The notes under the pieces: model-generated | The model's database searches: none | What the model was told of the DNA's origin: nothing | The model's input: only the letters and a program-made list of their open reading frames with translations | Made by a program: the position numbers and the translations under genes | Shown: one piece after another, positions 1 to 64,000 of the stretch | Layout: the number at the start of each line of letters is the position of its first letter | Numbering within the stretch: the stretch's first letter is position 1 | Source: Syncephalis fuscata S228 | Taxonomy: Eukaryota > Fungi > Zoopagomycota | Length of the DNA: 64,000 nt | Direction of reading: 5' to 3' | NCBI GenBank assembly: GCA_025786725.1 | Contig: JAHLTZ010000029.1 | Coordinates: 62,001-126,000, forward strand

Positions 1-892
1 TACTGGTAATATCCAAGAACAACGTGACCAATTATTAGGCATTCAAATGCAGATGGTGCTGTTATATATAGTGCTGTATGTATCTACACACAACTGTATT
101 ACTATCAGTAGAATGGTTATAGCACAACCTTATGCAATAGCTGCATGGTGCTGTTTAATTCCATCTTTTGTAGGTTTTTTAACTGGAATATTTGTTATAA
201 TTGCAGTACTAGGCGGTTCAATGGCTTGTCGAGAGCTTACATTGACAATTTTAACTGGAATGGCTTTTGCTAATCCATGTAACAGTTTGGTTTTACTTCA
301 AAAAACATATTTAATACCATCATGTCCAAAATAAATTATATACATTGGTACTCCGCTTATACTAGCTCAACTAAGCTTTATAACTGTGCTTTTCTATAGC
401 ATATTTACTATCGAAACAAAAGTCGGCTGCGTAGATTATCATCCAAAGCTGTTTTTATGGTATTGGTTTTCTGTTTCTATGCCTGATAACATACTATTAT
501 CAGCACTTTTTAGTCGAATTGCACTAAAGCAATATCGGATGTTTGGCTCAGACATGTGGAAGCGATTAGCCCGTGATGGTTTACAAATAATGTCCATGAC
601 TGTGCTGTGCAATACAATATGCTACGCTTTCATTGCATTTCGAATTGGGGGAGATAATGCTGAACTACTTTTTGTTGTAGATTGGTAAGAGATAGTATTA
701 TGTATTGCAATATAAACTAATTGACTGATATATAGGATGATTATTGCTACACTATTAGCCAAACGCTGTGAAAGAATGCGCAAAATTAGGGATGAATCAA
801 ATCGACCCAAGACCGAATATATGATTGGTGTATCACAGATCACTACTGCGGTCTCATTAACAGAACTTGACAGTTTAAAATACAACATATAA
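1..892 (+). pseudogene. Orphan 7-TM GPCR-like family member (5' end outside window) with in-frame TAA at 332-334
   Basis: ORFs 47-334 and 386-688 are in the same frame and align with the intact paralogue at 54024. CCA AAA TAA replaces CCA AAA TGG. It has the family intron after the D-W codons and a second exon ending TAA at 890-892. Confidence 0.75.
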
Positions 893-1324
893 GCATATTT
901 ATCTATATCAATATTGCAATGAATTATAATCAAAATATTGACTTGTAAAAACTATAAGAAAGATATACATAAAAATAATGTAAGAATAGTATTTTACATA
1001 GTTTTATAACCTTTGTTTATTTCCAATAATATATTGCACCAATACTTGACTAAATAACAATGAAATAAAATTAATATAAATATCAATACTATATTGGCAT
1101 ATATGCAGTGATAGCATACATTTATATTAATCGTATATTATTCGCGTATTCTAAAATAAAAAATAAACTATCTTTTAAGGCTGAGTGACTAGTTGAACCA
1201 AAAGCTAGCACATAACACTGTAATTAAATAAAATGAGATAAGCACTAAAAATCATATTGTTTATTATTATCGTGTTTATTAAAATAAGAAAATAGTTACA
1301 AATTCTAATTCTTATGTATAAATA

Positions 1325-3799
1325 TTAGTTTTTAGATTGGTTAGATTTTTTCTTGAAAAAGTCAGTAACTTTTGTTCGTTTTGAAGGAGATGGTGCAGAC
1401 TTGTCTGGTTTAGTCAATGGATTGGGTCGTTTGGAATTAGCTGGTGGATTTGAAATATTTGTTTTATCATAATTATTGCTATTTACTACTGTGGATAGAC
1501 TACGCAAGTTGTGACTAGTGGCTTGTCTAAATTCATGCCGTTCTTTTTCCATCAACGACATAGCCAAATGAAAGTCTTGATGTTCCTGTTGATCTGATAA
1601 TGAGATTTTCTTTTTACACTTGTCGCATTGAAACGTCCAGTCATCAGCATCATTATTATTTTCGACAGAATTGATTGTATCTAAAAATAATTCTTTAGAT
1701 TGATTGTCTTCCAGTACGGCATCTTTATCTTTAAAAAACTCATTAAGAACGCGTGGTTTTGCCGATATATGTGTTTTAAGCTTAGGCGATGGTGGCCGGG
1801 GTATTAATGGTGTAATGGAGGTTGATTCTGCTAGTTCTATTGTATCCGGTGTACTTGTCTTAAAAAATCGAGTAATATCCATACGTGGATCTTGTTCTGC
1901 TTTGAACTGACTTACGAAAATAGATAATCCACGGCAAGGAATGGGTACTGGCATATTGCGCAGTAAACGCAATGTTCGATTGCCCAATAAGTCTGGCGTG
2001 ATCAGTTCTTTCCTACTAATCATTGGAGTATTCTTTGAACTATAGCGCGATTTTTGTTGCGTTATATCATTAATTACAGTATAGCTGAATGACAATTTGT
2101 ATGGCCAACGATTATTTGTTTCGTATTCATCTTGTATACGACTAAATAGCTCAATAGATAATATATCTATCCATTGTTCGAATGCTTCCATTGTTTTTAA
2201 GGGATAAAAGAATGTTTTGACAGAAATCATTGAGTTAATTAAGTGGTGTGCTTTAACTAATACCAGTAGTTAGTTAATATCAATAATAATTGATTTACTT
2301 ACGCTCATCACTGCCTATACCTCGCGCAGCGTTATATGCTAATAATGCACCATTTTTAATGCTTATCTTTTCTTCCAGCTGTGCTAACGAGTATTTCCTT
2401 TTTATTCATTATATATTTCAATATAGGACATTGTCATATTAACTTACCACACATCTTTTGGCGTTTCAACGTCATAGGCAGCTTGTAGCTCATCGCCCAA
2501 CTTTCCTGAAAAATACTTTAGTTTTCGTAATGGATAATTACGTAAAGTTTGCTTAATTCCACTCGCACAAATCATTGTCTATTGCATAATTAGTCGATGG
2601 TATATTATTTCAACCTTATTTTTACCTGCTGATCTGGTTTATTCAAGCCTGATCCAAGTTTAGCCAATATTTTGTTATTTGCAATGCCTAAAGCACAGTT
2701 AATAGCCATTGCTGTAAACTGAATTCTGCTATACTTACCAATAGAACAGGTATAACAAAGCTCATCGTAGACAGCACGCCTAATATCTGTGGCTATGGCA
2801 GCGCCCAAGTTGAGAAACATGCTTGACCAGTCAGTGCATTCTTTTGGAGGTACTGGTTTATCTAGCTTTGGTGGTTCCAATCCTTCCCTTTCAGCGTTCA
2901 TCATTGTTTCTACTTCGCTTTCTATCGAGGTAGCATTTTCATCTGCTATGATATGCGTGTTTGTGTGCCATGGTACTGTTGGGCAGAATATATCCAGCGC
3001 CACTACTTCCGACATATCTCGCTCACGCGTGTACTCCTTTCTAATTTTTTCAATCAACTCCGGTTGCAGGAAATTATAAAGACGCTCAATTACAAGCGAA
3101 GTAACATCAATAAACGCCTCATCTAACGGGGGGCTACGCTTAGTAATTTTATTATCTACCATCATAACAGCCACCGTGGGACTCACCAACGCTCGCCTTT
3201 TGGATGTTTGAAGTAAATGTTTCAAACACTTTGATGATCCGTTTACTGGCACGTCTATACGAATCTAAACAGACCTTGTGGGTTTGGCGGCGTGGCCGCT
3301 CGTGATAAGCGGCCGGTTGTCCATCGCCAGCATAGGTTGCCACGTGGACCATACGTATATCTGTAGTTTCGTTAAAAGCATGTCCTATTTAATGAGTTTT
3401 ATTTACTTACCTGGGCAGTGTTTTAGCGCTTCGGCCACTGAACTTTGTCTAAAGTGCATAAATAGTACTAAACAAACGCAGATGTAAATTGAAGCTCACT
3501 TTGATACGCCTGCTCGACGAGCCGGATAGTTGACAGCAATAAGACCTTGCCACTGTTGTACTGCAAGTGGCTTTTTTGGGTCAAGTCCTAGACGTACTTG
3601 TTCTAGACGAACAATTAGCAAGCTATAGCCAACGTAGTATTCGACTCTACTTACCCACTTGGCAGTAGAAGCAATCTGTTTATGTTACTTTTAGAACGCA
3701 TTCTTTTCTCATTTACCACCTACCCAAGTCAACGTGAAGAATGACTCGTTGCCCGCTTACAAGCGAGTTGAATGCATTTAACAACTGGACATCTAACAT
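1325..3799 (-). CDS. RAD30: Y-family DNA polymerase eta, multi-exon
   Basis: Spliced N-terminus RVILHVDL-DCFYCQVE, then PLAVQQWQGLIAVNYPAR, YRRAS, SV-DEAFID and CSIG-IANNKILAKLGS..NKPDQQ. C-terminal UBZ (CDKC..EHQDFHLA) and PIP-like TKVTDFF. Confidence 0.92.
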
Positions 3800-3929
3800 A
3801 ATACGTAGTAACAAGGAGACTCGACAAAACACAATGGTGCGTTAAAGGAGTAAAAAATCTTAATTTGTTATAAATTATTCTATTAATTAAATACCGCGCT
3901 ACATTTGTGCTACACACAACGCGTATCTA

Positions 3930-4100
3930 TTAACAATTATTGACCTTTTGTTATGATTGATGGTTAAATGGCTATAACTGATGATATTCGCGTAATTAAA
4001 TTGCATTTTCGTTTTATTAAATATAGAGCTGAGTGGTGAGTGACATCGATGATTAAAATACTCATCATTGTACATTCATTATCTAGTATGCATATATCAT
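3930..4100 (-). repeat. Dispersed repeat family, inverted degenerate copy
   Basis: ggtgagtgacatc...attatctagtatgcatatatc is the reverse complement of the motif at ~4705, ~23178 and ~28804. Confidence 0.7.
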
Positions 4101-4704
4101 CACGGTATGTGTTATTACTATGTATACCCGTCATTTTGCTTGATCAACGTTAAAATCATAACTAATTGACATGATCTAGTTTGTTTATAAATAATTTTAA
4201 TAAAACATAACTCCGTTCATATTCATATCGTTTGTTTTATCAATATAACTCAGTAAACAAACTAAGTGCGATAAGTGTATTTTTATTAATAAAAGAGTTG
4301 GAATCATACCGACAACAGCTATAGATAGCTTATGGCCAATATATAATAAAATAATAAACATTATAATGAATATACAGTATTGAACAAAATTAGCCATGTT
4401 AAAGTTATTGAGCATATATGCATAATCAATGAGCGGAATTAGTCGACATTTATTAATGATAAAGCTAGAACAAAAATAAAATAATTTTGGATAGAGGAAG
4501 GCTAGGTGAGTATAGAATGATATATAGAATAATAAATATACAGTAATAAAGCATATAAAACGATGTTGGTGTTATAATGCATATAGTGCAATGAGTGGAG
4601 TGAATGAAGTGTATTGAGACATATAAACAATAAAATGTGTCCAGTATAACATAGAATGATATAGAATAGTATAGAATAGAATGTGAATGCTATACGTGAA
4701 TATA

Positions 4705-4970
4705 GTATATATGCATACTGGATAATAACTTTACAATAATAAATATTTGATGACTGATGTCACTTACCGCCCATCACCATGTTCAATAGGTTGGATGTTA
4801 TTAAATGTTAGTCATTTAGCCACCAAGTAAACAATAAATGTGATGATGTAATGGTTAAATAAAACTTACCACTTGTCCCATGTTCAATAGATTGAATGTG
4901 TAGTTCAATTACACGAATGTTATTAAATGTAGTTATTTACGCCAAATAAACATTAAATGACTAATAAACT
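4705..4970 (+). repeat. Dispersed repeat family copy with partial tandem duplication of its 3' part
   Basis: atatatgcatactggataataa...tttgatgactgatgtcacttaccgcccatcaccatgttcaatag. The segment catgttcaatag...gttattaaatgt recurs at ~4880-4960. Confidence 0.8.
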
Positions 4971-6594
4971 GTCTAATGCAAAAAATAGTTATCTTTATTT
5001 AATTAATAAATAATGTAATATATACAATCCATAAATTGAATGACATTTTATATAAAAGACTATGAATAAATTGAAATATAGATGAGGAAATTACTCAAGT
5101 GGTGGAATAAAAGAAAGAGTAAAAATCAATAGCATAAAAGCAAATACAATTATAGTGTTACAAAACCAGGTTTATGATTTTGTAAACTTTGCTACGCAAT
5201 CTAAATAGAAGAGAGAACAATAAAGGTAGCTTAGTCAAATGTTAATTAATTAAATTAATAAAGATTATTAACTTAATAGCTTAACAACTCTTTTTACCAA
5301 TAAATAGCATTATTCAGTAATTTAAACAAAAGTCTCAACTGTGTAAACCTAAAAATAAGCTAAAGTGATTGGAAGTAGAAAATTTTGTTTATTTAATGTT
5401 TGGCCAACAGTATTAAGTATTTATAATACTGTCAGTAATTAAATGGCGAGTAAATGCAATGGACCCTGATGGGAAAAAGCTTAATTAGAATACAACGAAG
5501 CTTAAACTAAACTTCGTTGAATCATGTAATTTAGGCAATAGTAACAATAGAATATGTTAACAGTAAAATAAGAAGGATGAATATCAATGCATAAACAAAT
5601 GCCATTAGCATAGAACATGATACTATAATTGACAACTAAACTTTTAAGCATTGGATTCAGTATATAAACAGCAGTGTTTATTGGATTTTAAATAAAATAC
5701 TTGTAAATACATCTACTCTAAACTACGCCTTGTATATAGAACCAATTATAATGACACGATCTACTGTATTACTCTAGTAGCTATATAGGCTATGTTTCTT
5801 TAGTATTCTTAATAAAACTGATCACCTTATTACGAATACAAAAAAAAGAAACACAGCTTATATAACTGCTAAATTAATACAAAACGAATTAGCTAAATAA
5901 TGATCTATTGTTACTACAATACAATAGACCACAACATAGCTTTATACAAAATTTAAAACAGAACGGAGATTAACAACTTTTTAAATAAGAATACACAACC
6001 ACTCTTATAAATTTTACTTGCCATATTATATGGTGCAATAAGTGTGACTTTTTTGGGGGCAGGTTCAGGCTCTTAGGAGACTGTTTGGATAGCAAATGTA
6101 AGTTTTATTTAAATATTTAATAATATTACTAATACAATGTCTTATTACATTTAATTCTATTTTATGGAAGTGATAATGTTATTATATTACATTGATATCT
6201 ATTATAAATGATGATTTAAACACAAATTAATCCAATCAACTCGTCAACTATTTAAATCGTTACAATTAATTGCGTAAAAATATTTGCTGTCCTGGGGGAA
6301 CTCAAGGTAATAGTCAACCAAACCAAAATAGAACTGCCCTTTGCTTTCTATTCTCACAAATAATGCATATTTCCGCATATTATTTCTCGTGTCAACTATC
6401 TTGTTCTACCACAAATTATATCGTAAAAGCTTTTATTCTTGTGGCTAATTACACTTGTTGCAGTCAAAGTTATATTTGAAAGTAAGTGGCATATGAATGT
6501 AAATGGAAATGGGCATATGTATTTGTTTACGCAATATTTTGTATATTGAATTAAATATCTAATTTACGCAATATTGTTAGATAACAGAAATCCA

Positions 6595-8451
6595 ATGTCT
6601 ACGAAAGCGCCAATAATCGAGGATTTGTCACTGGGAAGAGTTGTTCCATCTAATAACTTCCATAGTATATCGGTGTCCCTACCTACTTGGCAAGATGCTA
6701 TAGGTCTTCGGACGGGTGTGGCAGATGTTTGTAACAAAGTAAAGATAGGATATCCACGCTTTATGTTCCATGCTAGAGTATTGCAACTGGCCAAGGAGTG
6801 TATGAATCAACATGGTGTTGATAAAAGCACCTACGGCTGCTTGCCATTCTTGACCCGTGACATGCCAGAACGATGTCGCGATTTTACATACAAAGACCAA
6901 ACGGCAAAGAATGGCATTGTAGCAGCAAATTCAATTCGTATTGAGGCATGCACATTTGGACAATATACTATACATGCTATCATCTATCCTATTGGATATG
7001 AGCAATCTGCTAAGTATTTTTGGTCATTGACAGGATGTGGCGTTTGTTCACGCTTTGCCGATTGTTGTTTAAAAGAAATAGGCATCAACGACGTAGATGT
7101 ACCTCTTGATTGTAATCTAGATTTAGTGGCTGCATCGCTCCAGCCTAATATTAATGAGTATTTACCTGCTGATCAAGCAGATAAAGCTAAACAGCTCATT
7201 CGACAACGCATTGTGGATGTTCTGCATGCAACCTACAATGATGCCGATGATGCAAATGCCGAATTTACACGACAGCATCCAAGTGCCTTGACCTTGAATG
7301 AGGACAGCGTGTATTTGTATCCTGGAGGCATGAATGTGATTTTTCATACACAGCGTCTATTAGGATTTATGAATCCAGAAAGCGAAACCGTTTGTTTTGG
7401 GTATGTATGTACTGCCATTTATTTATTTGTTTATTAACGCCTCAATAGACTTCCCTACATTAATACGCTAAGAATTTTGGAGCTGGTTGGACACGGCTGC
7501 GTATTCTTTGGCCATGGTTCAGATAAAGAAATCGACGATCTGGAAAAACGATTGGCTGATCCAACACAAAAACAAATTATTTCTATATTATGTGAAACTC
7601 CTAGCAATCCATTACTGCATAGTCCAAATATCAGAAGATTGCGTGCTGTGGCTGATAAATATGACATACCATTATTGCTTGATACCACCGTAGGCGGCTT
7701 TTCAAACAGCCAATTGTTTCCATTTGCGGATGCAATGCTTGTTAGTTTAACAAAGCTTTTCAGTGGCGATTGTGATGTCATGGGTGGCTGGTAAGTAGCT
7801 GCACTGTTGTGATTGCATTTAATAATTTGTATTATAGCTTGATTGTAAATACTACTCGATCACACGGTGCTCGTTTACAACATGCATTAAATGTAGATGA
7901 TGGCACTGGCCGTCCAGGCTACGAAGATACAATGTGGTGGGAAGATGCAATAGTGCTTGAACGAAACTGTCGTACATTTATGGAGCGAGATGCACGCATC
8001 AACCATACAGCAGAAATTATTTGTGACTATCTTCGTAGTCATCCTCAAGGTAAATATATTTGACAGTAATCAATACTATATTAACAACTCAATAGTTGAA
8101 AAGCTTTATTATCCAAAGTATATAGACAAGGAAATGTATGATTCATACAAAAGTCCAAATGGCGGCTATGGCGGTTTATTTTCGGTACTTTTACATACAC
8201 CTGAAGCAGCTCGCGCGTTCTTTGATGCATTGATATTTCCCAAAGGTCCAACATTTGGTACTAATTTTACTTTAGCTTGTCCATATGGTATATTAGCACA
8301 CTATGATATTCCAGAATGGGCAGATGAAGTTAACGCACCAGTTCATTTGATTCGTTTAACTATTGGTCTTGAAGAACCGGATTATATTCGTGCTGCATTT
8401 GATACTGCATTTGCAGCAATTCCAGATGACTGTAAGGCACTTGAAAATTAA
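6595..8451 (+). CDS. Cystathionine gamma-synthase-like PLP enzyme (STR2/MetB family), divergent paralogue A, 4 exons
   Basis: SVSLPTW, GYPRF, CETPSNPLL, PLP-lysine motif SLTKLFSG..DVMGG, GYGGLFS, KGPTFGTNFTLACPY, IRLTIGLE. Confidence 0.9.
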
Positions 8452-8645
8452 AGTATTTTGTTTTCTTCATGCCAGTGAATAAGTAAATGTTATGCAATAC
8501 ATACTTATACTGAATTATATGATAAGTTGTTATAAATTGCTATAATAAAACATGCATTAGCACATAATTACATGTTTTTCAATTCAAACACAAATAGCTG
8601 TATATTCATAATAGTTTATTAATATGTGGATAAATAGTAATGGCA

Positions 8646-10539
8646 TTATTCAGACTTAGTTGTGGCAGCCTCCGCTTTAGAGACGGCGTCGAATGCTGTA
8701 TCAAACCATTTACGTATAAGCTCGGGCTCTTCAAGACCAACGCTCATACGAATCAAGTGTGGTGGTACGTCAAATTCAGCCGCCCATTCTTGCTCTCTGT
8801 AATGCGCCAACAGTGTATATGGACAAACCAAGCTGAAGTTCGTGCCAAGAGACGGACCTTTGGCACAAGGTAAGGTATTATAAAATACATGGGCCGCTTC
8901 AGGTGTATGTAAAAGTACCGAAAATAAACCGCCATAGCCGCCATTTGGTTTCTTATGCAGATCATATACATCTTTAGTACTGTATTTTGGATAATAAATA
9001 TCTGCAACTATTGAGTTGTTAATATAGTATTGATTACTGTCAAATATATTTACCTTGAGGATGACTACGAAGATAGTCACAAATAATTTCTGCTGTATGG
9101 TTGATGCGTGCATCTCGCTCCATAAATGTACGACAGTTTCGTTCAAGCACTATTGCATCTTCCCACCACATTGTATCTTCGTAGCCTGGACGGCCAGTGC
9201 CATCATCTACATTTAATGCATGTTGTAAACGAGCACCGTGTGATCGAGTAGTATTTACAATCAAGCTATAAAACAAATTATTAAATGCAATCACAACAGT
9301 GCAGCTACTTACCAGCCACCCATGACATCACAATCGCCACTAAAGAATTTTGTTAAACTAACAAACATTACATCTACAAATGGCAACAATTGACTGTTTG
9401 AAAAGCCGCCTACGGTGGAGTCTACTAACAATGGAAAATCATATTTATCGGCCAATGCGCTTAATCTTCTAATGTTTGGACTATGCAGTAATGGATTACT
9501 TGGAAATTCACAAAATACAGCAAGCAATCGTTCTTGCATCGGGTCTTGCAAACGTTGCTCTAGTTGGTCAATATCTTCCTTAGACACGCTGCCATGGAAC
9601 AGGCATCCGGGACCAAATCTTTCCAAAATTTTAAGTGTATCTGTGTAAGGAAATCTACAAATCATTTGTTAGTAAACAGTTATTATTATTATTATTATTA
9701 TTATTAAGTTACCCAAAACAAACACTTTTACGTTCCGGATGCATAATGTTTAATAGATAATGGGCGGTGAATATTGCATTCATGCCACCAGGATACAAAT
9801 ACACGCTATCTTCATTTAAGGTCAAAGCACTAGGATGTTGTCGTGTAAATTCGGCATTTGTATCATCCGCATCGTTGTAGGTTGCATGCAGAACATCCAC
9901 AATGCGTTGTCGAATGAGCTGTTTAGCTTTGTCTAGTTGATCAGCGGGTAAATAGTCATCTACTAAAGGCTCAAGTGATGCTTCTACAGGATCTATATTA
10001 CAATCAAGAGGTACATCTGCGTCGGTAATGCCTACTTCTTTTAAACAACAATCGGCAAAGCGAGAACAAATGCCATTGCCTGTATTTTGCCAAAAAGCTT
10101 GGGCAAGTTTTCTATTCTCAATAGGGTAAATAGTGATATATACGTTATATTTTCCAAATTGGCACATCTCAGTGTAAATATGATCAGATATAACCAATTG
10201 TGAATTGGATTCTGTATCTGTATACGTAAGCGTTCGCTGTTTAATAATAAAGTTTCGACACAGTTTAGTTGCTTCTTCCGTTAGCATAGGTAAAGCACCA
10301 TAGATATTAGTATCTATTCCAAGTTTTTTGAGACATTCTTTAGCCAGTTGTATTACTCTGTAATGAACGACAAAGCGTGGATAGCCAATGTTTAATGTAT
10401 TGACAATTCGTGGTATTCCTTCTTGATAATCAATATTATCTTGCCAGGTAGGTAGCGATACCGATACACTATGTATATTATTGGGTGGAATGGTTCTTGT
10501 TGCGCTCAAATGGCCAAATATCGGCGCCTTGGTAGTCAT
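8646..10539 (-). CDS. Cystathionine gamma-synthase-like PLP enzyme, paralogue B, 4 exons
   Basis: SVSLPTWQDNIDYQEG, GYPRF, FPYTDTLKIL, CEFPSNPLL, SLTKFFSG, KGPSLGTNFSLVCPYTLLAHY, IRMSVGLE. Same intron positions as paralogues A and C. Confidence 0.92.
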
Positions 10540-10900
10540 ATTTGCTTTTAATCACTATAACCAATATAGAAAAATTGGTGGATAAATAAAATATTTGATT
10601 CATATTATTGTGAAAAAAGTGCCATTTATTAAGTGCGTTTTTATCAAGTATTTCCAACATTCCACGTGGATACACAGCCGTGTAACGAATCAGTATTGCA
10701 GATCAAGTTCAATATACGTAATGCTATATTTACTATGGTATAATGGGGTGACGACGACAACGACGACGACGACGTAATAGCTCAAAATGTCGATCATGTT
10801 GTCATAGTGTTAAACTATTTTGTTATATATACAGCATTGATATAGAATGTGTACAATCTATACTACTATTTAACTATTTTAATTTATTATAATTAATCAT

Positions 10901-12310
10901 TTAGGCAAGAAGAGTTGCTAATCTTTGTTTCAAAGCATGACATATTGTATTGGACATCAAAGCATCCATAGAATATATAGCAAGTGCTGCTTGATCTTGT
11001 GTATTGACATCTATACTATACGATTAAAGATAGCTTTTACAGCATATTGCTTACCATCACGACTCAAGGTTAAAGAAACTGCTGCTTTACTATTAGGAAA
11101 ATAACATTCAGCGTAATGAGCACTTTGGATGATCGTCGATAGCTGCCTTCTACATCGTAATTAACATCATTGTGTAATCTCTAAATAACATTAGCCTACT
11201 CTGGTAAATATTCTCCTAATAATAATGCCAATAGCATGCGATACACTTGATCGATAGAGTACGCCCTTCCATCTACCATGATCTTGTATCGACTGAGCTG
11301 TTCTGCCAGTCTCTGTAATGAAATAGGTATTACGTAGTGTCTATCAAGCGATGACAGTACATGCTGACTTGGTTTATTTGTCAAACGTTTGAATTGACCC
11401 TTCAAATCTAACGTTTGATCTGCCATTTCTATTAAATCATCGTTATCACTCTCAATCTTATAATAAGTATTGGCAGATGCAAATCGTAATAAATCCATAT
11501 TCACAATAGCCACCGGTAGAGATACTGTATTATAATTAATACAAATATTAATACTATTTAACAGCAATAACTATAGACTACTCACCACTCTGGCCGTGTT
11601 CCATCCAACGGGTCAGTTGCAATTGAACTTCAAGTGGTGCTGGTGTCCAAATGAAATCCACTGGAATTATTCTATCCCTGTTACAGTTACAATCCATTCT
11701 TACTCAATCCGTGATCTAAACACTTACCAAGTATCATTTGGTTCTAGTGCAGGTAATGAAAAAGTGTGTCGAGTGTGTTTATCCACATGAATACGGCTCT
11801 TTAAATGAACATCCACTGTATAACAGTTCAATAACAAGTTATGGACTATTTACACTTTACAGTTGTATTCATATTACATATTAATAAGGATACATGACCA
11901 ACCACCAGGAAGGGAATAGATGGCAGTTAAACGAAGATGCAAACCTGATTTGTTAGTAGTAGCCTTTTGCTTCTTATTACTCTCTTCTTCTCTTATATTA
12001 TGTGGTAACACTTCATAGCGTAGCAATCGGCGTTCTTTTGACGATGTTAATAGATGGCAGTCCTTTTTACCATCTAGTTGATACGACTTTTCTCGTAATA
12101 GCCAGGCAATAATACCGCCTAGTTCTAACAGCGCAGTGTCTAATGACTATTATAATTAAAGTTATCTTTTCTATCTACTGCCAATAGTGCCATTTGTAAT
12201 ATTGCTTAGTACCTGACACTGGTCTAATAGTCGATTATAGCTCTCCTCTGCTTCTTGTAATTCTTTTAAAGACTTTTCTACTTTAAATTGATATGGTTAA
12301 GTGATGCCAT
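10901..12310 (-). CDS. Multi-exon hypothetical protein, tentatively FAAP100/FANCB-like (coiled coil plus beta-sandwich region)
   Basis: Reconstructed exons: MASLNHINL.VEKSLKELQEAEESYNRLLDQCQ, SLDTALLELGG, YSLPGGWS/LDVHLK..HTFSLPALEPNDTW, VSLPVAIVNMDLLRF. Needs probable indel corrections. The family call rests on remembered similarity only. Confidence 0.5.
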
Positions 12311-12399
12311 GGGAGAAAAAGTTTGTTTTGATTTTTTTCTGCTCGCACCACTCTTATTACTGTTACTGTTACTACTACTTGTCAAATAAGCAGGTCAAC

Positions 12400-15300
12400 A
12401 TGGCTTCTGATTCAGAAAGTGGTAGCGAATTCTCGTTAATGGACGAAGATGACTATGTGAATCAACAGCAAAGCGAAGTTCTTAAGGAGGATTCAGACAG
12501 CGAATCTGCTGGGACTTTCGTGACGTCACGAATTGATATGATACAGGATAGCCATCCGTCTGAGATGGCCGTCACTACAACTACCGAAGATATGGTTACG
12601 GATGATGTGTCAAATAGTGGTATTGATGTGCAGTTGAACGATGAAATACAACAACTTGAGAAACAGGCAAGTATATAAATATGTATTAATAAATAAACTA
12701 ATTGTAAATGTCGTATTAGATTAGCGAAGATAGTTATCAGTATAATGCTCATGTTCGTCTTATCGAACTATTAAGATCGGCCAATTGTTTTCAGCCTTGG
12801 AAGTGGCACGGAAACGTATGCATTCCATTTATCCACTTACAGAAGGTAAATAGATTGTAACTGTATTATAGTAAATATATTGATTTATTATTATTATTAT
12901 TATTATTATTAGTGATGTGGCGTCAATGGATAGATGATACAATTGTTGTAGAGCAAAAAAGACACGTAACTGTAAAAGCGCCTTGGTTAAATGATAATGT
13001 GGATCTACTTTATAAACAAGCCATTGAGGATTATATGTGTAGGTTAATTGACCCATCATCATATCAATGTTATTGACACTATTGTTACTATGATAGTTAT
13101 TGGATTGTGGCATGATCGAATTGCTAGAATTCAGATAGAAATTGATAAAAGATTGGAACAGGTTGATGCATCATTTGATGTAAATAATAGTTTTATATCA
13201 GAGATACAGTCTCAATTGCTTGATTTGGCTGTAGATCAAGTGATGTATCATGTAACAGAGGTAAGTTTATATATTTAATCCAATTATTTAACGTAAATTA
13301 ATTACAACAAAATAGAGTGCCCAAGTATGGATTTAGTAATGGATATTGAAGTGTCTATTTTAGAGGTAAATATATTAAATGATGCGTAATGGAATAGCTA
13401 ATAGTTACATGGTATAGAAAGTAAAAAGGTAATAGTATAGTTCAATTAAAGACAATTCAATCAACATGGCGTATATTTATTATTATATATTAGTACAAAG
13501 CAGTTTGAGCGAATTAGATCCATGTTTCTTCGTCGTTTGTCTACTGGACATGCAGGTATGAGTAGTTAAATAGTTATTGAGATATAGTCTATTAAATTTA
13601 TTGGTTGTCATATAGGATTGGAGGTACATTTTCACGCTTATCACCATTAGTAACTGAGTATTGCGCTGAACAATACGAGTCTATTATGGTAGATGCCAAT
13701 CAAAAGAAACAACAAGGAGATAAAGCATACATGATTAGAGAACCATTTGAGACACAATTAGTAAGTAATAGGTAGCAGTTTAATTGATTATAATGTTAAT
13801 AACATCACTGATGGTTAAAGGTACAATCAGGCTATAATCAACACTCATTTGATGCTTATATAGCATTTGAGAAACAACAACGTCCACCGAGTTTGCACAA
13901 TATTCTAATGTTATATGAGCGGGCCCTAATTATTTATTGTTTAAATCCTTTACTTTGGGAACAATATCTACTTTATACTGTAGGTATTAAAGTGTTGATA
14001 GCAATGATGTTAATAATAGTGTTATTTTTATTAGATGGCTCGTGCTGAATCGAACATAGATGCTCAGTTAGCATTATGTCAACGAACAGTTAGAAATTGT
14101 CCGTGGTCTGGTAATCTATGGGTCATTATTTCGTGTATTAGTAAGCTATTTAATTTAGTATACTAATAGGGATTAAATTTATATCATTTGATATTAGGAA
14201 CAATCAAATGCCGCTATAGTCAAATTCATGGTAAGTTGGAGTAAGCACTATACAAACGGTAGTTAATAGTTAGATCTATATGAGAAAACACGACTTTCAA
14301 GTGTTATGCAATCGAATAAAATGGAACTGGTAAAATTAAGTTTAGCTTATTGCAGCTGGGAGCGACGTCGATATGTGGCACAACCAGGTAGGCAATGATG
14401 ATGGTGTAAAGAATGATAGGATTTAGACATATTATAGAATTGGGATCAGACCATTTAAGCAATGTATTAAGCACGGTTATAAATCAATTGGATACATGTG
14501 AGTACAGCATCGGCCTATGGTCCAAAAAGTATGATTAATTTATGTACAATAGTATTTCCAGAAGGCGATGCTACTAACCTGCTATTGGAGTTTGCCGCCC
14601 AAGTCTACGTAAGATAGTGATGAAGTTTGTCTAAGCTTAGTGTAATCATACCATGATATATAGGCATCTACATTGAATAATGTCGATATGGGCCGACAAT
14701 GTTGGCTATCTATTATAAAGAAGCGATCAGTTGAAGCAGATGCATGGTTGGGCTATGTACAATTTGAACGGTAGGTAGAACGTGTTTAATTGGTTATGTT
14801 AATTGATTATATTTAATTAGCCAATATGGCGATGCAACACAGGTACAATCAGTGTTCAAGCAGGCATGTTTCCGTGTAGGTGATTGGCCTGAACGTATAT
14901 TTTCATCTTGGATTGCCTTTGAACAGCAACACGGCACAGCCGATAGTCTAACCGTGGCCTATGCGCGTACCTGTCATCAGGCAGCGGTATTGGCTTCACG
15001 TCTCGATCAAGTAGGTTGTTTACTAGATTGAAAACATTAAACTAATTTAATTAGGCTCAACAAATGGCTTGGATTGAACAAGAGAAGCAGCGTCAAAAAC
15101 AAGAGAAAATACAAGAGGCCAAAGCGGTAAATGAAAGGTTAATTAAATGATACATAATTAATAGTTGATTAGTTAAAGAAAATGCAAGCGGATAAGCTAA
15201 AAGAAGAACATAAGCGTAAGCTAGACAATCAGGATGAAGCATCTAATGAAATGGCAGAAGACAAAGTTGAAGTGTCTACAAAGAAACAAAAACGTATGAA

Positions 15301-17429
15301 AAGTTTATTTGTACAATATTAAATTAATATAAAATATGATGGTTAGAAAATACCAATATAGCATCTACGGATAACACAGCTATAAAAATCACTGATCAAC
15401 CACGGTAAGTTGCTAATATTGAATAGTTATAGTTATTTATACAACAATAAGCAATGAAAAAGCATGTACGGTATTGGTCAGCCCATTATTACCCGATATG
15501 GATGAAATACAGTTGATTGACTTATTTAAACAAGTAAGTTACTATAAACTGAATCGACATAGATTATTAATATTAATAAATATCAGTATGGAGAAGTTAA
15601 AAGTGTATTGCTAGTCAGAGATCAAACAGGCGAATCCAAATCGTATGGTTATATTGTTTTCAATGAATTGGTAGGAATAAAAACTGCCATTAGCATAATA
15701 TTAATTATATATTATGTATAGGGAAGTGCCATGAAAGCATTAGAGCAAGGCCAATTAGCAATTGGTGAAAAGTCATTGGATGTCTTACGAATCCATCCGG
15801 CTACTCAACAAAAAGCCGATCCTACCACACTTTATGTGTGTAATTTCAGTAAACAAATGACTAAAGAACAGCTGAATTCATATTTTTCACCGGTAAGAAC
15901 ACAAATGTTTAAATTATATAGCAATAATAATAATAGTGTTAATGCTATGGATTAGTATGGTAAAATTGTATCTATTCGATTACCCGCCTCACGTAATGAG
16001 AAAGCACGTCAATTTGCCTATATTGAGTATGAACAGCCGGTAAGTTAATGGTAACACATCAATCATAACGGTATAATAACTATGATCATTATTTGATTAG
16101 TCGGAAGCACAAGGCGCACTTGCTATGAATGGACAGTGGAATGAACAAGAAAATCGAACTTGGTCCGTGGCTATTTCCGATCCATCACGTAGATCGGCTA
16201 GAAAAGGAAAAGAGAATACAGATTCGTTAGGATCTACTGCCTCTACAAGTGCTTCTTGTCAGCTATTTGTTTCCAACTTTCCACGTAGTACGGAAAAGGA
16301 GGAATTGGTTCAATTATTCAGTCAAGTAAGTAATTCATTAATTAATTCATTACCACCTTTACTAATCGATCAATTCAGTATGGTGGTCTTCGTGATGTAC
16401 GTATATTACTAGATACAAAAGGCAAATCTAAAGGATGTGGCTTTATTGAATACTATACACATGTAAGTAGCTACTAAAAGAGTAAATAAATAATAGTAAT
16501 GCTATTAATGCTATTAATGATATAGGCCAATGCACAAGCCGCACTTGTATTAAATGACTACTTAATAGGAGATCGACATTTATCAGTAGTTACCGCTGAT
16601 CCTAATAAACGGTAATTTAATTAATCACAAATAGCAATCAATCACTAATAAATCAATATAGAGGCAGCAGTCATCAGAATAAATACACGGGAATGCCAGC
16701 AAATCAAGTATCTGACTCACACTTGTCAGGTGTATTACGTGTTACTCGCTTGCCCGACATCATTACCGAACAAGCAGTAAGAGAGGCCTTTTCCAAGGTA
16801 AGTACTATACGATTGGCTGATTTATACACCACCATTCTAATTTATTGTTGTTATAGTATGGCCAACTACTTAAAGTAAAGCTATTTGGTGGAGGTGGTGC
16901 TATGGTCAAATATAGCACAGATAAGGTAAGAGCGATTAGTTACTATTACATTGATACAGCCTAATTAAATTGATATGTATTTATAGGAGGCCAATAAGGC
17001 CGTGCTAGCCATGAATGATTATGAGATAGTGCCAAGTCATCGTATAACTGTAACATCTGCCCAACAAAGTGTGCTTGCATCTTTGCCATCAGCTGCCACT
17101 ACTACTACTACTACTACAGCAACAGATATTGCAGGGTAAGTAAAAGTTAAATAAATATGGATGTAATAATTAATATAAATAGTAGAATGAGTACCACTAG
17201 TTTAGTGCCACGTCATCTAGGTGGTGGTGGTCAAAGTCATCGTCGTCGACGTCTACCCAACATTTCTCCAACGGGACCAGTATCCGCAACCCGTCGTGGT
17301 ACAGCAACGACGTCATCAAGTACAGCAGTTACTACTACTACTACTACTGATGAAAATAATACCGTATCAACTAGTGAACGTAGTAATGATGATTTTCGTC
17401 AATTGTTTTTACAATCCAAGTCAAAATAA
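12400..17429 (+). CDS. PRP24: U4/U6 snRNP recycling factor Prp24/SART3 (HAT repeats, 4 RRMs, Lsm-interaction motif), many exons
   Basis: HAT-like segments (LYERAL..LWEQY, RTVRNCPWSGNLW, DWPERIFSSWIAFEQQHG). RRMs with RNP1 KSYGYIVF, RQFAYIEY and KGCGFIEY plus a fourth degenerate RRM. C-terminal SNDDFRQLFL. Confidence 0.9.
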
Positions 17430-18662
17430 ACATTTTGGTTATTAGTATAATAATCATTAACAAATATATTTAATTTTCAACGTATTTTCCCACCCAATAA
17501 ACGAACGAATTGACACGGTGTGTATTATGCATGTGTGGATTAATTCACACTGCACACACACTTCTACTACAATTATTTTCTTTACACTCTCACTCTTTCT
17601 CCTTCTCTTTCTTTCTTTCTTTTACACGGACAGTTCCTCGGCGAAATTAACTCGGTTGCGCGTCTATCTTTACTCTCTACCAAACATCCAAACTCAACCA
17701 CACACTCTTTGTGCTTGAATATTGCCAAAGGCGAGGACGAGGACGATTACTGTCATTGATTGCTTCTTTTCTACTACTCTCTACTATCTACCATTAGTAC
17801 ACTACTGTTTTCATCGTCAACCTGGGGTTCTTCTATTCATCAACATCATCATCATCAAGATTGGTAAGTTCTAAAACAGTGTTTAACGCGCGCGCTTTTA
17901 TTTTATTCAAATTTGCTATATTATATGTATGTCTTAAACACCATGGTTTTGATAGAACATGATGAGTTAAAGAAACGACCTGTTATAGTAATGAATCGAT
18001 TGCTATACCATATACAAAGGATATATGCGTAAAGGCATATGATAGCATATAGCTTTTGATAATTGAATGAAATGTGGTGTATTTATAGGCATCAAGTAGA
18101 TGTCATATAATTATCATATAAATAGAGCAACAAAATGATAAAGAAAAAGTGTTAAATAATTAATACTTATTTCTGTGAATTGTTAATTAAATATTAGATG
18201 TAATTCAATTACTAACTAACCATCATCTAATAGTCTGTCTTTATATTCCTTCTAGTGATTGCATCGGTTACACTTGACGTGACGCGGTGAATATTTCTCT
18301 TTTTTCTTACCCCATACGCTCTCTCTCTCTCTCTTCTCCCTTTCTCATACTCTCTCCCTCTTTTTAGCACTTTTACTGTGCGTTATTTTCATTGTACTAT
18401 AGGCGGACTTCACCTATATATATATACACACACATATTTTATTTCTGCTTCTTATACCGTTTCTGTGGCTGCGTATAATTAACTTTACAAAAGTACGCGC
18501 AAGGTTACCTCCACAGGTCCGTATTGGCTAGTCTTGTGGCCGTTGACGTTTGACGCGTGTTAACATACATCCGTCGACCATTTATCCTATCAGTATTATT
18601 AATACTGTTACTATCGCCGCCATTATCGCCACGACACATCGTCGACTGGTGGCTTTGTAACC

Positions 18663-20468
18663 ATGGCGTCCAATATGCTTACGCAACAACAACAAACAAA
18701 GTAAGCAATGATGAATATAAAGCGTTTTGATAATCTAATAAAATATTCGATTGTAGTGAGAATCCAGAAGGCTGGAAAACAAAGCTTAATCTACCCGCTA
18801 AAGATATACGACCACAAACAGAGGTAATTGAGACGTATTGGTAATGGCTTGAACTTTCAATTAATCTGAGACGATTGGATCTCAGGATGTTACTGCTACC
18901 AAAGGAAACGAGTTTGAAGACTATTTTCTAAAGCGTGAACTGCTTATGGGTATTTTTGAGGCTGGATTTGAGCGGCCCTCGCCTATTCAAGAGGAATCAA
19001 TCCCTATTGCACTCACAGGACGTGATATTTTGGCCCGAGCAAAGAACGGTACAGGCAAGACAGCGGCATTTGTTATTCCATCGCTGGAAAAAGTAGCTAC
19101 ACGTAAACAAAAAATCCAAGCATTATTACTAGTGCCGACACGTGAACTTGCATTGCAAACATCACAGGTTTGTAAAACACTAGGCAAACATCTAGGTGTT
19201 CAAGTGATGGTCACTACGGGTGGTACAACGCTTAAGGATGATATTATGCGTTTGGCCGAACCGGTTCATATTCTTGTTGGTACTCCAGGTCGTATTCTTG
19301 ACTTGGCCAGTAAAGGTGTGGCCGATTTTAGCGAGTGTCCAACATTTGTTATGGACGAAGCAGATAAATTGCTCAGTCCAGAGTTTTCTCCTGTTGTAGA
19401 AAAGCTTTTAGGCTTTTTTCCCAAAGACCGACAAATTATGCTATACAGTGCCACCTTCCCAATTATTGTTAAAAACTTTAAAGTAAGTTATCTACAGATA
19501 CCCCCTATACATTAAATGGTCTATTGTTTACTTAAATATAACGTTGTTATAGGACAAATACATGACAAAGCCGTATGAAATTAATCTTATGGACGAGTTG
19601 ACATTACGTGGTGTAACACAGTATTATGCATTTGTTGAAGAACGCCAAAAAGTACACTGTCTAAACACTTTATTCTCTAAACTCCAAATCAACCAATCTA
19701 TTATTTTCTGTAACTCTACCAACCGAGTCGAATTATTGGCCAAAAAGATTACGGAGCTTGGCTATTCCTGTTTTTACAGCCACGCTAAGATGCCACAACA
19801 AAACCGTAATCGCGTTTTCCACGATTTCCGCAACGGTGTCTGCCGTAATCTTGTATGTTCCGATCTATTGACACGCGGTATCGATATCCAGGCCGTCAAC
19901 GTGGTTATTAATTTTGATTTTCCTAAAAACGCCGAAACTTATTTGCATCGTATAGGCCGTAGTGGCCGTTTTGGTCACTTGGGTCTGGCCATTAATCTGA
20001 TTACTTATGACGATCGATTTAATCTATATAAGATTGAACAGGAACTTGGCACGGAAATCGAGCCTATTCCACCAGTGATCGACAAGCGTTTGTATGTAGC
20101 TCCTAATTTATTGGACGAGGCCGCTGGACAACCACGCGTGTCACCGCAGCAACAGCAGCAACAGCAACAACAGTTGCAACAACAATTCCAACAGCAACGC
20201 CAATATCAACGCCATATCCATCAACAGCATCATGGTCAACATCAGGTACAACAATATGCTTCACACCAACAGCAGTCACATCACCACCACCACCACAACA
20301 ACAACAACAACACAGCAGCATCAGTCGCACCACCATCAACAACAACAACATCACCAGCCTAATCACCATCGACATCCACAGCAACGTCGTCGTGGTGGCC
20401 GAGGTGGTGGACATGCTGCTGCAAATAATGGAGGCGGAGGCGGTATGAATGTGCAGCCTGGTATGTAA
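18663..20468 (+). CDS. DHH1: DEAD-box RNA helicase Dhh1/DDX6
   Basis: [52 protein letters not shown]. Introns at about 18701-18756, 18824-18885 and 19483-19552. The Q/H-rich tail stops at 20362 as written, or at 20468 after a frameshift in the CAC/CAA tract. Confidence 0.96.
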
Positions 20469-21269
20469 ATTAGTTTGATGGCTTCTCTGTTTTCAATCCT
20501 TACCTTCATCGCAACGTTCAACCTTTTACCCACGCCCACCCATTAAGATTCACGATAGACCAAACCACTTTTATTATCGGAATAAGTTTCTTTTGTTTAT
20601 TTTCAAAAAGGTTTACTTTTTGATTCACCGCACGTCTACCATAGTATACTGCATCATCATGCTTGCTTTTATTTCATACGACTGCAACGGTCACTGCAGC
20701 GTGTGCTTTTTCTACTTACGACTACTTCACCTCTACTCGCCTACCAATCCTTACTTCTCCAAATCTCGCCCACCTACTAAACATATGACTTAATGATGGT
20801 GTATTTTGTTTCACTTTCTCTTCCTACTACTTCTCCATGGCCATAGCAATTTATGGCCACATTCGATGCTTTTTTTTGATTGTAGTAGTAGTGACTAAAT
20901 GATTATAGGACGATAGACATTTGACTATCATTTAGTACAATACAAAATAAACACTCGTCATATGTTAAACTATAAAGTTTACATGCAAATAGCCAAGTGT
21001 TAATTGTCATGGCTTTTATTCCTATTGCTTCTTGTTGCATCGTTGATGAAACTAGCTGAATAGCTTGCATTAGCATTAACTGCAGCTTAATTAGTTTTAG
21101 CAAACAAATCTGCGTAATTTATTAAATTTCTAGCAATAACAGTATATTATTTTATAGTTGATACGATTATACATAGGAAATTAAAATTAAAAATTAATTT
21201 TTTAAATTATTATTATTATTGGCATCATTAATCCTTAAAATACCGTCTGTATTTACACTAGCTAATTTA

Positions 21270-22601
21270 CTACGCTATCCTATCCTCAATATACTGTTTT
21301 CCTTTGTCCGAGCCATCGTCAGCAGTGGATATCGTTTCAACGCGACGTATCCATTTTACTGGCTCATGGCATCTTGGACATGGATAGCTGGGATCAGTCA
21401 TTAGACGAGAGCGTATACAGTAATAGCAATAGACGTGACCGCAACTTGTCACGTAAGGTAGCTGCACTTGTGTACCCAATACCACTTGATCTTTCGGCTG
21501 ATCTTGATGACAAAAAGCGCACACTCGCTCCGGTAATTCGGCCAATCCTGTATCTGCCTTTGTCAGTCGTCGACGTATAATATTGCCAAGTCGTTCCAGA
21601 TTGATCAAGGGCATAAGAAACAGTAAAAATTCCTGTAGAAGCATCAATAAACAAATGTTAATATTAGTCAATGTAGTGCTTATTGATTTGTGTATACAAT
21701 TCATATTACCGTGAATGCATGCCATACAAGTTGCCTATTAAGAAATTCAAAGCTAACAGCGCGCTTGTTTGTTTATTGGCATATATGAGCCGCATTCCCA
21801 GTATGCGCTCCAATGGTGTACGATAGCTATCCGGCAGCACATTAGTCGTTTTACTTAATAAAGATAAATTCCACTTACCGTCCATTAAATAGAAATACAA
21901 TAAGATTAGCCAATGTGATTAAGCGGCCGATACGTTCGGCTTGCTGCATCCATTGCCAGCATTTGCGACGCCAGTCATGCTAATTTATATGATTTAGCCT
22001 GTATATCCTATAAAACTGTTTGTAGTTATCCTTACTTCAGGCATATCTGCCCAACCAAGTTGCGCTATATAATGTGAGAAACGTCGCCATGCATATCGTC
22101 CACCAACGTGAGTTAAACAAAAAAGACCGGACTGTAGTTTGGTCAGTGGTGCATGTTGGTTATTGTCTTGAACTGACAGTAGCTTTCGATGGCGACTATG
22201 TTCGTATTCATTACGATAGCGCAAGTTTTGAAGGCGTGCTCCGTAGGTGGCCGAGTTATTTGTGCCAAATAGCGCAAAACCATACACAAGTGCCTCTAGA
22301 CCAGCACTGATCTCGTCTTTGTATCGTTCCTTAATATTGCCCTATCGCATAGATATATTCGTTGATAAGCAATACCGCGTCTATACAATAGCAATTACTA
22401 CAACCTTAAATAAAGAAACTGCTTGCTGTGCTTGGTCGAGAAGCGTGCTATTAAGCTCTGAATCCAGCAAGGACGCGTCTAGCTGACAAACTCGTTGCAC
22501 ACGAAGAGGTGTGCCACGACCGTGGAATTTAGACTGTCGCGTAGACGCTCTACTTCTGGCTGTGCCGCACTGGCTGCCGAGTCCCAGAATGCTGTCGTCA
22601 T
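21270..22601 (-). CDS. PEX2: Peroxin 2, RING-finger peroxisomal E3 ligase subunit
   Basis: RVCQLDASLLDSEL, ATYGARLQNLRY, EFLLFLMPLIN, and RING CAFC...CGHVYCYYC...CPRC. Some apparent indels. Confidence 0.9.
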
Positions 22602-23177
22602 GATCTGTTTAAAGAGCAAATGTGAATTGCAGGCAATATAACCGATAGAAAAGGAAAGTGTTACCTAACAACCATCGTTGATTATAATTAGTCTTATTTA
22701 AAGCATTGTATTGTAGCAATACATCGACATAGTAATCAGTTGGCCAATGTCGTGCTGTAGACGTCCATAGTTATATCACATCGTTAATAATACTATTTAT
22801 GCTTTTATTGCTATTATACCATACTTAATATTTGTATTTGAGTGGCTATAAAAGCATTCTATGACTTTTCAATAAAAAGCTATATAAATACTTTTAGCAT
22901 TCATAAATATTATACGTTATACTAATATACATTTTATAGTACTAAACTTTATTTAGTGTAATCATTATTATCAGTTAAATACTGTCTCATTTACATTATT
23001 ACAGCATAATAGCATTAATAAGCAATTAAAGAATATGGATAGTATTAAAAATATTATCATATGCGTGTAATGGAAGCAATGAGTGAATATTTATAACAAA
23101 TATGGTTGGTAATAAACAATTAAATTTTATTAAAGTATGTTGTAGGTATATCATATAATGATATAGGTGAATCGAAG

Positions 23178-23300
23178 ATATATGCATATTGTATAATGGA
23201 TCTATAATGATAGTATTTGATGACTGATGTCACTCACCGCCCATCATCATGTTCAATAGATTAGGCGTCATTAAATATAGTCATTTAACACTAAATTACA
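23178..23300 (+). repeat. Dispersed repeat family copy
   Basis: gatatatgcatat...agtatttgatgactgatgtcactcaccgcccatcatcatgttcaatagatt. Weaker similarity to 4545-4700 extends about 170 bp further upstream. Confidence 0.8.
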
Positions 23301-26232
23301 CTAATTAATAAATTATTTATAAAGTCAGCTGCATAATGTACTGAGCTGTATCAGATGCACTTAATTGTAATCTAATTACTCAAGCATCAATACTTTTTGT
23401 ACTAAATAAATACAGCAAGCAATTATATAAGCAATAGTAATAAATCCATCGTTATAATGTTGTATCACTTCACTAGACATTCCATATACTTTATTATAAT
23501 TCTTTCAGTTCGATGTATATGTTATTCTCTTTATCTTTACTACCAATGTCAGTTTATTTATTTGACTAACACGCTTAGAAAACATGCAATAACAATATCA
23601 ATTATCATTTGACTAGATAGAAAACTAAATGAATATATATTCTTTCCATTTGGAAAACCATGCCAAATGACAATATCAACTACAGTATAGAATATTACTG
23701 TTGATACTTGTACCGATAAAGGCAATAACTGGTATTGTAAATTACATGCAGAAATAATGGCGAATGCTGAAAAGTGCAATCTGAATATTGGCTCAATATT
23801 AATGTTTGAATAATTATATAAAATATTTGTTAGTATTGCTTGTAGTAATAAAGCACTATGCATCTAATTAATTATTGTTCATATGTAATTTATGGTGCAC
23901 ATATAATGCAATTGTTTGTTGTTTGGATGTTATTATTTTGTTATATAAATGTTATAAATAAATTAAAAATGTTAAAAGTTGCTAATCATGATGATGGCTA
24001 TATAGAAACTATGCGTCCACCTGGAATACTGACGATACCACCATTGGTGCAAGTATCATATGTCAGAAGCACATAGCTTTATACTAGCTTCCTATCAAGA
24101 TGATAATACGGTTTATTAAACAATATGATATGCAGCAATAAACACCACTGGTCTACTGGTTCACCCAATTGTAGCTAGTGTGTAAAGCTAAGTGTATAAA
24201 CACCATTGCATGTTACGATTAAAAAATGGATATTATTATATGCTAATGCGTTATCAAATGGCCACAACATAACCATAGTGGTATATCATCTAACAATACC
24301 GGCAGAAACAGGGCCCGGGGTAGACGGTTCTAAATACCGTGGCTCGCAACACAGCGTTTAGATGATATGATACTAATGAAGTTATACTGCAATATTCAAC
24401 AAACCCACAAGTAAACAGTATGGATATACTTCGCTATTATAGGCAATTGCATATCACACCAATCTAGTGTGTGATGGTAGTGTTCAGCAAGTTGAACACT
24501 ACCACACACCTCCAGCGCGCATTACAAACAAGTGAGCACTAACATATGCCACCCATCACAGGTCGCCGCATCCACATGAGGGAGCGCACAGCAATACTGA
24601 CTTGCTAAATACTGCTACTGCACCCTGATATCCCACATGTTTCCGCACTACACTAGTATACAGCTGCCTATTACGGGCAGTAATATAATTACTGAGCCAG
24701 TATAATACAATAGTCTGCAATATTATATTACACATTCAACACAGCTCACAAGTAAGAACACAGTATTCCATGGTCAACCAACAAAGGAACCACAAACCAC
24801 TAGATGTAACTACTAGATTTGATGCTATACCATTAACAACTAGAAACAGAAGGAGGCGAGGTAATAGCAAAAGCATTCCATGCACGTTCTTATAAAATTG
24901 CCCCAAAACATATCCATTAATTAGAATGGATAATATTGGTAAATAGTACGTGGTAGCTGCTCATTGGCGTATTGCAACTGACTGAAACCTTCTAATGCAG
25001 ATACCATCTTACCAGTAATTGGATTATAATCCCTTCCTTATTTCCATATTCGATCACTTTTTGCCTTCCATTTGCCGGTCATTTCCGCGCATAATCAGCA
25101 TATCTACACTGGCTAGTTGAATCAATTGGCCAATGCAACTGAAACATAGCCAAATGCAACCATTCTTAATCAGTTGTACCACTATAATAGCGGCTCTTTC
25201 CGATGCTATCAATATTGTCAGGGTCTAGCGGGTATTTTTGCTTTCCCCCAAGTATTCTTGCCATTTGGCACACAATTAAATCAGTCGATTCACACAATTT
25301 ATTACTGTATTAGTTAAATAAAAATGACTACTTTTCTTTAGAAATATGGTCTATAACATAATTCACCGATTGAGTTTCAATGCTACTAAATAGAATAAAA
25401 TACACGTTGTTCATATTACATACAAAGTCCGTTAAAGTTATAAGTAAAAACAGGAATAAACACGTAATCATATCGACTGCAAAGGCCAACATGAAAACCA
25501 GTATGATGTAGCACATGCATGCTTAGCCAAGTGACTATATAAAATACCGATATGCACAGTAGTTTGCTATGTAATTTATGAACAGAGCTGTAATATTAAT
25601 AGGTTGAGTATGCTACAATAAAGCTAACGTTGAATTATTTATAAAACAAAGTATTATTAATGTCAATTTATTTTAATACTGATTAGAATTCGATATCGTA
25701 AATGTGTTTACATCCAGCAGTATGTTGTTGCAATTATTTAAAAAATGCGATTAAGCCATTGTATTCATTTACTAATGTCCATGCATGACATTAAAATCTT
25801 CAATGTCAATGCTCAGAGTATTATGCTGTCATTAGAAATAAAAGCGTATTGCTTTTTTGTGCTATTTTTTATTGTTATCAATTATAAAATAAAACTGTCA
25901 CAGTATAAATAACATGTGTATTCCAATTTAAACATTATTATTCGCTGTATTTATTGTCTGTCAGCACATTGTACTACATTCCTTTATATCTCTGCGCTGC
26001 ATGTCTTTGTTTTATTGCGTAATATTCAAATTTGAATGGCTTAATGCGCTCACAATCAAATATGTCATTGTTTTTATCATTGTGCTACTATGCCTACCTT
26101 AAGCTATAGCAATAACAAATGTGTCCATTTTGCTATAAATACCTTTCAATTAACACACATTAAATAATTACTATTCTTTACATTCAATAATAACATTCCA
26201 CTTTTAATACTTGCTTCTATAATTGAATTATT

Positions 26233-27600
26233 ATGGCTATTTCTAAAGAGAAATGTAATAGCACTACTGGTTGGATTGAGGTGTTTGAATGCACCTCAAG
26301 GTATGTTAAAGTAGTATGGGGTGTATATCCATCTAAACAATAACTGCTTAGAGTTCATCTTGGTGCCTGACCAAGAATTCACTGTTGGAGCTGGCCAACA
26401 GTGGTAAGTAACAGTAAAATTATATACAGCGTTAAACTAACAGTATGTCGTATGTTAAATAGTAATTACCAGCTGGATGCGGATGATATTCCGCAAGTTT
26501 GCTTTTCAGTGTCGGCAGTAAGTATATTATATGTTCCAATGAACTGAACTAACAATAAATTAATACAGAATGACACTGTTGCATGCACAGTAAGTAAATG
26601 GCAATTTATTTTTTATTATAATCATTAGTTTAGAATATTGGCATGCAAGAATTATTAGGTTAGTTTATATAAATAATAATAATAAATTACTAACATTTAA
26701 TTTAGTGAATCGCACTTCACTAAATCAAGATGAAACAACGCAGCACTCTAATAGCTGCTTCATCAAAATCCCTGGCTGTACAAGTAAGTATTAACCAAGT
26801 GTTGTTACCACCATTAACAATGAATTACAGCAACATTTGTTGTTTACAAGCTTAGACTTGTTGCTTCCGTACCGGTAGAAAACAATACCGAGTACGACCA
26901 AGTAAGTTTATAAAAATAATCAAATATTAAAATAACACATTTATTGATAATATAGAAAGTTCGCCAGAATTACATTATCGTTGATGAAATTCTGGGCAAG
27001 TAAGTACTAAAATTAAATAAATAACTAAATAGCTAATTATTCATAATAGGGGAACGTTTGGCAAAGTGCGCCTAGGAGTGGACCGCAACACATTGGCGCG
27101 TGTTGCGGTAAAGTTTCATCGCGTGCTTGTAACGAGCAAAGCTTCGTGCGAGAAGTTCGCACTTTGCGTGAGGTGGGAGGTAGTTCCCACTTTATGGAGC
27201 TGCTAGGTGAAGAAAAAACTACCATCAACACGTACTTATTCCTTCAGTACGCTGCTGGTGGTAGTTTACACCACTACACTTGGAATCATTTTCCACTTCC
27301 AGAGATGGAAGTAAAATACATCTTTAAACAATTACTTGAGAGAATCAAGGTAAGCATTACTATAACTTAATAATTAAAACACTAACACTATATTAGTTTT
27401 TGCATTCCAAAAATATTATCCACGGTGGTAAGTAGATTTGTTTATTTATTAATACAATTACTAACTATTATTATTACTATCACTATTTAATTAAACATTA
27501 AGGTAATTATTTATTTAATTAATACTACGCATTATTACTAACAATTAACTAGCCGGGTAATATATTGCTGTCAGCATACTGTGCATTTTAAAAGTAAGAA
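26233..27600 (+). pseudogene. Truncated FHA-like plus Ser/Thr kinase gene (Chk2/Dun1/Mek1-type architecture) with many micro-exons
   Basis: Spliced YIIVDEILGK/GTFGKVRLG, VAVK, FVREVRTL, YLFLQYAAGGSL, IFKQLLE, FLHSKNIIHG/DIK/PGNILL. No DFG or later subdomains were found. The FHA-like N-terminal exons are a weaker call. Confidence 0.7.
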
Positions 27601-27764
27601 CTCACTAATAATTATACAAATCGCAATACTAACTATCTTATATACTTAGCTGCTATATATCATATATCCATTAGTTATTTGCGTTATAATAAATATTGTA
27701 AATATTTTTTATTTAGTATATAAACCATTGTTCCATTGTTTAATGCAATAAAATTAATATGTTT

Positions 27765-28030
27765 TAATGATTTTGGTGTCAAATGACTTTTATTCTTTTC
27801 TACATTTGCTAGTATACTGAAACTACGTTCTATAATAATGAGTGTTTTTGGGTGTAAATGACTTTTATTATATTAATTGATCTTTTAATATACTGAGTAT
27901 ATGTTCTATAATAATGAGTAGTTTTGGTGGTAAAATGACGTTTATTCTTGATGCATTTATTCATTTACTATTAATCTGTTCTATGATGTACTGACATGTT
28001 GGGTAGATTGATTTTATTATTTACACTCCA
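27765..28030 (+). repeat. Degenerate tandem repeat, ~76 bp unit, ~3.5 copies
   Basis: aaatgac(t/g)tttatt at ~27781, 27856 and 27933. gttctat(a/g)at at ~27827, 27903 and 27978. Confidence 0.75.
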
Positions 28031-28803
28031 TTTATCAATAAATTAAACTCGGCTGTTTATAAATATTGACTGACAGGCTCACATCTCACAATCTACGTCA
28101 TCACATTTCCTTTCTCTTTCTTTACACTTGACAGCATATATCCATTGCATATACTTGTACACTCCATATATACTAATTAGATAGTTAGTAGTTGACTGAC
28201 TACTAGTTAGGTACAAACACTTCTACACTATGTCTTGCATTGCCTTTTGTAATCTGACCTTTTTTTGCAATTCATCTTCAACACTCCGATCATTGGATTA
28301 TCAGCTTCTTTGACACGGTAGATACATTTCTGGCTTATTTTATGTTATTTGAGTATATCTGCGTAATCTCGTTGTATGCTTTATTTTTTACTATAGATTG
28401 CAATTGTCAGTCATCTGGCAATAATCTGCAATCTCGACAATAACAGTACGATATGCTATTACGAGACTATACAAGCTGTTGTCAGCATGATCTGCACTAG
28501 CGATCTATAGCAAAAAAGAGCATACAGTGATTTCGCAGCATACAGCCACACAGTCATTGTTTACGGCTACTATGCATTTATAACAGTAGCAATATTGAAA
28601 GTACTGCTAGTACAGTTGCTGAGCAAATCTTTAGCATCAATATAGTAGTATGATCTGCTACTATTGCTACTACTGTATATACATAGCTGATAGCACAATA
28701 CTGTATTGGATATACTCACTGTTACTTTCTTACTGGTAAAACAATATATAGTAGTATGAAATAGTATGATAGTGACTTAGGCAGATAAAGGATGTGTGCA
28801 CTG

Positions 28804-28950
28804 GATATATGCATACTGGATAATAAATCTACAATAATAAGTATTTGATGGTTGATGTCACTCACCGCCCATCATCATGTTCAATAGATTTAATGCTATT
28901 AAATTCAACTATTTGACCATCAAATCACAATAAAAGTATAATAAATTGTT
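28804..28950 (+). repeat. Dispersed repeat family copy
   Basis: gatatatgcatactggataataaatctacaataataagtatttgatggttgatgtcactcaccgcccatcatcatgttcaatagatt. Confidence 0.8.
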
Positions 28951-29815
28951 GAATATTATTAAATAACCACAACATGTTATGTGATTAACGCATTTTATTT
29001 AACTTTAAGTAAATAGCATGGACTCACAAAATTCTAAATGTTAAAAAGAAATGATATATGATATATTTAATAGTTTAACAATACCATATAAATAAAGCAT
29101 TGAAATTACTGCTAAAAGAACTAGTGTGCCGTAGTTGGATTGTATGTACTTGGCATGCTTTGTTTCATATTAAAATATAATCAAACCTTTATGTTTTGAT
29201 TTAAATATTACTGGAGACCTGACCCAATATGGATTGCTCGCTCAATGTTAACTTATATTTTTCTATTGATACTGGAAACTGTAGTTGTAAACTAGGCTCA
29301 CATTATATTTTTATATACAATTTAAAGCATACTATAAAAGCTTATTAATTCAAAGATAATAAACTTAACCATTTATACAACTGATTGTGTCTCTTTCAAA
29401 ATCATCAAATCTCTCGCATTTCTTTTTAGAAACTATTTATTATTTTTATTGGCAAAATATTACATCAAATCCTTTCTGTAGTTTATTCATATATCACATG
29501 ACGCAAAAACAATAATGCCCAGAAAGAAACATTAAGTTAATTGATGCAAGGCCTCAGTTACTAATATAATGCAGGATTTTTGTGCATTTTTAGCCTTATT
29601 GCTTGCCGTTGTGTTGCATAGAGGCCTCAAACAATATCATGCGAGCTGTTGAATGTTAATAGTTGAATTTATTTAATAAATGTTTGCGGACATTTTATTA
29701 CGATGCAACTATATCGCCCATTTTTAAAACCTTTTATTTAAAGCGATTAATATTGCAGAAATATAATACTGCATATCACAATCTTCTACTTCTAACGTTA
29801 TATTGGCATTTTAAG

Positions 29816-31813
29816 ATGCACTTTAAATTATGCACTGCTGCCATTGTTCTGGCATTTGTTGCTGCCGCTTCATGTTATATCGAGCATATTGAAGTTACTC
29901 CGATTATTCCAGATATTACTACAAACTCTGAAGTTCGTAGTATGTCTTCAATGTTAAGCAACTACAAACCACCAGTATCATTGGTGGCTCGCAGTCCACA
30001 AGAAATTGCACTTGAGTTTGCCCGTTCACAACTTAATGTTAAGGACAGTAATTTTATTGTGTTAAATTCCTACAAGACCAAAGCCAGCGGCACTACTCAT
30101 GTCTATCTTCAACAGACCATTAATGGAGTTAAAGTATCAAATGGTCGTATAGGCGTTCATTTAGACAAAGCCAATAAAGTAATTGCATACGATGACAGCT
30201 TTTATAAAAGCAACTTGACCACTCAAGACAATTTGCATAAACTGGTCACTCGACAGCTTAAAACGTGGAATGGGCAAACTAACGGATTTGTATCGCCGGT
30301 TGATGCTTTTCGTACATTTGCCGCACATATTAAGCAAACATTTGATGCAGGCAAAGTAGCAATTGTGCCAGAAGCCAACACGCCAGGTGGCCAATCATAT
30401 TTGATTAAGAATGTCGGATTTATTAAAGAAGATGTTAAAGTATCACAATCGTACACACAAGTCAGCTCTGACCAGCTTGTGCCAGTATGGGACTTTTATG
30501 TTAAAATGCCGCTGAATTACTTTCACGTTCAAGTTTCTGCTGATGGTGCCAAGATTATTTCAATGACAGATTTGGTTCGATTTGCTAGTTATCGTGTCGT
30601 TAAAGCAGGGAACAATAATCCCATTGACACGCCACGAGAACTTGTTACAAATCCAGCCGACAAAATTGCATCACCCGATGGTTGGCACTTCAGTGGCTCG
30701 CATACGTTTACAAATACTACAGGCAATAATATTATTGCACAGGAAAACTACAACGGCGATTTAACTAATCGAAAACCACACCATCTGCCTGATGGCGGAC
30801 AGACTTTGAGCTTTGATTTTCCGTTTGATCCTAAGAAAAATCCAAAAGATAACATCGATGCATCAGTCACCAATGCATTCTATATAGCTAACACAATGCA
30901 TGATATATTCTATCATTATGGTTTTGATGAAGCGGCAGGCAATTATCAAAACGATAATTACAACAAAGGAGGCCTAGGTAATGATGCTATTACGGTTAAT
31001 GTGCTTGCATATTACGATGATCCGCCTAGTAAGAATACAAGAAACAACGCCATTTTTAGTCCAGCTCCTGATGGTAAAACTGCTACAATAACTCTGTTGG
31101 CTTACAATAAAACCATTCCCGACCGTGACAGTGCTTTTTCAAACGACATCATAATCCACGAATATGGGCATGGTGTTGCAACTCGATTGGTCGGCGGATC
31201 AACAACTATTGAGTGTATGTACACATACGAAGGTGCAGGCATGAGTGAAGGCTACAGCGACTTTTTTGCATATTGGATGGAAATGAAATTGGCTGACAAG
31301 CCCACCAAAGTGAGCGAGAATGCCAAGTATCCCAATGCTGGTGGTTCGCGCAAGTATCCATATGCAACCAATATGGCTATAAATCCTTTTACATATAAAA
31401 ACCTGAGCGATAAAAATTCGGGTTTAGAAATGCACGTTGTTGGCACGATATGGGCTACGATGCTTTATGAAATGTATTGGAGCTTGGTTAGCAAACTTGG
31501 CTTCCAAGAAAACAAATACTTTGCCGATATGACAAAAGGTAATTCGCTTGCACTTCAGATTGTGCTTGATGGAATCAAATTGCTGGCATGCAATCCCACC
31601 TTTATTTCAGCTCGAAATGCCATTCTTCAAGCGGAAAAACAGCTGACCGGTGGTAAACATGCTTGCGATATTTGGCGTGCATTTGCCAAGCGTGGGCTAG
31701 GTACTGAAGCAGGTATGGGTGCTGATAAGAGACGGTTGAAAGTACAGATTTGCCTGAAAATTGTAAAGTTTGATACGACTAATCATGTTGCAACGAATAA
31801 TAACAATACTTGA
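29816..31813 (+). CDS. Secreted fungalysin metallopeptidase (M36), intronless
   Basis: Signal peptide MHFKLCTAAIVLAFVAAASC, FTP-like propeptide (THVYLQQTINGVKV), HDIFYHYGFDEAAGNYQ, zinc motif HEYGHG, GMSEGYSD, CNPTFISARNAILQA, IWRAFAKRGLG. The true stop is probably at 31773 after a terminal indel (..STDLPENCKV*). Confidence 0.95.
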   Translation: MHFKLCTAAIVLAFVAAASCYIEHIEVTPIIPDITTNSEVRSMSSMLSNYKPPVSLVARSPQEIALEFARSQLNVKDSNFIVLNSYKTKASGTTHVYLQQTINGVKVSNGRIGVHLDKANKVIAYDDSFYKSNLTTQDNLHKLVTRQLKTWNGQTNGFVSPVDAFRTFAAHIKQTFDAGKVAIVPEANTPGGQSYLIKNVGFIKEDVKVSQSYTQVSSDQLVPVWDFYVKMPLNYFHVQVSADGAKIISMTDLVRFASYRVVKAGNNNPIDTPRELVTNPADKIASPDGWHFSGSHTFTNTTGNNIIAQENYNGDLTNRKPHHLPDGGQTLSFDFPFDPKKNPKDNIDASVTNAFYIANTMHDIFYHYGFDEAAGNYQNDNYNKGGLGNDAITVNVLAYYDDPPSKNTRNNAIFSPAPDGKTATITLLAYNKTIPDRDSAFSNDIIIHEYGHGVATRLVGGSTTIECMYTYEGAGMSEGYSDFFAYWMEMKLADKPTKVSENAKYPNAGGSRKYPYATNMAINPFTYKNLSDKNSGLEMHVVGTIWATMLYEMYWSLVSKLGFQENKYFADMTKGNSLALQIVLDGIKLLACNPTFISARNAILQAEKQLTGGKHACDIWRAFAKRGLGTEAGMGADKRRLKVQICLKIVKFDTTNHVATNNNNT

Positions 31814-32250
31814 TTAATATACGTAATTATTTATTAAAATTGCTGTGCAAATTTTTTTATGGCTTTTATTTAAAAAAATCCAAAGTTGATAATGGTTTAA
31901 TATCTATAATTATGCATAATATCATGGTAAATAATTGTAATTAATAATTAAATTGGTAATGTAATTTGCTAATATTTTTGTAAATCATTAATAGTAAAAC
32001 TAATTTGAACTTTCAAACTTTCAATAATATTATGATTAATGTAATGAATTTATTTAAATAAACTAAACGGATTAATGCTTCAAATCTATGTAGCTTCATT
32101 ATTAACTAACAGTTCCATTAATTGTAAGGTTAAAAGGCGTATAAAAGTAAAGCAAAAACTGGTATTAACAGACTAATATGAATAATCATTAATGATCGTT
32201 AGGTACAAGATTAAGCTATATTCTAATAACATAGCAATACCAACTTGATT

Positions 32251-32931
32251 TTATGCTTCCTCATATCCTTTCTTTGGTGGAGGATACGCTGGCGTATTTG
32301 GCTTTGGTTCTTTCTTTGGAGGATACGCTGGTGTATTTGGCTTTGGTTCTTTCTTTGAAGGATACGCTGGTGTATTTGGCTTTGGTTCTTTCTTTGAAGG
32401 ATACGCTGGCGTATTTGGCTTTGGCTCTTGCTTTGGAGGATACGCTGGCGTATTTGGCTTTGGCTCTTTCTTTGAAGGATACGCTGGCGTATTTGGCTTT
32501 GGTTCTTTTTTTGAAGGATACGCTGGCGTATTTGGCTTTGGTTCTTTCTTTGAAGGATACGCTGGCGTATTTGGCTTTGGTTCTTTCTTTGAAGGATACG
32601 CTGGCGTATTTGGCTTTGGCTCTTGCTTTGAAGGATACGCTGGCGTACTTGGCTTTGGCTCTTGCTTTGGAGGATACGCTGGTGTACTTGGCTTTTTCTT
32701 TTCCTCTGGAAGAGGTGGCGATGGCAGAGGATCATGACAAACTGCACAGCTGATGCCAACACTGCAAATCTTCATGCAAGTTCTACCACGTTCTTTGCAG
32801 CTTTGGGCTTCCTCAGGACTACAGTTCCGGCCTCCATACTGAGGATTTGGTATTGGTTCGGCGTCTACCGTAGCAACACTAGCCACGTAGATGAGAGCAA
32901 CGGTACAAATGGTAACCAGTGAGAGCTTCAT
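32251..32931 (-). CDS. Secreted protein: signal peptide, 6-Cys domain and 11 Pro/Lys/Tyr-rich 13-aa repeats
   Basis: MKLSLVTICTVALIYVASVATVDA signal, EPIPNP, C-x7-C-x6-C-x3-C-x5-C-x2-C, then K(K/Q)EPKP(N/S)TPAYP(S/P) repeats. Intronless. Confidence 0.85.
   Translation of the reverse strand: MKLSLVTICTVALIYVASVATVDAEPIPNPQYGGRNCSPEEAQSCKERGRTCMKICSVGISCAVCHDPLPSPPLPEEKKKPSTPAYPPKQEPKPSTPAYPSKQEPKPNTPAYPSKKEPKPNTPAYPSKKEPKPNTPAYPSKKEPKPNTPAYPSKKEPKPNTPAYPPKQEPKPNTPAYPSKKEPKPNTPAYPSKKEPKPNTPAYPPKKEPKPNTPAYPPPKKGYEEA
32278..32698. repeat. 39-bp coding tandem repeat, ~11 units
   Basis: ggatacgctgg(c/t)gtatttggctttgg(t/c)tctt(t/g)ctttg(a/g)a repeated. Confidence 0.95.
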
Positions 32932-34114
32932 GATATTCTGGACCAGCAGGATATGCAAGTAAAAGTTATAAAAGGTGAGGATGATTGTAGAAAGCTGAAG
33001 ACGAAGTGAAGCGTGTTATAATGTTGCTCAATTCTACGTCTTAAACATGCGCTATTTAAAGCTTTGGACATTGTAAATAATTCTATGGCATAGCATTTCT
33101 TGGTATGGGATATGATGGATATCTAGTTTTACGATTGTACAGCGATGTTTGCTACTATGTTTCAGCCGTTTATTAGGCTAAAAGTGACGTGGATCTACTG
33201 TGTATAGTCGATGGCATTGTGTATGTTTATTTCATACGTTTAATTCTAATGATACGCATACTACTGACAAAACGTTAATAAATACTAATTGCATTTATAT
33301 AATTTACAGCATATGTTTATTTGTTGTCTAATATATCTACAACTATCATCGACGAATATATTGAATGCCAAACATTTTATTAGCATAGGCCAATAGGTTG
33401 GAACGTAGTAATGCGCCGTTTCAACGCGTGCCATGGCTATTTTTCCACTCAAACACAACTCAAAACTAACTTTTTACAGTTACACCATACCAATCCCCAT
33501 TGCTTTAGCAGACACTTTTATCTACATGAAACGTCAAAGTGACACGCTTGTCGCTACTTTCATAGGCCTATATGTTAAATACAATGTTGCCATTTGTTAG
33601 TTTAGTAAATACTAAATGTTGATTTACCAACTAGTTATTAATTAAAAGTTATATTTATTAATTGTTATTGATTTATTCAATCGATCGATATAATAGTAGA
33701 CTACATTATGTAATTAGATTGTAATGTTAAACATAGAAAATTACAATTACGATTTACTAATAAAAAAGACAAATGCTATAATGCTGACATATACAGTAAA
33801 CAATTAAATATTAGCTACAATGCCAATTAAACACTTACAGTTATAACATAATACCATAACTATAATGACTTTATTATTTAATGTTATAGTTAATTAACTA
33901 TTAATAACATGGATAATTAGTATTATGTGATGAATACACAATGTAGAGTGATGCAATAGGCAAATCTATATTGGTCAGTGTGTGGATGGATTTCATTGGT
34001 AGAGAAGCGATAGTGGCCAACTACACATCACACGCCCAATTCGTTTACGACTACACTCTTTCCTGTATACGTCCCGTCGTCCAATCTATTCTTTTATTCT
34101 TTTATTCGTTTAAG

Positions 34115-35342
34115 ATGGCGCGCATCCGATATACATTCTTGGCTACGGCCGCGATTCTCTTTTCATTGCTCCTTTTTACATCGCTATGGACGCCTCACGT
34201 CGATGCGGCCAAGAAAGAGAAGACGGCCACTAAGAAGCAACAAACGCGTAGTAACACTGCATCGGACACTAAATCGTTTGAGTTGAAACTCTCAGAGATG
34301 ACCGTCGAAGTCAGCAATCCTAAAGATAAAACAAAAGCGCAAAAAGAAACGTAAGTTAGGATTTAATGAATCTTGCTGTGTTGCAGTGCATTTTACTGAT
34401 ATACGTCACGTTTCTCGTCACTGCCTCTTTATAGACTCACTTACCCAGCACCATTTAAAACGAGTTGGTTGTACAGCCGGGCGATCAATTGGATATTAGC
34501 TGCTTATTGCATAAGGTACCAGTAGGCACTACCGACGATACTGGTCGCAAGGGTGTACGTGCCCATCAAGCATTTATTATTTTCCGTCCTCAACCATCGA
34601 CTATTGCCGCGAACAATCTAGGCAATCTCGCTCAAGTTTTTCAATCGACGATTAGCGGCAAACATCGATTTAATATGATTGCTAATCGATTTGTTCGGTA
34701 TTTCTCGCGTCAACCAGGTACATATGATGTTGAAGTAATACTTGGTATATTTGGTGAAATGATCCCTATTCGCTATAAACTTGGTACTATTAAATTCGAC
34801 TTTCCACCCGCTGATCCAACTGATCCATCATTTATTGATGAGGAAGCAAAACGCGTAAAACAACGTAAACTCGAAGGACCTGATGATGCCGAATATAAAG
34901 CATTGCCAGAAATTGTACATCAATTCCGTAGTGAAGAACGTATGCCACCCATTGTATTCTCACTTGGCTATTCAGCCGTTGTTCTATCGCCATGGTTTGT
35001 TCTACTGGGACTTGTAAGTAGTCGTAGTATAGATATACCTCTATATAACCAACCAACTAACTAACCAACTTATTTATGTATATATTTAATTACATAATAG
35101 TGGCAATGGATTGGTATTAAACCAAATCAATTACCAAAGACCGCCACGGCATCTATTGCCCATCTTTTATTCTTTGGCTGTATTGCCGGATTTATTTCTC
35201 TTTACGCCGCTTACTGGATCAAACTGCGTCTACTACAAACTATGGCCTATGCCGTTCCATTGACCCTCTTCACAGTACTGGTGGGCGTACTGCTCTAAGT
35301 GATGTGGCTCATCGCCGCATCCAGGCTACAAAGTCAGAGTAA
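34115..35342 (+). CDS. SWP1: Oligosaccharyltransferase subunit Swp1/ribophorin II, 3 exons
   Basis: Signal peptide, AHQAF, YKALPEIVHQFRSEERMPP followed by three TM helices (SPWFVLLGLW, YAAYWIKLRLLQT). Confidence 0.88.
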
Positions 35343-35490
35343 ATATCAGAAAAGATGTTTATTAAAGAGAATAAGCATGTTTGTTCCATGCAAACTATAA
35401 TAAATCTTAAATATATAATAATAACAATAGTAATATTGGCATGTATCCAATGGGTGGATGGATGTTATGGTAATAGCCACCATTGAATGA

Positions 35491-38400
35491 TTACAACGTT
35501 GGTAAACGATCGTCGTAAAACTATATAGATTATTAATACAATGGTTAATATTAGTTAATAATACCATTATCTAACCTATTACTTACCTCATTCATTAGTG
35601 CAAATACATTGCCATCAGTAGATCTATTTTCACCATCCATCATGTCATCATCGTCATCATTATCTTCATTCTCACTTTCATCTAATTGATGTGTAGATGA
35701 CGATAATGATGGTGAAGTGACCATTTGTGTTAAAGGTCGATTGGATGAATATGAAGCTGTACTCGATCCTTCTACTTGTCCACTAACTGATGCGGTCATC
35801 TCAGATGCACCGTCATTGTCATCTGCACTGTATTACTATACTCGTGATAAGTGTTGTTGTCACGATGACTTGTCAAGTAGGGTGATTGAGTGGTAGGTAG
35901 CATAGTAGTATGCATATTTGATAGATCTGCTAATGTAGATTCTATATCTTGGTGTATACCATTATCTTCCAATGTGGGTCGAATATTAAATGTTGTCATA
36001 TGAAGTGATGGTTCAATTGAATTATTGGATTATTGGACCTATAACTAGCATTGCCACTTTCATTTAAACGATCTTCACTACGACTATTAAATTCATCAAA
36101 TTGGCGAGACGAGCGTTTAAGTGGCGGTAGCGTATTTGTTGCACTGCCTCGATCATACAGACTATTGTCATTACTAATGTTATTATGTTGATGACTTGTT
36201 GGCGAATAGCTTGTTGTAGCCGTTTGAGCTGCTTCGTTGTCCATAGTAACGCTGTCCTTTAGCATTGAATCATTAATGGATTCAGTTGAAAATGTACGTT
36301 GGTGCATTAAAGGATGAATTCGTGTTTGAGGAGATCCAATAGGTATATTGTCGCCGGGTGTATTGGCTGTTCTGGTCGATTGTCCACGTTGACTCATAGC
36401 CGATCTCAACGGGCGTTGTTGTCGTTGTCCACTGGGTGTAGTGTCACCTTGCAATCGGGTCAAGTAAAGTGAACCAGCCATATCTTCAGGTTCCCAGTCT
36501 GGATTATTGGCTTTAAAGTTAATAAATGACTTTTCCATTTTGCCTTCTTTTGATATGAAATGTTCATTGACTGCTTCAGAGGGTGCGCCATACTAAACAA
36601 TGTAATCAATAGTATTAGATTAGTAAATGTCATTGTTAGCACTTGTACACTAATTCAATCTATTCTACTTACACGAACATTGCCATGTCGTTTAAAATCA
36701 AACAAGGCAAAGCTACAAACATAGCCTACACCATCAACATGAACGGTAAATTCACGAAAAAGTCGACAATTTGCTGGCTGCATCCAGGCAGTGAGAACCA
36801 AAGAATAAACGGTGTAACCAGAACGGCAATGAGCTCCTGGATAAGCAGTGTGACTTTAAGATCAAATAGCTCACAGAATTGTCGTCGGACTTCGTCGGTA
36901 TGTAGTCGGTTACGCCATTCTCCAGGCAAATAGTGTGTCTCTGCCACTACAGCTCGTAGTGTTGCTTCTGGTTCAAACACAATATTTTCATCGGGAATAG
37001 CACCTCGGGCAATGGCAAATACTGTACCAAATAGACCGAGATAGAATGCTACTGAGCGATCTGAAGTAATGTAGAAATTAAGAAGCAATTCCTGATCTAT
37101 TATAGTCAATAGGAATAGTACAAGAGCAAAGGAGCCGGCAATAAACGAAACAAATCTGCAATATATTGTTAAGTACTATTAATATTTGTACATCCATTCA
37201 CTTACCGTGCTAAATGAGCCGTACTTTGACGTGGAAACTGATCCACATAACGATTAGCATCTTCAAGACTGCGATCAAGTCGCTTTTGAATAGATGTGGT
37301 AGTTCATCAAATTCACGGAACTTCCATCGAGCAAATCGAGTATACTGACGAGAACCAATAGCACTTGGATATTTATGATATTCCTATAGGTATATATAGT
37401 ATATACAGTATAAATAAATGGCCATATAACAATCATTAGTAATACTTACGGCAAAATAGCGGAAGAATAACATTAGTAACAAGTAGACAAATATAAATGG
37501 TGCACAGATAAAGTTAATAAATCCCATTGTAATAAATCGACGTCTTAGTCTATATAAATATGTTAATTTCAATTAGTTTAGAAATCGAATAAGCATAATT
37601 ACAAATTAGCTTACCCTTCAACAAGAACATGACGCTGAGAGTCACGTAAAAATGCCTTTTTTACTTGGCCATTCTCATCAAATGCATAATTAATTAGACA
37701 TAATTGCAGGTTCCATTCAACAGTTCGTGTTAACACAGGGCCACCAAGCATTGGTATGTACCGTAATGGTGCCGGTACCGTTAAATCCAACAAATCTTTG
37801 TTGATTAAAGCAATCATATAATTCTCTTTACGCAATATGCGATTACAAATATCATGAGCATTGATGCGCAACGATGGATGTGCATTAAGAATAGTGGGTG
37901 TTGTTTCGCGTAACTTGATAATACGCGATACAACTAAATTCCAATCAACAGTTTGCATATCACACTAAATTTGACGATATAAATATTAGATAAAGCTGTA
38001 AACTGTTTAAACGTAGCTTACATCGGGTATTTCAAGTAAAAACGTATAGAAATTATACATTTCAACCAATTTGCGTACATCATATACAAATACCAATAGT
38101 TTCCAACTCCAATAAAACCAAGCCGCTACGACAAAGAATTTCAACCATCCAGACATGCTAGAATAGTTGTATTAGCTTAAAAGTACATACAATACTATTA
38201 CTACTGCCAATACTTACTGGCTATTGCAGTTATCATAGACAGCATCGGATAGCGATTTACTTGTACGTAGTTTGCCATAATTGATGCAGCCCACAAGGAA
38301 TGTAGTAAATATAATGACAAATGCCAACATTCTACAGCCAGCTATTAGTAATAGGTAATATCAAATAAATGGTACTTACAAAAGGCTAAGAAGTCGATTC

Positions 38401-39053
38401 AGTAGAATACAATAGACGCCTTTGCCTTGATAGTAAGCATATACCTAATACAGCATTATTAGTATTGATAATAGCTATACCATTATTGAATTGTAACAAA
38501 CTTACTCGAGCGAAAAATGTGTCCAAATTATCGACATTGGTCCATTCGTAGATAGCTCGCTCACGACTTGATACACGAGAACGCCAATTGCGCAGTCCAT
38601 TGCCGAGACCACCACCATGTCTTATGCCATGCCCAAAAAATGACGGATCTTCATGCGACGATGATGCAACACGTTCATAGCGTTGATCGCCAAAACGTAA
38701 CCGACGTCCATTTGAATTGCGTTGTCGGTTAGTGCCATCATTATAATCATTTCGATCGGTAGATACGCCATTATTGCCATTATGATCGTCATCGTCGCCT
38801 AATGGGTTCATTTCTACCATTAATGAGGCTGGTGCTTCTAAATCGTCAACGTAATCTTTATAAGAATCAGATGTTCATGACCTACGCCTCTATGGCCATG
38901 TACTGAATTAGTAGCGCCAGTGGCCGGCCAATGTGATTGTTGTTGTTGTTGTTGTTGGTGCTGCTGGCGATAGGCCGCACGAAAAGGATAATCGTCGACG
39001 AATGCATAATAGGGAGTGTCTCCACTACCTGTTGCAGATAGTGGGTCACCCAT
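35491..39053 (-). CDS. ATG9: Autophagy lipid scramblase Atg9, multi-exon
   Basis: [94 protein letters not shown]. Several apparent indels. Confidence 0.93.
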
Positions 39054-40335
39054 AGCCAAAGCTATTCTATACGTTTGTAGTGAAAACTACAGATGATAAA
39101 CGAATACAAGTTATATTGAAGTGATGAACTTGAGCATATATTGAGTGATAAAGAACAGACGTAAGAAATAGGGAAAAGAGTAGAAGAGTGCAGGTACAAG
39201 TCGCCAGTAGTTGGTGGGCAGTAAACTATAATAATAACAACAATTTGCCAGTGTATGTAAGTGAGTTAGAGTAGAATAAGACACATGCGATAGAGAGAGT
39301 AGTCACGCGGAAACCAAACCAATAAAGACGACAATACTGAAACCACGTGCAATTGTAGTATGTCGAAAATAAGATAGAGCCACAAAATAGTGAAAGAGAA
39401 AGAAGTGCAATTGTATATGGTAGTGAAGGCAATTCAATACAATATGGCGCACCGATAAAGACAGTATAGAAAGAGAGAGAAAGCAAAAAGAGAGAAAAGA
39501 GAGAAAGAAAGAAACAAGTAAGCATATAGCGACTAACACTTAAGCTGAGTCAACGCAAATCATCCATAAAAGCAGGAGACTGTGACACTGCATAGTCACA
39601 TTGATTAGACATAGTATTACTCGTCTGTAATCATATAGATATTTCTAGACATGTGTATTACCTTGAACAATCATTATGCCCGATAAGCGTGAAGATCCAT
39701 TGTACTATATAATGAATAGCGTTAATTTATTACCATTCTATGATTTAAGGATCTATGCAGATAGTTACAGATAGGCAAGTATGGATTCACACACTTATTA
39801 GATATCATATGATTTCATTATAGCATTAATTAATTATATTATACTACTTTGTTACTAGCAAGAATGTTTAATTAAAAAGTATTTTGTTTGTTTAGTAACG
39901 CTATTTAGGTTGTATAGGTCAGTGTCAATTAATAGTAAATAAATAGAGTTATGCCATTATGATGCACAACATGATATATTGCTTTCTATTAAAATATTGT
40001 TAATAAATTGATGTAAATAAATAATGTAACATACTATTTGATTTCATTAAATATTTGAGGCCGATTATTATTGTTGTTGGCCATGTGTAGAAAGATTAAT
40101 GAATATTAATAGAAGCCATATGATTGCAACTCCATGTCATTCTGCATTTGTTGTTGTTGCATCTATGTACAGCATGGATTATTGCATCTGGATGGTCTGT
40201 TTCATTTTCTAATATTCTACTATTGTATTTAAAAGTAAAGGAATGAAATGGATAAATAAAATGTAAAAGTCAAAGTAAAACAGTTCATTTATTAAATAAT
40301 TTATTAATTCTTTTAACTTTATCTTTATTGTTATT

Positions 40336-40861
40336 ATGGCTTTGATTGATTTGGACGATTTACTGAATCTCGAGGAACAGTATGTTACAATAGGTAATAG
40401 ACTATACTGATACGTGTATTAATGTCTTAATACAGATTCCTTGCGGTTGGCCAAGCAAATGGCCAACAAGATGGCGAACAACTGGTCTAGTTGAGGGTCG
40501 TTCATTAGGAAGACAAAAAGGTTTAGAGCTTGGTTTGGAACTAGGTTATTATACGGCATTTGTTGAATATTGGTTAGCACAAGTTAATAGTGAACCTTCT
40601 CTTTACTCTTCTCGGTAGTAAAAGTATTTATAAAGTATATATAAAGGAAACTATATACATTCTAATATATTCATATGTAGAGCTGCTAAACAATTAGCAT
40701 CATTAGCAACTGCTCTTGAAGCATTCCCTACTGAAAATCGATTAAATATAGATGCACTAGCACTACTAGATCGTATTCGTGCTAAATTTAAAACAATTTC
40801 TACAATTCTTGGTACACATCGTTTACAGTCATACGTAGAAACAACACCGCATCAGCATTAA
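40336..40861 (+). CDS. LTO1: Lto1/ORAOV1-like protein (Yae1/Lto1 family, GX3 repeats), 3 exons
   Basis: DLDDLLNLEEQF, G.VEGRSLGRQKGLELGLELGYY, LLDRIRAKFK. Confidence 0.8.
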
Positions 40862-40932
40862 ACTATTAATAAAGTAAATTACTATTTAATTATGATTTAT
40901 TCTATAATATTGATTAATAATCCAATATTTTG

Positions 40933-41346
40933 CTATTTATTATTTGTTGCTGGTTTGGAAGATGATTGTTGTTGTTGTTGCTGTGTATTTTTTGATTCAT
41001 TGTCAAAGCCTAAATTCTTCATATGATCCTGTTCCATTAATCCGCTATTCATTTAAATAAATACTTAATCTCTATTAATTATATTAATACAACCTACTGA
41101 TTCATACGGCATTTTAAATAAGCTTTCGATAAGTCGCGACATGCCTCAATAGACTGATTGTTCTGACGTAAACATGTCATATATCGTTGCATATCTTCAC
41201 GACAATCACCTAAACAAAGGGTCACTACAAAAGATCGCTATTTACTACTTTCTAATTAGCCCACCGTAATGATCTAACGGAAAGCTGCCTCTTTCTGGAG
41301 GTGTAGGCTTAAATGTACTCGATGTAGGTGGCGCACCGAAACTCAT
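40933..41346 (-). CDS. COX19: Cytochrome c oxidase assembly protein Cox19 (twin CX9C)
   Basis: KPTPPERGSFPLDH, MTCLRQN...CRDLSKAYLKCRM, GLME...NLGF. Confidence 0.9.
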
Positions 41347-41555
41347 TGTGGTTTGTAATTCAATAATAAAATAAAAATCGTGGTAATTAGACAAAAAAGC
41401 ACAACCAATAGTATTCATTAATTAGTTAATTAAATATTAACATTCTCACACTATGGCGTACAATAATTAGTCAGTATTTTTGACTTGCCTGTCACTTTGT
41501 TCTTCCATTTAGTTGCTATTAACGCTAGCGAGTCAGTCAGGTTATCTTATCAGCA

Positions 41556-43048
41556 ATGTCGCCAACTAATGTAGCTATTACCTGCCGGTATGCATTGGTG
41601 ATTTGGAGCCTATAGCCCAACTATGCTTAGTCGTAATGCATGGGACTATTATGCGTCAGGGGCCGATGAAATGATAACGCTTCGAGAGAATGAACGCGCC
41701 TTTAGCCGGTAAGTTGAACAGTTATCGAATAGAGCCATTAAAGTAACACTATTACTGGGTAGACTACGTATTAAGCCACATGTGCTTCGTGACGTATCAA
41801 ACATAAGCATGGCAACCACTATTCTTGGTGATAATATTGCTGTCCTATTGGAGCAGCACCTACAGCCATGCAACGTATGGCTAATGTAGATGGCGAGGAG
41901 GCAACAGCCCGCGGTAATTAGTATACCACTACGACGACAGGGTAATTAATCTAATTTATTAGCTTGTGCCAATCTACGTATGCCAATGATTTTATCATCA
42001 TGGGCCACGACAAGTCTTGAAGATGTAGCGAAGGCAGGACGGGCCACCAAGATTAGTGAAGAGATGCGTGCATCGGTTGGAGAATCAATACGGTGGTTCC
42101 AGCTCTATGTCTATAAAGATAGAAAGGTGACGCGCCGACTTGTAGAACGGGCAGCGGCATCTGGCTATAAAGCCTTGGCCGTGACCGTTGATACACCATT
42201 CCTAGGTCGTCGTCGGGCTGATATTCGGTAAATAATAGCCGTCAAATTAACCGTGTGCTAATTAGCTATTTAAACCTAATAGCAATAAATTTAAATTGCC
42301 TAGTCATTTGAAATTGGCCAATTTCTCTGAGGATGATAAACAGCACGTTGGCACTAATCCTGGTGAACCACAACAAGATTCTGGTTTGGCCACTTATGTG
42401 GCTGAGCAGATTGATCCCACGCTTAGTTGGAAGGACATTGCTTGGTTAAAGACCATTACTCATTTACCTATTATTGTAAAGGGTGTACTTACAGCTGAAG
42501 ATGCTCAACTGGCTGTACAGGCTGGTGTTTCCGGTATTATTGTTAGTAATCACGGAGGTCGTCAACTTGATGGTGTATCCCCTACAGTAAGTTTTATAAA
42601 CTACCTATTATAAAACATAGCTAATATATACATATATGTTTAATATACATATATAGATTGATGCATTGACTGAGGTAGTTGAAGCAGTTAATGGCAAAGT
42701 AGAGGTTTATTTAGATGGCGGTGTACGTCGTGGCAACGATATCTTTAAGGCTATTGCTTTAGGTGCTAAGCTGTATTTGTTGGCCGTCCTATTCTATGGG
42801 GACTGGCCTATAACGTAAGTGACTAGTAATCCATACTAATAACAAATAGTAATACATTGCTATAAAGGGAGAAGAAGGCGTTAAATGGGTTCTTCGTATT
42901 CTTGAAGATGAATTCAAACTGTGTATGACACTAGCAGGTAAGTAGAAAGTATTTATATAACAGTTTACTAATAATTATAGGCTGTCGATCTATTGCCGAG
43001 ATTACCAAGGATAAAGTGGGCTATACTTCGGTGGTTGCTCATCTTTAA
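41556..43048 (+). CDS. FMN-dependent (S)-2-hydroxyacid oxidase (glycolate oxidase/HAO-like), probably peroxisomal
   Basis: [70 protein letters not shown]-terminal AHL is PTS1-like. Confidence 0.92.
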
Positions 43049-43193
43049 TATCTACCATAATAAACAATTAATATCCATAACTGTTGTTACCATTACTGTT
43101 ATAAATATAAATGAAATGTCATTAATAAAAGTAAAAGTAAAGTAAAGTAATAGTTTGTTTATTAGATATGCTTTAATAACTAGCATGTCATAA

Positions 43194-45821
43194 TTAATTT
43201 GAAATACCCAAATCCTTTGCCTAGTTACAGTATAGTATAGAATAAGTATATATTGTTGTTATTAATAACATTTTTATAACTTACAATCATTCGAGATGCA
43301 ATAGGATGATATTCATCACGGTTCTTCAAAAAAGTATCTTTGGCCAATTGACTATCCACTTTATTGAGCCCACTATTAAATATAATAATGATTAATATCA
43401 TTACGATTATGTATATAATACTAGTAAACTACTTACCGGTAAAGTGGACGAACGTATTTCATACGTCCTTGTTCTTCTAGGAAAGTAACAACATGTGGAT
43501 AGATGGGCGAGTAGGCAGCACTTAGACATAACATTTGCCAAGCAAATCGTACTTCACAATTGGTAACTTCTGTCAATCCGTAGATCTTATCCATAGCGGC
43601 CAATTTATCCGCAGGCAATGATGGATACTCAGATAACTTGTCAAAGAAAGCAACTAATTAAATAGAACAGTTAATATTATGTTATGTAATAGTTGCTTAG
43701 TAAATATAATTACCTTTTTGACTAGATGAAAAATCTTTAATATCATTAGGAGAAAAATCCAGTTTATCGCTATTACGTGCAGCATCCCAACTAACATATT
43801 ATGTTAGTATATTCATTTAATATAGCCATCTACTTACCGATTAGCAAGAGAGATACACGCTTCAGCCAATGATGTATCAAACTCATTAGTCACTGGTGGC
43901 TTTTATTTAATAAACAAATGGTTAGCCATTCTATTTACTTAATCACTATTGCTACTTACCATACCAGTGCCTTTAATCCAAGCATGCCAATCAACTTGAT
44001 CAAGTACTTTAACCTTTTCATCTCCATGATGTTTACGCATATATTCATATAAGAACAACTTCCAATCATTAGTATCAATTGATTGACCTGCAAATCGTTC
44101 GACATACGCCTTCATATAAGGCTCAAATACAGAAGGGCCGCCTAATAACTGTTCAAGATAATAGAGTAGATTATAGCCTTTCTCGTATGGTACAGTAGAG
44201 AATGCATCATCTGGATCGGCTCCTTCAAGATCTGGACATAAAGCAGTAAATGGATGGTCTGGTCCATACTCGTCAATATCTGTCTTCAAATCTTTTAGAC
44301 CGAGAATTGACGAGAATTGACGGTCGGCCTCAGAGTGTAGTCGGCCAATGATCTTTCTTTCAATAAACATGGTCCAGCCTTCATTTAGCCAGAAATGCTC
44401 CCAGTTCTTTGTGGTCACTAAATTGCCCATCCAACTATGAGCAATTTCATGGGCCACCACGTCTACAAGTGATCGGTCACCCGCCAATAAAGTAGGGGTT
44501 ACAAAGGTTAAACAAGGATTCTCCATACCACCATAAGGGAATGAGCTAGGCAGTACAAGCAAGTCGTAGCGTCCCCATTCATAAGGTGTTAATAAAGATT
44601 CACCAGTAGCGATAAAGCGCTCTGTATCAACAAATTCCCAAGCGGCCTTTTCAACCACTTCAGGCTCTGACCAAACAGTTGATCGTGGACCAATTTCTCG
44701 TCCTTCGATATTACCAACTGCCAAAGCAACTAGATAAGAAGGCATACTTGTACGCTGTTCAAATCGATAGGTCACTGATTGGCCATCACTTGATACTTCC
44801 TGGCCGACATTCAATGCACTCATAAGTGCACGTAATGGTTTGGGTGTATGAATATTGGCCGAATAAGTCAGCTTGATGCCTGGTGAATCTTGAACAGGCG
44901 CCATACTACGTGCATGAATCTAAATAAACTATTAGTCATATTCTATTAACCAGTTGGTGTCACTTACTGCTTGCATTGTGTAAATAAATATGGATGTTGT
45001 TTACCAACAGTTTGCCTAAATACACGTATTGTTTAATTAGCTACTTATTATCGTATGGCTGTAAAGACTAACATGGGCGTAAGCCATTGAAGCGCACTAG
45101 CTTCACGAGTAGTCTCATATTCCACTACTAGATCAAGTTTATCGTCGACTTTATATTCTTTAGGCAATTGAATACGCAATGGTGTGCCATATCGATGATC
45201 TTTATCGCCTAATTCAAACTAAATAGTATACTGTTGATAAATAGACCGTTGTTATAATAAACTGTAGGGTACCTTTAATGGCTCTGCATGGTCAAGCAAT
45301 GATACATTTTTAATATTTAAAGCATTGGTATCCAACGTTACGGTCGATACGCCTTCCTTGACCGCTTGTAACGATAGTCGACTCGTACCGGCGAGTATTT
45401 TACGACTAAAGTCAACGTTTAAATCCAAATGCAGGTGGCGAGTTTGGATTTCATCTGTATTAGCAAACGAATTGGGATCCATGGTATCGAACGGCAAAAT
45501 GCGTGTGGTAGAAGATGACAGAGACGCCAATGAAGAGGAGGACGCGGCCCGTCGAAGTAATAATTGATAGAATGTACGACAGCAAGCACAGTGGTCGGCG
45601 TGGATAGAGTGACGCGATCGAGGCAAAGCAGCAAAGGTGGCAGTTAAAGAAGAGTCGTTCGAGTGAGTCGATAGGCGTTTTACAGTGGTAGTGGTGCCTA
45701 AATTCGACGAGCCATGGACGTCATGGTAACCTTTTGTAACAGTGCTGTCAAAACAAGAAAGCCAGCGTCGGTTAATAAATCGCATACGTGGCGCTTTCAA
45801 CGGTAAGCAGAACAGTCCCAT
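43194..45821 (-). CDS. LAP2: Leukotriene A4 hydrolase / M1 aminopeptidase; conserved start MDPNS at 45482 with an in-frame upstream ATG at 45821
   Basis: DPNSFAN, PYGGMENP, HEIAHSW..HFWLNEG, FSTVPYEKG, QGRMKYVRPLYR. Confidence 0.94.
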
Positions 45822-46025
45822 GGTGATATAAGAAAGAAAGCGAAAAGAGAATTAATAGTACTTTTTGTTAATGCATCATTTAATAACCTATCTATATTAA
45901 TAATATAAAACATATTGCTCTAATTAATATTAAAAGTTTCTTTATTAATATCATTATAAATGATAAATAGCGTAATTTAAAATACATTAGAGTCATGATT
46001 AAGTAAACTGAGTTTATTATTATTG

Positions 46026-46558
46026 TTATGATGGTAATGGTGCTTCAGTATTTGCTTTCCAATCCGCTTCACCAGAGGCCAATACTTCTTTCTTCCAAAT
46101 AGGCACTCGTTCTTTTAGCGTATCAATAATAAAAGTAGTTGCTTCAAGTGCTGCATGTCGGTGTACTGAGGAAACGGCAATAACTACGCTTGTTTCACCG
46201 ACAGGAACTAGACCTGTCCGATGCCAGACACCAATTCGATGGAGCGACCACTTCATTCGTGCTTCTTGGCCAATCTTGCGTAATTCGGCTACAGCCATTG
46301 GCACATACGCTTCATACTCAAGACGAACTACACTTTTTCCTACAATAGGCTTTAGTTTGCTATCTATAACGATAGTTTGCTATTTGCATTGCAATTACCT
46401 TCAAAACTATCGCGTGTTGTACCTGAGAATGTTACCACAGCACCAGCAGTGTCGTCGGCAACTTGCCGTGCTAGTGGTTCCAATTCCAATAGGTCAGGAG
46501 TGACTACATAGATGTCCTCTATCGCATTAGTAGTCGTGGCAGCTGCTGTTGTCGTCAT
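46026..46558 (-). CDS. MOCS2: Molybdopterin synthase catalytic subunit (MoaE/MOCS2B), 2 exons
   Basis: GAVVTFSGTTRD, LEYEAY, HRTGLVPVGETSVVIAVSSVHR, IDTLKERVPIWKKE. Confidence 0.93.
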
Positions 46559-46934
46559 AGTTGATGACTATACTAAAGAATTGAATAAATGTATAGAAAA
46601 GGCTGTTTTACTATCAGTAAATTGATTGATCTTATTATTATAGTGTAATAATACGTAGACACGACAATAATTGATCATTATCGCGCTACAAACACAAATG
46701 GCTACACTTATTTTGATTTATTAATATCAATAATTTTATAGTTGGTGTATTTATATTTCTTTTATGTTTAAAGCGTTAACAGTACTCTATTGTTATAAAA
46801 TAATAATAAACAATATATTGTAATGAATAGTATACTAGACTGTTTAATATTAAAACAAAATGCTTAATAGTATGAAATGACATATAACACAATCCAGCAC
46901 ATCTCATTGTATTATATTATTATCATTCTCTTAT

Positions 46935-49066
46935 TTAAAGTTCCTCTCGTTTCGTATTGCTATCGTCATCTTCATTGGCATCGTTGTCGTCGTTGCTATC
47001 CTCATTTGGGAGCAGATTTGCTAAAAAGTCTTTTGAGAATAAATCGTCTATACCATTTGTCTTGCCCAAAGACTTCAGCAATTTCTGATACGTATTTTGC
47101 AGTTGATTCAAGGTATCTAAACATGGTTGTTTTAGTAAATATATTAATATACTTTTTATAATCAATACTAACCTTCCTGATCATGCATATCATTTTCTTC
47201 GTCCTCTGTACCAAATGGTTTAAATTGAAGCTTACCATCATTATCAAGATATGCTGCTACAGGTTTAAATAAATTTGTTAAAAGATCATTGTTTGTTTCC
47301 TCGCTCGTCTCTTCGCCTTCTTTATCACTATCTTTTTCTTTGTTGCCGCGTTTAAAAGTTGCCGGTCGCTTTGCCGTATCCATCTTCTTTTTATTCTTTG
47401 TCTGTTGCTTTGACGACTTTGGTTGCAGTACATCCTTTAGTAGTTTTAGTTGCTGTTGTACAACCTGTTCCAATTGCTTAGAGACATCTTTTAATGAATC
47501 TGTCTTCTTTTGATCTTTAGTGCCTGTAGCAATACCAGACCTTGTTGGCTTTCCTGTCTTGACTTTTGGTATTGGCTTGCCTTTTAATGTTTTGGCATTC
47601 CCGGATGGCTCGTCTTTGTTTGACAATTGTTGTAGATTTTGTTTAGATTTTGGTATACTATTACTAGGTTTTTTAAGAGGTTGTTTTAATTTGGTATTTG
47701 GTGATTTATCAGCTTCAGTGTTGCTGCTGCTGCTGCTGCTGCTGTTTCTTTGATATTTTTCTTATTAATTCGTGCATGAGCTCGTTCTTTGGCTCGCAAA
47801 TAAACCTCGTCTTTAACTACTAGCTGGCAGTTAATTTTATCAGCTTCACCGCGTTGTACACCAGCAAATACTGGGTCTTGGCATAGTCGTGGTGTATGTA
47901 CAATCATTACATAACGACAAGTGCCGGGTTCATCAGCATACGATATCTTTTCTCCTTCCTGTTGATTGCAAAAGAACTGGTCCACTATATAAGACGCTAG
48001 TAGTATTTAATTCATTATTACTTACCTGTACTTCAATACTACGCTGTTTGCCAGTCAAATCGCAAATAGAACCACCTGTCCAATGCTGTGTTAGAAAGCG
48101 CCGTTCTCCCGAAAGATCCGGGGCAGTGGCACCATCTCGATTGCCCGACACGGCTGTCGCACTTTCACTTTGACCATTTGAAGATACATCCACTGCGGCA
48201 GTGTCATCCGATTCAAAGCTCACTGGCCCACTTATAACATCATTTGTTGTTATTGGAATACGTTTGCTGTATTTTCCTAATTCATGAGTTACTGCCTCAT
48301 CTGTATCATCGATCGGCTCGTGAATTTGTCGAATGGATTTTCCATAACAGAATTCATAAGTCCACCAGCCTTGATTCTAACAATCAGTTTTAGTCAAGTA
48401 TTTTTAAATCACTCCTATTAGCACCAATAATTACATTATAAATACAACTGCCAGCCATGGGTTCTAAAAGTTTGGTAGCATTTTGAACACGCTCCGCTTC
48501 TAATTCAGCCTCGCTCTTTGGTTTCTTGTCTATTAATATGTCCTTGCTTCCTGATGATTCTTCTGCAGTTGATGGTGTACTCGTGTTCAATTTCTTGGCT
48601 AATAAAGGGGGAACGCGGCAAATATATCGCTGTTTTGTTCCCATACGCATCATGAATTGCTCGCTCGGCTTTAGAAAACGCTGCAAAAACTGTTAATAAT
48701 TGTAGCAATATTATTAATGATTATACTTACTGATGCATCATCTATATCATCTGGAGTTGTCTAGTCATGCAGTTTCTATTAAACTAATAGCCAGCATTTT
48801 TATTGTACATTAATACTAACCTGTACCAATGGTTTGGGATATAATTTAGATAGTTGACTTTCAGAAATAATAGATTCCTCAAAGTGCATATTGTAACGAG
48901 GACGTGCTCCTATATCCTCGATAAATGTAGGGATATTCGTCGTGCTGCGGTATTTAACGGTAGCTTCTGCTTCTACTTTGGGAGAAGAGGTAGAGGACCA
49001 TAGCGTCAACGCGATGACCGTTAATCGCCATAGAGCTGGACGATTACACGTATATTTGTTTTGCAT
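46935..49066 (-). CDS. YOS9: ER lectin Yos9/OS-9 (MRH domain), multi-exon
   Basis: Signal-like N-terminus, GWWTYEFCYG..IRQ, W.GG.ICDLTGKQR.IEVQFFC, EPGTCRYVMIVHTPRLC. C-terminal REEL is ER-retrieval-like. Confidence 0.88.
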
Positions 49067-49787
49067 AGTAATTAAGATAAACAACGCTTGTTACGATTAC
49101 CGCTTGGTTTAGAAAATGCACAGCTGCCCACAATTCCTGCGTCCGATAGTAGCAACGATAGTAGTAGAAAGCGTATAGCTATAAATTCACCAGTATAGGT
49201 AGCAAGAAAGTGGAATAATAATGAAAACAAGTGACTGGGAGTTATTCATCAGCTTTCATCCACTTATAATTGGCCAGCACATAGATTAATGTGAGGGTCT
49301 AATATAAAAACAAAACTTGATTACAAAGTAACAAATTTAGTATATTATTTACAACAATTCTATTATTTATTTTTACTTTCACTTTAACAAGCTATTACTA
49401 TGATTCGTAGCGAGCAAACGGAACAGGCGAGAAGACAAGCTTAGGTACTGGCCAATAAACATAATGATAGCATACCGCAGTTAGGTGTGCCTGCTGCCGG
49501 CCTAATGGTTGCATGTCCTGTGTGCCAGTCAGGCGTGGCAAATTATATACTATTGGTAGTGCATATGGAAAGACAGCATCCAAAAGTTCCTATTCTACGT
49601 CCAAAGTTGTTTATAGCTACTTATATTTGATAAATATCTACTATAGATATTTGTTATGTCGTCGTGGTATTACTTGCTTAATCCGTGTTATAATAGCAGT
49701 AAATGCAACAATCTATTTAAAACACTTTTAGTTGCTATAATATGCAAATAAATCTTTATTACTAAACCAGATGTCACTTATTTAAAA

Positions 49788-50798
49788 TTAGCTATTTGTT
49801 GTTTCGGGAAGTTGTTGATACGTTTTAACTGTTTCAATTTGCGATAAATGCATAATATGTTCAGTTCGTGGGCGATGCGATAGTCTAATAATCTTACGCA
49901 TGCTATCGCAATGCTTGACTAGAATTGTTGAAGAAATAAGCCTAGCTTTGGTTTAGTATAGTGTAACGTTTTGTCTAAGATTTACTTACCAATCAATGTC
50001 AAAAAAGTATTCTGAAAAACTCTCGCCAATTTCAAGAAAAATGGAAATGCCACATAATATATTACAAGTGACTACTAGTGCCATCGTTTGAATGCCTTCC
50101 TGTGCTAGGCGTTTCCATGCCTCTGATCCAAAAAGTTTATATTGTTTATAGGCAACATAGCTGAAAATACTAGAAAATAAAAGATTGATGGGTAACACCG
50201 ATCCAGACCAATACCAAGGAAAGGCAGCTGGATAGAAAGCAACGCAGCCTTCATTATCAATTAAAGTAAGGCGCATTACAGCAGCACCCATTATTGGATA
50301 GCCTGCTTGAGGTAAGATGCATATTATACCAACAATCAAAACCCAACGTGGCCTACACAATACAAGGTAGGCTTTCTGCAAAATGATTGCGCTGCAGCAA
50401 ACAAGCGACGTGCCTATTCCTAAAATATTGTACCAGCATAGTATTCGGCAGCTTAAACCGAATGACGATAATGTCTGAGTGCTCAGTATACCTAGAATAA
50501 GGCCCGAAATTGATGAAATTAAGCAGCACCACGATGAAAGTTTACGAGAGCCAGCAACGATCATTTTAATGGAAATATACACATTTTGTGCAAAGATATA
50601 ACCGAATATCATCATAAACGCCACTTGGCCATTAAAACCAAACATACGTTTTTGCATTAAATCTCTATCGTCACCAGATTCTATTATATGATCAACGGCT
50701 TGCACCTCGCCTAGTGGATAAAGAGAAATACCAAGAAAATAAGTGGCGTTCTTTTCCCACTCGGGGCCAAGAACTGGAACATTGTAATCAATTGGCAT
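49788..50798 (-). CDS. Orphan 7-TM GPCR-like protein, intact, 2 exons
   Basis: Seven hydrophobic segments, Cys at the start of TM3 (CRIL) and in ECL2 (GCVAFYP), LQKAY at the end of TM3, conserved QYKLFGSEAWKRL loop, intron after D-W. Confidence 0.8.
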
Positions 50799-51724
50799 TA
50801 TTACGCTAAATACAAAGATAATAAAAATGTTTAGGTAAAATATAGAACTAAGCTGAATAATAACAATGTTATTGTTTCTCTATCTATGTATGTTCATATA
50901 TATATACAAACGATATTGCGGATAATTGATATATACGGCTCTAGTACACGTGGCATGGTAACCCTGTATAAAACAGGCCTTGGCTTACGAAGATTCTTGT
51001 TGGCAATAGCGGTATAGACGAAGAATGACTAATGTTTAATAAATATATACAACTATATGACTACCTTTAATGTTAAGCTAAATAAACAGTATATTTGTAG
51101 TTTTACTGTTTAACATCCAATATAAAATAATAGCAAATGCTATCATAAAATAAAGAAATGCTACCGCAGTGAATAGTAGGCACATACAGCGATAACAGTA
51201 TGCACATCCTAACAAATGTGGTGGACTGTGACAGTGATTCAATGGATTACCCGGATGTTAAACATCGACTTTGCTTATTATGGTAAAAAATACCATGTGC
51301 AGCCTGATCACTGCTAAATTGTTACAAAAATAGAAATATTTATGCAACCTGTGGATTATCGATGGTCTAGAATAAAAATAAACCATTTTCTATTGTATTG
51401 CTGCGAGTTATATTGAAAATCCAATGAGCCATTGGTTTTTTAAAGCTATACAATATTCTTACAGTCAAATGCACGGATGACATACACTTAATGTAAATAC
51501 ATGTTGTAATTGCCTATATTCAACCAAGTATTGATCTTTACGTTAGTTTTATTTTATTTAATAAAACATTGGGCATTATATTATTAAAAATAATCAAGTA
51601 AACAAAGCTATAAGTTTATAAACAATATATAATGCTAATATTGACTGATACAACGTGTATTTTATAAATTATTACATGTATGGAAAAATACTAAATTAAA
51701 CACTCTGATTTACATAATATTCAA

Positions 51725-53100
51725 CAATATATAATATGATTTTAACACACTATAAAGTCTTAGCCACTTTTGCTATCGTATTGTGTTAATTCTTATTATA
51801 TGGTTAAAACTAAATAATCTATACCGTCCATGTTTTGCATTGCATTCAGCAGCAATATAAGTATTATTGCGCACAGCTCATACCGCGTAACAGCAGTGCA
51901 TGCATGCATATCATTCATTAGCCTATTCGAGACCTCGTATAAACCAGTGTTGGGTGCTAGTGCACATACAATCACTGAATATATACCATATGGTATGCCT
52001 TTTAATGTGCAGAACCATTCACTTATTTTCCTAATTATATAAATTCTAAAACTTGTAACAGTCATTCAGCTACTCAACTATCTATTATTTCTATATTATT
52101 ATTATAATTCATTTTGTTTATACTATATTGTACCCGCAACAATGCCATTTATTGACAATAGCGATGGTTTATATCTTAAGCGGTTGAACCATCTTTCAAA
52201 CGAATGGAATATGGCTGTCATTCACTTGGTACTATATCAATATACGGCTTTTACATGCAAGCTACTGGTAATATCCAAGAACAACGTGACCAATTATTAG
52301 GCATTCAAATGCAGATGGTGCTGTTATATATAGTGCTGTATGTATCTACACACAACTGTATTACTATCAGTAGAATGGTTATAGCACAACCTTATGCAAT
52401 AGCTGCATGGTGCTGTTTAATTCCATCTTTTGTAGGTTTTTTAACTGGAATATTTGTTATAATTGCAGTACTAGGCGGTTCAATGGCTTGTCGAGAGCTT
52501 ACATTGACAATTTTAACTGGAATGGCTTTTGCTAATCCATGTAACAGTTTGGTTTTACTTCAAAAAACATATTTAATACCATCATGTCCAAAATAAATTA
52601 TATACATTGGTACTCCGCTTATACTAGCTCAACTAAGCTTTATAACTGTGCTTTTCTATAGCATATTTACTATCGAAACAAAAGTCGGCTGCGTAGATTA
52701 TCATCCAAAGCTGTTTTTATGGTATTGGTTTTCTGTTTCTATGCCTGATAACATACTATTATCAGCACTTTTTAGTCGAATTGCACTAAAGCAATATCGG
52801 ATGTTTGGCTCAGACATGTGGAAGCGATTAGCCCGTGATGGTTTACAAATAATGTCCATGACTGTGCTGTGCAATACTATATGCTGTGTGGCCGTTGTGT
52901 CTCGAATCGGAGAAGATAATACTGACTATTCTTTATTGTCGATTGGTAAGGGCGGTAATATATAATATTGCGTAAACTAATTGGTCAATATATAGGGTGG
53001 TTATTGCTACGCTACTAGCCAAACATTGTGAAAAATGCGCAAAACTAGGGATGAATCAACCCGACCCAAGACCGAATATATGATTGGCGTATCACAGATT
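51725..53100 (+). repeat. Left arm of ~1.37 kb inverted duplication (partner 56060-57427)
   Basis: The upstream region, CDS and intron match the reverse complement of 56060-57427, with scattered substitutions and indels. Confidence 0.9.
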
Positions 53101-53115
53101 GCTACCAAACTTTGA
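52142..53115 (+). pseudogene. Orphan 7-TM GPCR-like member with in-frame TAA (52594-52596) and indels
   Basis: MPFIDNSDG start, aligns to the 54024 paralogue, TAA at the conserved Trp codon. Confidence 0.75.
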
Positions 53116-54023
53116 TAATAAATTAATGATTTAAATACAGCATCTAAATAATTATACAATTAATATTGCAACGAACTATGGTTAAATAAATAAAATGCAA
53201 ATACTATATAATATTAATTAATAAAAAAGATACTATATAAATTATTGTAGTAAATTTGATATTTTGTTCGAATGCATAATGTTTTATGTGATACCTGTTG
53301 CGTCGACTAATATTGGAATTAAGCACTTTTACATAACTTTATAGTATATATTAATTTGTTTAGTTTCAATATTAATGCTATATTGTTTAATTAAATACCG
53401 ATAAAATGGCATTAAAAATTAACAATTTATTAAAAATAGACAAGCACAACATGTGTTTATATTGAGCGTTTATTATCTATTATTCTGAAAATATACTAAA
53501 TGTGATGCAGCAATTATACAATATGTCTTGTACATTCAGCATTAAAATTAGGCATTATCACAAGTATTTACAACCTATTACCTAACTGATAATCTTAACA
53601 ATATATGATATAGTTTTAGTACATTACATAATTCTATTCATTTGCTATAATGCCAATCTTTATTATATGGCTGAAAAAACAGAATAATTTAACTCGCCTA
53701 TGTTCAGCCTTGCATTCTGAAGCAATACAGGTTTTATTGTGCATAAATCACACCCCGTGATAGTAGTGCACATATATGCTTATCAGTATTGACATATTTG
53801 AAACCTCTTATAAACCCGTACCGAAGTCTTAGTAGAACATACATTCACTGCAATATAAACCATAGGGTATCGGTTCCTAATAGGCGAGAACCCATTTACT
53901 TCTTCTTCTTCTTCGCCGCATAACATCTTAAAATTTACGACAATTATTCAGTCGCTTTGCTATTTATTATATTATATTAATACAAATAAGATATCTTACT
54001 TATACTATAACATACCAGCAACA

Positions 54024-55037
54024 ATGCCGTTTATTGATGGTAGTTACGGCGTAAATCGTGAGCGACTGGATCGTATGGCAAGCAAATGGAATACGACTGC
54101 TGATTCCCTTGGTAATATACCATTATACGATTTTTACATGCAAGCTGCTGGTGATATTCACGAACAGCGTGATCGATTATCAGGTACTCAAATGCAAATA
54201 GTACTGTTAACTGCGGTACTGTATGTATCTATATACAACTGTATTTCTGCTATCAGGATGATTATGGCACGGCCATATACAATAGCTGCATGGTGCTGTT
54301 TATTTCCATCACTTATAGGCTGTTTAGCCCCAATATTTTTTGCGAATGCGGTGTTAGGCGGCTCAGCGACCTGCCGAGACATCATGCTGGTAATTTTGAT
54401 CGGAATGGTTCTTGTTAATCCATGCAACAGCTTGGTCTTACTCCAAAAGATATATTTGATATTGTCTCGTCCAAAATGGATTATATACGTTGGTATTCTA
54501 CTTATAACAATTCAGCTAAGCTATATAACTGCGCTGTTCTATAGTACATTTACTTTCGAAACAAAAGTCGGCTGCGTAGATTATTATCCAAAGATATTTG
54601 TATGGTGTTGGTTATCTGTTTCTATGCCTGGTAACATACTGTTTTCAGTCCTTTTTAGTCGAATTGCACTAAAGCAATACCGAATATTTGGATCGGACAT
54701 GTGGAAACGATTGGCACGCGATGGTTTGCAAATAATGTTTATGACTGTGCTGTGCAATATGATCTGCTCTTCAGTCATTGCGTTTCGGATTGGAGGAAAC
54801 AATGCCGAACTATGCTTTATTATAGACTGGTAAGAAGTGGTAGTATGTTTTGGAATATAAACTAACTGATCAATGTATAGGGTGGTTATTACTACGCTAC
54901 TAGCCAAACACTGTGAAATAATGTGCAAGACTAGTGGTGAATCAAATCGACCCAAGACCAAATATATGCGTGGTGTATCACAAATCATTACTATGACACC
55001 AATAGCAGAGAATGATGATTTAAGACATGAAATATAA
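54024..55037 (+). CDS. Orphan 7-TM GPCR-like protein, intact, 2 exons
   Basis: Exon 1 of 269 aa with WCC, TCR, LLQKIY, RPKW, GCVDYYP and QYRIFGSDMWKRLARDG. Intron after D-W, exon 2 ends TAA at 55035-55037. Confidence 0.8.
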
Positions 55038-56006
55038 GCAGTTTTGGCACATTATTAATATTATAGAAATTAAGCGCTTATCATTGATAGTGAAATATGG
55101 ATAAAGAACAATTTCATTTGCAACAAACCCATTGACTGCATCAATATGTTATAAAAAAGCAAATTATATACAAAATAAGTCTAGAGGAGTTATTACAACA
55201 GAGATTCAAAAGATTTATATCGATTTCATGGACGAGTGGTCTTTTTATGGCTTAATTCAAAAACTTTATTATCTATTGTTGATTTAACAAACCAATTACT
55301 CATTTGATAACAAAATATAGCAATATGGCTTTATAGATAATGTATTACATCAGATCTGGACTGTCATATACAACCTTATACTTAGTGCGCAATAAATCTA
55401 TATTCTACTCACACTTTATATGTATAACAACATCGGATTACCATGATGTATATTTATATTTGCATATTATATTGCTTTATGCGCGCAGCTACAAATACAT
55501 ACCAGTAATATAACTAATAAGTGATATCATATACTTGTCGTATGTATTGCTGCAATATGGTTTATAGCTAAATTATGGCGTATTGAGAAACCAGCACTAG
55601 TTTAAATTAATTTACAGTTTTAAATCATCGGTGACTGATAAGCAGGCAATTGGTAATACTGTTTCAGCATGATCTGGATATGATAAACCATGTGTCTGTA
55701 ATAGGATACAATACTAAAGTTTAAACCAACTAAATTGCTTTAATCTATCGATCATAAATAGAAATTAACACAAAAGCTACATTATACTAAATAAATCTGC
55801 ATTGTGTTATAAACAATATCAAACCATATATTATTAAGAATCAACAATATGCAAATGGTAGTTTCTATCTACACAAAGAATACTTACATAGATGAGTAGT
55901 TTTCTAAGAAATCAAAAATAACAAGCTTATATAACCTTTTACGCATATATAATGATATTTACAATTTATTAACTTAATTGTAATTTTTAGGATATATAAA
56001 AGCGGC

Positions 56007-57014
56007 CTATATTTTATATTTCAAGCTATCATTTTCTGCCGTTGGCGCTGCAGTAGTAATTTGTGATACACCAAGCATATATTTGGTCTTGGGTCGGGTT
56101 GATTCACCCTAGTTTTGCACATTATTTTACAGTGTTTGGCCAGTAGCGTAGCAATAACCACCCTATATATTGACCAATTAGTTTACGCAATATTATATAT
56201 TACCACCCTTACCAATCGACAATAAAGAATAGATCAGCATTATCTTCTCCGATTCGAGACACAACGGCCACACAGCATATAGTATTGCACAGCACAGTCA
56301 TGGACATTATTTGTAAACCATCACGGGCTAATCGCTTCCACATGTCTGAGCCAAACATCCGATATTGCTTTAGTGCAATCCGACTAAAAAGGCTGAAAAC
56401 AGTATGTTACCAGGCATAGAAACAGAAAACCAATACCATAAAAACAGCTTTGGATGATAATCTACGCAGCCGACTTTTGTTTCGATAGTAAATATGCTAT
56501 AGAAAAGCACAGTTATAAAGCTTAGTTGAGCTAGTATAAGCGGAGTACCAATGTATATAATCTATTTTGGACATGATGGTATTAAATATGTTTTTTGAAG
56601 TAAAACCAAACTGTTACATGGATTAGCAAAGCCATTCCAGTTAAAATTGTCAATGTAAGCTCTCGACAAGCCATTGAACGGCCTAGTACTGCAATTATAA
56701 CAAATATTCCAGTTAAAAAACCTACAAAAGATGGAATTAAACAGCACCATGCAGCTATTGCATAAGGTTGTGCTATAACCATTCTATGATAGTAATACAG
56801 TTGTGTGTAGATACATACAGCACTATATATAACGCACCATCTGCATTTGAATGCCTAATAATTGGTCACGTTGTTCTTGGATATTACCAGTAGCTTGCAT
56901 GTAAAAGCCGTATATTGATATAGTACCAAGTGAATTGACAGCCATATTCCATTCGTTTGAAAGATGGTTCAACCGCTTAAGATATAAACCATCGCTATTG
57001 TCAATAAATGGCAT
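56007..57014 (-). pseudogene. Orphan 7-TM GPCR-like member with in-frame TAG (56562-56564) and multiple indels
   Basis: Inverted copy of the 52142 gene, reading CCA AAA TAG ATT at the conserved Trp codon. Confidence 0.72.
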
Positions 57015-57427
57015 TGTTGCGGGTACAATATAGTATAAAAAAATGAATTATTAATAATAATATAGAAATAATAGATAGTTGAGTAGCTGAATGACTGTTA
57101 CAAGTTTTAGGAATTTATATAATTAGGAAAATAAGTGAATGGGTTCTGCCATTAAAGGATACATATGGTTATATTAGTGATGTATGTGCACTAGCACCCA
57201 ACACTGGTTTATACGAGGTCTCGAATAGGCTAATAAATGATATGCATGCATGCACTGCTGTTACGCGGTATGAGCTGTGCGCAATAATACTTATATTGCT
57301 GCTGAATGCAATGCAAAAGCATGGACGGTATAGATTATTTAGTTTTAACCATATAATAAGAATTAACACAATACGATAGCAAAAGTGGCTAAGACTTTAT
57401 AGTGTGTTAAAATCATATTATATATTG
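56060..57427 (-). repeat. Right arm of ~1.37 kb inverted duplication (partner 51725-53100)
   Basis: Reverse-complement match, with a sharp end of similarity at ~57427. Confidence 0.9.
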
Positions 57428-58171
57428 CTGGAAATCATCAGCTAAGCACCAGGCTATAGATATTGAGAACACTTAATTTTAGTGATGATCGCATAGAAGA
57501 TATTATATAAACTGCTGCATCACATTTAGTATTTTGTTCAAGTGTGTGCAGCATGGTAAATTTAGGTCACTAGTACACTAAAATCAAATATATACGAGTA
57601 CTATTGAGTTTATTTATAAATTTTAAAAATTTGTAATGATTTATAATGTCGCAGGTTTGATTAACAGCTAAATGATCTCTGGCTCTAAAAACTATACGAT
57701 ATTTCTACATTGAAAATACACGGACAGTATACGCTCAATATAAATACATGCTACTTTTGTTTATCTTTTAATAAAGCGATATTAGCGTAGAAATACTGCT
57801 TTATTGCTGTTTAGGCTAACGCTATTACAACATAATTACTGTAGCTTTTTTGCTCGTTCATCCAATCCCGCTGATGTCAGTTATAATATAGTTGTTGCTT
57901 TTAGATGGTATTTATAAAGTTACTAGCTTGCTCAATAGCTTCCTTGTAATGGTTTTTTTGTTAGAGGCGAGACTTGTCATTGTTTCTAGCGCAGAAAAGT
58001 GTATTTGATGCTCATAGTCCATTAAATACTTTGATCTGACTCAAAATATACCAGTTTATTCTAAGGGCATAAAAATGAATAATCAAGATATTTCTATTTG
58101 CTATGATTTGCGAATAAATCTAGCGATATTAGCACAATTGCTACATATTGACCAATTAACAGTCTATTATT

Positions 58172-59167
58172 CTATGGAAGTTGTTGAAAATGTTTAACTG
58201 TTTGAATTTGCGACAAATGCATAATATTTTCGGTTCGTGGGCGATGCGATAGCCTGCCAATCTTACGCATGTTACTGCAATGCCTAACCAAAATTGTTGT
58301 AGAGACAAGCCTAACATTGGTTTAGTATATTGTAACGTATTATTTAATATTTACTTACCAATCAATGTCAAAAAAAAACTCTGAAAAACTCTCGCCAATT
58401 TCAAAAAAAATGAAAATGCCACAAAATGTATTGCATGTGACTACTAGCGCCATCGTTTGAATGCCTTCCTGTGCTAGGCGTTTCCATGCCTCTGATCCAA
58501 AAAGTTTATATTGTTTATAGGCAACATAGCTGAAAATACTAGAAAATAAAAGATTGATGGGTAACACCGATCCAGACCAATACCAAGGAAAGGCAGCTGG
58601 ATAGAAAGCAACACAGCCTACATGATCAACTAAAGCAAGGCGCATTACAGTGGTGCCCATTATTGGATAGCCTGCTTGAGGCAAGATGCATATTATACCA
58701 ACAATCAAAACCCAACGTGGCCTACACAATACAAGGTAGGCTTTCTGCAAAATGATTGCGCTGCAGCAAACAAGTGACGAGCCTATTCCTAGAGTAATGT
58801 ACCAACAGAGTACTCTGCAGCTTAAACCGAATGACGATAATGTCTGAGTGCTCAGTATACCTAGAATAAGGCCTGAAATTGATGAAATTAAGCAGCACCA
58901 CGATGAAAGTTTACGAGAGCCTGCAGCGATCATTTGAACAGAAAGATACACATTTTGTGCAAAAATACAGCCAAATATTACCATAAATGCTACTTGGCTA
59001 ATAAACCCAACTAATCGCTGTCGCATTAAAGTTCTATCATCGGCAGAGTCCATTATATAGTCAACGGCTCGCATTTCTCCAAGTGGATAAAGAGGAATAC
59101 CAAGAAAATAAGTGGCATTCTTTTCCCACTCGGTCCCAAGTATTGAATTATTATGATCAACAGGCAT
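58172..59167 (-). CDS. Orphan 7-TM GPCR-like protein, intact, close paralogue of 49788-50798
   Basis: Exon 1 of 270 aa, with long stretches identical to the 49986-50798 ORF and the same intron. Confidence 0.8.
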
Positions 59168-59902
59168 GCTTATATTAAATACAAAGATAATAAAAATGTA
59201 AGTAAAAGTAGTGGACTAGACTGGACTGAACAATGGCGGTGTTAGTGCTACTCTATCTTGCATGCTTATGTATATTTACACAGGTAACATTACGGATAAT
59301 TGATATATACGATTCTAGTACACGTGATATACTAATCCTGCATAACAGAGGCCTTGACTCTTAAGATTCTTTGTTTGCAATAACAGTATAGGTAAAACAA
59401 GAATGATTGATACTTAACAATAGATAAGAATATAAAAATATTTTTAATGTTAAGCTAAATAAACAACATATTTTGTAATCTCGATGCTTAATATTTAATA
59501 TGAAACGATAGCAAATGCTACCATATAATAAAACAAATGATGTCATAATAAATAATAGATCGCGTGCAACGATAAAAGTATGCGCAGCCTAACAGGTATG
59601 CTAACCTGTGGCAGTAATTCAATAGATTACCCGAAGATTTAGACATTGGTTTTGCTCGTTATGATGAAAAGCACCATGTGTAAATTGATTACAGCTAAAC
59701 TGTCGCAAAATGGTAATATCTATAGATTGTATACACTACCGAATGCACTAGATTACTCTCAATACCGGTTTTATAAAAGAATGCACTAGACTGTAAACAA
59801 GTTGTTTTCTATGATAATTGGTGCAAATAGCACTTTCAAAATACAATTTTATTTATAGGGTAGTTTGTACTTTTTAAATCATGAGTAAAGAATATAATAA
59901 TT

Positions 59903-60890
59903 TCAAATAGAATGATATGGGTTTGCCGTAACGATTTGCGACAGGTGTAGCACATTTTCGGTTTTGGGTTGATGTGATAATGTAAACATTTTACGCATAT
60001 TATAGCAATGCCTGACTAGAATGGTAGATGTAATAAGCCTAAAAAAAGTTAGTTTATTTGTACTGTCATTTTTCATCACTTACCAATCCATCAAAAAAAA
60101 CATTTCCGAATAGGTGCCACCTAAGTTGAAGATAATAGAAGTGCCACAGAATATATTACACAATACTACCACACTCATTGTTCGAATGCCGTCACGCGTT
60201 AGGCGGCGCCATGCTTCTGAGCCAAACAAACGATATTGTTGATAAATAGTATAGCAAAAAATACTTGAGAAAAGTATGTTGATAGGCGCAACAGATCCAA
60301 ACCAATACCATGGCATAGAAAGTGGATAGATTGAGACGCAGCCGTTATAAGCTTGGACTGTAAAACGACTAAAAAGGGTGACAAAAATTGCATAGCTCAT
60401 TTGAGGTAGCATGAAGATAATACCACAATTATCACCCAACGTGGCTTACATAGTGCTACATAAGCATTTTGAAGAATAATGGCGCTGCAACACACGAGGG
60501 AGCAAGTAAGCCCCCATACAACATACCAAACTAATGTACGACAGTTTAATCCAGTTGGAGTCATTATCTGACTAGCTACTAGTCCCAAACCTACTCCTGT
60601 GCAAGAGGATATTAGGCAGCACCATGATGATAATTTACGAGCATTAGCTACAAGCATTTTAACTGAAAGAAAAAGATTATTTGCAAAGATATAAGCTAAC
60701 ACGATCATACAGGCAACCTGGCATTGGAAACCAAATAATCGTTGTCTTATTAATGCCTTATCCTCAGGAGATTCCATTATAAAATCCATTATATTAATTT
60801 CGCCAAGCGGATAAAGAGGTATTCCCAAGAACCGAGTGGCGCCTTTTATCCACTCGGTTCCAAGGATTTTATTATATGGATCGTCGGCAT
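59903..60890 (-). CDS. Orphan 7-TM GPCR-like protein with apparent indels (error or decay)
   Basis: ORFs 60397-61029 and 60080-60439 together give the family sequence (LGIPLYPLGE, SSWCCLISS, NCR, KPRW, GCVSIYP, QYRLFGSEAWRRL, MDW) plus exon 2. Confidence 0.7.
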
Positions 60891-61671
60891 TGTATAAATT
60901 GAATAAAGTTAAAATGTTAAGAATTAGACATTTGTTTTGGCAAACTAAACCATATTTTAAGTGTGCGACAAAAACTGCGTTCAGTTTTGCTGATGCATGT
61001 GTATCAAACAGGGGAACTTGCGTGAACATAGGCCTTGTAGAATTGTGTTATTAATCATATGACAAATATATATTAAGCATACTAATTAAGTGCGTTTACT
61101 GACCGCGCAAATTAAAGTCATTTACATAATGATACAATTAGATTATCTACTGTTTATTTGCTTGTAAAATGGTAATACCATTGATTATTTAAAATTAATA
61201 AAAAATCTACACTTCATGTATTGTTTGGTACAAGGTAAGGAACCAGAAAAAAAAACTGCATCGGCCATTGGCCCACTTTCACGTACATATTGGCACGGTG
61301 AAACTTGATTCGACATTGGTGCTACTTGTTCAAGTCATTGGTGGCACACGCTAACTTCTTATCTATAATCTAAAATCAAACTTTTATATGTTTATTATTT
61401 TAAATTTGTAACTACACAGACTTATTCATTAAAATGGCGATGTTTACTACCATTAGGAATCGTCTGATGTATAAAATACGACTGTAAATGCGATATCATG
61501 CACACATATAAATTACTGATTATATTTGTATTTGCTAAATAGCATTACTTAAAAATGGTTACTAGTGTGCAATTAAAGTACTTTAGCTAAGCAATAATAA
61601 AACCAGCATTATAAACATACACCATATTGTCTAGAAATTCAATTTATTAATGCGTATATAATAAGACATTT

Positions 61672-63566
61672 TTAATTTTGGAATTTAGATGGCACATCGG
61701 ACACGGCAGCAAATGCCGTGTCAAACCATTTGCGTAATTGTGCTGGTTCTTCAAGACCCACGCTTACTCGAATAAGATATGCCGATACACCATATTCGGC
61801 TGCCCATTCAAGTTCGTTGTAATGAGCCAGTAGCGTGTATGGACATGCCAAAGTAAAATTTGTACCAAGAGATGGACCCTTAGCACAGGGTAATGCATCA
61901 AAGAATGCGCGAGCTGCCTCAGGGGTGTGCAAAAGTAAAGAAAACAAGCCTCCATAGCCACCGTCGGGTCTTTTGTGCATATCATAGATATTCTTAGTTA
62001 CATATTTAGGATAGTAGACGGCTGCAACTATAAGCATATTAGAATAGTATCCAATAAATGTTAGATAGGATTTACCTTTTGGATGCATATGTAAATAATC
62101 GCATAATGATTCCGCTGTGTTATTGATTTGAGTAACTCGTTTGGCAAATGTACGAGAATTACGTTCCAAGAAAATAGCATCTTCCCACCAAAACATATCC
62201 TCGTAGCCGGGCTGTCCACTGCCATCATCTACGTTTAATGCATGGTTGATTCGGGCTCCATAAGGCAAATTAGGATTTGCAACTAAACTATAATCAGTGT
62301 TAATTAACATGACACAAATTCATTGTCTATCCATTTACCATCCGCCCATTACATTACAGTCTCCACTGAAAAACTTGGTCAAACTAGCTACAATAATATC
62401 AACTAGAGGTAGAATTTCAATATCGGAAAAGCCGCCCAATGTCGCATCTACAACAATGGCAAAACTGTACTGATTTGCCAATGCACGTAACCGATGAAGA
62501 TTAGATGAACGTAAAAGCGGATTGCTAGGAAATTCGCAAAAGACAGCAAGAATCCGCTCCTGAGCAGGATCTGCCAATTGCTTTTCCAATGCGTCGATAT
62601 CTTCTTCCAAGGCATAACCAAAAAATAGACAGCCTGGTCCAAACTTTTCCAAAATTTTAAGTGTATCTGTGTAAGGAAAACTGATTATTATTCATTAGTA
62701 GGTACATTTTAATTAATCATTACTTACCCAAAACAAACACTTTTACGCTCTGGATGTATAGCACGTAATAGACGATGCGTATTATAAATGGCACTCATAC
62801 CACATGGATACAAGTAAACGTTATCCTCTTTTAACTTATTACACTCTACCGAGCTATTACTTCTATTGTTACTATCCATATGCTTTGTAAGCTCATTAGC
62901 AATTCTTTGTTGCATCAATGATTTGGCTTCGTTGGCTTGTTTTGCACAAAGATTACGACCATATCGTTCTTCAACATAAAAGTTTGCTTCCTCCCAAATC
63001 TCCGCTTCTCCGTCTTCCATAGCATTATTCGTTGTACTACTGTTGCCCAATGATGGCTGCTCCAAAGGAATACCCGCCTCTAGTAAGCATCGTTCGGCAA
63101 ATCGCGATGAAATACCATCGCCCGTGTGTTGCCAAAAAGCTTTAGCAAATGCCCAGTCCTCTTTTAAAAGCACCGTCACATGTACAACTTGCGATCCAAA
63201 CGTGCAATTTGCAACATGAATATCGTCGCTTTGTCCAACAACTCGAGTCGGATTTGTGAGCTTGCGCTGCTCTATAATAAACTGGCGACAACGTTTAGCT
63301 ATACTTTGCGTTGGTAATAATAGACATTGCTTGTCTGGACCAGTGCCCAATTGCTCCAGACAACAGCCAGCCAATTTACGTATAGCTATGTGAATAACAA
63401 AACGCGGATAAGCGCTACGTATAGCGTTATGGATATGTGGTGCTCCCTCTTCATAGTCGACGTTATCCTGCCAAGTTGGTAACGAGACCGACACCGCGTG
63501 TGGAGTATCAGGTGGAATGCTTTCTGTAGCCCGTAATTGACGGAATGTCGGTGCCTTCGTTGTCAT
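61672..63566 (-). CDS. STR2: Cystathionine gamma-synthase, paralogue C (most canonical), 4 exons
   Basis: HAVSVSLPTWQDNVDYEEG, YPRF, FWQHTGDGISSRFAE, YVEERYGRNL, YPCGMSAI, FPYTDTLKIL, SLTKFFSG..NVMGG, KGPSLGTNFTLACPYTLLAHY, IRVSVGLE. Confidence 0.9.
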
Positions 63567-64000
63567 ACTGACGTTCAAATAAGCTATAAACTGTACGATA
63601 ACGTATAGTAGTAGGTAGTGTAGTTTACGAATAGGAAGTAGAAACAGTGTTGGCAGGCCGACAACGGAATACTTGTAGCTTTTCTTCATCTATCTCGTTG
63701 TCTCCGATCATCTCGCATCTTCCCTCCTCTTCTTGACATCTCACCGGTTTAGTTGTTTGCCACGCCTCTCATTGGTGTGTTCCATCATTACTCGAACTTA
63801 TCCTAAAAATGGCGTGATTGGCGGTCACAAGCTTGTACATCTATTTTATTTGTATATTAACATTGATTAATAGAACTGGGCATCAATTAATTTCAGCTAT
63901 AACATTACTAATGACACATTAGTAAACTATCCAATGCAATAGCCATTTGTATATTATACTAAATCTTATAACTAAACTAATAGTAAGAACATATTTAATA

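Follow-up and report, generated by a model that had tools for sequence, protein, structure and literature searches.

Fungal GPCR catalogues rest on Pfam or InterPro domains. Ste2, a fungal 7TM receptor that itself couples to G-alpha, is not known to form the TM3-ECL2 disulfide and usually occurs as a single copy. Pth11-like receptors are lineage-specific, strongly expanded fungal 7TM proteins linked to a parasitic lifestyle, with G-protein coupling that is unproven. Class A GPCRs (rhodopsin-like; Pfam 7tm_1), whose peptide and chemokine receptors include the orexin-1, SSTR2 and opioid receptors, carry a (D/E)RY motif at the cytoplasmic end of TM3. Here we describe an orphan family of seven-helix proteins, represented by an array in the 64-kb stretch of Syncephalis fuscata (Zoopagomycota) DNA that we analysed (the window), that would be missed entirely by domain-based GPCR counts because it matches no Pfam domain.

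Seven paralogues and their turnover

A tblastn search of the window with the database protein P0001 (320 aa, hypothetical protein BDF19DRAFT_415708), to which copy E is identical, found exactly seven paralogues (Table 1), bearing out the six copies plus a seventh at the window start, in two subfamilies, that an initial annotation had described. DNA identity is 64-89% within subfamily 1 (E, F and G) and 78-98% within subfamily 2 (A, B, C and D), against 47-53% between the two groups. As had also been noted, an intron interrupts the same Trp codon in every copy: it is a phase-2 intron of 45-51 nt with a GAYTG/GTAAG donor that splits the codon after TG, and all seven copies have in common an ACTAAY branch-like site and a TAG/G acceptor. 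For copy E the full-length protein used was P0001, whereas the exons of C, F and G were examined separately.

Table 1. Family copies and related features, in window positions
Feature	Position	Strand	Description
Copy A	1..892	+	Subfamily 2 pseudogene; 5' end lost at window start; intron donor 685
Copy E	49788..50798	-	Subfamily 1, intact; exon 1 49990-50798; 48-nt intron 49942-49989; exon 2 49788-49941
Copy B	52142..53106	+	Subfamily 2 pseudogene; 1-bp gaps in the assembled sequence after 52219, 52925 and 53033
Copy C	54024..55037	+	Subfamily 2, intact; exon 1 54024-54829; 51-nt intron 54830-54880; exon 2 54881-55037
Copy D	about 56049..57014	-	Subfamily 2 pseudogene; 1-bp gaps in the assembled sequence after 56834, 56787, 56631, 56392 and 56107
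Copy F	58172..59167	-	Subfamily 1, intact; exon 1 58359-59167; 48-nt intron 58311-58358; exon 2 58172-58310
Copy G	59903..60890	-	Divergent subfamily 1 member, doubtful; 45-nt intron 60039-60083; 1-bp gaps against E and F at two places: ~60426, and between ~60858 and the canonical ATG (60890)
Two-gene segment D+F	56014..59723		Inverted duplicates: G000:C212:59.1-62.9 kb and contig C21
Conserved Trp codon	A 332-334; B 52594-52596; D 56562-56564; C 54477-54479		TAA in A and B; TAG in D; TGG in C

The six-plus-one array of candidate receptors is thus real as a set of copies, but intact coding is limited to E, C and F; given their stops and 1-bp gaps, A, B and D are pseudogenes and G is doubtful. 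A, B and D have an in-frame stop at one shared conserved Trp codon. The frame of copy G from its ATG meets a stop after 14 codons, owing to the nearby 1-bp gap, and the copy keeps all family motifs, with GAT in place of the NAT sequon; it is a recent pseudogene or else a casualty of assembly errors.

The copies sit within inverted segmental duplications with gene-conversion mosaics. Pseudogenes B and D are inverted copies with 96.9% identity that flank intact copy C, and the first of the inverted duplicates of the D+F segment listed in Table 1 (93% identity) runs into copy A at the window start. Copy A matches B at 100% identity over its first ~600 nt and at 70-80% thereafter. Copies E and F, which are 85% identical as proteins, share a TM3-TM6 DNA tract of 95-100% identity that, judging from the sequences, is the product of gene conversion. 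The dead version, too, has gone through three or more duplications, as seen in A, B, D and the copy on C21. These pseudogenes, inverted segmental duplications and gene conversion lend support to the birth-and-death evolution suggested in the initial annotation. The array turns over as segments are duplicated in tandem or in inverted orientation, as genes are converted and as copies decay into pseudogenes, with purifying selection on the intact copies, and it illustrates repertoire turnover locally in its inverted segmental duplication, its core gene conversion and its repeatedly copied dead member.

Between close intact copies, pairwise dN/dS comes to 0.2-0.3 overall, indicating purifying selection on them. 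Their outer regions give dN/dS of 0.27-0.50, never above 1, and region-wise pairwise Nei-Gojobori estimates for close intact copies showed no sign of positive selection. The description of the array as diversifying is therefore not upheld by these values, the outer face being merely relatively more variable. On the inner face E and F have a dS of 0, and part of their conservation there comes from gene conversion. Open exon-1 frames run to ~270 codons.

Family size, motifs and predicted fold

This genome has at least ~220 copies of the family. A protein search yielded 142 scored matches out of 377 candidates, most of the 142 being stop-free; a profile search yielded 531 candidates, 130 of them scored, the weakest at 265 bits; and the DNA signature of ICL3 had 242 genome hits versus 19 for a control. 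All 15 named proteins among 20 sampled representatives came from Syncephalis or Thamnocephalis, consistent with the lineage specificity claimed earlier, and the named relatives seen so far appear confined to Zoopagales. UniRef labels one family member, P0163, a 'G-protein coupled receptors family 1 profile domain-containing protein'. When distant members were aligned and used in a word-based search, nothing beyond the inputs themselves came back, and we found no description of the family in the literature on Syncephalis or Zoopagomycota GPCRs. Signalling parts in the genome include two G-alpha genes, G-gamma and 27 RGS-domain matches.

The family alignment shows that the motifs first listed for the window copies are real. 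Cys117 and Cys185 both occur in 67 of 71 diverse members, and in the AF2 model they lie at the start of helix 3 and on the second strand of the ECL2 hairpin, respectively. The cytoplasmic end of TM3 carries (E/Q)(K/R)AY, ICL3 reads QYxxFGSxxWKRLxxDG and is the most conserved segment, the structured N-terminal cap reads W..NAT..GIPLHPLGE, and the C-tail holds a motif conserved across paralogues, HC..MRK....S.RP.TE....SQI.T. Variability is greater in the outer half than in the inner half (p=1.8e-6 and 1e-8), with strong conservation of the TM5-ICL3-TM6 cytoplasmic face.

Both AF2 models (pLDDT 80.7 and pTM 0.78; pLDDT 89.8 and pTM 0.86) have seven long helices and an ECL2 beta-hairpin. Foldseek returned 69 and 94 PDB hits for the two models at E<=1e-3, and among the matches listed the top ones were all GPCRs, almost all of class A (E 7e-5 to 1e-3). 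In VIA-align, GPCRs of several classes (Ste2 Z 16.1, GPR6 Z 15.6, mGlu5 Z 15.9) and microbial rhodopsins (Z 15-16) score alike, at Z 14-16, and because the rhodopsins score as high as the GPCRs, fold alone is no proof of GPCR function. The three inner loops average 8.1 K+R and the three outer loops 1.3, with an acidic N-terminus and a basic C-tail, and 14 of 16 members carry an N-x-S/T sequon in the N-terminal region, aligned at N17; charge distribution and the conserved N-glycosylation sequon together point to an N-out/C-in topology. TM7 hydrophobicity is weak by Kyte-Doolittle. The structure predictions and fold searches that had been suggested as a check, taken with loop charge and sequon, thus agree with the 7-TM, N-out, GPCR-type fold originally put forward.

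Candidate receptors and competing readings

Scans of 16 and 71 members against all of Pfam-A (E<=10 and E<=1) matched no 7TM Pfam family, including STE2, STE3, Git3, Dicty_CAR and Fung_rhodopsin/CFEM, and a PDB-sequence profile search with the family gave chance-level hits only. We reject membership in class A, as a genome-wide search with the 7tm_1 HMM had no match at family loci, NPxxY and CWxP are each present in 0 of 71 members, and DRY has an analogue only in (E/Q)(K/R)AY. A cAR-like identity is rejected as well, since the Dicty_CAR HMM misses the family loci and hhalign of the family profile against two cAR-like ORFs from this genome gave probabilities of 1.1% and 0.1%, as is a Pth11 identity, the members lacking a Pfam match and the Fung_rhodopsin HMM matching nothing in the genome, where a control search was likewise blank. 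Microbial rhodopsins are also rejected: there is no Bac_rhodopsin match, and at any TM7 column Lys occurs in at most 6 of 58 sequences, leaving no retinal site. The earlier remark that these proteins fit none of the Ste2, Ste3, Gpr1, cAMP-receptor and Pth11 classes holds across the Pfam-A, HMM and hhalign comparisons. With no Pfam match, NPxxY, CWxP or retinal Lys, the family is GPCR-shaped yet a sequence orphan.

With slightly better than even confidence, we read the cluster as a local array of a large family of ~320-residue, GPCR-fold plasma-membrane receptors, a candidate chemoreceptor repertoire. The variable outer face and the cap would bind diverse extracellular cues, and the shared cytoplasmic face would couple all paralogues to one transducer, most likely one of the two G-alpha; such a repertoire could plausibly serve host or environmental sensing by this obligate mycoparasite. 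A bolder proposal, which we hold tentatively and consider somewhat improbable, is that the family constitutes a new fungal GPCR class restricted to Zoopagales mycoparasites, whose 200-400 genes in a 29 Mb genome would form the largest known fungal chemoreceptor-type repertoire, passing host cues from a variable outer pocket through one conserved cytoplasmic face to two G-alpha, with an enlarged set of RGS proteins adjusting the signal.

The presence of more than 200 receptor-like genes against two G-alpha genes, the absence of class A microswitch motifs and the conservation of a cytoplasmic tail motif among paralogues would all suit seven-helix receptors that signal without heterotrimeric G proteins, either because the C-tail motif and ICL3 recruit another effector or because the protein is a ligand-gated channel like the insect odorant receptors. 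We judge this unlikely, however: high receptor:G-alpha ratios are normal for chemoreceptor GPCRs, insect ORs are oriented the other way round from the predicted N-out topology, the fold matches are GPCRs, and the unusually large number of RGS domains in the genome fits heavy use of G-protein signalling. Somewhat less probable again is a non-receptor seven-helix protein, such as a microbial-rhodopsin-type pump or channel, a PAQR-like hydrolase or a TMEM87/GOST-like trafficking protein. The VIA-align scores of microbial rhodopsins, TMEM87A (Z 13.4-13.8) and adiponectin receptor 2 (Z 13.3-13.5) do come near the GPCR values, but TM7 lacks a retinal Lys, Pfam Bac_rhodopsin, HlyIII and Lung_7-TM_R are unmatched, and charge and sequon place the N-terminus outside, unlike in PAQRs, which are N-in. 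Moreover, more than 200 copies with a variable outer and conserved inner face form the pattern of a receptor repertoire, not of housekeeping pumps or enzymes.

That three or four of the window's seven copies are disrupted, and that one dead copy was duplicated repeatedly, could suggest a largely decaying, passively amplified family whose functionless copies spread by segmental duplication. This strikes us as very improbable given the low dN/dS among intact copies, the splice signals kept in every copy, the long open exon-1 frames and the stop-free majority among the genome-wide matches.

Under the chemoreceptor reading, the orphan family is a testable candidate for host sensing by mycoparasitic S. 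fuscata. If the family signals, this obligate mycoparasite would have as many receptors, in order of magnitude, as animal chemoreceptor families, and a clonable candidate set would become available for how Zoopagales find and recognize host hyphae, a process for which there are hardly any molecular entry points.

Comparison with known receptors

The nearest ESM Atlas clusters are fungal 7TM ones, either unnamed or DUFs (DUF6533, DUF7703, THH1/TOM1/TOM3-like), with language-model features of 0.81-0.88 and shape TM of 0.63-0.67, scores below the 0.9 that the tool itself sets for more than a lead; no Pfam hits to these DUFs were among the families listed for members. cAMP-receptor-like GPCRs (Dicty_CAR) share both the genome and the contig with the family, lying at C212:164-180 kb, where they are interleaved with orphan-family members. 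In contrast to the Pth11-like receptors of Pezizomycotina, the orphan family has no CFEM domain and belongs to Zoopagales, not Ascomycota.

Ste2 (PDB 7ad3), likewise a fungal 7TM protein, gives the first model its best single VIA-align match (Z 16.1, with an rmsd of 4.5 A over 240 aligned residues) and scores Z 14.7 against the second, but it differs from the family in showing 7% identity, without a STE2 Pfam match, and in the family's more than 200 copies. Class A GPCRs, which supply the best Foldseek matches among those listed, differ from the family in that identity is ~10-15% and TM-scores are merely 0.4-0.56, in an acidic TM2 position where the family has WCC (read off the alignment), and in carrying (D/E)RY where the family has its charged-aromatic (E/Q)(K/R)AY. 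The two are alike in the seven-helix bundle, the probable N-out orientation, the ECL2 beta-hairpin, the conserved cysteines of ECL2 and the TM3 top, and a conserved TM1 Asn, found in 57 of 71 family members.

Copies in the window and their state

The window (G000:C212:62001-126000, that is, genome, contig and positions; GC content 31-40%) belongs to a 29.4-Mb assembly in 371 contigs of Syncephalis fuscata, an obligate mycoparasite (Zoopagomycota, Zoopagales). Searching it by tblastn with P0001, the database protein of copy E (hypothetical protein BDF19DRAFT_415708 [Syncephalis fuscata], 320 aa), returned seven family copies, A to G, and none further. Exon 1 of copy E (49990-50798, minus strand) is 100% identical to that protein. 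The initial annotation had sorted the copies into two subfamilies, and the identity matrix agrees: DNA identity is 64-89% among E, F and G, 78-98% among A, B, C and D, and 47-53% between the groups. It had also placed an intron in the same Trp codon, which is common to all seven: each has the splice donor GAYTG/GTAAG, splitting the codon after TG (phase 2), and an ACTAAY branch-like site followed by a TAG/G acceptor, with introns of 45-51 nt. As most exon-1 matches genome-wide stop precisely at this Trp (query position 270), the intron position is a character of the family, and the motifs listed in that annotation are likewise present and conserved in it.

Coordinates of family copies (tblastn with P0001), nearby genes, modelled elements and conserved motifs
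Feature	Position	Strand	Remarks
Copy A	1-892	+	truncated by window start; in-frame TAA at 332-334
Copy B	52142-53106	+	in-frame TAA at 52594-52596; 1-bp gaps after 52219, 52925, 53033
Copy C	54024-55037	+	TGG retained at 54477-54479
Copy D	about 56049-57014	-	in-frame TAG at 56562-56564; 1-bp gaps after 56834, 56787, 56631, 56392, 56107
Copy E	49788-50798	-	
Copy F	58172-59167	-	
Copy G	59903-60890	-	1-bp gap at about 60426; canonical ATG at 60890
Fungalysin M36 metallopeptidase	29663-31813	+	with FTP propeptide
M1 aminopeptidase fragment	43939-44904	-	
Cys/Met-metabolism PLP enzyme fragment	61675-62310	-	PF01053
Modelled helices 1 to 7	P0001 45-82, 87-108, 117-146, 151-174, 192-223, 225-254, 263-292		
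Modelled beta-hairpin	P0001 176-188		between helices 4 and 5
W..NAT..GIPLHPLGE	P0001 13-40; window about 50679-50762	-	N-terminal
F..N; WCC	TM1; TM2		
CR; LQKAY	TM3 start; TM3 end		
RPRW	after TM3		
GC..YP	TM4-TM5 loop		
YKQY.lFGSeAWKRLa.DGIQTM	TM5-ICL3-TM6		
DW...S.IL..HC	TM7		

The exons are unbroken in E, C and F alone. Copies A, B and D carry their stop at one and the same conserved Trp codon, in the RPRW motif, where C keeps TGG; all three are pseudogenes and share descent from one copy already dead. A stop is also found in a further family copy on contig C21. Copy G retains all family motifs, and its canonical ATG is out of frame with the remainder and runs into a stop after 14 codons; as either a recent pseudogene or a copy with assembly errors, it is doubtful rather than dead. 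The public gene model P0087 (252 aa), which covers an A-type pseudogene, uses invented introns to bypass the stop codon and thereby loses TM3 and TM4; many other public models of the family break off at the exon-1 DW, having missed the short last exon. As for the neighbours, the PLP enzyme fragment adjoins copy G, and on its upstream side the array is preceded by the fungalysin gene and the M1 aminopeptidase fragment.

Modelled fold, topology and class membership

Full-length analyses rest on P0001 and its database relatives; copies C, F and G were treated one exon at a time, with the split Trp codon written out solely to keep exon 2 in frame. P0001 was modelled with AlphaFold2 from a 16-sequence alignment (pLDDT 80.7, pTM 0.78) and from a 71-sequence alignment (pLDDT 89.8, pTM 0.86), and seven helices are modelled. 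By the Kyte-Doolittle scale only six segments are strongly hydrophobic, yet TM7 (DWLISSTILVKHC), the weak one, is confidently modelled as a helix. Foldseek searches of the PDB with the two models gave 69 and 94 matches at E<=1e-3 (best E 7e-5, TM-score 0.40-0.56), and the top matches, among those listed, were all GPCRs, almost all of class A and mostly peptide, chemokine or opioid receptors. VIA-align, which is independent of Foldseek, scored Ste2 at Z 16.1, GPR6 at 15.6, class C and F receptors at 14-16 and microbial rhodopsins at 15-16, with adiponectin receptor 2 and TMEM87A lower at 13.3-13.8; because Z around 13-14 in helical bundles can reflect common arrangement, the safe statement is that the predicted fold is a GPCR/rhodopsin-type seven-helix bundle, with no GPCR class preferred. 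In the structure searches with the P0001 models, no transporter or enzyme fold outranked GPCRs and rhodopsins.

Several sequence features of the 16 full-length members indicate an N-out/C-in topology, as the initial annotation had it: mean Lys+Arg is 8.1 in the three inner loops vs 1.3 in the three outer ones, the N-terminal 52 residues are net acidic, with an N-x-S/T sequon aligned at N17 in 14 of the 16, and the C-tail is basic. The conserved N-terminal segment is small and structured in both models, and in the 71-sequence model (pLDDT >90) it forms a hairpin-plus-helix cap above the extracellular face, whose role may be that of a lid or a tethered element. Residue 33, an isolated beta-bridge position, may have its partner at 116, adjoining Cys117.

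Sequence comparison placed the family in no named class. Pfam-A gave no match for five exon ORFs or, at E<=10, for the 16 full-length relatives, and no 7TM family among 71 diverse relatives at E<=1, where the few strong matches are unrelated domains fused through gene-model errors. For class A, neither the 16-member nor the 71-member scan showed a 7tm_1 match, the 7tm_1 HMM run against the six-frame genome found three other loci and no family locus, and NPxxY and CWxP occur in 0 of 71 members; the TM3 end, [EQHS][KR]AY in 45 of the 71, is a DRY analogue rather than DRY proper. The Dicty_CAR HMM likewise finds three or four other genes (C212:164-180 kb, with a duplicate on contig C104) and no family locus, and hhalign of the 71-sequence profile against two cAR-like ORFs gave probabilities of 1.1% and 0.1%. 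A Pth11-type assignment found no footing, in that the Fung_rhodopsin HMM matched nothing anywhere in the genome, a search in which the control was likewise without a match. A microbial rhodopsin is disfavoured by TM7, where every column has Lys in at most 6 of 58 sequences. Since all of these tests fail, the family is GPCR-shaped, yet a sequence orphan. One member, UniRef entry P0163, is automatically named 'G-protein coupled receptors family 1 profile domain-containing protein', which we treat as a lead only.

Three of the Dicty_CAR genes (C212:164229-164786, 175641-176294 and 179529-180278) share the contig of the window, 40-55 kb beyond its downstream end, and further orphan-family members at C212:166.4 kb and 168.3 kb interleave with these cAMP-receptor-like genes.

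Family size, duplication and selection

The family is large. A six-frame genome search with a single protein scored 142 matches among 377 first-look candidates, down to E 6e-35; a profile search scored the best 130 of 531 candidates, the weakest scored at 265 bits; and the ICL3 DNA signature QYxxxGxxxW matched 242 times vs 19 for a reversed control. From these counts we put the genome family at at least about 220 loci, probably more. When 1.84 billion representatives were searched exhaustively with the profile, 320 clusters matched at E<=1e-3, of which 139 at E<=1e-30. Names cover 20 sampled representatives: 15 belong to S. fuscata, S. plumigaleata, S. pseudoplumigaleata or Thamnocephalis sphaerospora and five are unnamed metagenome or Logan contigs, and as the weakest 170 matches fall outside this sample the range is possibly wider. 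Full-text literature searches found no published description of the family.

The local architecture bears the marks of segmental duplication with later gene conversion, which supports the birth-and-death part of the initial annotation. Copy B (51714-53105) is an inverted copy of D (56053-57438) at 96.9%, the two bracketing intact C. The two-gene segment that holds D and F (56014-59723) matches C212:59.1-62.9 kb in inverted orientation at 93%, its counterpart being a P0002-type gene plus A that sits just upstream of the window start and extends into the window; the segment is also copied at C21:6272-10000. Identity is mosaic as well: A and B are 100% identical over the first ~600 nt of their overlap and 70-80% thereafter, and between E and F identity is highest across TM3-TM6 (95-100%), against 71-83% over the 5' third and 80-88% towards the 3' end. 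Contig C21 (25.6 kb) repeats, in C21:1-10000 (locus L032), the receptor cluster that immediately precedes the window (C212:55-63 kb), and dS between the genes at loci L003 and L004 is 0.046. This contig is a haplotig or else stems from a very recent duplication; either way it slightly inflates family copy counts.

Conservation differs between the two faces. Among 25 non-redundant S. fuscata exon-1 sequences, mean column entropy is lowest in ICL3 (0.85 bits), next lowest in TM5, TM6 and ICL2 (1.3-1.35) and highest in ECL1, TM1, ICL1, the N-terminus, ECL2, TM2 and ECL3 (1.8-2.3). With each helix halved and grouped with its loops, outer regions are more variable than inner ones in this set (1.95 vs 1.31 bits, p=1e-8) and in the 71-sequence set (2.78 vs 2.34, p=1.8e-6). 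The word 'diversifying', read as positive selection, found no support: among ten closely related pairs of intact exon 1, no Nei-Gojobori omega exceeds 1, overall dN/dS being 0.07-0.31, and the intact copies are under purifying selection. In the E/F/L003/L004 group, outer regions have dN/dS of 0.27-0.50 and helices 0.17-0.23; the inner loops have zero changes and zero dS and overlap the conversion tract, so this is not clean evidence of constraint.

A possible receptor repertoire and its known counterparts

A receptor repertoire feeding one transducer would be expected to combine a variable outer face with one common cytoplasmic face, as seen here: on this reading of the alignments, the varied outer faces of many receptors would act through a single conserved cytoplasmic face on one transducer. 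The genome holds parts for G-protein signalling, namely two G-alpha genes (C306:469-470 kb and 484-486 kb), a G-gamma and RGS domains, for which 27 matches pass the Pfam cut-off, a high count for a fungus. This looks like an RGS expansion parallel to the receptor-like one, vs only two G-alpha genes. The RGS matches (PF00615; for example C306:869911-870255, C279:137122-137472 and C224:181999-182325) come to ~21 distinct once near-identical small contigs are discounted.

We file these proteins, which fail the profile test for every named class, as a new family inside the known GPCR-fold kind. They resemble class A GPCRs in shape, in the Cys pair and in the ECL2 hairpin, and in their biology they are like the Pth11-like expansions of ascomycete pathogens.
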